Assembly: GCF_003790525.1 (NCBI RefSeq)
Contig: NZ_CP033635.1
Source of the DNA: Escherichia coli
GTDB lineage: Bacteria; Pseudomonadota; Gammaproteobacteria; Enterobacterales; Enterobacteriaceae
Strand: one strand, 5' to 3'
Length of the DNA stretch: 64,000 bases
The position numbers and the translations under genes are program-made. Below the pieces are notes generated by a model. The model was not told the origin of the DNA, did no database searches, and saw nothing but the letters and a program-made list of their open reading frames with translations. Positions within the stretch are counted from its first letter, which is position 1. Every line of letters starts with the position of its first letter. Below, in pieces: positions 1 to 64,000 of the stretch.

Positions 1-1223
1 GCATAAACGGCGGCAACTCAGGTGTACGCGAAGGTAGCTGGGATCTGGGAGTAGAATGGTTCCCGATGCTCGAGAATCCTGTTAAAACGCAGATTTCCGT
101 CTTTACATGGACAGATGCCATCGACCATGGTACGGAAATGACCGCGACCCGTGATGGTGTTCGTGGAAAAGAAAAACTGGATGTCCCCATCAAGTTTTTA
201 TGGTGCTACGCCAGTAACACATTGATCAATCAACATGGCGACATCAATCACACCCATGAGGTGCTTCAGGATGACAGCAAGTGCGAGATGATTGTTGGCA
301 TTGACCACTTCATGACTGCCTCGGCTAAGTATTGCGATATCCTGTTGCCCGACCTGATGCCAACAGAGCAAGAAGACCTTATCTCTCACGAATCTGCCGG
401 GAATATGGGCTATGTGATCCTCGCCCAACCCGCAACCTCAGCAAAATTTGAACGCAAACCCATCTACTGGATTCTGAGTGAAGTTGCCAAACGCTTAGGA
501 CCAGACGTTTATCAAACCTTTACTGAAGGTCGCAGTCAGCATGAATGGATCAAATATCTCCATGCGAAAACGAAGGAACGTAACCCTGAGATGCCCGACT
601 ACGAGGAGATGAAAACGACCGGGATCTTTAAGAAAAAATGCCCGGAAGAACACTACGTCGCTTTCCGCGCATTCCGTGAAGATCCACAGGCAAACCCGTT
701 GAAAACACCTTCGGGGAAAATCGAAATTTATTCTGAACGACTGGCGACGATTGCGGATACCTGGGAATTGAAAAAAGATGAAATTATTCATCCCCTTCCT
801 GCATATACCCCAGGTTTTGATGGCTGGGACGATCCCCTGCGGAAAACCTATCCACTGCAGCTAACGGGCTTCCACTACAAAGCACGTACCCACTCCAGCT
901 ACGGCAATATTGATGTGTTACAGCAGGCCTGCCCACAAGAGGTGTGGATCAACCCCATTGATGCTCAGGCACGCGGTATCCGTCATGGCGATACCGTGCG
1001 GGTATTTAACACTAATGGAGAAATGCTGATTGCCGCAAAAGTGACTCCGCGTATTCTGCCTGGCGTTACCGCCATCGGGCAAGGTGCGTGGCTTAAAGCG
1101 GATATGTTTGGTGACCGGGTCGATCACGGCGGCAGTATCAATATTCTGACCTCTCACCGCCCTTCACCGCTGGCAAAGGGAAACCCGTCGCACAGCAATC
1201 TAGTCCAGATCGAAAAGGTTTAA
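1..1223 (+). CDS. ynfF: C-terminal ~385 aa of a DMSO-reductase-family molybdopterin oxidoreductase catalytic subunit (5' end lies outside the window)
   Basis: The ORF runs from the window edge to 1223. The downstream ynfG-ynfH-dmsD context and DmsA-family C-terminal residues match E. coli ynfF. Confidence 0.8.
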   Translation, partial: INGGNSGVREGSWDLGVEWFPMLENPVKTQISVFTWTDAIDHGTEMTATRDGVRGKEKLDVPIKFLWCYASNTLINQHGDINHTHEVLQDDSKCEMIVGIDHFMTASAKYCDILLPDLMPTEQEDLISHESAGNMGYVILAQPATSAKFERKPIYWILSEVAKRLGPDVYQTFTEGRSQHEWIKYLHAKTKERNPEMPDYEEMKTTGIFKKKCPEEHYVAFRAFREDPQANPLKTPSGKIEIYSERLATIADTWELKKDEIIHPLPAYTPGFDGWDDPLRKTYPLQLTGFHYKARTHSSYGNIDVLQQACPQEVWINPIDAQARGIRHGDTVRVFNTNGEMLIAAKVTPRILPGVTAIGQGAWLKADMFGDRVDHGGSINILTSHRPSPLAKGNPSHSNLVQIEKV

Positions 1224-1233
1224 GGAGTAGCCC

Positions 1234-1851
1234 ATGACCACACAATATGGATTTTTTATCGATTCCAGCCGCTGTACTGGCTGTAAAACCTGCGAACTGG
1301 CGTGCAAAGATTTTAAAGATCTTGGCCCGGAAGTCAGTTTCCGCCGTATTTATGAATATGCTGGCGGCGACTGGCAGGAAGATAATGGCGTCTGGCACCA
1401 GAACGTGTTCGCTTATTATCTCTCCATCTCCTGTAACCATTGCGATGACCCCGCATGTACAAAAGTCTGCCCCAGCGGCGCAATGCATAAGCGTGAAGAT
1501 GGCTTTGTGGTGGTTGATGAAGATGTTTGTATCGGCTGCCGCTACTGCCACATGGCTTGTCCGTACGGCGCACCACAGTACAATGCTGAAAAAGGGCACA
1601 TGACGAAGTGCGATGGTTGTTATTCGCGCGTCGCCGAGGGGAAACAACCCATATGTGTCGAATCCTGCCCGCTGCGTGCACTTGAATTCGGTCCAATTGA
1701 AGAGCTGCGCCAGAAGCACGGCACTCTGGCTGCCGTTGCGCCACTGCCGCGCGCGCATTTCACAAAACCCAATATCGTTATCAAACCTAACGCCAACAGC
1801 CGCCCGACCGGCGATACCACTGGTTATCTGGCTAATCCGGAGGAAGTGTAA
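1234..1851 (+). CDS. ynfG: DMSO-reductase-paralogue 4Fe-4S ferredoxin (DmsB-like) subunit, 205 aa
   Basis: N-terminus MTTQYGFFIDSSRCTGCKTCELACKDF. Four Cys-cluster motifs (CxxCxxCxxxCP). Sits directly after ynfF. Confidence 0.9.
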   Translation: MTTQYGFFIDSSRCTGCKTCELACKDFKDLGPEVSFRRIYEYAGGDWQEDNGVWHQNVFAYYLSISCNHCDDPACTKVCPSGAMHKREDGFVVVDEDVCIGCRYCHMACPYGAPQYNAEKGHMTKCDGCYSRVAEGKQPICVESCPLRALEFGPIEELRQKHGTLAAVAPLPRAHFTKPNIVIKPNANSRPTGDTTGYLANPEEV

Positions 1852-1852
1852 A

Positions 1853-2707
1853 ATGGGAAATGGATGGCATGAATGGCCACTGGTTATCTTTACCGTATTG
1901 GGTCAATGCGTAGTAGGCGCGCTGATTGTTAGCGGAATTGGCTGGTTCGCCGCCAAAAATGACGCAGACCGTCAGCGTATTGTCCGTGGCATGTTTTTCC
2001 TCTGGCTGTTGATGGGCATCGGGTTTATTGCCTCTGTCATGCACCTGGGGTCGCCACTGCGGGCGTTTAACTCGCTGAATCGAATCGGAGATTCTGGTCT
2101 GAGTAACGAGATTGCTGCCGGTTCCATATTTTTTGCCGTTGGCGGATTATGGTGGCTGGTGGCAGTCATCGGTAAAATGCCGCAAGCGTTGGGGAAACTC
2201 TGGTTACTTGTCAGCATGGCGCTCGGCGTCATTTTCGTCTGGATGATGACCTGCGTGTATCAAATCGACACAGTGCCAACCTGGCATAACGGTTACACTA
2301 CGCTGGCTTTCTTCCTGACAGTATTGTTGAGCGGTCCAATACTTGCTGCCGCAATTCTGCGGGCAGCCCGCGTTACATTTAATACCACACCATTTGCCAT
2401 CATTAGCGTTCTGGCGCTGATCGCTTGTGCCGGGGTGATTGTGCTGCAAGGTTTGTCTCTGGCGTCTATTCACTCATCCGTACAACAAGCCAGCGCACTG
2501 GTACCAGATTACGCCTCCTTACAGGTCTGGCGTGTGGTATTGTTATGCGCAGGTCTAGGATGCTGGCTTTGTCCGCTCATTCGTCGCCGTGAACCTCACG
2601 TTGCCGGACTTGTTCTGGGGTTAATCCTCATTCTTGGCGGTGAAATGATCGGGCGTGTGCTCTTTTATGGCCTGCACATGACGGTAGGAATGGCTATTGC
2701 AGGTTAA
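1853..2707 (+). CDS. ynfH: DmsC-like membrane anchor subunit, 284 aa
   Basis: The internal ATG at 1853 (MGNGWHEWPLVIF...) directly follows the ynfG stop. Hydrophobic polytopic protein. The ORF-track start at 1613 overlaps ynfG and is rejected. Confidence 0.85.
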   Translation: MGNGWHEWPLVIFTVLGQCVVGALIVSGIGWFAAKNDADRQRIVRGMFFLWLLMGIGFIASVMHLGSPLRAFNSLNRIGDSGLSNEIAAGSIFFAVGGLWWLVAVIGKMPQALGKLWLLVSMALGVIFVWMMTCVYQIDTVPTWHNGYTTLAFFLTVLLSGPILAAAILRAARVTFNTTPFAIISVLALIACAGVIVLQGLSLASIHSSVQQASALVPDYASLQVWRVVLLCAGLGCWLCPLIRRREPHVAGLVLGLILILGGEMIGRVLFYGLHMTVGMAIAG

Positions 2708-2740
2708 CAAATTGGTGCGGGGCAACCCGCACATTTCAGG

Positions 2741-3364
2741 ATGTTAGGAATGACCCATTTTTCACAGCAAGATAATTTTTCTGTTGCGGCGCGCGTGTTG
2801 GGCGCGCTGTTTTATTACGCTCCAGAGAGTGCGGAAGCCGCCCCCCTGGTTGCGGCACTCACCCGTGACGGCTGGGAAACTCAGTGGCCTCTACCAGAAG
2901 AGTCATTAGCGCCGCTGGTGACTGCTTTTCAGACACAGAGTGAAGAGACTCACGCCCAGGCTTGGCAGCGTTTGTTTGTCGGCCCGTGGGCACTGCCGTC
3001 ACCGCCGTGGGGATCGGTCTGGCTGGATCGCGAATCTGTGCTGTTTGGCGATTCAACATTGGCACTTCGTCAGTGGATGCGCGAGAAAGGCATTCAGTTT
3101 GAAATGCAGCAAAACGAACCGGAAGATCATTTTGGTTCACTGCTGTTGATGGCTGCGTGGTTGGCGGAGAATGGTCGCCAGACAGAATGCGAAGAATTGC
3201 TGGCATGGCACCTTTTTCCGTGGTCAACACGTTTTCTTGACGTTTTTATCGAAAAAGCAGAACACCCTTTCTACTGTGCACTGGGTGAACTGGCTCGCTT
3301 AACGCTGGCGCAATGGCAATCACAACTGTTGATTCCTGTCGCGGTTAAACCACTCTTTCGATAG
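2741..3364 (+). CDS. dmsD: Tat proofreading chaperone for DMSO reductase (TorD family)
   Basis: Product MTHFSQQDNFSVAARVLGALFYYAPES... The K-12 start is probably the second Met, at 2750. Confidence 0.85.
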   Translation: MLGMTHFSQQDNFSVAARVLGALFYYAPESAEAAPLVAALTRDGWETQWPLPEESLAPLVTAFQTQSEETHAQAWQRLFVGPWALPSPPWGSVWLDRESVLFGDSTLALRQWMREKGIQFEMQQNEPEDHFGSLLLMAAWLAENGRQTECEELLAWHLFPWSTRFLDVFIEKAEHPFYCALGELARLTLAQWQSQLLIPVAVKPLFR

Positions 3365-3558
3365 GATCACCGTAATATTGCCGGATGGTGACGATTACGC
3401 GCGATTCGGCAATAATACGTTACAGTGTCACGTTTTTTTATCTCTTAAAGCACGCACTGCTTTTGCGGCTGGCCTCTTTTGCCGCAAAATAGTCGCCCGT
3501 GTTTCATTGCCCATTTCTGCTCATGCATCATCTACACATCTATCCGGATCTGAGCACT

Positions 3559-4815
3559 ATGTTCCGCCGTCTGCTTATCGCAACAGTCGTCGGTATTCTT
3601 GCGGCCTTTGCCGTTGCCGGGTTTCGTCATGCAATGCTGCTACTGGAGTGGTTGTTCCTCAATAATGACTCCGGCAGTCTGGTCAATGCAGCGACAAATC
3701 TTTCCCCATGGCGACGGTTGCTAACTCCGGCGCTCGGCGGACTGGCGGCGGGTTTGTTGCTGATGGGCTGGCAGAAATTTACCCAGCAACGCCCTCATGC
3801 GCCGACCGATTACATGGAAGCGTTGCAAACCGATGGTCAGTTCGATTACGCAGCAAGCCTGGTTAAATCGCTTGCCTCTCTGCTGGTAGTAACCAGCGGC
3901 AGTGCAATTGGTCGCGAAGGTGCGATGATTCTTTTAGCTGCCCTTGCCGCCTCCTGTTTTGCCCAACGTTTTACGCCACGCCAGGAGTGGAAATTATGGA
4001 TCGCCTGTGGAGCTGCGGCGGGAATGGCTGCGGCCTATCGAGCCCCGCTTGCTGGCAGTTTATTTATAGCCGAAGTGCTGTTTGGCACTATGATGTTGGC
4101 CTCTCTCGGCCCGGTGATTATTTCCGCCGTCGTGGCGTTGCTGGTTAGCAATCTGATTAATCATAGCGACGCGTTACTCTACAGCGTACAACTCTCAGTG
4201 ACGGTTCAGGCTCGTGACTATGCGCTGATTATCAGTACAGGTGTGCTGGCAGGTCTGTGCGGACCACTGTTGTTAACGTTAATGAACGCCTGTCATCGTG
4301 GATTTGTAAGTCTCAAACTTGCGCCGCCCTGGCAACTGGCACTGGGCGGGTTGATCGTGGGTCTGCTTTCCCTGTTCACACCTGCAGTGTGGGGCAACGG
4401 CTATAGCACCGTACAATCCTTTTTAACCGCCCCGCCACTGTTAATGATCATTGCCGGGATCTTCCTCTGTAAACTGTTTGCCGTGCTGGCGAGTAGTGGT
4501 TCTGGCGCGCCCGGTGGTGTCTTTACACCGACGCTATTTATCGGTCTTGCCATTGGCATGTTGTATGGTCGTAGCCTGGGATTATGGTTCCCTGATGGCG
4601 AAGAAATTACGCTTTTACTCGGATTGACCGGGATGGCGACACTATTGGCGGCAACCACGCACGCGCCGATTATGTCGACGTTGATGATATGTGAAATGAC
4701 CGGGGAGTATCAGCTACTCCCCGGTTTATTGATTGCCTGCGTAATTGCGTCGGTAATTTCGCGGACGTTACACCGTGACTCTATCTACCGCCAGCACACT
4801 GCGAAGCATAGCTAA
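3559..4815 (+). CDS. clcB: ClC-family voltage-gated chloride channel, 418 aa
   Basis: [26 protein letters not shown]... with GSGIP/GREG-type ClC motifs ([11 protein letters not shown]). The ORF-track start at 3499 is an upstream in-frame extension. Confidence 0.85.
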
Positions 4816-5463
4816 GCGGATGTATTGCCCCAGTTCACGCTGTTCGGCGCGCGGCAGATAAGGCAGTTCACCAATGAGCGGTGCCGGAAGTTTTTTACCG
4901 AGCACATCAATGATTTCCGCATAATGCGCAAGTCCTGGGTTGATTCGGTTAGCCACCCAGCCAATGAGCGGCAGCCCGTCGTTGGCAATCGCCTGAGCTG
5001 TTAGCAGTGCATGGTTAATGCAACCTTCCTGAATACCGACAACCATCAACACCGGCAGTTGTTCCTGCACCACCCATTCAGAGAGCGGACGCAAATCATT
5101 CATCAGACTGCGCCAGCCGCCAGTCCCTTCTACCACGACATGATCGACTTTATCGGTCAGGTTTGCCAGGCCGTTTGAAATGAGGGTGTAATTGATTGGG
5201 CAACTGTGCGCCACGCTACTTTCTTCTTCGCTTAACGCGATAGGATTAACTGCTTCATAAGGCAGTTCGATGGTTGAAACACTCTGCAACACCAGGGCAT
5301 CTTTATTACGCAGCCCTTCGGGTGTCTCTTTGCTCCCCTTCGCTACGGGTTTATATCCCGCAACCGTTTTTCCCTGGGAGGCTAACGCTTGTAGCAATGC
5401 GCGGGAAACCACCGTTTTCCCTACAGAAGTGTCTGTACCGGTAATAAAGAAACGCTTCAGCAT
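4768..5463 (-). CDS. ynfK: Dethiobiotin synthetase paralogue (BioD2), 231 aa
   Basis: [28 protein letters not shown]-loop. 3' end convergently overlaps clcB by 48 bp. Confidence 0.85.
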
Positions 5464-5587
5464 CACTAACTCCACCGTTATGCTTCACAAATATAAACCA
5501 GGAAAATAATTAACCTTGAAAGTCTAAGTTATGCTTTCCTGGCCCAAATTGAGATAGCGCAAATTTTGGTAGAACAGTTAAAAAATG

Positions 5588-6808
5588 TTAACCCTGCAAC
5601 AGACGAATCAACAAAGAACCGTTATACATCGCGTCTTTTACTAGCGCAGCCCCTGCCATCGTACCCTGGTTAGAAAATTGAGTACTCTCAACGCTAATGT
5701 GCTGACTATACGCAGGAAGGGCCTGCTGACGGATGCTGTCCGAGATGACCGGGAAGAGGATATCTGCCGCTTTACTTAACGGTGAGCCAATCAGTATTTT
5801 TTGTGGGTTAAATAAATTCACCATGATGGCAAGAATGCGCCCGACATGCGCGCCCACCCCGGTAATGATGTCTTTTGCCAGTAGATCGCCGCGCAATGCC
5901 GCCTGACACAATGAGTCCACGGTTAACGGCTGTCCATGTAACATCGAGCTCATGGATTGATTGAGACGCAGCTGTGCCAGCTCAAGAATACTGTCCACAC
6001 TGGCGATGGTTTCGAGGCAGCCGTGATTCCCGCAATAACAGCGTTTCCCATACGGGTCGACCTGCGTGTGACCTATTTCCACGAGGCTACTGCTGCCGGC
6101 GTGTAGCAGATGACCATCGGTAATGACGCCCGCCCCCACGTTGTGATCGATAACCACCTGAATCACATCGCGCGCCCCGCGTGAGGCACCAAACAAGGCC
6201 TCTGCCATCGTCCATGCGCTGATATCATGCTGGATATAAACCGGTACGCCGGTATGCTGCTCCAGCGCCTCGCCGAGCGGCATCTCTTTTACATCCTCGT
6301 AGAACGGCATGCGATGTACAATGCCATTTTCCGTATCAATAATTCCCGGCAAGGTTATGGCAATCGAAGTTAGACGCTCAAGTTTTTTCTGGTGGCGGAT
6401 AAAAAACTGATCGATATGGGAAATGATACGATCCAGCAATGGTGAGTCATCTTTTAACGCCAGTTCCTGCGCCTCCTCCACCACCAGTTTGCTGCTCAGA
6501 TCGCGCAGAGCAAGGAAAATCTCCCCGCGACTAATGCGCAGAGAAAGATAGTGCCAGGCTTCAGTTTCAACCACCAGCCCCACCGCCGGACGGCCACGGT
6601 TCCCCGCTTCTTTGATTTCCAGCTCTTGCACCAGGTGTGCTTCGAGCATCTCACGGACAATTTTAGTGATACTGGCAGGAGCCAGTTGCGCCAGACGGGA
6701 AAGATCGATACGCGAGACTGGACCAAGCTGATCAATCAGGCGATATACCGCGCCCGCGTTGGTCTGCTTTATTTGATCAATGTGCCCAGGCTGGTTTTCA
6801 GCAACCAC
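5588..6808 (-). CDS. mlc: ROK-family global sugar-metabolism repressor Mlc (DgsA), 406 aa
   Basis: MVAENQPGHIDQIKQTNAGAVYRLIDQLGPVSRIDLSRL... ROK Zn motif CYCGNHGCLE. Confidence 0.9.
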   Translation of the reverse strand: MVAENQPGHIDQIKQTNAGAVYRLIDQLGPVSRIDLSRLAQLAPASITKIVREMLEAHLVQELEIKEAGNRGRPAVGLVVETEAWHYLSLRISRGEIFLALRDLSSKLVVEEAQELALKDDSPLLDRIISHIDQFFIRHQKKLERLTSIAITLPGIIDTENGIVHRMPFYEDVKEMPLGEALEQHTGVPVYIQHDISAWTMAEALFGASRGARDVIQVVIDHNVGAGVITDGHLLHAGSSSLVEIGHTQVDPYGKRCYCGNHGCLETIASVDSILELAQLRLNQSMSSMLHGQPLTVDSLCQAALRGDLLAKDIITGVGAHVGRILAIMVNLFNPQKILIGSPLSKAADILFPVISDSIRQQALPAYSQHISVESTQFSNQGTMAGAALVKDAMYNGSLLIRLLQG

Positions 6809-6942
6809 CGCATACTCCCTATATTTTCGCGCTCCGAAATAATCTGTAGGCTATGGTGAAGCACTTCAATACGTGTCGTCAAATTTTTACTTAGGCATGT
6901 GATTAACAGCACATTTTTCGGGCTTTTTCGCTGAAATTTCCC

Positions 6943-7836
6943 TCACCTGAGAGCATTCAGCAGATGAATACGAAAGTTTCGCGCAGCTGGACTTTGTTCA
7001 TGATGTTTCGGCCAGACCAACCACATTTCAGAAACCGCATCCTCTTCAGCAATCGGCACCCAGCGCATTTCGTTGAGCTGAACACGTTTAAATGACGCAG
7101 GCAAAATTGAAACGCCCAGACCAGCGGAAACCAGACCGATGATGGTCATTGCCTCACCCACCTCCTGAGTGATGACGGGCGTCAAATGGTAACGTCGCAT
7201 CAGTCCGAGAATATCGTCATACAGCCCTGTCCCGACGTGCGGATCAAAAAAGACAAAGGGTTCTTTCGCCAGTTCAGCCAGCGTTACACTCGGGTTATTT
7301 GCCAGGGGATGATCGTGCGGGATCATCGCCATAAGCGGTTCATGGACGATGACTGCGTGTTCAAGCGTCTCCGGTAACGCTGTGTTACGCAGCAATCCCA
7401 TATCCAGCGTTCCTTCAATGAGCGGAGCGATTTGCTCGCGAGTGTTCATTTCGCGGGTTTGTAAATGGACATCGGGATAATCACGGCGAAACAGCGATAA
7501 CGTATCAGACACCGCCCGAATAAAAGGAGCGGACGAAGTAAAACCAATACGCAACTCCCCCGCTTCACCCTGATGCAGTCTTTCAGCGCGAGCGGCAGCG
7601 TCATCCACCATAGACAGGATTTGCCGACTATCTGCAAGAAACTGTTTTCCTGCTGCCGTCAGAAATACACTGCGATTGGTTCGTGCCAGCAGTCGGGCAC
7701 CAATTTGTTGCTCCAGCGCCTGAATCTGCTGGCTTAGCGGCGGTTGCGAAATATTCAGGCGGGCAGCGGCGCGCCCGAAATGCAGCTCTTCTGCAACCGC
7801 AACAAAGTAACGCAGATGACGAAGTTCAATATTCAT
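6943..7836 (-). CDS. ynfL: LysR-family transcriptional regulator, 297 aa
   Basis: MNIELRHLRYFVAVAEELHFGRAAARLNISQPPLSQQIQALE HTH. Divergent from ynfM. Confidence 0.85.
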   Translation of the reverse strand: MNIELRHLRYFVAVAEELHFGRAAARLNISQPPLSQQIQALEQQIGARLLARTNRSVFLTAAGKQFLADSRQILSMVDDAAARAERLHQGEAGELRIGFTSSAPFIRAVSDTLSLFRRDYPDVHLQTREMNTREQIAPLIEGTLDMGLLRNTALPETLEHAVIVHEPLMAMIPHDHPLANNPSVTLAELAKEPFVFFDPHVGTGLYDDILGLMRRYHLTPVITQEVGEAMTIIGLVSAGLGVSILPASFKRVQLNEMRWVPIAEEDAVSEMWLVWPKHHEQSPAARNFRIHLLNALR

Positions 7837-7942
7837 ATTTAAAACATCTTATTTGAGATTATTAATATATTAGACAGAACAATTCGATTTTCCTAATCTA
7901 TCCATAAGCCTGATCCACAGGCATATTTAGCAAGGATTTCAA

Positions 7943-9196
7943 GTGAGCCGTACTACAACTGTTGATGGCGCTCCGGCAAGCGACACTGACAAGCAAAGCA
8001 TTTCTCAGCCAAATCAATTTATTAAACGCGGTACGCCGCAATTTATGCGCGTCACCCTGGCGCTGTTCTCTGCCGGACTGGCAACCTTCGCACTTCTCTA
8101 TTGTGTGCAACCTATCCTTCCGGTGCTTTCGCAGGAGTTTGGCTTAACGCCCGCGAACAGTAGTATTTCACTGTCCATTTCCACGGCGATGTTGGCTATC
8201 GGTTTGCTGTTTACTGGCCCGTTATCCGATGCCATTGGTCGCAAACCAGTGATGGTCACGGCGCTACTGTTGGCCTCCATTTGTACGTTACTTTCGACAA
8301 TGATGACCAGCTGGCACGGCATTTTGATTATGCGCGCCTTGATTGGGCTTTCGTTAAGTGGCGTAGCAGCTGTTGGCATGACTTATCTTAGCGAGGAAAT
8401 CCACCCCAGTTTCGTGGCCTTTTCGATGGGGTTGTATATCAGCGGCAACTCAATTGGCGGCATGAGCGGACGCTTAATTAGCGGTGTCTTCACGGACTTT
8501 TTCAACTGGCGAATTGCGCTGGCGGCAATCGGTTGTGTCGCGCTGGCCTCGGCGTTAATGTTCTGGAAAATCCTCCCTGAATCACGCCATTTTCGCCCGA
8601 CTTCGCTGCGACCTAAGACGTTGTTTATCAACTTTCGTCTGCACTGGCGTGACCGGGGATTACCGTTATTGTTCGCAGAAGGCTTTTTGCTGATGGGGTC
8701 GTTCGTCACGCTGTTTAATTACATCGGCTATCGGTTGATGCTCTCCCCCTGGCATGTCAGTCAGGCTGTGGTTGGCTTATTATCGCTGGCCTATTTGACC
8801 GGTACATGGAGCTCACCCAAAGCCGGAACCATGACCACCCGCTATGGGCGCGGTCCGGTGATGTTGTTTTCGACGGGGGTTATGCTGTTTGGTTTACTGA
8901 TGACCTTATTCAGCTCGCTGTGGCTGATCTTTGCCGGAATGTTACTCTTCTCAGCCGGATTCTTCGCAGCCCACTCCGTTGCCAGCAGCTGGATCGGCCC
9001 CCGCGCAAAACGCGCTAAAGGCCAGGCCTCCTCGCTGTATCTGTTCAGTTACTATCTGGGGTCGAGTATTGCCGGGACGCTGGGTGGTGTTTTCTGGCAT
9101 AACTATGGCTGGAACGGCGTCGGCGCATTTATTGCTCTGATGCTGGTCATTGCTCTGCTGGTCGGGACGCGTTTGCATCATCGTCTGCACGCCTGA
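7943..9196 (+). CDS. ynfM: MFS transporter, 417 aa
   Basis: 12-TM hydrophobic product; K-12 synteny. Confidence 0.85.
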   Translation: MSRTTTVDGAPASDTDKQSISQPNQFIKRGTPQFMRVTLALFSAGLATFALLYCVQPILPVLSQEFGLTPANSSISLSISTAMLAIGLLFTGPLSDAIGRKPVMVTALLLASICTLLSTMMTSWHGILIMRALIGLSLSGVAAVGMTYLSEEIHPSFVAFSMGLYISGNSIGGMSGRLISGVFTDFFNWRIALAAIGCVALASALMFWKILPESRHFRPTSLRPKTLFINFRLHWRDRGLPLLFAEGFLLMGSFVTLFNYIGYRLMLSPWHVSQAVVGLLSLAYLTGTWSSPKAGTMTTRYGRGPVMLFSTGVMLFGLLMTLFSSLWLIFAGMLLFSAGFFAAHSVASSWIGPRAKRAKGQASSLYLFSYYLGSSIAGTLGGVFWHNYGWNGVGAFIALMLVIALLVGTRLHHRLHA

Positions 9197-9207
9197 AAAA
9201 ATAAGTC

Positions 9208-9240
9208 CGGACTGAGGTAAATACCCGTCCGGACTTATTG
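9208..9240 (+). terminator. Rho-independent terminator after ynfM
   Basis: Inverted repeat ATAAGTCCGGAC...GTCCGGACTTATT just after the ynfM stop. Confidence 0.5.
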
Positions 9241-9620
9241 CCTGCTCAAACCAACGTTAATAGCCATCCTAAAATAGACGAAGCGCCAGCCAATTCCCGC
9301 AGCGCATCTAGCGTCATCAGGATTATAAGTACCCAAATAAACGGATTCATTTTGCTGTGTGTCATTTATTACTGATGCGCAGTTATTCTACCGCTTTGTG
9401 GGTAGTAAAATAGTTAACCCGATCAAGACTACTATTATTGGTAGCTAAATTTCCCTTAAGTCACAATACGTTATTATCAACGCTGTAATTTATTCAGCGT
9501 TTGTACATATCGTTACACGCTGAAACCAACCACTCACGGAAGTCTGCCATTCCCAGGGATATAGTTATTTCAACGGCCCCGCAGTGGGGTTAAATGAAAA
9601 AACAAATTGAGGGTATGACA

Positions 9621-9929
9621 ATGAAAAAAGTATTAGCTCTGGTTGTTGCCGCTGCTATGGGTCTGTCTTCTGCCGCCTTTGCTGCAGAAACTGCGACCAC
9701 ACCTGCTCCGACTGCGACGACCACCAAAGCAGCGCCGGCGAAAACTACACATCATAAAAAACAGCATAAAGCAGCACCTGCCCAGAAAGCGCAGGCGGCT
9801 AAAAAGCATCATAAAAATGCGAAAGCTGAACAGAAAGCTCCTGAACAAAAAGCGCAGGCAGCGAAGAAACACGCCAAGAAACACAGCCATCAGCAACCGG
9901 CAAAACCTGCTGCACAACCCGCAGCGTAA
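9621..9929 (+). CDS. asr: Acid shock periplasmic protein, Lys/His/Ala-rich, 102 aa
   Basis: [30 protein letters not shown]... repetitive [12 protein letters not shown] composition. The ORF-track start at 9594 is an upstream extension. Confidence 0.85.
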
Positions 9930-10021
9930 GTTTTCAACAGTAATGCTGGCGCGCCCCCTCGCGCCTGAAAATTACGGTGCTAAGCGGTTAACGTTTAGCA
10001 CCGCCTTTAGCGGAGGGTAGT

Positions 10022-10105
10022 ATGGTGGGCCGTTATCGCTTTGAGTTCATTCTTATCATCCTTATTTTATGCGCACTGATTGCCGCCCGTTTTTATCTTT
10101 CCTGA
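10022..10105 (+). CDS. ydgU: Small hydrophobic protein, 27 aa
   Basis: ATG at 10022 gives MVGRYRFEFILIILILCALIAARFYLS*. Matches the K-12 small protein between asr and ydgD. Confidence 0.6.
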   Translation: MVGRYRFEFILIILILCALIAARFYLS

Positions 10106-10204
10106 TCGTAGTTATCTGATTTTACTCCCACTTTCATCCCGTCCCGTCTATAGTATTTATGAGGGTTTGCTTTTAATAATCATAATTACCCACCAGAGTG
10201 TGAT

Positions 10205-11026
10205 ATGCGTACAACCATTGCTGTAGTGTTGGGTGCAATTAGTTTGACGTCTGCTTTTGTGTTTGCAGATAAACCAGACGTTGCCAAATCGGCAAACGAT
10301 GAGGTCAGCACCCTGTTTTTTGGTCATGATGATCGTGTGCCAGTAAATGACACGACCCAATCACCGTGGGATGCGGTTGGGCAACTGGAAACGGCCAGCG
10401 GCAATTTATGTACGGCTACGCTGATTGCACCCAATCTGGCATTAACGGCAGGACACTGTTTATTGACGCCGCCAAAGGGTAAAGCCGATAAAGCGGTAGC
10501 GCTGCGTTTCGTGTCAAATAAAGGTCTTTGGCGCTATGAGATCCACGACATAGAAGGCCGCGTTGACCCGACACTAGGAAAGCGGTTAAAAGCAGATGGG
10601 GATGGCTGGATTGTACCTCCCGCAGCTGCGCCGTGGGACTTCGGTTTGATTGTGCTACGTAATCCCCCTTCTGGCATTACACCGTTGCCGTTATTTGAGG
10701 GAGATAAAGCCGCGCTTACCGCCGCATTAAAAGCAGCTGGTCGTAAAGTGACTCAGGCGGGCTACCCTGAAGATCATCTCGATACGTTGTACAGTCATCA
10801 AAACTGTGAAGTGACTGGCTGGGCGCAAACGTCGGTGATGTCGCATCAGTGCGATACCTTGCCGGGAGACAGCGGTTCGCCTCTGATGTTGCATACCGAT
10901 GACGGCTGGCAATTAATTGGGGTACAAAGCTCGGCTCCTGCCGCGAAAGATCGCTGGCGCGCCGATAACCGGGCCATTTCTGTTACCGGTATTCGCGACA
11001 AGCTGGATCAACTGTCGCAAAAATAA
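10205..11026 (+). CDS. ydgD: Trypsin-like (S1) serine peptidase with signal peptide, 273 aa
   Basis: TAGHC catalytic-His motif and GDSGSPL catalytic-Ser motif. Confidence 0.85.
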
Positions 11027-11064
11027 TGTTCAAACGCTGCCCGACAGTGCGGGCAGCGTGTTCA

Positions 11065-11394
11065 TCAGGCAAGTTTCACCATGATCATTCCAGCCAACAG
11101 CAAGACCAGGCCAATCCAGCCTTTACGATTTAACCGTTGACCAAACAAGATCCAACCTGCGGCTAACGTGGCGGCAATACCAAACCCGCCCCACAATGCA
11201 TAAGCGACAGACAAGTCGATCCCTTTAACGGCCTGAGAAAGCGCACTAAAGGCAGCCAGCACCGCCGCCAGGGAGAGCAAGCCAAATATTTTGCGACGAA
11301 AGCCGTCAGAAAATTTCAAAAAGACGTTAGCAACGATTTCCAGCACGATTGCCAATGCCAGCCAGGCGGCGTGAACCCATTCAAACTGCGCCAT
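11065..11394 (-). CDS. mdtI: SMR-family spermidine exporter subunit, 109 aa
   Basis: [35 protein letters not shown]... 4-TM. Confidence 0.85.
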
Positions 11395-18659: not shown

Positions 18660-18863
18660 TCACCATCTCTCACTTTTACTACTCACTTTTTAAAGCGTCT
18701 CGCTTCGTCTCACTTGAGATTTTTGTGTTTTGTATGTGCATGTTTCATAAGTGTTTTTTCACTGCTCACTTTTGAGCATGTATACAGGTGAGAAAGTGAG
18801 TAATTGTGTTAATATTTTGTAAAAACCTCACCATTACTCACTTTTACTACTCACTTTTTACAG
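18660..18863. repeat. Iteron cluster, putative satellite replication origin
   Basis: TCACTTTTACTACTCACTTTTTA at 18669-18695 and again at 18837-18863. Extra CTCACTT(T)GAG copies and an inverted AAAGTGAGTA in between. Lies immediately 3' of the primase/rep gene. Confidence 0.55.
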
Positions 18864-20264
18864 TGGTCCTACATCATCACCATCAATGTAAATCACGGCG
18901 TCTTTTTCCAGTTTGGCTAACCATCGCCGCATATTTTTCACGTCATACCCAAGCCGTTTCATGTCATCACGTAACAGCGGGATCGTGCACTTGTCGCCGT
19001 TCTGTGTGCGTGAACGGATGCACCCCCATAGCGCGGTATGGTTTTCCGTCTTGTTGCCTGCCTCCTCGATGCGCTCCAGTTCAGCAGGGGCGCGGGGAAC
19101 GTCAATCACCACCATGGACACAATTTCTTCGCCATCTGTATCGGTGAACACCTCCACGCTTTTAAGGTCGTATGCACTCTCTTTTGGCTCCTCTGCGTCC
19201 TTCATCTTCGTACACGCCGCAACCAGTGCTGTAACGTCTGAATTTTCCCTGCTGATTCGGTACTCTGCATCAAGCGCGGCACGGAATGCACTGGAACCAC
19301 GCGCCCCCTTTGTTTCATCCTTGCCGGAATGGTGAACCACCAGCACCGTGGCCCCTGTGGCCTGCTTTATCGCGTCACACCCCTGGATAAATGCGCCCAT
19401 ATCACGGGAATCATTTTCATCATTCCCACCAAAGCAACGGGCCAGCGTGTCGATCACAATCAGCCGCACATTTTCGCCCGTTCTGCTCTTAACAAGTCCG
19501 GCAGTCCTGATAACCTGCTCCACATAGTCAGGCGATGCAGGGAAAACAGGCGCGTTAATGATGCACAAATCTGTAACCACCTTGTCGTGGGTTATCTCCC
19601 ACGCCTTAACGCGGCGTTTTACGCCCATGCTGCCTTCACCAGCGATATAGATAACCGCACCCTTACTTACCCTGCGGCCTCCCCATGCCATACCTGTGGC
19701 AACATGGCACGACCAGGAAATGGCGAGGAACGATTTATAAGAACCGCTGGCCCCGTAGGTGCTGCATAATGACTCAGCCGGAATAAGCCCCTTAATGACG
19801 TAGCTTTGCTGCGCATCGAATCCCTCAGAACCCCATGAGATGGGAAGTGTGATTTTTCGCTTTCCGCCATTCATGACCAGGCTTTCCCCTCTCTCCCATG
19901 TTTCCCGTAGTCGTGGTAGCTGGTCGCTCCAGTCCTCCAGCAGTTCGAAATTTTCAGAAAGTAGCCGCGCCTCCTGGACTCCGGCGATCGCCAGTTTTGT
20001 GGCAATGGTCAGCATCTGCATATCGTCCAGGTTTCCGGCGCGTATGACCTTTACCCTGTATCGTCCTTCATCAACAATCTGTAAGTTGTCCAGTTCGCTT
20101 AACTGATAACGGCCCAGATAAACCGGAGGGATGGGATCGCCTGCTTTTTTGGCCTGTGCAATCATGTAATGTTCTGCAAAGGAGTGAGCATTATCACCCG
20201 CAAAAATAACCGCCTCAGTGTGTTTATCTTTCGGTAACAGTTTTACGTTCGGTGCAAGTTTCAT
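18858..20264 (-). CDS. Replication initiator, primase/RecA-like ATPase (AAA_25/RepA-like C-terminal half), 468 aa
   Basis: C-terminal half has P-loop-like GASGSYKS, Walker-B-like LIVIDTL and VLVVHHSGKD, as in RepA-like/AAA_25 satellite replication proteins. Iterons lie immediately downstream. Confidence 0.6.
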   Translation of the reverse strand: MKLAPNVKLLPKDKHTEAVIFAGDNAHSFAEHYMIAQAKKAGDPIPPVYLGRYQLSELDNLQIVDEGRYRVKVIRAGNLDDMQMLTIATKLAIAGVQEARLLSENFELLEDWSDQLPRLRETWERGESLVMNGGKRKITLPISWGSEGFDAQQSYVIKGLIPAESLCSTYGASGSYKSFLAISWSCHVATGMAWGGRRVSKGAVIYIAGEGSMGVKRRVKAWEITHDKVVTDLCIINAPVFPASPDYVEQVIRTAGLVKSRTGENVRLIVIDTLARCFGGNDENDSRDMGAFIQGCDAIKQATGATVLVVHHSGKDETKGARGSSAFRAALDAEYRISRENSDVTALVAACTKMKDAEEPKESAYDLKSVEVFTDTDGEEIVSMVVIDVPRAPAELERIEEAGNKTENHTALWGCIRSRTQNGDKCTIPLLRDDMKRLGYDVKNMRRWLAKLEKDAVIYIDGDDVGPL

Positions 20265-20548
20265 TTCTTACCCCCTGCGACCAGCATTTCACGGATTTTG
20301 CGGATATAACTTGCAGCACGTTTCTGATTAACGGCTTTACGATGGCCCACCAGCGTGAAATCACGCCGGAACTGATAAACAGGCATAACGCAGTCATATT
20401 CGTAGCCTTCACGGCGGTAAGTGATGCGACGTTCCTCCACGCCCTTAATCATTACCGTGCCGCCGTAGTTATCACGGAAAATATCGCCGGGACGGATTTC
20501 AGGACGAGCGGGGCCGCTGGCATTAACGCCAGAATTTTTATTTTTCAT
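20261..20548 (-). CDS. Hypothetical protein, 95 aa
   Basis: Start overlaps the primase gene start. No family recognised. Confidence 0.4.
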   Translation of the reverse strand: MKNKNSGVNASGPARPEIRPGDIFRDNYGGTVMIKGVEERRITYRREGYEYDCVMPVYQFRRDFTLVGHRKAVNQKRAASYIRKIREMLVAGGKK

Positions 20549-20553
20549 GTTTT

Positions 20554-20823
20554 TTATTCTCCGGTGTGCTGTTCTTTATATCTGTCGTGAATTGCCATCA
20601 CTGTATTTAATTCATTAATAACAGCCGTTAATAGCGTACGCACGGCAGAAAACATCATTGAATCAGATTCATCGCCACTTTCCTGCACATCAATTAAATT
20701 AAGTAGTAATGCGTCCATTTCCTTTGCGCGGATTAATGCCTTTTCACAATGAAAAATAACACCAAAGGGTATTTTATTCATGACTCCCCTCCTGACGGAT
20801 ACGGGCGGCGAATACAGCGACAC
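20554..20823 (-). CDS. Hypothetical protein, 75-89 aa (probable start at internal MNKIPFGVIFHCEK)
   Basis: Compact ORF, first gene of the minus-strand replication block. Confidence 0.35.
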   Translation of the reverse strand: MSLYSPPVSVRRGVMNKIPFGVIFHCEKALIRAKEMDALLLNLIDVQESGDESDSMMFSAVRTLLTAVINELNTVMAIHDRYKEQHTGE

Positions 20824-21061
20824 AACCGGACGGGCAACGGTTACGCGCTTCGCGTTCCGTCCAGGCGGTCACGTGGATAATTTGAGATTCTCCGGCACTC
20901 AGTGCCAGAAAACGCCACACAAAGGCGGTTTGTGTGTGCGCTAGTCGTGGGGTATGCTGTGTTCCAGCCATAATCGTTACTCCTGTTAACGGTTTGGTTA
21001 GACGCCCTGCATGTGTTACAGCACTGCGGGGCGTTGTCTTTTTAACGGCTTTCGTGATAGG

Positions 21062-21104
21062 GTGTACACCTATCAAGCAAAAACATAACGCTATAGGTGT
21101 ACAC
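21062..21104 (+). promoter_or_regulatory. Operator: perfect 12-bp inverted repeat GTGTACACCTAT-N19-ATAGGTGTACAC abutting the ATG of the Arc-like gene
   Basis: Exact reverse-complementary 12-mers, each with a GTGTACAC palindromic core. Confidence 0.5.
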
Positions 21105-21299
21105 ATGTCAACAGTTATTAAGCGAGATAAAAAACCAAAGGGAACAGGAAAAGCCCCCCCATTCCATATGCGAATAGCTCCAGAACTGAAAGAGCAGTTT
21201 GATAATGAGGCCAGCAATGATGGGGTAAGCCTAGCCAACTGGCTTAAAGAGTTGGGGCGCGCCGAACTAAAGCGACGCGGCATTGAACCTAAAGGCTGA
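21105..21299 (+). CDS. Arc/MetJ-like ribbon-helix-helix DNA-binding protein, 64 aa
   Basis: PPFHMRIAPELKEQFDNEASNDGVSLANWLKEL parallels the Arc beta-strand/helix region (PQFNLRWPREVLDLVRKVAEENGRSVNSEIYQRV). The only gene on the plus strand in this part of the island. Confidence 0.55.
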   Translation: MSTVIKRDKKPKGTGKAPPFHMRIAPELKEQFDNEASNDGVSLANWLKELGRAELKRRGIEPKG

Positions 21300-21580
21300 T
21301 GTATGACTGAAAAGCAGACCGATAACAAACTTTCTCTACCAGAGAATAAACCAGCAGGCTTCTTACCAAGAAAAATCCTTGATGAGATCAAACGCCGCCA
21401 GCGCCGCAAGGCCAAAGAGCAGGAATAGCCCACCAGCAAGCCAGCACACTGATCACATTGGCCACCGTGACAGGTGGCCTTTTCTTTGCCCGTTATCCGG
21501 CAATTGTGGCGCTTCGCCACACGGTTGATATAATTCCCCTGCTCAGATTCATTTTTTGCGCGGCAGGTAAATTGTTCAGA

Positions 21581-21612
21581 AAGGCGGCTCCTTATCGGGG
21601 CCGCTTTTTTTA
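21581..21612 (+). terminator. Rho-independent terminator (GGCGGCTCC…GGGGCCGC plus TTTTTTT). A second hairpin lies at 21461-21490.
   Basis: GC stem followed by a T7 run on the plus strand, downstream of the Arc-like gene. Confidence 0.45.
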
Positions 21613-21752
21613 TGTCTGAAAAACCGCGATTTTGTTGTTTTTCAGTTTCACCAGGCCGAACGAAGCCCCGCCCATGTTCGGGCGTATATCCAGTCTTCAT
21701 GGTTAAATCTCTGTATTAGTGGATGGGTGGCGGCTGTGTGCCGCCAGTCTTT

Positions 21753-21941
21753 TTAGTGAACTGCCTCGCAGCTTTCCTTCCATGCCAGAACTTCGGATAA
21801 AGACCAGCCAACGGAACGACCGCCCAGCTTACGCCGTGATGGGAATTGTCCGGCCTTTTCCAGGCGGTAGCGGCATGAGCGGCTAAGGCCTGTTAGCTTT
21901 TCGCATTCTTTTTCACGTATAAAGCGATCAGTGCTTAACAC
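21753..21941 (-). CDS. alpA: AlpA-family phage regulatory protein, 62 aa
   Basis: …LTGLSRSCRYRLEKAGQFP…SVGWSLSEVLAWKESC follows the AlpA/Xis-like HTH signature as I recall it. Sits downstream of int, as in E. coli PICIs and P4-like elements. Confidence 0.7.
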   Translation of the reverse strand: MLSTDRFIREKECEKLTGLSRSCRYRLEKAGQFPSRRKLGGRSVGWSLSEVLAWKESCEAVH

Positions 21942-22315
21942 TATTGCCCCCTTTCGTTTCTTAAAGAGTTATTTCGTGTTCTATTGCGTTGGGATGTGTC
22001 TGATTGTGTCAGGGTGATTCAGAGTTGGCAAATGTTGGTGGCGGGTATTTTACAGAAACGGGGTGATTTTAATAAAAATCATTTTAATTCAGTATTATGC
22101 AAAGGCATAAAATCTCGTTTTATGCCTTTTTTCTCACTATTTAAAGCGTTATTCGCTAATGTATAAAAAACCAGTTGAGCATTAAAAATCAGCAACTTAT
22201 AAATCTGTATACTTTTTGACCTCTTGTTCGTGGTTGTTTCACGTTGTTGTGTATTGTTGCACGTTGTATCTGTGCACTTATCCAGTATGCGCATACTGAA
22301 AAAACACGAAAAAAA

Positions 22316-23566
22316 TTATTTTCTTCTGGCTACTGGTAGCGTGGTTACGTTTTCATGTGCTCCCGCCAGTATCTCCAACCGCTCCACCCACATATCCAGC
22401 GCATTGCGTTTCGCATCCAGATAACGGGAATGATTATAAACTCGCTGCATTCCTGGCATCTGGTGGCCTGTAAGCTGCTCCACGACGTGAGGATCCACGC
22501 CTAAATCGTTCAGCATCGTTGTAAAGGTGCGCCGGATGTCATGCAGTGACCATTGAGGGTGTTTTAGCCTCCTGTGCGCTAATCTGCCGTACTGCGATAC
22601 GCTGGCCTCCTGTTTCACTTCCCCCAGTAATAAGCCCGTGTGCCTGTTCTGCTCCACCAGCCGCGTGACGAACGGCAGGATCGCTTCCGGTATGGGCCGG
22701 AATATTGCGACCTTCGTTTTGCTGTGCTCCTTCGGAACGGTCCAGAGCATTTCCGTGAAATCCCACTCCCCGATCTCCGATAACCTCAGTTCTACCGTCC
22801 TGGCTCCGAAGACAATCAGGAGGCGGATTAGTGCGACGTAGTAAGGGGAAAATATTTTTTTGTCCAGTGCCTGCAATAATTCGCCCAGTTCTTTGGTGCT
22901 TAAGACACGTTCGCTTATATCCGGTTTTTTCCCAACGTCCGCCACGTTCAGATCGTCCAGAACGTTGCTGATTGCATAGCGCCGCCTCCGGCAAAACTTA
23001 AGCGCCTGTTTGCACGCCTGTAGCACGAATCCGGCAGTAACAGGCGTTCGCTTTGCCACCCGATCAAAACAGGCCAGCCAGTGCCGTAGCTCGCATTTAT
23101 CCAGCGGCATAGCACCAATGTGCTGTATTACGTGATTATTAAGTCGCCTTTTCAGGGCGATATAATCCACGCGGTTTTCCTTTACGTAAGACTCAAGCCA
23201 GTAGGTGAGCGCATCTCCAACCGTTACAGGCTTTAACGCTTCCTGCATGGTGTAATTCATCTCATGACGTGGATTTTTCCCCTCAGCCAGCCATGCGCGA
23301 CACTGGGCGGCTTTTTCCCTGGCTGATTTCAGGCTCAGATCAGGATAATTTCCCAGCTTAATACGTTCCGGTCGTGTCTCTCTTCCCGTTCCGGCCCTGT
23401 AAGTGAAATACCAGGTTAAAAGGCCGCTGGTTGAATGCCTGACGCTCAGATTTCCACCGTCATTAAGAAAGGCTGTTTTTTGGGCGGGTGTGCCGTTGAT
23501 TTTCCTTAGCTGTGTATCGCTCAGCTTGTTAAGTGCTCTGGTCATAATTTTGAATCCGGTCATCAC
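22316..23566 (-). CDS. int: P4-family tyrosine integrase (probable start at MTRALNKLSD, ~23545)
   Basis: N-terminal arm-binding domain (KLSD..L…GG.L.V…G…W.FRY), C-terminal catalytic residues (…HDIRRT……GHQMPGMQRVYNHS). Adjacent to attR. Confidence 0.9.
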   Translation of the reverse strand: MMTGFKIMTRALNKLSDTQLRKINGTPAQKTAFLNDGGNLSVRHSTSGLLTWYFTYRAGTGRETRPERIKLGNYPDLSLKSAREKAAQCRAWLAEGKNPRHEMNYTMQEALKPVTVGDALTYWLESYVKENRVDYIALKRRLNNHVIQHIGAMPLDKCELRHWLACFDRVAKRTPVTAGFVLQACKQALKFCRRRRYAISNVLDDLNVADVGKKPDISERVLSTKELGELLQALDKKIFSPYYVALIRLLIVFGARTVELRLSEIGEWDFTEMLWTVPKEHSKTKVAIFRPIPEAILPFVTRLVEQNRHTGLLLGEVKQEASVSQYGRLAHRRLKHPQWSLHDIRRTFTTMLNDLGVDPHVVEQLTGHQMPGMQRVYNHSRYLDAKRNALDMWVERLEILAGAHENVTTLPVARRK

Positions 23567-23591
23567 AATTAACTACACCATTAACTACACC
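23567..23591 (+). repeat. Tandem TTAACTACACC x2 arm-type site, right arm
   Basis: Identical to 12366-12390. Lies at the int start codon, so Int may regulate its own promoter here. Confidence 0.55.
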
Positions 23592-23719
23592 GATCGTTGC
23601 ACAAAGGGCTACAACGTGAAACAAGCTGGAACAAGAAAAATCACAAATTTGTTTATAATCAAAAACATAATGCACAACCTGAAACATTATGAAACGGCAA
23701 AAAACACTAATTGATAAAG

Positions 23720-23728
23720 TGCTGTTAT
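23720..23728. repeat. attR core: TGCTGTTAT
   Basis: Homology to tqsA resumes exactly here. Confidence 0.55.
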
Positions 23729-24626
23729 TCTTAACCCGCTGGTGCAACACATGGTCCGCTGGCGAGTGCCGCGTGTACTGGCGGTGTCGATTTTGATGAC
23801 CATCATCGTGATGGCGATGGTGTTGCTGTTAGCTTATCTGGGTTCCGCGCTCAACGAGTTGACGCGGACGTTACCGCAATATCGCAACTCTATTATGACG
23901 CCGCTGCAAGCGATTGAACCGTTGTTGCAACGCGTAGGGATTGATGTCTCAGTTGACCAACTGGCGCATTACATTGATCCGAACGCGGCAATGACGTTGC
24001 TCACCAACTTATTGACGCAGTTATCTAATGCCATGTCATCAATCTTTTTATTGCTGCTGACGGTGCTGTTTATGTTGCTCGAAGTGCCACAATTGCCCGG
24101 AAAATTTCAGCAAATGATGGTGCGTCCGGTTGAAGGGATGGCGGCGATTCAGCGTGCGATTGACAGTGTGTCTCATTATCTGGTGCTGAAAACAGCCATC
24201 AGCATCATCACCGGCCTGGTCGCCTGGGCGATGCTCGCCGCACTCGATGTTCGCTTCGCTTTTGTCTGGGGATTGCTGGCCTTTGCGCTTAATTACATCC
24301 CTAATATTGGTTCAGTTCTCGCGGCAATCCCCCCTATCGCTCAGGTACTGGTGTTTAATGGCTTCTACGAAGCGTTGCTGGTGCTGGCGGGATATCTGCT
24401 AATTAATCTGGTCTTCGGCAATATTCTGGAGCCGCGCATCATGGGACGTGGGCTGGGGCTTTCCACATTGGTGGTATTTTTGTCGTTGATTTTTTGGGGA
24501 TGGTTGTTAGGACCGGTGGGTATGCTGCTTTCCGTGCCGTTAACAATTATTGTCAAAATTGCGCTTGAACAAACAACGGGAGGTCAAAGCATCGCCGTTC
24601 TGTTAAGCGATCTCAACAAAGAGTGA
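23721..24626 (+). pseudogene. tqsA: 3' fragment of the AI-2 exporter gene tqsA (residues ~44-344), separated from its 5' end by the satellite
   Basis: …[28 protein letters not shown]… continues the TqsA sequence through to the normal C-terminus. Only a GTG at 23742 is available as an internal start. Confidence 0.85.
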
Positions 24627-24650
24627 CGGCCTCCGCAGAGGCCGTCAGGG

Positions 24651-26042
<1,392 letters not shown>

Positions 26043-26049
26043 TTACCCC

Positions 26050-27645
<1,596 letters not shown>

Positions 27646-28106
27646 TCATGTACGAGCTAAATGTTACTCCGTTAAAATAAATTAGTAACAAACGCCCTAT
27701 AACGTACTGAAAATTATGCCTGTGATCTAGCGCCAAAAATCAGTATTTCGGCGTGAACTCGCAAAATATTAACGATTCAGCCGTGATAGTGGGATAAACA
27801 CCTTAGAACGCTGGATAAAGACTGATAATTGTCTTCGACGGTCGGGTAAAACGAGACATCGCCCCGGTACGAATCACTACTTAACATTAAATTAACTTAT
27901 ACAATTCAGTTGATTCAGTAGTATTGATGCTGATACGGCTGTTTTTTTAAGCATAGACGGTCATTTGAGCAGGATTAAAATTGGCTTAAGGAATGTGATA
28001 TGAAAAATGACGCAGACAGTTACACCGTTTAAATGCAATAATCAGCCACGTTTCTCGTTAATAACAATACCAGTACTTGGTTTGCGCAAGGCGAAGGATT
28101 ATTTTT

Positions 28107-29051
28107 ATGAAGCTTAAGAACACCCTCCTGGCGTCGGCACTGCTTTCTGCTACGGCATTCTCCGTTAACGCAGCAACAGAACTGACACCGGAGCAAGCGG
28201 CAGCGGTTAAACCTTTTGACCGTGTAGTGGTTACCGGTCGTTTTAATGCTATTGGCGAAGCGGTGAAAGCCGTTTCTCGTCGCGCAGATAAAGAAGGTGC
28301 CGCCTCTTTTTATGTTGTCGACACTTCTGATTTTGGTAACAGCGGTAACTGGCGTGTGGTCGCTGACCTCTATAAAGCCGATGCTGAAAAAGCAGAAGAA
28401 ACAAGTAATCGCGTAATTAACGGTGTTGTCGAACTGCCGAAAGATCAGGCTGTTCTGATTGAACCGTTTGACACGGTCACCGTCCAGGGCTTCTATCGTA
28501 GCCAGCCAGAAGTCAATGATGCCATCACCAAAGCAGCAAAAGCGAAAGGTGCCTACTCTTTCTACATCGTTCGTCAAATCGATGCCAACCAGGGCGGCAA
28601 CCAGCGTATTACTGCATTCATCTATAAAAAAGATGCTAAGAAACGTATCGTCCAGAGCCCGGATGTGATCCCGGCAGATTCCGAAGCAGGACGTGCAGCT
28701 CTGGCTGCCGGTGGCGAAGCTGCGAAGAAAGTTGAGATCCCGGGGGTTGCGACTACCGCATCACCAAGTTCTGAAGTCGGTCGCTTCTTTGAAACCCAGT
28801 CATCAAAAGGCGGGCGTTACACCGTCACGCTCCCGGATGGCACTAAAGTCGAAGAACTGAACAAAGCGACCGCAGCGATGATGGTCCCGTTCGACAGCAT
28901 CAAATTCTCTGGCAACTACGGCAACATGACCGAAGTCTCCTATCAGGTTGCGAAACGTGCCGCGAAGAAAGGTGCTAAGTATTACCACATCACCCGCCAG
29001 TGGCAGGAACGTGGTAATAACCTGACCGTCAGCGCAGATCTGTATAAATAA
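28107..29051 (+). CDS. ydgH: Periplasmic DUF1471 (YdgH-family) repeat protein, 314 aa
   Basis: MKLKNTLLASALLSATAFSVNAATELTPEQAAA signal peptide. Three internal repeats. Confidence 0.85.
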   Translation: MKLKNTLLASALLSATAFSVNAATELTPEQAAAVKPFDRVVVTGRFNAIGEAVKAVSRRADKEGAASFYVVDTSDFGNSGNWRVVADLYKADAEKAEETSNRVINGVVELPKDQAVLIEPFDTVTVQGFYRSQPEVNDAITKAAKAKGAYSFYIVRQIDANQGGNQRITAFIYKKDAKKRIVQSPDVIPADSEAGRAALAAGGEAAKKVEIPGVATTASPSSEVGRFFETQSSKGGRYTVTLPDGTKVEELNKATAAMMVPFDSIKFSGNYGNMTEVSYQVAKRAAKKGAKYYHITRQWQERGNNLTVSADLYK

Positions 29052-29236
29052 CTATTCAGTTACTCCTATAAGGCGGCTTGATGCCGCCTTTCGCATTTTT
29101 AGTCACAAATTTCCCCGCGACCATTGCATGCAGACACATCTCTTCGTAAAATCCCGCGCTTCAGTGGCAAACTCCATTTTTATGCGTTTTGCCCTAATAT
29201 TTATTCTTCTTATCACGTTTTAATCACTGGATATCG

Positions 29237-30619
29237 ATGGAAAAGAAACTGGGACTGAGCGCACTCACCGCGCTGGTATTAAGCTCAATGCTGGGCGCGG
29301 GTGTTTTCAGTCTGCCGCAAAATATGGCGGCAGTTGCCAGCCCGGCAGCACTGCTCATCGGCTGGGGTATTACTGGCGCTGGCATTTTATTGCTGGCCTT
29401 TGCCATGCTGATCCTCACGCGCATTCGTCCCGAACTTGACGGCGGTATCTTTACCTATGCCCGCGAAGGGTTTGGCGAGCTAATCGGCTTTTGTTCCGCA
29501 TGGGGATACTGGCTGTGCGCAGTCATCGCCAACGTCTCCTATCTGGTGATCGTTTTTTCCGCGTTAAGCTTTTTTACGGACACGCCGGAATTGCGCCTGT
29601 TTGGCGATGGTAATACCTGGCAATCGATAGTCGGTGCATCGGCTTTATTGTGGATTGTTCACTTTTTGATCCTGCGCGGGGTGCAAACCGCTGCCAGCAT
29701 TAACCTGGTGGCAACACTGGCAAAACTGTTGCCGCTGGGTCTGTTTGTTGTGCTGGCGATGATGATGTTCAAACTGGATACCTTCAAGCTCGACTTCACC
29801 GGACTTGCACTTGGCGTACCCGTTTGGGAACAGGTGAAAAACACCATGCTGATCACCCTGTGGGTTTTCATTGGTGTGGAAGGTGCCGTGGTTGTTTCTG
29901 CGCGTGCGCGTAATAAACGTGATGTTGGCAAAGCGACACTGCTGGCGGTTCTCTCCGCTCTGGGCGTTTACTTGCTGGTAACGCTGCTTTCGCTGGGTGT
30001 GGTGGCACGTCCTGAACTGGCTGAAATTCGTAACCCGTCAATGGCCGGTCTGATGGTGGAAATGATGGGACCATGGGGCGAAATCATCATCGCAGCCGGT
30101 TTGATCGTTTCCGTTTGCGGCGCGTACTTAAGCTGGACCATCATGGCGGCAGAAGTTCCGTTCCTGGCCGCCACTCATAAAGCATTCCCGCGCATTTTTG
30201 CGCGCCAGAACGCACAAGCTGCGCCATCCGCCTCACTGTGGTTGACCAACATCTGCGTGCAAATTTGTCTGGTGCTCATCTGGCTGACCGGTTCCGATTA
30301 CAACACATTGCTGACCATCGCCTCAGAAATGATTCTGGTGCCCTATTTCCTGGTCGGCGCGTTCTTGCTAAAAATCGCAACCCGTCCACTGCATAAAGCG
30401 GTAGGTGTCGGTGCCTGCATTTATGGCTTATGGTTATTGTACGCCTCTGGTCCAATGCACTTGCTGTTATCCGTTGTTCTGTATGCACCGGGGCTGCTGG
30501 TTTTCCTGTACGCGCGTAAAACGCATACCCATGATAATGTACTGAATCGTCAGGAAATGGTGCTGATTGGCATGCTGTTAATTGCCTCAGTTCCGGCGAC
30601 CTGGATGCTGGTGGGATAA
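29237..30619 (+). CDS. ydgI: APC-family arginine/ornithine antiporter homologue, 460 aa
   Basis: MEKKLGLSALTALVLSSMLGAGVFSLPQNMA… APC signature. Confidence 0.85.
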   Translation: MEKKLGLSALTALVLSSMLGAGVFSLPQNMAAVASPAALLIGWGITGAGILLLAFAMLILTRIRPELDGGIFTYAREGFGELIGFCSAWGYWLCAVIANVSYLVIVFSALSFFTDTPELRLFGDGNTWQSIVGASALLWIVHFLILRGVQTAASINLVATLAKLLPLGLFVVLAMMMFKLDTFKLDFTGLALGVPVWEQVKNTMLITLWVFIGVEGAVVVSARARNKRDVGKATLLAVLSALGVYLLVTLLSLGVVARPELAEIRNPSMAGLMVEMMGPWGEIIIAAGLIVSVCGAYLSWTIMAAEVPFLAATHKAFPRIFARQNAQAAPSASLWLTNICVQICLVLIWLTGSDYNTLLTIASEMILVPYFLVGAFLLKIATRPLHKAVGVGACIYGLWLLYASGPMHLLLSVVLYAPGLLVFLYARKTHTHDNVLNRQEMVLIGMLLIASVPATWMLVG

Positions 30620-30655
30620 CGTTCATCCCATCGTTGGATAGCAAAGGAGATAACG

Positions 30656-31378
30656 ATGGGTAAAGCCCAACCCTTGCCAATATTAATTACTGGCGGTGGT
30701 CGTCGCATCGGCCTCGCCCTCGCATGGCATTTCATTAATCAAAAGCAACCGGTGATTATCAGCTATCGGACGCACTATCCCGCCATTGATGGACTTATTA
30801 ACGCAGGTGCGCAGTGTATTCAGGCTGATTTTTCGACCAACGACGGTGTGATGGCGTTTGCCGATGAAGTACTAAAAAGCACCCATGGCCTGCGTGCTAT
30901 TTTGCATAACGCCAGCGCGTGGATGGCAGAAAAACCAGGTACATCACTGACCGACGTACTGGCTTGCATGATGCAGATCCACGTTAATACCCCATACCTA
31001 CTCAACCATGCACTGGAAAGATTACTGCGTGGGCACGGACACGCCGCCAGCGATATCATTCACTTTACCGATTATGTGGTGGAGCGCGGTAGCGACAAAC
31101 ATATTGCCTATGCTGCAAGCAAAGCGGCACTGGATAATATGACCCGCTCGTTTGCCCGCAAGCTGGCACCGGAAGTGAAAGTGAATTCTATTGCGCCATC
31201 GCTAATCCTGTTTAATGAACATGATGATGCCGAATATCGACAACAGGCGCTGAATAAATCACTGATGAAAACCGCGCCTGGCGAGAAAGAAGTGATCGAC
31301 CTGGTCGATTACTTACTTACCAGCTGCTTTGTCACCGGACGCAGTTTCCCTCTTGATGGCGGTCGTCATCTGCGTTAA
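30656..31378 (+). CDS. folM: Dihydromonapterin/dihydrofolate reductase (SDR), 240 aa
   Basis: ILITGGGRRIGLALAWHF Rossmann motif; synteny. Confidence 0.85.
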   Translation: MGKAQPLPILITGGGRRIGLALAWHFINQKQPVIISYRTHYPAIDGLINAGAQCIQADFSTNDGVMAFADEVLKSTHGLRAILHNASAWMAEKPGTSLTDVLACMMQIHVNTPYLLNHALERLLRGHGHAASDIIHFTDYVVERGSDKHIAYAASKAALDNMTRSFARKLAPEVKVNSIAPSLILFNEHDDAEYRQQALNKSLMKTAPGEKEVIDLVDYLLTSCFVTGRSFPLDGGRHLR

Positions 31379-31710
31379 TGCAGCTTTATCCAGCATATAA
31401 TCAACACCCATGCGCTTATCCCCCAACACGCAACAGAACCAACAAAAGCGGCGGGCAAGCGCATCATTCCGGTGAAATACCACAGCGACGCCAGGTAAAC
31501 AAAATAGGGAATAATCGACCACATACTAAAAATGATGGTTGCGCGTAAGGCTTCAATGCCGCGTTCGCTGGCAACAATATAATGCGCGATAAGCGCAAAG
31601 GTCGGGAAAAGTGGAATCAGCCCGGCGATATAATAATTTTTCGTTTTTGCTAAAACACCAATCAACAGCACTACCAGCGCACCGAGCGCGGCTTTGATTA
31701 CCAGCCCCAT
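31375..31710 (-). CDS. ydgC: GlpM-family inner-membrane protein, 111 aa
   Basis: MGLVIKAALGALVVLLIGVLAKTKNYYIAG…. Confidence 0.8.
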   Translation of the reverse strand: MGLVIKAALGALVVLLIGVLAKTKNYYIAGLIPLFPTFALIAHYIVASERGIEALRATIIFSMWSIIPYFVYLASLWYFTGMMRLPAAFVGSVACWGISAWVLIICWIKLH

Positions 31711-31838
31711 CTTTTTACCTTAACACTTCCATAACAAGTCATCAGTAGAATACCTGATGAAACCTTGTTTAGAAACGATTGATAGTAAGTAAAAACAGTG
31801 CGGTGTATTGTGACGTTTTTATATCTACCGTGAATGTT

Positions 31839-32558
31839 ATGAACACTATCGTATTTGTGGAAGATGATGCGGAAGTCGGTGCACTGATTGCCGCATACCT
31901 GGCAAAACATGATATGCAGGTTACCGTAGAGCCGCGCGGCGACCGGGCCGAAGAAACTATTCTGCGAGAAAATCCGGATTTGGTGTTACTCGACATCATG
32001 CTACCAGGCAAGGACGGCATGACCATTTGTCGTGATTTACGCGCAAAGTGGTCCGGACCGATTGTTCTTCTAACCTCTCTCGATAGCGATATGAACCACA
32101 TCCTGGCACTGGAAATGGGCGCCTGCGACTATATTCTCAAAACGACGCCCCCTGCTGTTTTGCTAGCGCGTTTACGTTTGCATTTGCGTCAGAATGAGCA
32201 AGCCACAGTGACCAAAGGTATTCAGGAAACGTCTCTGACTCCCTACAAAGCCCTGCATTTCGGCACGTTGACCATCGATCCCATCAACCGCGTAGTCACC
32301 CTGGCTAACACTGAAATCTCGCTCTCGACAGCTGATTTCGAATTATTGTGGGAATTAGCTACCCATGCCGGGCAAATCATGGACCGCGATGCATTGCTGA
32401 AAAATTTACGCGGCGTCAGTTATGACGGTCTGGATCGTAGCGTGGACGTGGCTATTTCGCGGTTAAGAAAAAAACTGCTCGATAACGCCGCAGAACCTTA
32501 TCGTATTAAAACCGTGCGTAACAAAGGCTATCTTTTTGCGCCTCATGCGTGGGAATAA
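31839..32558 (+). CDS. rstA: OmpR-family response regulator, 239 aa
   Basis: MNTIVFVEDDAEVGALIAAYL… The ORF-track start at 31779 is an upstream extension. Confidence 0.85.
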   Translation: MNTIVFVEDDAEVGALIAAYLAKHDMQVTVEPRGDRAEETILRENPDLVLLDIMLPGKDGMTICRDLRAKWSGPIVLLTSLDSDMNHILALEMGACDYILKTTPPAVLLARLRLHLRQNEQATVTKGIQETSLTPYKALHFGTLTIDPINRVVTLANTEISLSTADFELLWELATHAGQIMDRDALLKNLRGVSYDGLDRSVDVAISRLRKKLLDNAAEPYRIKTVRNKGYLFAPHAWE

Positions 32559-32561
32559 GCG

Positions 32562-33863
32562 ATGAAAAAACTGTTTATCCAGTTTTACCTGTTATTGTTT
32601 GTCTGCTTCCTTGTGATGTCTCTGCTGGTCGGGCTGGTGTACAAATTTACCGCCGAACGCGCAGGCAAACAGTCGCTGGATGATTTGATGAACAGTTCGC
32701 TGTATCTGATGCGCAGCGAATTGCGTGAGATCCCCCCACACGACTGGGGTAAGACGCTGAAAGAGATGGATTTAAATCTCTCTTTCGATCTGCGTGTCGA
32801 GCCGCTGAGTAAATACCATCTTGATGATATTTCCATGCACCGGCTGCGTGGCGGCGAAATTGTCGCTCTGGACGATCAGTACACCTTTTTGCAACGTATC
32901 CCGCGCAGCCACTACGTGCTGGCAGTTGGTCCTGTTCCTTATCTTTATTACCTCCATCAGATGCGATTACTGGATATCGCCCTGATCGCTTTTATTGCTA
33001 TTTCCCTCGCCTTTCCGGTGTTTATCTGGATGCGTCCGCACTGGCAGGATATGTTAAAACTGGAAGCAGCGGCGCAACGATTTGGCGATGGGCATCTCAA
33101 TGAACGTATCCACTTTGATGAGGGTTCGAGCTTTGAACGACTTGGTGTTGCATTTAACCAGATGGCGGACAATATCAACGCCTTGATTGCCAGCAAAAAA
33201 CAGCTTATTGACGGTATCGCTCACGAACTGCGAACACCGTTAGTGCGCCTGCGTTATCGACTGGAGATGAGCGATAACCTGAGCGCCGCCGAATCCCAGG
33301 CGTTGAACCGCGATATCAGTCAACTTGAAGCTTTAATTGAAGAGCTTCTGACTTATGCCCGACTCGATCGCCCACAAAATGAGCTTCATCTTAGCGAACC
33401 AGACCTGCCGTTGTGGCTGTCAACGCATCTGGCAGATATTCAGGCAGTAACGCCCGATAAAACGGTACGGATAAAAACGCTCATGCAAGGCCATTATGCG
33501 GCGTTGGATATGCGCTTAATGGAGCGCGTGCTGGATAATTTGCTCAATAACGCCCTGCGCTACTGTCATTCAACGGTTGAAACCAGCCTGCTACTGTCGG
33601 GGAATAGAGCGACATTAATTGTTGAGGATGATGGCCCAGGGATTGCCCCAGAAAACCGCGAACATATCTTTGAACCTTTTGTTCGCCTCGATCCCAGCCG
33701 GGATCGCTCAACCGGCGGCTGCGGGCTGGGGCTGGCAATTGTCCACTCTATAGCACTGGCAATGGGCGGTACGGTTAATTGTGACACCAGCGAACTGGGT
33801 GGTGCCCGCTTCTCGTTTAGCTGGCCGTTATGGCATAACATCCCGCAATTTACCTCTGCCTGA
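32562..33863 (+). CDS. rstB: Sensor histidine kinase, 433 aa
   Basis: HAMP domain plus H-box IAHELRTPL, then G-boxes. Confidence 0.85.
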   Translation: MKKLFIQFYLLLFVCFLVMSLLVGLVYKFTAERAGKQSLDDLMNSSLYLMRSELREIPPHDWGKTLKEMDLNLSFDLRVEPLSKYHLDDISMHRLRGGEIVALDDQYTFLQRIPRSHYVLAVGPVPYLYYLHQMRLLDIALIAFIAISLAFPVFIWMRPHWQDMLKLEAAAQRFGDGHLNERIHFDEGSSFERLGVAFNQMADNINALIASKKQLIDGIAHELRTPLVRLRYRLEMSDNLSAAESQALNRDISQLEALIEELLTYARLDRPQNELHLSEPDLPLWLSTHLADIQAVTPDKTVRIKTLMQGHYAALDMRLMERVLDNLLNNALRYCHSTVETSLLLSGNRATLIVEDDGPGIAPENREHIFEPFVRLDPSRDRSTGGCGLGLAIVHSIALAMGGTVNCDTSELGGARFSFSWPLWHNIPQFTSA

Positions 33864-33905
33864 CACTATGCGCACGGTGGTCAAGTCACCACCATTGTGC
33901 TATAA

Positions 33906-36268
<2,363 letters not shown>

Positions 36269-36382
36269 GGCCTGCTCCTCACCTGATTAATTTTTTCTTT
36301 CTGTTTTGCTTTCGTTAAGCAACTTTTAGCTCACTCATTATTTACTATTTGATAACAAATGTTTGGTCTTTCGTGCCATGTA

Positions 36383-36410
36383 AAAAAACCGCCCCGAAGG
36401 GCGGCTCTGT
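36383..36410 (-). terminator. Rho-independent terminator after fumA (GCCGCCCTTCGGGGCGGTTTTTTT on the minus strand)
   Basis: GC hairpin plus T7 immediately after the fumA stop. Confidence 0.5.
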
Positions 36411-38057
36411 TTATTTCACACAGCGGGTGCACTGTGTGAGTTGTATCTGCTGGAAGAAGTCATTTCCTTTATCATCCACAAGGATAAATGCCGGGAAATC
36501 TTCCACTTCAATTTTCCAGATGGCTTCCATTCCCAGTTCCGGATATTCAACACATTCCAGGCTCTTAATACTACCCTGCGCCAATACAGCGGCCGGACCA
36601 CCGATACTGCCAAGGTAGAAACCGCCGTGTTTTTTACAGGCATCCGTCACCTGCTGGCTGCGGTTGCCTTTCGCCAGCATGATCATACTTCCTCCCTGCG
36701 CTTGCAGTTGATCGACATAAGAATCCATCCGTCCGGCGGTCGTTGGGCCAAGAGAACCGGAGGCATAACCTTCCGGCGTTTTGGCCGGACCCGCATAGTA
36801 AATCGGATGATCTTTGATGTACTGCGGCAGCCCTTCACCGTTATCCATCCGCTCTTTCAGTTTGGCGTGAGCAATATCACGACCGACGATAATCGTGCCA
36901 TTCAGCGATAAGCGTGTAGAAACGGGATACTGCGACAACTGTGCGAGGATCTCTTTCATCGGACGGTTAAGGTCAACGCGCACCGCTTCGCCTTCTCCCG
37001 CTTTGCGCAGCTCTTCCGGGATATATTTTCCTGGATTATGTTCCAGTTTTTCGATCCAGATCCCCTGACGGTTGATCTTCGCTTTGATATTACGGTCAGC
37101 AGAACAGGAGACGCCCATACCGACCGGGCAGGATGCGCCGTGACGTGGCAGGCGAATCACGCGGATGTCGTGAGCGAAGTATTTACCACCAAACTGCGCA
37201 CCCAGACCAAGATTTTGCGCTTCGATCAGCAATTCTTTTTCCAGTTCCACATCGCGGAACGCCTGTCCGTGCTCATTCCCTTCCGTTGGCAGTTCATCAT
37301 AGTATTTAGCGGAAGCCAGTTTCACCGTTTTAAGGTTCGTTTCTGCAGAAGTTCCACCAATAACGAACGCAATATGATACGGAGGACAGGCCGCCGTACC
37401 CAGCGTGCGCATCTTCTCAACCAGGTAATTTTTCAGTTTCCCCGGCGTTAGTAACGCTTTGGTTTCCTGATACAGATACGTCTTGTTTGCCGAACCGCCA
37501 CCTTTGGCGATACAGAGGAATTTGTACTCGTCGCCATCAACGGCATAAAGATCGATCTGCGCTGGTAGATTGGTGCCGGTATTCACCTCTTTATACATAT
37601 CCAGCGGCGCGTTTTGCGAGTAGCGCAGATTATCTTCGATATAAGTGTTATAGACACCGCGTGCCAGCGCCGCTTCATCACCGCCACCGGTCCATACACG
37701 CTGCCCTTTTTTACCAACAATAATCGCGGTGCCGGTATCCTGACAGGTCGGCAGAATGCCTTTCGCCGCGATGTCGGAGTTACGCAGGAATTGCAGCGCC
37801 ACATATTTATCATTTTCGCTGGCTTCCGGGTCACGCAGAATGTCGGCCACCTGTTGTTGGTGAGCCGGACGCAGCATAAATGACGCATCATGAAACGCTT
37901 GACGCGCCAACAGAGTTAACGCTTCGGGTGCGACTTTCAAAATCTCCTGCCCTTCAAATTCAGATACGCTAACGTGTTCGCTGGTTAGCAGGTAATACTC
38001 AGTATCATCTTTTTTGAGTGGAAAAGGAGCCTGATAATGAAAGGGTTTGTTTGACAT
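36411..38057 (-). CDS. fumA: Class I (Fe-S) fumarate hydratase, 548 aa
   Basis: [31 protein letters not shown]…. Confidence 0.9.
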
Positions 38058-38255
38058 TGTTCTCTCACTTACTGCCTGGTTTGGTTATGCTCTGGGCGGG
38101 TGTTCCGTTGCCCTGTTAAAAGCGAGTAACAATATCCTACACACTTTTTTAACAAAAACTGAGACTAGTACGACTTTTTGCGGCTCCAGGTTACTTCCCG
38201 TAGGATTCTTGCTTTAATAGCGGGATTAATTTCCACATTAAAACAGGGATTGATC

Positions 38256-39431
38256 ATGCAAAAACTCATTAACTCAGTGCAAAACTATGCCTGGGGCAGC
38301 AAAACGGCGTTGACTGAACTTTATGGTATGGAAAATCCGTCCAGCCAGCCGATGGCCGAGCTGTGGATGGGCGCACATCCGAAAAGCAGTTCACGAGTGC
38401 AGAATGCCGCCGGAGATATCGTTTCACTGCGTGATGTGATTGAGAGTGATAAAGCGACTCTTTTGGGAGATGCCGTTGCCAAACGCTTTGGCGAACTGCC
38501 TTTCCTGTTCAAAGTATTATGCGCAGCACAGCCGCTCTCCATTCAGGTTCATCCAAACAAACGCAATTCTGAAATCGGTTTTGCCAAAGAAAATGCCGCA
38601 GGTATTCCGATGGATGCCGCCGAGCGTAACTATAAAGATCCTAACCACAAGCCGGAGCTGGTTTTTGCGCTGACGCCTTTCCTTGCGATGAACGCGTTTC
38701 GTGAGTTTTCCGAGATTGTCTCCCTGCTCCAGCCGGTCGCAGGTGCACATCCGGCGATTGCTCACTTTTTACAACAGCCTGATGCCGAACGTTTAAGCGA
38801 ACTGTTCGCCAGCCTGTTGAATATGCAGGGTGAAGAAAAATCCCGCGCGCTGGCGATTTTAAAATCGGCCCTCGACAGCCAGCAGGGTGAACCGTGGCAA
38901 ACGATTCGTTTAATTTCTGAATTTTACCCGGATGACAGCGGTCTGTTCTCCCCGCTGTTGCTGAATGTGGTGAAATTGAATCCTGGCGAAGCGATGTTCC
39001 TGTTCGCTGAAACGCCGCACGCTTACCTGCAAGGCGTGGCGCTGGAAGTGATGGCGAACTCCGATAACGTGCTGCGTGCGGGTCTGACGCCTAAATATAT
39101 TGATATTCCGGAACTGGTTGCCAATGTGAAGTTCGAAGCCAAACCGGCTAACCAGTTGTTGACCCAGCCGGTGAAACAAGGTGCAGAACTGGACTTCCCG
39201 ATTCCTGTGGATGATTTTGCCTTCTCGCTGCATGACCTTAGTGATAAAGAAACCACCATTAGCCAGCAGAGTGCCGCCATTTTGTTCTGCGTCGAAGGCG
39301 ATGCAACGCTGTGTAAAGGTTCTCAGCAGTTACAGCTTAAACCGGGTGAATCAGCGTTTATTGCCGCCAACGAATCACCGGTGACTGTCAAAGGCCACGG
39401 TCGTTTAGCGCGTGTTTACAACAAGCTGTAA
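38256..39431 (+). CDS. manA: Mannose-6-phosphate isomerase, 391 aa
   Basis: MQKLINSVQNYAWGSKTALTELYG… The ORF-track start at 38178 is an upstream extension. Confidence 0.9.
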   Translation: MQKLINSVQNYAWGSKTALTELYGMENPSSQPMAELWMGAHPKSSSRVQNAAGDIVSLRDVIESDKATLLGDAVAKRFGELPFLFKVLCAAQPLSIQVHPNKRNSEIGFAKENAAGIPMDAAERNYKDPNHKPELVFALTPFLAMNAFREFSEIVSLLQPVAGAHPAIAHFLQQPDAERLSELFASLLNMQGEEKSRALAILKSALDSQQGEPWQTIRLISEFYPDDSGLFSPLLLNVVKLNPGEAMFLFAETPHAYLQGVALEVMANSDNVLRAGLTPKYIDIPELVANVKFEAKPANQLLTQPVKQGAELDFPIPVDDFAFSLHDLSDKETTISQQSAAILFCVEGDATLCKGSQQLQLKPGESAFIAANESPVTVKGHGRLARVYNKL

Positions 39432-39531
39432 GAGCTTACTGAAAAAATTAACATCTCTTGCTAAGCTTATTAAAGGCTTATAACACCTTCAGGCGGCCAG
39501 TCCGCCTGATTTCATTTTATGGATAATCATT

Positions 39532-41040
39532 ATGAATAAATCGCTGGTAGCGGTAGGCGTCATTGTTGCGCTAGGCGTAGTCTGGACAGGCGGCGCATGG
39601 TATACAGGCAAGAAGATTGAAACCCATCTCGAAGACATGGTCGCGCAGGCGAACGCGCAACTCAAACTGACCGCTCCTGAATCCAACCTGGAAGTGAGTT
39701 ATCAAAACTATCATCGCGGCGTATTCAGCAGTCAGCTGCAACTGTTGGTGAAACCCATTGCCGGGAAAGAAAATCCGTGGATTAAAAGCGGTCAGAGCGT
39801 CATCTTCAACGAATCGGTTGATCATGGTCCCTTCCCCCTTGCCCAGCTAAAAAAACTGAACCTGCTCCCGTCGATGGCATCAATTCAAACCACGCTGGTT
39901 AATAACGAAGTTAGCAAGCCACTGTTTGATATGGCAAAAGGTGAAACGCCTTTTGAGATTAACTCCCGCATTGGTTACAGCGGAGATTCCAGTTCCGATA
40001 TTTCGCTCAAGCCGCTGAATTACGAGCAAAAGGATGAAAAAGTCGCCTTTAGCGGCGGCGAGTTCCAGTTAAATGCGGACAGAGACGGCAAAGCTATCTC
40101 CCTTTCCGGAGAGGCGCAAAGTGGTCGGATAGACGCAGTTAACGAATACAACCAGAAAGTGCAGTTGACCTTTAATAATCTGAAAACCGACGGTTCCAGC
40201 ACGCTGGCAAGTTTTGGTGAGCGCGTAGGAAACCAAAAACTGTCACTGGAAAAAATGACCATTTCAGTGGAAGGCAAAGAACTGGCACTGCTGGAAGGCA
40301 TGGAGATCAGCGGTAAATCGGATCTGGTCAATGACGGTAAAACGATCAATAGCCAACTGGATTACTCGCTAAACAGCCTGAAGGTACAGAATCAGGATCT
40401 GGGCAGTGGCAAGCTGACTTTAAAAGTCGGCCAGATTGATGGTGAAGCCTGGCATCAGTTTAGCCAGCAATATAACGCGCAAACTCAGGCGCTGCTGGCA
40501 CAGCCAGAAATTGCCAACAATCCCGAACTTTATCAGGAGAAAGTGACGGAAGCCTTCTTTAGCGCCCTGCCGCTGATGTTGAAAGGCGATCCGGTGATTA
40601 CTATCGCGCCGCTAAGCTGGAAAAACAGTCAGGGTGAAAGTGCGCTGAATCTGTCGCTGTTCCTGAAAGATCCGGCAACGACTAAAGAAGCGCCGCAAAC
40701 GCTGACGCAGGAAGTAGATCGTTCGGTTAAATCTCTGGATGCGAAACTGACCATTCCGGTGGATATGGCAACTGAGTTGATGACTCAGGTAGCGAAGCTG
40801 GAAGGTTATCAGGAAGATCAAGCGAAAAAACTGGCGAAACAGCAAGTTGAAGGTGCATCAGCAATGGGGCAGATGTTCCGTCTGACCACCTTGCAGGACA
40901 ATACCATCACCACCAGCCTGCAATATGCTAACGGTCAGATAACGTTAAACGGGCAGAAAATGCCACTGGAAGATTTCGTGGGTATGTTTGCGATGCCGAC
41001 ATTAAACGTTCCGGCTGTACCCGCTATTCCGCAGCAGTAA
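39532..41040 (+). CDS. ydgA: DUF945-family periplasmic/membrane-anchored protein, 502 aa
   Basis: MNKSLVAVGVIVALGVVWTGGAWYTGKK… synteny. Confidence 0.85.
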   Translation: MNKSLVAVGVIVALGVVWTGGAWYTGKKIETHLEDMVAQANAQLKLTAPESNLEVSYQNYHRGVFSSQLQLLVKPIAGKENPWIKSGQSVIFNESVDHGPFPLAQLKKLNLLPSMASIQTTLVNNEVSKPLFDMAKGETPFEINSRIGYSGDSSSDISLKPLNYEQKDEKVAFSGGEFQLNADRDGKAISLSGEAQSGRIDAVNEYNQKVQLTFNNLKTDGSSTLASFGERVGNQKLSLEKMTISVEGKELALLEGMEISGKSDLVNDGKTINSQLDYSLNSLKVQNQDLGSGKLTLKVGQIDGEAWHQFSQQYNAQTQALLAQPEIANNPELYQEKVTEAFFSALPLMLKGDPVITIAPLSWKNSQGESALNLSLFLKDPATTKEAPQTLTQEVDRSVKSLDAKLTIPVDMATELMTQVAKLEGYQEDQAKKLAKQQVEGASAMGQMFRLTTLQDNTITTSLQYANGQITLNGQKMPLEDFVGMFAMPTLNVPAVPAIPQQ

Positions 41041-41084
41041 TTCACAGCCAAAACGCCGGAGATTTTTCTCTCCGGCGTTTTTTC

Positions 41085-42350
41085 TTACTTCAGCATAAAG
41101 TCATACTGAATACTCATTTTCACATCCCAGTAATTCAGGCGATCGCCCAGCGTACTGCCATCGCGCTTTTCCCGCCCTTTATCGGCAGCAAGAAAGAAAT
41201 TCATCCCTTGTAACGGCCCTTCGCTGACCCGATAGTTCATACCCCCTAAGATACCCGCGCCTTCAATCCGCACATCTCGTTTACTGGATTCATAGCCGCG
41301 GGTCACAATCGGTGCAAATGTCAGCGTAAATTGCGGAGTTAAACGATAGTTGACGCCCAATTGCCAGGACTGCATTCCTTCACGGTTACGATCAAGACTT
41401 AATGAAAAGGGATAGCCAATGTCGGTGTCCACCACGGCACCATTCATTGCATGGCGCAAATAACCACCACTGCCAAATACGCTTCCCCACGGCGCATTCC
41501 AGGTCAATTGTCCACTAACCAACGCCGTTTCATTGGGCTGGCTGGTATTACGACTTAAACCTTCGAGTTGCGCGTAAAAGCCGAGCAACTCCCCTTTCAA
41601 CGTATAATTCGGGTCGAGCGGTATGCTTTTCTCGAGAATACTTTGTAACTGATTGGAAACATCTTTCTGTACCGATGCCCCCAGAGAATAGCGACTGGTA
41701 TCATCATGCCAACTGGCGGCTAAAAAAGAACGTGCGCGATGTTTATCGTATTTTCCCGTCTGGCTGTTATACACCCCTTCATCACGAATACCGGTTGTTG
41801 AATCGGTCCATAAAAATACTCGTGAACGCCACATTCCCCACAGATCAATATTTGGCGTTAAAGCCCAATAACCTAATGCTCCTTCAGAAACTGTCGGTAA
41901 TGTACGTTGCGAACTGCCAGCCATTAACGGAATACGATAAGGTAAGCTACCATAACTATAATCCGTCCCGAAGCGACCTAATTTAAGCAGACTACTTTCA
42001 CTGGGTTTTATTTTTACTGCCCCCAGGGCAAAGCCAAAACTTTTATCACCATCAAGATACCACCGGGTACTCATATCAGCACGAGCACCTAATTTATAAA
42101 CATAATACGCCCCGCCTTCAACGCCAATAATATTGGAATAGTAACCACTATTGAAATCGAGCAATCCTCCCTGTACCCATGCGTAAATATCTCTTCCCGC
42201 GCCAGCACTGGGCTTATCAGCCCTGCGTAATTCATTTTTCAGTCTGATGCGTAGTCCCGCTTCATCGTCAGCCAGTTGCGCCGCATAAGCAGAGGTAAGG
42301 CCAGAGGCAGCCGTCAGGCAAATAACGGCCATGGCCACTATTTTTCTCAT
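41085..42350 (-). CDS. uidC: Outer-membrane glucuronide porin, 421 aa
   Basis: Signal peptide, beta-barrel-like composition, C-terminal …YDFMLK. Confidence 0.85.
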   Translation of the reverse strand: MRKIVAMAVICLTAASGLTSAYAAQLADDEAGLRIRLKNELRRADKPSAGAGRDIYAWVQGGLLDFNSGYYSNIIGVEGGAYYVYKLGARADMSTRWYLDGDKSFGFALGAVKIKPSESSLLKLGRFGTDYSYGSLPYRIPLMAGSSQRTLPTVSEGALGYWALTPNIDLWGMWRSRVFLWTDSTTGIRDEGVYNSQTGKYDKHRARSFLAASWHDDTSRYSLGASVQKDVSNQLQSILEKSIPLDPNYTLKGELLGFYAQLEGLSRNTSQPNETALVSGQLTWNAPWGSVFGSGGYLRHAMNGAVVDTDIGYPFSLSLDRNREGMQSWQLGVNYRLTPQFTLTFAPIVTRGYESSKRDVRIEGAGILGGMNYRVSEGPLQGMNFFLAADKGREKRDGSTLGDRLNYWDVKMSIQYDFMLK

Positions 42351-42388
42351 AGTTGCACCTTTGATGTTCTGATTATTTTTATTGAATA

Positions 42389-45621
<3,233 letters not shown>

Positions 45622-45959
45622 TTAACCAATTCTGTGTTGCACACAGTTATCTGTGAGAAACCCACGGAAGAGAAATGGAAATAAAAAGAACTGACACCGC
45701 GATCAAAAAACCAAAAACTGCAATACCCACAGCGTGATATTGATCGCATTAATCTTTAAAACAGCGTTGACAGAAGCCACAAAATAAGCAATCGAACGTT
45801 CGTTCGAACATATTGGGAACGATAAACCCTCATGATATATTGCTACGATGAATATTTAGGTGGGATTCTCCGATCCCGGGGAGGATGATTTTTGCACAGA
45901 GAAATTACGATATGAAACGCGGGCTCAGTTGTCACCAGCCCGCGGAAAGAGAGAGAGGA

Positions 45960-46547
45960 TCAGGATGCGGTTAATATACCGCCAATCATCGCGCGTAATC
46001 CCTGAGCAAACGACGCTTCACGCGCCAGATCTTCCGCTTCGATATCGGCCAGTACACCGTAGGTCAGATCCAGCAGTAAACGTGAAGTCATTGCCGTGTT
46101 GATATCTGGGCTTATCTCGCCTTTTTGCTGGGCATCACGCATCCGCTGGGCAACAAATTCCGTGATCGTCATATGCTTATTTTTAAGCATGGCGGCGACC
46201 TGTGGGTTACGCATCCCTTCCGCCATAATTTCGACCACCAGCGCCCGTTGCCCAAAGGCTTCATGGGTGAGAGAGACAATAGACTCGACCATATAGTCAA
46301 CGAAATGAATCCCTTCAATCGGTTCCCGGAAACGGGCCAGCGCCCTCTCCTGGTCCTGTAAGATAATCGCCTGAATCAGGGCTTCTTTGGAGATGAAATG
46401 GTGATAGAGCGTCCCGGGACTAATGGCGCAAGATTTACAGATGGCTTTCATCGAGGCACTGTGAAATCCATTTTCTGAAAAAATCTCTCTGGCAGCATTG
46501 AGGATCCGGGTCCGTGTCGGTTGTGCTTCAGTTTGCATGTTATCCAT
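45960..46547 (-). CDS. uidR: TetR-family repressor of the uid operon, 195 aa
   Basis: N-terminal TetR HTH (TRTRILNAAREIFSENGFHSASMKAICKSCAISPGTLYHHF). Confidence 0.85.
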   Translation of the reverse strand: MDNMQTEAQPTRTRILNAAREIFSENGFHSASMKAICKSCAISPGTLYHHFISKEALIQAIILQDQERALARFREPIEGIHFVDYMVESIVSLTHEAFGQRALVVEIMAEGMRNPQVAAMLKNKHMTITEFVAQRMRDAQQKGEISPDINTAMTSRLLLDLTYGVLADIEAEDLAREASFAQGLRAMIGGILTAS

Positions 46548-46777
46548 CGTTAACCAATATAGTTAGCATGAATAACTAGTTTACCGCGTTGTCCGGTGAG
46601 CGCCTATCATTGCTGTTGAATAGTGCGAAGGCACACTCAATTCGTAAGCTTTTTATCCAGATATTGGTTAACCAATAGCCGTGATTTGGCTGCCAGTTGT
46701 TTAGCAGAGACGTTGATGAGTTGCACACGCTATCCCGGTAAACAACACATACGGCTGTTTACCGGTTCGTTAGTGTA

Positions 46778-47545
46778 TTAATTGAGCTCCTGTACCCCAC
46801 CACCGGAGACGGTGAGAATTTGTCCGCTTACCCAGCTGGCTGCAGGCGAGCAAAGGAACAGCGCCGCGTTAGCTATATCTTGCGGTTGGCCCAGACGTCT
46901 GATTGGTGTGTGTTGCAACATTTTCTGTTCAATTTCTGGTGTAATAACGGATTTCAGGGCATCGGTTAATATTGCCCCCGGCGCAATGCCATTCACCCGA
47001 ATATTTTTTTCACCAAGGTCAAACGCCATATTTCTGACCAGATGACTGGCCGCAGCTTTAGATGATGCATAGGAGGTCATGTTTATATTTTTATTTTCTG
47101 CCGCCATAGAAGTAATGGTCAAAATAACGCCACCGCCATTTTTTTCCATTTCTGGCGCAACAAGTTGTGACAGATGGAAAAAAGAAAATACATTCAGTTC
47201 ATAAGCGCGGCGAAAATCTGCCATTGGCATATCAAACGGTTTAGGACCACCGCCACCGGCGTTGTTAACCAGGATATCAACTTTACCCAACTTACTGACG
47301 GCAAAGTCTGCCAGTGCAGAGAGTTCCTGTTCGGAAGTAATATCGCAGCGGCAGGCAAATGCCTGACCACCCAGTTGTTGAATTTCATTTACAACATGAT
47401 TAGCTGCATCGGCATTAATATCACTGACCACCACAGATGCGCCAGCTGTCGCGAATGTAATGGCAATTTCTTTACCAATACCTGCACCCGCACCTGTGAT
47501 GATGGCGCATTTTCCGTCGAGTCTCAGGTTGTCAGAATTAAACAC
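46778..47545 (-). CDS. hdhA: 7-alpha-hydroxysteroid dehydrogenase (SDR), 255 aa
   Basis: MFNSDNLRLDGKCAIITGAGAGIGKEIA… YxxxK active site. Confidence 0.85.
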   Translation of the reverse strand: MFNSDNLRLDGKCAIITGAGAGIGKEIAITFATAGASVVVSDINADAANHVVNEIQQLGGQAFACRCDITSEQELSALADFAVSKLGKVDILVNNAGGGGPKPFDMPMADFRRAYELNVFSFFHLSQLVAPEMEKNGGGVILTITSMAAENKNINMTSYASSKAAASHLVRNMAFDLGEKNIRVNGIAPGAILTDALKSVITPEIEQKMLQHTPIRRLGQPQDIANAALFLCSPAASWVSGQILTVSGGGVQELN

Positions 47546-47656
47546 ATAAACCTCCTGTGAACTTCAGTAAAAATAAAAGGCACCGCCTGTGTGCCACATT
47601 TTTTATCATTAACCTTGAGGAAAGGACTCTACCAGGTATAGCAGATAAAGAGAGGA

Positions 47657-50452
<2,796 letters not shown>

Positions 50453-50461
50453 GGATAAGAT

Positions 50462-51634
50462 ATGTTCGATTTTTCAAAGGTCGTGGATCGTCATGGCACA
50501 TGGTGTACGCAGTGGGATTATGTCGCCGACCGTTTCGGCACTGCTGACCTGTTACCGTTCACGATTTCAGACATGGATTTTGCCACTGCCCCCTGCATTA
50601 TCGAGGCGCTGAATCAGCGTCTGATGCACGGCGTGTTTGGCTACAGCCGCTGGAAAAACGATGAGTTTCTCGCGGCTATTGCCCACTGGTTTTCCACCCA
50701 GCATTACACCGCCATCGATCCCCAGTCGGTGGTGTATGGCCCTTCTGTCATCTATATGGTTTCAGAACTGATTCGTCAGTGGTCTGAAACAGGTGAAGGC
50801 GTGGTGATCCACACACCCGCCTATGACGCATTTTACAAGGCCATTGAAGGTAACCAGCGCACAGTAATACCCGTTGCTTTAGAGAAGCAGGCTGACGGCT
50901 GGTTTTGCGATATGGGCAAGCTGGAAGCCGTGCTGGCGAAACCAGAATGTAAAATTATGCTCCTGTGTAGCCCACAGAATCCTACCGGGAAAGTGTGGAC
51001 GTGCGATGAGCTGGAGATCATGGCTGACCTGTGCGAGCGTCATGGTGTGCGGGTTATTTCCGATGAAATCCATATGGATATGGTTTGGGGCGAGCAGCCG
51101 CATATTCCATGGTGTAATGTGGCGCGCGGAGACTGGGCGTTGCTAACGTCGGGATCAAAAAGTTTCAATATTCCCGCCCTGACCGGTGCTTACGGGATTA
51201 TAGAAAATAGCAGTAGCCGCGATGCCTATTTATCGGCACTGAAAGGACGTGATGGGCTTTCTTCCCCTTCGGTACTGGCGTTAACTGCTCATATCGCCGC
51301 CTATCAGCAAGGCGCGCCGTGGCTGGATGCCTTACGCGTCTATCTGAAAGATAACCTGACGTATATCGCAGATAAAATGAACGCTGCGTTTCCTGAACTC
51401 AACTGGCAGATCCCGCAATCCACTTATCTGGCCTGGCTTGATCTACGTCCATTGAACATTGACGACAACGCGTTGCAAAAAGCGCTTATCGAGCAAGAAA
51501 AGGTCGCGATCATGCCGGGATATACCTACGGTGAAGAAGGTCGTGGTTTTGTCCGACTCAATGCCGGGTGCCCGCGTTCGAAACTGGAAAAAGGTGTTGC
51601 TGGATTAATTAACGCCATCCGCGCTGTTCGTTAA
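50462..51634 (+). CDS. malY: PLP-dependent C-S beta-lyase / MalT regulator, 390 aa
   Basis: MFDFSKVVDRHGTWCTQWDYVADRFG…. Confidence 0.9.
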   Translation: MFDFSKVVDRHGTWCTQWDYVADRFGTADLLPFTISDMDFATAPCIIEALNQRLMHGVFGYSRWKNDEFLAAIAHWFSTQHYTAIDPQSVVYGPSVIYMVSELIRQWSETGEGVVIHTPAYDAFYKAIEGNQRTVIPVALEKQADGWFCDMGKLEAVLAKPECKIMLLCSPQNPTGKVWTCDELEIMADLCERHGVRVISDEIHMDMVWGEQPHIPWCNVARGDWALLTSGSKSFNIPALTGAYGIIENSSSRDAYLSALKGRDGLSSPSVLALTAHIAAYQQGAPWLDALRVYLKDNLTYIADKMNAAFPELNWQIPQSTYLAWLDLRPLNIDDNALQKALIEQEKVAIMPGYTYGEEGRGFVRLNAGCPRSKLEKGVAGLINAIRAVR

Positions 51635-51737
51635 CCCCAATTGCGCAACGTAAAAAATCGTTGCGCAATCGTGGATTTTTACCCTGCTTTGTTTTTATAA
51701 TGGTGCGCACTTTTATATCCAGAAAAAGAGTGCGACC

Positions 51738-52739
51738 ATGATTGATACCACCCTGCCATTAACTGATATCCATCGCCACCTTGATGGCAACATTCGTCCC
51801 CAGACCATTCTTGAACTTGGCCGCCGGTATAATATCTCGCTTCCTGCACAATCCCTGGAAACACTGATTCCCCACGTTCAGGTCATTGCCAACGAACCCG
51901 ATCTTGTGAGCTTTCTGACCAAACTTGACTGGGGCGTTAAAGTTCTCGCCTCTCTTGATGCCTGTCGCCGCGTGGCATTTGAAAACATTGAAGATGCAGC
52001 CCGTAACGGCCTGCACTATGTCGAGCTGCGTTTTTCACCGGGCTACATGGCAATGGCACATCAGCTGCCTGTAGCGGGTGTTGTCGAAGCGGTGATCGAT
52101 GGCGTACGTGAAGGTTGCCGCACCTTTGGTGTGCAGGCGAAGCTTATCGGCATTATGAGCCGGACCTTCGGTGAAGCCGCCTGTCAGCAAGAGCTGGAGG
52201 CCTTTTTAGCCCACCGTGACCAGATTACCGCACTTGATTTAGCCGGTGATGAACTTGGTTTCCCGGGAAGTCTGTTCCTTTCTCACTTCAACCGCGCGCG
52301 TGATGCGGACTGGCATATTACCGTCCATGCAGGCGAAGCTGCCGGGCCGGAAAGCATCTGGCAGGCGATTCGTGAACTGGGGGCGGAACGTATTGGACAT
52401 GGCGTAAAAGCCATTGAAGATCGGGCGCTGATGGATTTTCTCGCCGAGCAGCAAATTGGTATTGAATCCTGTCTGACCTCCAATATTCAGACCAGCACCG
52501 TGGCAGAGCTGGCGGCACATCCGCTGAAAATGTTCCTTGAGCATGGCATTCGTGCCAGCATTAACACTGACGATCCCGGCGTACAGGGAGTGGATATCAT
52601 TCACGAATATACCGTTGCCGCGCCGGCTGCTGGGTTATCCCGCGAGCAAATCCGCCAGGCGCAGATTAATGGTCTGGAAATGGCTTTCCTCAGCGCAGAG
52701 GAAAAACGCGCACTGCGAGAAAAAGTCGCTGCGAAGTAA
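51738..52739 (+). CDS. add: Adenosine deaminase, 333 aa
   Basis: [28 protein letters not shown]… SLNTDDP-type motif (SINTDDPGV). Confidence 0.9.
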
Positions 52740-52774
52740 CAAAAATGGATGGTGCTAATTGCACCATCCTCTTT

Positions 52775-53815
52775 TCACGCAAGGCACAGCGTCGCGCGAT
52801 GTTTGGCGGATTCGATGCCCTGCTCAATCAACTCCATTACCTGGATTGCCTGACTTGCCGGAACCGGATTTTCACCATCGCCATTTAACGCATCACGAAT
52901 AGCCGCATAGTAAGCCGGATAATTCCCTGGTACTGTCAACAGCGTTTCTTCGACACGTTCCTCACCTTCCACGCGGGTAAGTACGCCATCACGCATATCG
53001 TAGCCCCAGTCTTCCTGCGGCAGACGCTCGCCATTTTTCAGACGTTCTTCCTGTGGATCGAGGCCATATTTCACATAACTGCCTCGGGATCCATGCACGA
53101 TATAACGTGCTGACTCAGCAGCTGCCAGCATGGTACCGTGTAAAATGACTCGCCGCTGCGGATAGGACAAGATGGCGTGGAAATAATCGGTCGACTGCGC
53201 TCCGGGCCGTAACTGTGCCAAATCAACCGTCATGCTGACCGGTAAACCAAATAGCGTAATGGCCTGATCAAGAAGATGCGGTGCTAAATCGTACCAGATA
53301 CCGCTGCCAGGACCGCCCTGTTCACGCCAACGATCGCGCACCTGCGGACGGAAGCGGTCAAAATGAGACTCAAAGTAAGCAACTTCACCCAGTACGCCTT
53401 CCACGAGCAAACCTTTTAGCGTCAGGAAATCGCTATCCCAGCGACGGTTATGGAATACAGACAGCACACGCCCCAGGCTTTTTGCCAGCGCTTCCAGCTC
53501 TCGCGCTTGTGACAGTGTCACGGTAAAGGGTTTATCAACGACCACATGTTTACCCGCCTCAAGCGCCGCTTTGGCTAACGGGAAATGGGTATCGTTGGGT
53601 GTAGGAATGACAATCAGGTCTATGTTGGGATCGTTAAACAGATGCTTCGGCTCAGAGACAACCGCAACCGTTGGCCAGTCGGCTTTTACTTTTGTTTCAT
53701 CGCTGCTGGAGATTACCGCCAGTTCCAGCCCGGGCGTGCCCGCAATCAGGGGCGCATGGAAGGTTTTGCTCGCATAACCATACCCAATCAACCCAACACG
53801 GATGTTGTCGCTCAT
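52775..53815 (-). CDS. ydgJ: Gfo/Idh/MocA-family oxidoreductase, 346 aa
   Basis: MSDNIRVGLIGYGYASKTFHAPLIAG… The ORF-track start at 53854 is an upstream extension. Confidence 0.8.
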   Translation of the reverse strand: MSDNIRVGLIGYGYASKTFHAPLIAGTPGLELAVISSSDETKVKADWPTVAVVSEPKHLFNDPNIDLIVIPTPNDTHFPLAKAALEAGKHVVVDKPFTVTLSQARELEALAKSLGRVLSVFHNRRWDSDFLTLKGLLVEGVLGEVAYFESHFDRFRPQVRDRWREQGGPGSGIWYDLAPHLLDQAITLFGLPVSMTVDLAQLRPGAQSTDYFHAILSYPQRRVILHGTMLAAAESARYIVHGSRGSYVKYGLDPQEERLKNGERLPQEDWGYDMRDGVLTRVEGEERVEETLLTVPGNYPAYYAAIRDALNGDGENPVPASQAIQVMELIEQGIESAKHRATLCLA

Positions 53816-54057
53816 GTCATTGCCTCTCATTGAAGTATGATGGCTATTTGACACTATCCTTTACCCTCGCTCAACAGTTTAATAACCTGCCAGCAATAAG
53901 GGATGTTGTTTAACTTAAGTCAAAAAAATAGCGAATTTTCCAACGACAAAAGCTAAATATCGCAAAAACCTCAGTAAAAATCTTGCTGGAGCTATTATTG
54001 CTAAGTAACATTTACCCCCTGAAGTTAATGGATCAATCAACAGAGATGTGGGCTGTA

Positions 54058-54183
54058 ATGAATCGTCTTATTGAATTAACAGGTTGGATCGTTCTTGTCG
54101 TTTCAGTCATTCTTCTTGGCGTGGCGAGTCACATTGACAACTATCAGCCACCTGAACAGAGTACTACGGTACAACACAAGTAA
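54058..54183 (+). CDS. blr: Small membrane protein Blr (beta-lactam resistance), 41 aa
   Basis: MNRLIELTGWIVLVVSVILLGVASHIDNYQPPEQSTTVQHK inside the longer ORF-track frame. Confidence 0.6.
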   Translation: MNRLIELTGWIVLVVSVILLGVASHIDNYQPPEQSTTVQHK

Positions 54184-54455
54184 GCTCTGCGCTTGTAGAG
54201 CGACATGCTGCCCGTCCGGGTGCATGTTTTCACTTGTCGGATATTAAACCAGGAATTTATTATCTTGTTCGATGTTGTTGGTGATTGTCAGGGATAGTAA
54301 AGCGCGTTACTCTTTTCAGAGCAGTTTTTCATCTCTGAATATTTGCCATCAGCGCATTCTTATTATTGTAATAACACACGCGTTCACTTTTGGTGAAATT
54401 TTATCATCACTAATAATACCTACTCCTTTGGTATTAATTATTTTATGGACCTTTT

Positions 54456-54671
54456 ATGACTGTTCAGGACTACTTATTAAAATTTCGCAAAATCAGTTCA
54501 CTCGAAAGTCTGGAAAAACTCTACGACCATCTTAATTACACTCTGACGGATGATCAGGAACTGATCAATATGTATCGTGCTGCCGATCACCGCCGCGCAG
54601 AGCTGGTTTCTGGCGGGCGTTTGTTTGACCTCGGCCAGGTACCGAAGTCCGTCTGGCACTATGTCCAGTAA
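54456..54671 (+). CDS. cnu: Hha-family oriC-binding nucleoid-associated protein, 71 aa
   Basis: [50 protein letters not shown]…. Confidence 0.85.
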
Positions 54672-54756
54672 AGAAAGTAGCGATCGGTTATAAAAGCCTT
54701 ATAATAACGCCCCTAAAATTAGATTTGCCTGTTTGCGTCGCTATTCTGGAGAACCT

Positions 54757-55197
54757 ATGACCACCACAACGCCACAACGTATTGGAGGCTGGTTGCTTGG
54801 CCCATTGGCCTGGCTTTTAGTCGCTCTGTTAAGTACGACGCTGGCGTTGTTGCTGTATACCGCTGCGTTATCTTCTCCGCAAACATTTCAAACGCTCGGC
54901 GGACAAGCACTGACGACACAAATCTTATGGGGCGTTTCTTTTATTACCGCTATCGCCATGTGGTATTACACACTGTGGTTGACCATCGCTTTCTTTAAAC
55001 GTCGGCGTTGTGTTCCTAAACACTATATTATCTGGCTGCTTATTTCCGTATTGCTGGCAGTAAAAGCGTTCGCTTTTTCACCCGTAGAAGATGGCATAGC
55101 CGTTCGCCAGTTGCTGTTTACTTTGTTGGCAACCGCATTGATCGTCCCCTATTTCAAACGCTCGTCGCGGGTGAAAGCGACGTTTGTGAATCCGTAA
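54757..55197 (+). CDS. ydgK: Inner-membrane protein, 146 aa
   Basis: MTTTTPQRIGGWLLGPLAWLLVALL… Precedes rsxA. Confidence 0.75.
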   Translation: MTTTTPQRIGGWLLGPLAWLLVALLSTTLALLLYTAALSSPQTFQTLGGQALTTQILWGVSFITAIAMWYYTLWLTIAFFKRRRCVPKHYIIWLLISVLLAVKAFAFSPVEDGIAVRQLLFTLLATALIVPYFKRSSRVKATFVNP

Positions 55198-55273
55198 TAA
55201 CCTTACAGTTAACCTGTTGTCGCCTGCTCTGGATTAACGGATAATAGGCGGCTTTTTTATTTCAGGCCGAAAA

Positions 55274-55854
55274 ATGACTGACTACCTGTTACTGTTTGTC
55301 GGAACTGTACTGGTCAATAACTTTGTACTGGTCAAGTTTCTCGGTCTCTGTCCGTTTATGGGGGTTTCCAAAAAGCTGGAAACCGCGATGGGCATGGGGC
55401 TGGCAACAACGTTTGTAATGACGCTGGCGTCTATTTGCGCCTGGCTTATCGATACGTGGATTTTGATCCCGCTTAATCTGATTTACCTGCGCACCCTGGC
55501 GTTTATTCTGGTGATTGCTGTGGTTGTGCAGTTCACCGAGATGGTGGTGCGCAAAACCAGCCCGGTGCTTTACCGTCTGCTGGGGATTTTTTTGCCGCTT
55601 ATCACCACCAATTGTGCAGTGCTCGGCGTGGCGTTGCTGAATATCAATCTCGGGCACAATTTCTTGCAGTCGGCGCTGTACGGTTTTTCCGCCGCTGTCG
55701 GTTTCTCGCTGGTGATGGTGCTCTTCGCCGCCATCCGCGAACGCCTCGCTGTGGCTGATGTCCCGGCACCTTTTCGCGGTAATGCCATTGCGTTAATTAC
55801 CGCAGGTCTTATGTCTCTGGCCTTTATGGGCTTTAGTGGTTTGGTGAAGTTGTA

Positions 55855-55855
<1 letters not shown>
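55274..55855 (+). CDS. rsxA: Rnf/Rsx electron transport complex subunit A, 193 aa
   Basis: [34 protein letters not shown]…. Confidence 0.9.
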
Positions 55856-58552
<2,697 letters not shown>

Positions 58553-59611
58553 ATGGTATTCAGAATAGCTAGCTCCCCTTATACCCATAACCAGCGCCAG
58601 ACATCGCGCATTATGCTGTTGGTGTTGCTCGCAGCCGTGCCAGGAATCGCAGCGCAACTGTGGTTTTTTGGTTGGGGTACTCTCGTTCAGATCCTGTTGG
58701 CGTCGGTCAGTGCTCTGTTAGCCGAAGCTCTCGTACTCAAACTACGCAAGCAGTCGGTAGCCGCAACGTTGAAAGATAACTCAGCATTGCTGACAGGCTT
58801 ATTGCTGGCGGTAAGTATTCCCCCCCTCGCGCCATGGTGGATGGTCGTGCTGGGTACGGTGTTTGCGGTGATCATCGCTAAACAATTGTATGGCGGTCTG
58901 GGGCAAAACCCGTTTAATCCGGCAATGATTGGTTATGTGGTCTTACTGATCTCCTTCCCGGTGCAGATGACCAGCTGGTTACCGCCACATGAAATTGCGG
59001 TCAACATCCCTGGTTTTATCGACGCCATACAGGTTATTTTCAGCGGACATATCACCAGTGGTGGTGATATGAACACGCTACGCTTAGGTATTGATGGCAT
59101 TAGTCAGGCGACACCGCTGGATACATTTAAAACCTCTGTCCGTGCCGGTCATTCGGTTGAACAGATTATGCAATATCCGATCTACAGCGGTATGCTGGCG
59201 GGCGTTGGTTGGCAATGGGTAAATCTCGCCTGGCTGGCTGGCGGCGTATGGTTGCTGTGGCAGAAAGCGATTCGCTGGCATATTCCCCTCAGCTTCTTAG
59301 TAACGCTGGCGTTATGCGCAACGTTGGGCTGGTTGTTCTCACCAGAAACACTGGCAGCACCGCAAATTCATCTGCTGTCTGGAGCGACCATGCTCGGCGC
59401 ATTCTTTATTTTGACTGACCCGGTTACCGCTTCTACGACCAATCGTGGTCGTCTTATTTTCGGCGCGCTGGCGGGCTTATTAGTCTGGTTGATCCGCAGT
59501 TTCGGCGGCTATCCTGACGGCGTGGCTTTTGCCGTCCTGCTGGCGAACATCACGGTTCCTCTGATCGATTACTACACGCGTCCGCGCGTCTACGGCCATC
59601 GCAAAGGGTAA
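58553..59611 (+). CDS. rsxD: Rnf/Rsx subunit D, 352 aa
   Basis: Polytopic membrane protein. Start abuts the rsxC stop. Confidence 0.9.
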
Positions 59612-59614
59612 ACC

Positions 59615-60235
59615 ATGCTGAAAACTATCCGAAAACACGGCATTACACTGGCACTATTTGCAGCGGGTTCAACAGGGTTAACTGCGGCCATCAACCAGAT
59701 GACCAAAACGACGATTGCTGAACAGGCCAGTCTGCAACAAAAGGCGTTATTTGATCAGGTGCTGCCAGCCGAACGCTATAACAATGCGCTGGCACAGAGT
59801 TGCTATCTGGTCACTGCGCCAGAGTTAGGTAAAGGTGAGCATCGGGTTTACATCGCCAAACAGGATGACAAACCGGTAGCCGCCGTTCTGGAAACAACCG
59901 CGCCAGATGGCTATTCCGGTGCGATTCAGCTGCTGGTGGGAGCCGATTTTAACGGCACGGTACTTGGCACGCGCGTGACAGAGCACCACGAAACGCCAGG
60001 GCTTGGCGATAAAATCGAACTGCGCCTTTCTGACTGGATCACCCATTTTGCGGGTAAAAAAATCAGTGGTGCGGATGATGCGCACTGGGCGGTGAAGAAA
60101 GATGGTGGTGATTTCGACCAGTTCACCGGCGCGACGATTACTCCCCGCGCGGTGGTTAATGCGGTAAAACGCGCCGGATTGTACGCTCAGACGTTACCGT
60201 CACAACTTTCTCAACTTCCTGCCTGTGGAGAATAA
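59615..60235 (+). CDS. rsxG: Rnf/Rsx subunit G (FMN-binding), 206 aa
   Basis: [30 protein letters not shown]…. Confidence 0.9.
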
Positions 60236-60238
60236 AGC

Positions 60239-60934
60239 GTGAGCGAAATTAAAGACGTTATTGTTCAGGGGTTGTGGAAAAACAACTCTGCGCTGGTCCA
60301 GCTGCTCGGCCTCTGTCCGCTATTGGCGGTCACGTCCACTGCCACTAACGCTCTGGGTTTAGGACTTGCGACTACGCTGGTACTGACGCTGACCAACTTG
60401 ACCATTTCGACGCTGCGTCACTGGACGCCAGCCGAGATCCGCATTCCCATTTACGTGATGATCATCGCCTCGGTGGTCAGCGCTGTACAGATGCTGATCA
60501 ACGCCTACGCCTTTGGCCTGTATCAATCATTAGGGATTTTTATTCCGCTGATTGTCACTAACTGTATCGTTGTGGGCCGCGCTGAAGCCTTCGCCGCCAA
60601 AAAAGGTCCGGCGCTTTCGGCACTGGACGGCTTTTCAATTGGTATGGGCGCAACCTGCGCCATGTGCGTGCTGGGTTCACTACGCGAAATTATCGGCAAT
60701 GGCACGTTGTTTGACGGTGCAGATGCGCTGTTAGGTAGCTGGGCAAAAGTATTACGCGTGGAAATTTTCCACACCGACTCCCCTTTCCTGCTGGCGATGC
60801 TGCCACCAGGTGCATTTATTGGCCTGGGACTGATGCTGGCAGGGAAATACCTGATTGATGAAAGAATGAAAAAGCGCCGTACTGAAGCAGCTGCCGAACG
60901 TGCATTGCCAAACGGTGAAACAGGGAATGTCTGA
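60239..60934 (+). CDS. rsxE: Rnf/Rsx subunit E, 231 aa
   Basis: [33 protein letters not shown]…. Confidence 0.9.
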
Positions 60935-61569
60935 TGAACAAAGCAAAACGCCTGGAGATCCTCACTCGCCTGCGTGAGAACAATCCTCATCCCACCACCG
61001 AGCTTAATTTCAGTTCGCCTTTTGAATTGCTGATTGCCGTACTGCTTTCCGCTCAGGCGACCGATGTCAGTGTTAATAAGGCGACGGCGAAACTCTACCC
61101 GGTGGCTAATACACCTGCAGCGATGCTTGAACTGGGCGTCGAAGGGGTGAAAACCTATATCAAAACCATTGGGCTTTATAACAGCAAAGCAGAAAATATC
61201 ATCAAAACCTGCCGTATCTTACTGGAACAGCATAATGGCGAGGTTCCGGAAGATCGTGCTGCGCTTGAAGCCCTGCCTGGTGTAGGTCGTAAAACAGCCA
61301 ACGTCGTATTAAACACTGCATTCGGCTGGCCGACTATTGCTGTCGACACGCACATTTTCCGCGTTTGTAATCGTACTCAATTTGCGCCGGGGAAAAACGT
61401 CGAACAGGTAGAAGAAAAGCTACTGAAAGTGGTTCCGGCAGAGTTTAAAGTCGACTGCCACCATTGGTTGATCCTCCACGGGCGATATACCTGCATTGCC
61501 CGCAAGCCCCGCTGTGGCTCTTGTATTATTGAAGATCTTTGTGAATACAAAGAGAAAGTTGACATCTGA
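60934..61569 (+). CDS. nth: Endonuclease III (HhH-GPD, 4Fe-4S), 211 aa
   Basis: [44 protein letters not shown]… C-terminal CxxxxxxCxxCxxxxxC. Confidence 0.9.
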   Translation: MNKAKRLEILTRLRENNPHPTTELNFSSPFELLIAVLLSAQATDVSVNKATAKLYPVANTPAAMLELGVEGVKTYIKTIGLYNSKAENIIKTCRILLEQHNGEVPEDRAALEALPGVGRKTANVVLNTAFGWPTIAVDTHIFRVCNRTQFAPGKNVEQVEEKLLKVVPAEFKVDCHHWLILHGRYTCIARKPRCGSCIIEDLCEYKEKVDI

Positions 61570-62178
61570 AGAAAAGGGGTAACACCGATTACCCCATTCA
61601 TAACCTTTCTTTATCCTCTTTTAAAACATCTTTTTAACGTCAATGATGCCATTGCTTAGCGTTATCATCAGGTAATCCGTTTGTGGATAACCAAAAATGC
61701 AGGTTAATTGTTTTTTTAATAGCGAAATTTTCTATTCATTCGTGATCAAGATCACGATGCTGTGGCAATGTAAAAACATTGCAAGAACTAGGTTAAAATC
61801 ATTTAAATTTACACACGCAACAAATATTGACCTACAAAACATTACACTGGCTATTTTTCAGAAACTGGACTATCTCACTAGGAAAAACGCTAAATAGCAG
61901 AACATATCGCCGTTAAGCCATCATCCCCCTCTCAGGGTAGTGAAAAAATCTGCCGTTACGTTTTTTGAAAAATTTAACGCTGGATAACATTTCCCGGAAT
62001 GGTTGAATTCCCCGCCTCAGTTATATGTAACAGATTATTACAAAGGACTTGTCTGAAAGTGCAAGATAGTGAACATTACCTGCCGTTTCCCCTCCCACTA
62101 TAACAATTGCGCGTATGTTTTTAGGCATAACGCGAGAAAGCACCCCCGTTAATATGGGATGTAAAAAAAGAGGTAAAA

Positions 62179-63681
62179 GTGTCCACTGCAAACCAAAAAC
62201 CAACTGAAAGCGTCAGTTTGAACGCTTTCAAACAACCGAAGGCGTTCTATCTCATCTTCTCGATTGAGTTATGGGAACGTTTTGGTTATTACGGCCTACA
62301 AGGAATTATGGCTGTTTACCTGGTTAAACAACTGGGTATGTCTGAAGCGGATTCAATCACCCTTTTCTCTTCCTTTAGTGCCCTGGTTTATGGTCTGGTC
62401 GCTATCGGCGGCTGGTTAGGTGACAAGGTACTGGGTACTAAACGCGTAATTATGCTTGGCGCTATTGTGCTGGCGATTGGTTATGCTCTGGTTGCCTGGT
62501 CTGGTCACGACGCCGGTATCGTTTATATGGGTATGGCGGCTATTGCGGTCGGTAACGGCCTGTTTAAAGCTAACCCGTCTTCTCTGCTTTCTACATGCTA
62601 TGAGAAAAACGACCCGCGTCTGGACGGTGCATTCACCATGTACTACATGTCCGTCAACATCGGCTCTTTCTTCTCTATGATCGCCACCCCGTGGCTGGCC
62701 GCGAAATACGGCTGGAGTGTTGCGTTTGCGTTGAGCGTTGTAGGCCTGCTGATCACTATCGTTAACTTCGCCTTCTGCCAACGCTGGGTTAAACAGTACG
62801 GTTCAAAACCAGACTTCGAGCCTATCAACTACCGTAACCTGCTGCTGACCATTATTGGTGTTGTGGCACTGATCGCTATCGCCACCTGGCTGCTGCACAA
62901 TCAGGAAGTTGCGCGTATGGCGCTGGGCGTTGTTGCCTTCGGTATTGTGGTTATCTTCGGTAAAGAAGCCTTCGCGATGAAAGGTGCTGCGCGTCGTAAA
63001 ATGATCGTTGCCTTCATCCTGATGCTCGAAGCCATTATCTTCTTCGTGCTGTACAGCCAGATGCCAACGTCACTGAACTTCTTTGCGATTCGTAACGTTG
63101 AGCACTCCATTCTGGGTCTGGCCGTAGAACCTGAGCAGTATCAGGCACTGAACCCGTTCTGGATCATCATCGGTAGTCCGATTCTGGCCGCTATCTATAA
63201 CAAGATGGGCGATACCCTGCCGATGCCAACCAAGTTTGCAATCGGCATGGTGATGTGTTCTGGTGCGTTCCTGATTCTGCCGCTGGGTGCGAAATTCGCG
63301 TCTGACGCTGGTATCGTGTCTGTAAGCTGGCTGGTCGCGAGCTATGGCCTGCAGAGTATCGGGGAACTGATGATCTCTGGTCTGGGTCTGGCAATGGTCG
63401 CACAACTCGTTCCGCAGCGTCTGATGGGCTTCATTATGGGTAGCTGGTTCCTGACCACTGCCGGTGCAAACCTGATTGGTGGTTATGTTGCGGGTATGAT
63501 GGCTGTGCCGGATAACGTTACCGATCCGCTGATGTCACTGGAAGTCTATGGTCGCGTATTCTTGCAGATTGGTGTCGCTACTGCCGTTATTGCAGTACTG
63601 ATGCTGCTGACCGCGCCGAAACTGCACCGCATGACGCAGGATGACGCTGCAGACAAAGCGGCGAAAGCTGCTGTAGCGTAA
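62179..63681 (+). CDS. dtpA: POT-family di/tripeptide:H+ symporter, 500 aa
   Basis: …[24 protein letters not shown]… PTR2 signatures. Starts with GTG in the ORF track. Confidence 0.9.
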
Positions 63682-63700
63682 AATTCAGGGAAACTCTTTT

Positions 63701-63735
63701 ACAAGCCGCTAACTTTTCGTTAGCGGCTTTTTTTT
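63701..63735 (+). terminator. Rho-independent terminator after dtpA (AAGCCGCTAAC…GTTAGCGGCTTTTTTTT)
   Basis: Perfect hairpin plus T8. Confidence 0.55.
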
Positions 63736-63785
63736 GTTCAGCAACGCACTACCATACTTTAAACCACAGACAAAAGGAGTTACCG

Positions 63786-64000
63786 ATGAAATTGTTCTAC
63801 AAACCGGGTGCCTGCTCTCTCGCTTCCCATATCACCCTGCGTGAGAGCGGAAAGGATTTTACGCTCGTCAGTGTGGATTTAATGAAAAAACGTCTCGAAA
63901 ACGGTGACGATTACTTTGCCGTTAACCCTAAGGGACAGGTGCCTGCATTGCAGCTGGACAATGGTACTTTGCTGACGGAAGGCGTAGCAATTATGCAGTA
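63786..64000 (+). CDS. gstA: Glutathione S-transferase, N-terminal 71 aa (3' end lies outside the window)
   Basis: [57 protein letters not shown]…. Confidence 0.85.

What the first reader, a model, noticed from the sequence alone, without database searches (positions are those of the whole stretch)
21062..21299. Arc-like RHH repressor whose perfect palindromic operator abuts its own start codon
GTGTACACCTAT-N19-ATAGGTGTACAC is an exact 12-bp inverted repeat that ends at the nucleotide before the ATG of the RHH gene. This leaves no room for a Shine-Dalgarno sequence, so translation may be leaderless or regulated. It is the only plus-strand gene in this part of the island and is transcribed divergently from the replication block at 20823→18858. 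It is therefore a strong candidate for the master repressor that keeps the satellite quiescent until a helper signal arrives.
Basis: partly seen in the sequence, partly recalled or inferred. Interest (0 to 1): 0.45.

Follow-up and report, generated by a model that had tools for sequence, protein, structure and literature searches.

The report
Arc-like repressor lock on satellite promoter
A tiny Arc-type repressor gene sits back-to-back with the promoter of a phage satellite's replication genes. The palindrome touching its start codon is a pair of its own binding sites, giving Gram-negative phage-inducible islands a candidate repressor that had not been recognised.

Summary
GTGTACACCTAT (21062-21073) and ATAGGTGTACAC (21093-21104) form a perfect inverted repeat that ends one base before the ATG of a 64-aa ribbon-helix-helix (RHH) gene (21105-21299).

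About 60 related loci in Enterobacterales, plus one Pasteurella satellite, show the same layout. There are two 8-10 bp boxes (GGT-NNNN-ACC) 31-35 bp apart. Their variable 4-bp core co-varies with the two beta-strand residues that align with Arc's base-contacting Gln9 and Asn11. That is strong comparative evidence that the boxes are this protein's operators.

The repeat abuts the start codon because codons 1-3 (NTG TCA A) form, on the other strand, a consensus -35 (TTGACA). That -35 belongs to the leftward promoter driving an Icd-like gene and the replication genes. The boxes bracket that promoter's -10 and start site, and also cover the RHH gene's own extended -10 promoter.

"No room for a Shine-Dalgarno" is wrong: AGGTG lies in the right arm, 5 nt before the ATG. 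Leaderless translation is unlikely, because 9 of 49 distinct relatives start with TTG, CTG or GTG.

"Master repressor awaiting a helper" is plausible but untested. The same cassette, with a SymR-like antisense RNA, also guards SymE toxin genes outside satellites.

The parts
21105..21299 (+). 64-aa Arc-like ribbon-helix-helix repressor gene. It has a basic N-terminal arm (residues 1-18), a beta-strand around residues 19-25 (PPFHMRI) and helices at 26-38 and 43-57.
   Evidence: ORF. PHROG 228 'Arc-like repressor', E 6.9e-6. The PDB profile search is best for P22 Arc, E 0.0016. The AF2 model has mean pLDDT 79. The top Foldseek hits are all Arc. RefSeq names it 'HicB family antitoxin'.
21061..21070 (.). 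Left operator box GGTGTACACC (core GT-GTAC-AC, 21062-21069). It is part of the left arm 21062-21073. Predicted position: -8..-1 of the RHH promoter and +7..+14 of the leftward promoter.
21096..21105 (.). Right operator box GGTGTACAC(A) (core 21097-21104). It is part of the right arm 21093-21104 and lies in the spacer of the leftward promoter, directly next to its -35.
21106..21111 (-). -35 hexamer TTGACA of the leftward promoter P_L. It is formed by bases 2-7 of the RHH coding sequence.
   Evidence: Promoter scan. TGTCAA is nearly invariant in 60 loci. Ser2 is TCA in 58 of 58, while Thr3 uses all four codons.
21082..21087 (-). -10 hexamer TATGTT of P_L, with an 18-nt spacer. The predicted start site is about 21075.
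   Evidence: A(-23) and T(-19) are each conserved at 78%. nAnnnT occurs at this place in nearly all loci.
21055..21063 (+). Candidate extended -10 (TGaTAGGGT) of the RHH gene's own promoter P_R. The predicted start site is about 21070 and the leader about 35 nt.
   Evidence: TAnnnT occurs at -47..-44 in 45 of 60 loci, 41 of them with TGn. Some loci carry TATAAT.
21095..21099 (+). Shine-Dalgarno-like AGGTG inside the right arm, 5 nt before the ATG.
   Evidence: Duplex with the 16S 3' end is -6.3 kcal/mol. In relatives that start with TTG it is -7.6 to -8.5 kcal/mol.
20966..21045 (+). SymR-like cis-antisense RNA covering the start codon and SD of the Icd-like gene. It has a terminator hairpin at 21002-21034 followed by a T-run. 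Its -10 (TATGCT, 20953-20958) lies inside the Icd-like ORF.
   Evidence: Full-length Rfam RF01809 match of 24.7 bits, below the gathering score of 61. TAnnnT lies 7 nt upstream of AGCCAT in 55 of 55 loci, with strong hairpins in nearly all of 57 distinct loci (53 different stem sequences). Hairpin 1 shows covariation.
20774..20971 (-). Icd-like (host cell division inhibitor-like) gene with SD AGGAG. It is the first gene of the leftward operon.
   Evidence: RefSeq annotation of a 99.9% identical strain. Translation.
18858..20781 (-). Rest of the leftward operon: a phrog_2196 gene (start ATG 20781), a DUF4222 gene and the RepA-family AAA_25 helicase (20264->18858).
21303..21428 (+). 41-aa ORF co-oriented with the RHH gene, followed by an intrinsic terminator at 21460-21479. 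Its function is unknown and it is poorly conserved.
   Evidence: Only 5 homologue clusters were found.
21753..21941 (-). alpA (Phage_AlpA family), convergent with the RHH operon.
   Evidence: Pfam PF05930, E 5e-18.
22316..23566 (-). Tyrosine integrase of the island. The candidate att repeats are at 12366-12391 and 23567-23592.

Best explanation
The 64-aa protein is an Arc-type ribbon-helix-helix repressor. Its dimers bind two short (pseudo)palindromic boxes (GGT-NNNN-ACC; here GGTGTACACC) that lie 35 bp apart. The boxes sit within two overlapping divergent promoters.

P_L points left. Its consensus -35 (TTGACA) is made of RHH codons 1-3, which is why the right box abuts the start codon. Its -10 lies in the 19-nt spacer, and its start site lies just before the left box. 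P_L transcribes the Icd-like gene and the satellite's replication genes.

P_R is an extended -10 promoter abutting the left box. It transcribes the RHH gene with a leader of about 35 nt. The Shine-Dalgarno of that leader (AGGUG) is part of the right box.

Occupied boxes should therefore shut off both the replication operon and the repressor's own gene (autoregulation). A SymR-like antisense RNA adds a second, translational lock on the first leftward gene.

What is shown and what is inferred:
- Shown by sequence and comparison: the anatomy, the fold, the box/residue covariation, and the nucleotide-level constraint on the -35.
- Inferred: binding itself, the transcription start sites, repression, and the way the lock is released.
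For: 1. The fold and the recognition residues match Arc. The profile aligns residues 19, 21 and 23 with Arc Gln9, Asn11 and Arg13. From established knowledge of the Arc-operator structure 1PAR, these are the base-contacting residues. The top fold hits are all Arc.

2. Specificity covaries. P..H goes with GTGTACAC, Q..R with GTGACCAC, Q..K with GTGGCCAC and H..K with GTGCCCCC/GGGGCCCC. T..Q goes with GTACGTAC, A..Q with GTGTGTAC/GTACAYAC, M/L..N with GTATAGAC/GTCTATAC and I..S with GTATGGAC/GTCCATAC. Arg23 and the outer GT/AC are constant. None of 5000 permutations reaches the observed mutual information.

3. In the Q..R class both boxes carry the non-palindromic core in the same orientation, but in L016 the orientation is inverted. 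This is expected for symmetric dimers binding each box, not for a hairpin.

4. The -35 is TTGACA. TGTCAA is nearly invariant. Ser2 is always TCA (58 of 58), while Thr3 uses all four codons. A matching -10 (nAnnnT) lies 18 nt away.

5. TGnTAnnnT abuts the left box in 41-45 of 60 loci.

6. The N-terminal arm is translated. Arg7 uses five different codons and Asp8 both codons. The internal Met is not conserved.

7. The same layout is found in a Pasteurella satellite, with its own box sequence.
Against: - There is no biochemical or transcript data. Both promoters are consensus-based predictions. P_L's -10 is weak, and only the window's version passes the simple scanner.
- The loci are related by descent. 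The permutation test therefore overstates independence, although there are at least 8 distinct specificity classes.
- The left-box position varies (-43 to -39), and a few loci lack a clear left box.
- Stoichiometry is unknown. It could be one dimer per box or Arc-like tetramers on the extended palindrome.
- Only these two boxes exist in the island, so the protein cannot directly control alpA or int.
Confidence: 0.72

Rival explanations
1. First reader's functional claim. The RHH protein is the master repressor that keeps the whole satellite quiescent. It is inactivated by a helper-phage signal, as Stl/Rpr is in Gram-positive PICIs. This extends the best explanation and is compatible with it.
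For: It lies over the promoter of the operon that contains the replication genes. [quoted passage not shown] The cassette is present in the O157:H7 island that matches cf-PICI EcCIEDL933 and in a Pasteurella satellite.
Against: There are no boxes near alpA or int. In EcCIEDL933 induction requires alpA. The identical cassette guards SymE toxin genes and a 176-aa gene family in loci with no satellite genes, so the helper link is not intrinsic to it. Most E. coli PICI-like islands with the Icd-like module lack this gene (1175 genomes versus 243).
Confidence: 0.3
2. The inverted repeat acts as an RNA hairpin in the RHH mRNA or in the leftward leader. It would mask the SD (the left arm CACCU mimics the anti-SD), so the element would be a translational or attenuation control and not an operator.
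For: The predicted hairpin is -20.4 kcal/mol if both arms are transcribed. The arms co-vary between loci.
Against: The predicted P_R start lies inside the left arm, so the full hairpin would not be in the mRNA. Only 6 of 42 distinct arm pairs are perfect. Mismatches show no strand-specific G-U preference: 33 G-U, 25 A-C and 53 other. The Q..R class has same-orientation cores that break the stem centre. The core tracks protein residues.
Confidence: 0.07
3. The mRNA is leaderless and starts at the A of the ATG.
For: The repeat reaches the base before the ATG, and there is no canonical GGAGG.
Against: Seven TTG, one CTG and one GTG start occur among 49 distinct relatives. Leaderless translation in E. 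coli requires a 5' AUG (established knowledge: Van Etten & Janssen 1998). SD-like AGGTG(A) sits at the correct spacing and is strongest in the TTG class. No conserved -10 lies 7 nt upstream of the ATG; the right box occupies that position.
Confidence: 0.04
4. It is a HicB-type type II antitoxin, as RefSeq names it, and it autoregulates a toxin-antitoxin operon.
For: RefSeq name. Weak Pfam HicB match: 17.3 bits here and 27.9 bits in L052.
Against: No HicA or other toxin family is found in the flanking ORFs. The downstream 41-aa ORF is barely conserved, and the downstream genes differ between loci. The protein is only an RHH domain with an 18-residue arm, with no HicB N-terminal domain. The score is below the Pfam cutoff of 21.
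Confidence: 0.05
5. The real gene is the long minus-strand ORF (20774-21700, 308 aa; annotated as a 247-aa protein in O157:H7 RefSeq), and the RHH ORF is its shadow.
For: The antisense ORF is long, and its equivalent is annotated in O157:H7.
Against: That frame is open across the RHH gene in only 21 of 61 distinct loci. It is the frame whose wobble positions coincide with those of the RHH frame, so stops arise only at rare Tyr, His or Gln codons. The RHH frame is conserved across genera, folds as an RHH and matches Arc.
Confidence: 0.02

Closest known systems
Arc repressor and the immI region of Salmonella phage P22 (Pant/Pmnt)
   Same: - It is a small RHH protein, and Arc is the best PDB match by sequence and by fold.
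- The beta-strand residues align with Arc Gln9, Asn11 and Arg13.
- The operator lies between the -35 and -10 of a promoter, within a pair of overlapping divergent promoters, so one repressor affects both. The P22 layout is cited from established knowledge.
   Different: - There are two separated boxes 31-35 bp apart instead of one 21-bp operator bound by a tetramer.
- The -35 of the target promoter is built from the repressor's own first codons.
- The SD lies inside the operator.
- The Pfam Arc model is not matched.
- The host element is a phage satellite or a toxin locus, not a phage anti-repressor switch.
SymE/SymR type I toxin-antitoxin locus of E. coli K-12 (Kawano et al. 2007, PMC1891008)
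   Same: - The leftward gene is covered at its start codon and SD by a cis-antisense RNA whose promoter lies inside the ORF.
- In about 22 related loci the leftward gene is a SymE-family toxin.
- Control is multilayered: a transcriptional repressor plus an antisense RNA.
   Different: - In K-12 the transcriptional repressor is LexA. Here a dedicated divergent RHH takes that place.
- In this window the guarded gene is Icd-like, not SymE.
- The Rfam SymR score is far below the gathering threshold (24.7 versus 61).
- Kawano et al. noted RHH genes in operons with some SymE genes, not this divergent cassette.
Stl/Rpr master repressors of Gram-positive PICIs (SaPIs)
   Same: The regulator is divergent from the excision/replication operon of a phage-inducible island (PMC6092414).
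   Different: - Stl/Rpr control essentially the whole island and are inactivated by binding specific helper proteins. Neither property is shown here.
- Gram-negative PICIs, including the related EcCIEDL933, need the activator AlpA.
RHH autorepressors of plasmids and toxin-antitoxin modules (CopG, omega, ParG, AtaR, CopA-SO)
   Same: They share the fold and are further Foldseek hits. They also bind short repeated or palindromic sites that overlap their own promoters.
   Different: There is no partner toxin and no partition or copy-control context here. The box pair flanks the -10 of a divergent promoter.

Membership tests
MetJ/Arc ribbon-helix-helix superfamily (Arc-like) | A beta-alpha-alpha fold of about 45 residues. 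| tested here: met
   AF2 places helices at 26-38 and 43-57 with pLDDT above 90. All 50 top Foldseek PDB hits are RHH proteins, with Arc first. The strand itself is not formed in the monomer model.
MetJ/Arc ribbon-helix-helix superfamily (Arc-like) | An N-terminal strand with alternating base-contacting residues, followed by a conserved basic residue. | tested here: met
   The profile alignment to Arc puts positions 19, 21 and 23 on Gln9, Asn11 and Arg13. Arg23 is invariant. Positions 19 and 21 co-vary with the box core.
MetJ/Arc ribbon-helix-helix superfamily (Arc-like) | An intertwined dimer that binds operator DNA through a two-stranded sheet. | not testable with these tools
   This needs EMSA or footprinting, or a structure of the complex.
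Pfam Arc family PF03869 | A match to the family model at its gathering score. | tested here: not met
   No Arc hit at E <= 0.1. There is only a sub-threshold HicB hit. PHROG 228 'Arc-like repressor' matches at 6.9e-6.
HicB antitoxin (the RefSeq name) | An adjacent HicA toxin gene. | tested here: not met
   Pfam finds no family for the downstream 41-aa ORF or for the first gene beyond Icd on the left (ORF 20554-20823); no HicA appears among the ten flanking ORFs tested. The Icd-like gene itself has no Pfam family.
HicB antitoxin (the RefSeq name) | A HicB N-terminal toxin-binding domain, and a Pfam HicB score of at least 21 bits. | tested here: not met
   The protein is 64 aa and residues 1-25 have no regular structure. 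PF05534 scores 17.3 bits, below the cutoff of 21.
PICI master repressor (Stl/Rpr-like role) | It is divergent from the replication/excision operon and its operator lies over that operon's promoter. | tested here: met
   Gene order and promoter/box anatomy.
PICI master repressor (Stl/Rpr-like role) | Loss of the repressor induces the island, and a helper-phage protein relieves repression. | not testable with these tools
   This requires genetics. The literature for related islands reports AlpA dependence only.
Leaderless mRNA gene | An obligatory 5'-terminal AUG, with a promoter -10 about 7 nt upstream of it. | tested here: not met
   Nine of 49 distinct relatives start with TTG, CTG or GTG. 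The position upstream of the start is the conserved operator box, not a -10.
SymR antisense RNA (Rfam RF01809), for the neighbouring feature | A match to the covariance model at the gathering score. | tested here: not met
   24.7 bits versus 61. The alignment is full length (1-77) and the local E-value is 0.0089.
SymR antisense RNA (Rfam RF01809), for the neighbouring feature | It is cis-encoded opposite the start codon and SD of the guarded gene, with its promoter inside that ORF and an intrinsic terminator. | tested here: met
   A -10-like TAnnnT lies 7 nt upstream of AGCCAT in 55 of 55 loci. A hairpin is present in nearly all, and 35 of 57 also have a good U-tail. The layout is as described in PMC1891008.

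The most novel reading that the evidence does not exclude
This small RHH protein is the missing repressor of a subset of Gram-negative phage-inducible islands, including the prototype capsid-forming PICI EcCIEDL933, where RefSeq does not even annotate it.

Together with a SymR-like antisense RNA it forms a portable two-layer 'lock cassette'. The cassette has diversified into at least eight operator/recognition specificities, analogous to immunity types. It has been recombined in front of replication modules, SymE toxins and other genes.

Release of the lock during helper infection would occur through AlpA-driven convergent transcription across the repressor gene, or through a helper-encoded anti-repressor.
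Probability: 0.3. Interest if true: 0.75.

Novelty: new variant of a known kind. Interest (0 to 1): 0.55.

Why it matters
Published work states that no global repressor is known for Gram-negative PICIs (PMC6092414). The cf-PICI paper on EcCIEDL933 describes induction only through AlpA.

An unrecognised, often unannotated, repressor with operators over the promoter of the replication operon gives a concrete and testable handle. It bears on how these satellites stay silent and how AlpA or the helper phage overrides that silence.

The one-to-one covariation between two beta-strand residues and a 4-bp operator core is also a compact natural data set for RHH-DNA recognition rules.

On the practical side, it exposes a recurrent annotation error. 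In O157:H7 genomes a 247-aa antisense ORF is annotated in place of the 63-aa gene with a TTG start.

Tried and rejected
- **P4 immunity comparison.** The Icd-like protein and the leader show no detectable similarity to phage P4 (tblastn and blastn against X51522). A P4 CI-RNA type mechanism was dropped.
- **Rfam at gathering thresholds.** It finds nothing in the window. Only the permissive scan gave the sub-threshold SymR match. The same scan on L052 gave no SymR hit.
- **Extra operator copies.** GGTGTACACC with up to 2 mismatches gives 23 hits against 19.7 expected, and none near alpA or int.
- **The 41-aa downstream ORF.** It has no family and only 5 homologue clusters. No role could be assigned.
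- **Alternative left-hand genes.** The 176-aa, 159-aa, 245-aa and 116-aa genes have no Pfam family.
- **RNAalifold on the antisense-RNA alignment.** It recovered only hairpin 1, because MAFFT misaligned the highly variable terminator stems. These were checked by single-sequence folding instead.
- **A plus-strand -10 in the central spacer for the RHH promoter.** The conserved A(-23) and T(-19) fit both strands. TAnnnT on the plus strand is present in only 12 of 60 loci, and the matching -35 would be 21 nt away, so this reading was rejected in favour of TGnTAnnnT at -50..-42.
- **Internal Met start.** Rejected.
- **Long antisense ORF.** Rejected.

Full report
**1. The observation**

The window reads GTGTACACCTAT (21062-21073), then 19 nt, then ATAGGTGTACAC (21093-21104), then ATG (21105). 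The repeat finder reports the two 12-nt arms as 100% complementary.

The 8-mer GTGTACAC is itself a palindrome and occurs only at these two places in 64 kb. A perfect 12-nt inverted repeat with a loop of 40 nt or less is expected 0.17 times per window in Markov-1 simulations. The window holds five such loci, so on its own the repeat is only moderately unusual.

The ORF 21105-21299 encodes 64 aa.

**2. The setting**

The ORF lies in an island of about 11 kb. The island is bounded by a 26-bp direct repeat (12366-12391 and 23567-23592) and is inserted in the 5' end of tqsA, next to pntB.

Gene order:
- On the minus strand: integrase, alpA.
- On the plus strand: this ORF and a 41-aa ORF.
- On the minus strand again: an Icd-like gene, a phrog_2196 gene, a DUF4222 gene, a RepA-family helicase, SSB and PerC.
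- Then a major head protein, a head decoration protein and a small terminase.

This is a PICI-type phage satellite.

A 76-79% identical copy of the RHH region lies in a 15-kb O157:H7 island between phoQ and roxA. That island carries int, alpA, primase, SSB, PerC, capsid, protease, portal, connectors, HNH, TerS and TerL. This fits the published description of the capsid-forming PICI EcCIEDL933 (10.1101/2022.09.08.507074).

**3. The protein**

- Pfam gives only a sub-threshold HicB hit.
- PHROGs gives 'Arc-like repressor', E 6.9e-6.
- A profile of 22 relatives finds P22 Arc as the best solved structure (E 0.0016). It aligns KGtGKaPaFkMRiapeL with Arc KGMSKMPQFNLRWPREV.
- The AlphaFold model (mean pLDDT 79) has two confident helices at 26-38 and 43-57 after an unstructured arm.
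- Its best PDB fold matches are all Arc, followed by NikA, CopA, AmrZ and CopG.

It is therefore an Arc-like RHH. It is not a HicB antitoxin: it has no HicA partner and no HicB N-terminal domain.

**4. Where translation starts**

The family is small (28 clusters at 90% identity) and nearly all members are 61-64 aa.

The internal Met proposed as an alternative start is Ile or Val in many relatives. The N-terminal MSTxIKRDKxPKGxGKxP is conserved. The invariant Arg7 is encoded by five different codons and Asp8 by both of its codons. The arm is therefore under protein-level selection, and translation starts at the codon that abuts the repeat.

Among 49 distinct upstream regions the start codon is ATG 40 times, TTG 7, CTG 1 and GTG 1. 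Leaderless translation in E. coli requires a 5' AUG (established knowledge), so these non-AUG starts argue against it.

The right arm contains AGGTG 5 nt before the ATG. It is complementary to the CACCU of the 16S 3' end (-6.3 kcal/mol). In the TTG-start relatives the motif is AGGTGA or AGGTGG (-8.5 and -7.6 kcal/mol). The claim that there is no room for a Shine-Dalgarno is therefore wrong.

**5. The repeat is a pair of operators**

A scan of one genome per species returned 72 loci. About 62 of them hold a full relative.

Anchored on the start codon, 60 non-redundant loci show the same anatomy:
- There is an 8-bp box GT-NNNN-AC directly before the start codon.
- A second box lies 31-35 bp upstream.
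- The flanks TAGG and CCTA are conserved.

The outer GT/AC and Arg23 are constant. The inner four bases differ between groups of loci and track the residues at positions 19 and 21:

| Residues 19..21 | Box sequence |
|---|---|
| P..H | GTGTACAC |
| Q..R | GTGACCAC |
| Q..K | GTGGCCAC |
| H..K | GTGCCCCC / GGGGCCCC |
| T..Q | GTACGTAC |
| A..Q | GTGTGTAC / GTACAYAC |
| M/L..N | GTATAGAC / GTCTATAC |
| I..S | GTATGGAC / GTCCATAC |

None of 5000 permutations reaches the observed mutual information. The loci are related by descent, so this is not a true probability.

Positions 19, 21 and 23 are the ones aligned with Arc Gln9, Asn11 and Arg13. From established knowledge of structure 1PAR, these residues read the bases in the Arc-operator crystal structure.

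A Pasteurella satellite (Pmp8) has the same layout with PQYQMRL and boxes GGTAATTACC and GGTATATACC.

An RNA-hairpin reading is weaker, for three reasons:
- Only 6 of 42 distinct arm pairs are perfect.
- Mismatches show no strand-specific G-U bias.
- In the Q..R class the non-palindromic cores have the same orientation in both boxes, while in L016 they are inverted. This suits symmetric dimers on each box.

**6. Why the repeat abuts the start codon**

On the minus strand, bases 2-7 of the coding sequence read TTGACA. The scanner pairs this with TATGTT (21087-21082) across an 18-nt spacer.

In the family:
- TGTCAA is nearly invariant.
- Ser2 is always TCA (58 of 58), while Thr3 uses all four codons.
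- The two key -10 positions, A(-23) and T(-19), are each 78% conserved.

This leftward promoter (P_L, start about 21075) must be the one that transcribes the leader, the Icd-like gene and the replication genes.

The right box fills the spacer next to the -35. The left box lies at about +7..+14.

On the plus strand, TGnTAnnnT (here TGaTAGGGT, 21055-21063) abuts the left box. TAnnnT is present in 45 of 60 loci, 41 of them with the TGn extension, and some loci carry TATAAT. This predicts an extended -10 promoter for the RHH gene (P_R), a start near 21070 and a leader of about 35 nt.

The two promoters overlap. Occupied boxes should therefore block both, giving repression of the replication operon together with autoregulation. 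These steps are inferred. No transcript or binding data exist.

**7. A second lock**

Between the Icd-like start and the boxes, the plus strand carries a full-length but sub-threshold match to SymR (RF01809, 24.7 bits). The match starts at AGCCAT, the antisense of the Icd-like start codon.

In 55 of 55 distinct loci a TAnnnT lies exactly 7 nt upstream of AGCCAT, inside the leftward ORF. A strong hairpin follows, with 53 different stem sequences, and 35 of 57 loci also have a good U-tail. Hairpin 1, which carries the anti-SD CUCCU, shows compensatory changes.

This is the layout described for SymR/symE (PMC1891008).

The leftward gene always starts 131-143 nt from the RHH start. It is Icd-like in satellites. 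It is a SymE-family toxin in about 22 loci and a 176-aa protein of unknown family in about 15 loci, and a few loci have other genes there. In L052 the RHH gene is followed by an AAA ATPase and an HNH protein.

The RHH, boxes, promoters and antisense RNA therefore form a portable cassette, not a satellite-specific device.

**8. How far the 'master repressor' idea holds**

For:
- The position over the promoter of the replication operon fits the idea.
- The literature says that no global repressor is known for Gram-negative PICIs (PMC6092414).

Against:
- The island has no other boxes.
- EcCIEDL933 needs AlpA for induction.
- Only 243 of 5426 complete E. coli genomes carry the cassette (mostly O157:H7), whereas 1175 carry the Icd-like module.

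In satellites alpA is always convergent with the RHH gene. In Yersinia loci it lies only about 70-80 bp beyond the RHH stop codon, with no obvious minus-strand terminator between them. AlpA-driven transcription could therefore run antisense through the RHH gene into the operon. This is a hypothesis, not a result.

**9. Annotation**

RefSeq calls the protein a HicB family antitoxin in the near-identical strain CM2. In O157:H7 it omits the gene and annotates a 247-aa ORF on the opposite strand.

That antisense frame shares wobble positions with the RHH frame. It is open in only 21 of 61 distinct loci, so it is a shadow ORF.

**10. Verdict**

The finding is real and conserved, and it is explained in outline as follows:
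- It is an Arc-like repressor with two operator boxes embedded in overlapping divergent promoters.
- The target promoter's -35 is formed by the repressor's own first codons.
- The repressor's SD lies inside the operator.

The mechanism is of a known kind. The architecture, the coupling to a SymR-like RNA, the diversification of specificity and the presence in PICIs, including the cf-PICI prototype, have not been described in the papers searched.

Noticed in passing
window 20966-21045 (+); promoter -10 at 20953-20958: A SymR-like cis-antisense RNA lies opposite the start codon and SD of the Icd-like gene. It gives a full-length but sub-threshold Rfam SymR match, and its promoter and terminator are conserved in about 55 related loci.
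   Followed up: partly
The next gene most likely starts at ATG 20781 (SD GGAGGGGAG), not at GTG 20823.
   Followed up: partly
window 20774-21700 (-); L002 4174-4917 (-): A 308-aa antisense shadow ORF runs across the RHH gene. RefSeq annotates the equivalent 247-aa ORF (WP_001304194.1) in O157:H7 genomes and omits the 63-aa RHH gene, which starts with TTG. The frame is open in only 21 of 61 loci.
   Followed up: yes
window 18650-18860: At least six copies of TACTCACTTT occur in both orientations, including a 37-nt direct repeat and the 12-16 nt inverted repeat 18793-18808/18829-18844. They lie just downstream of the RepA helicase gene and are a candidate iteron-type replication origin of the island.
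   Followed up: partly
window 12366-12391 and 23567-23592: A 26-bp direct repeat (AATTAACTACACCATTAACTACACCG) flanks the island and is a candidate attL/attR pair. The island is about 11.2 kb and interrupts the 5' end of tqsA.
   Followed up: partly
window 21141-21165 (-): A terminator-like hairpin with a T-run lies on the minus strand inside the RHH coding region (codons about 12-20). It could stop leftward read-through from alpA just before the leftward promoter. A weaker equivalent exists in the O157 copy.
   Followed up: no
window 21480-21750: A stretch of about 270 bp between the RHH operon terminator (21460-21479) and alpA is conserved with O157:H7. It ends in a second plus-strand terminator (21728-21746). 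No ORF is convincing, so it may hold another small RNA or a regulatory site.
   Followed up: no
L077 3340-3700 (Pasteurella 'phage' Pmp8, OR544139.1): This 15-kb Pasteurella satellite-like record carries the same cassette: a SymR-like leader, boxes GGTAATTACC and GGTATATACC, ATGTCAAC and an RHH with PQYQMRL. The design therefore extends beyond Enterobacterales.
   Followed up: partly
L052 3544-6771 (Enterobacter wuhouensis): Here the cassette is flanked on the left by a SymE-family toxin and a RhuM protein. On the right an AAA_21 ATPase and an HNH protein follow the RHH gene, which looks like a Septu-like defence pair.
   Followed up: partly
L024/L037, L014/L019, L035/L045, L049/L053: Where one contig carries two cassettes, their operator/recognition classes differ in L024/L037 and L014/L019; L035/L045 is less certain, and L049/L053 share a class. 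This hints at diversification that avoids cross-regulation. One E. coli strain (A33) has 5 copies.
   Followed up: no
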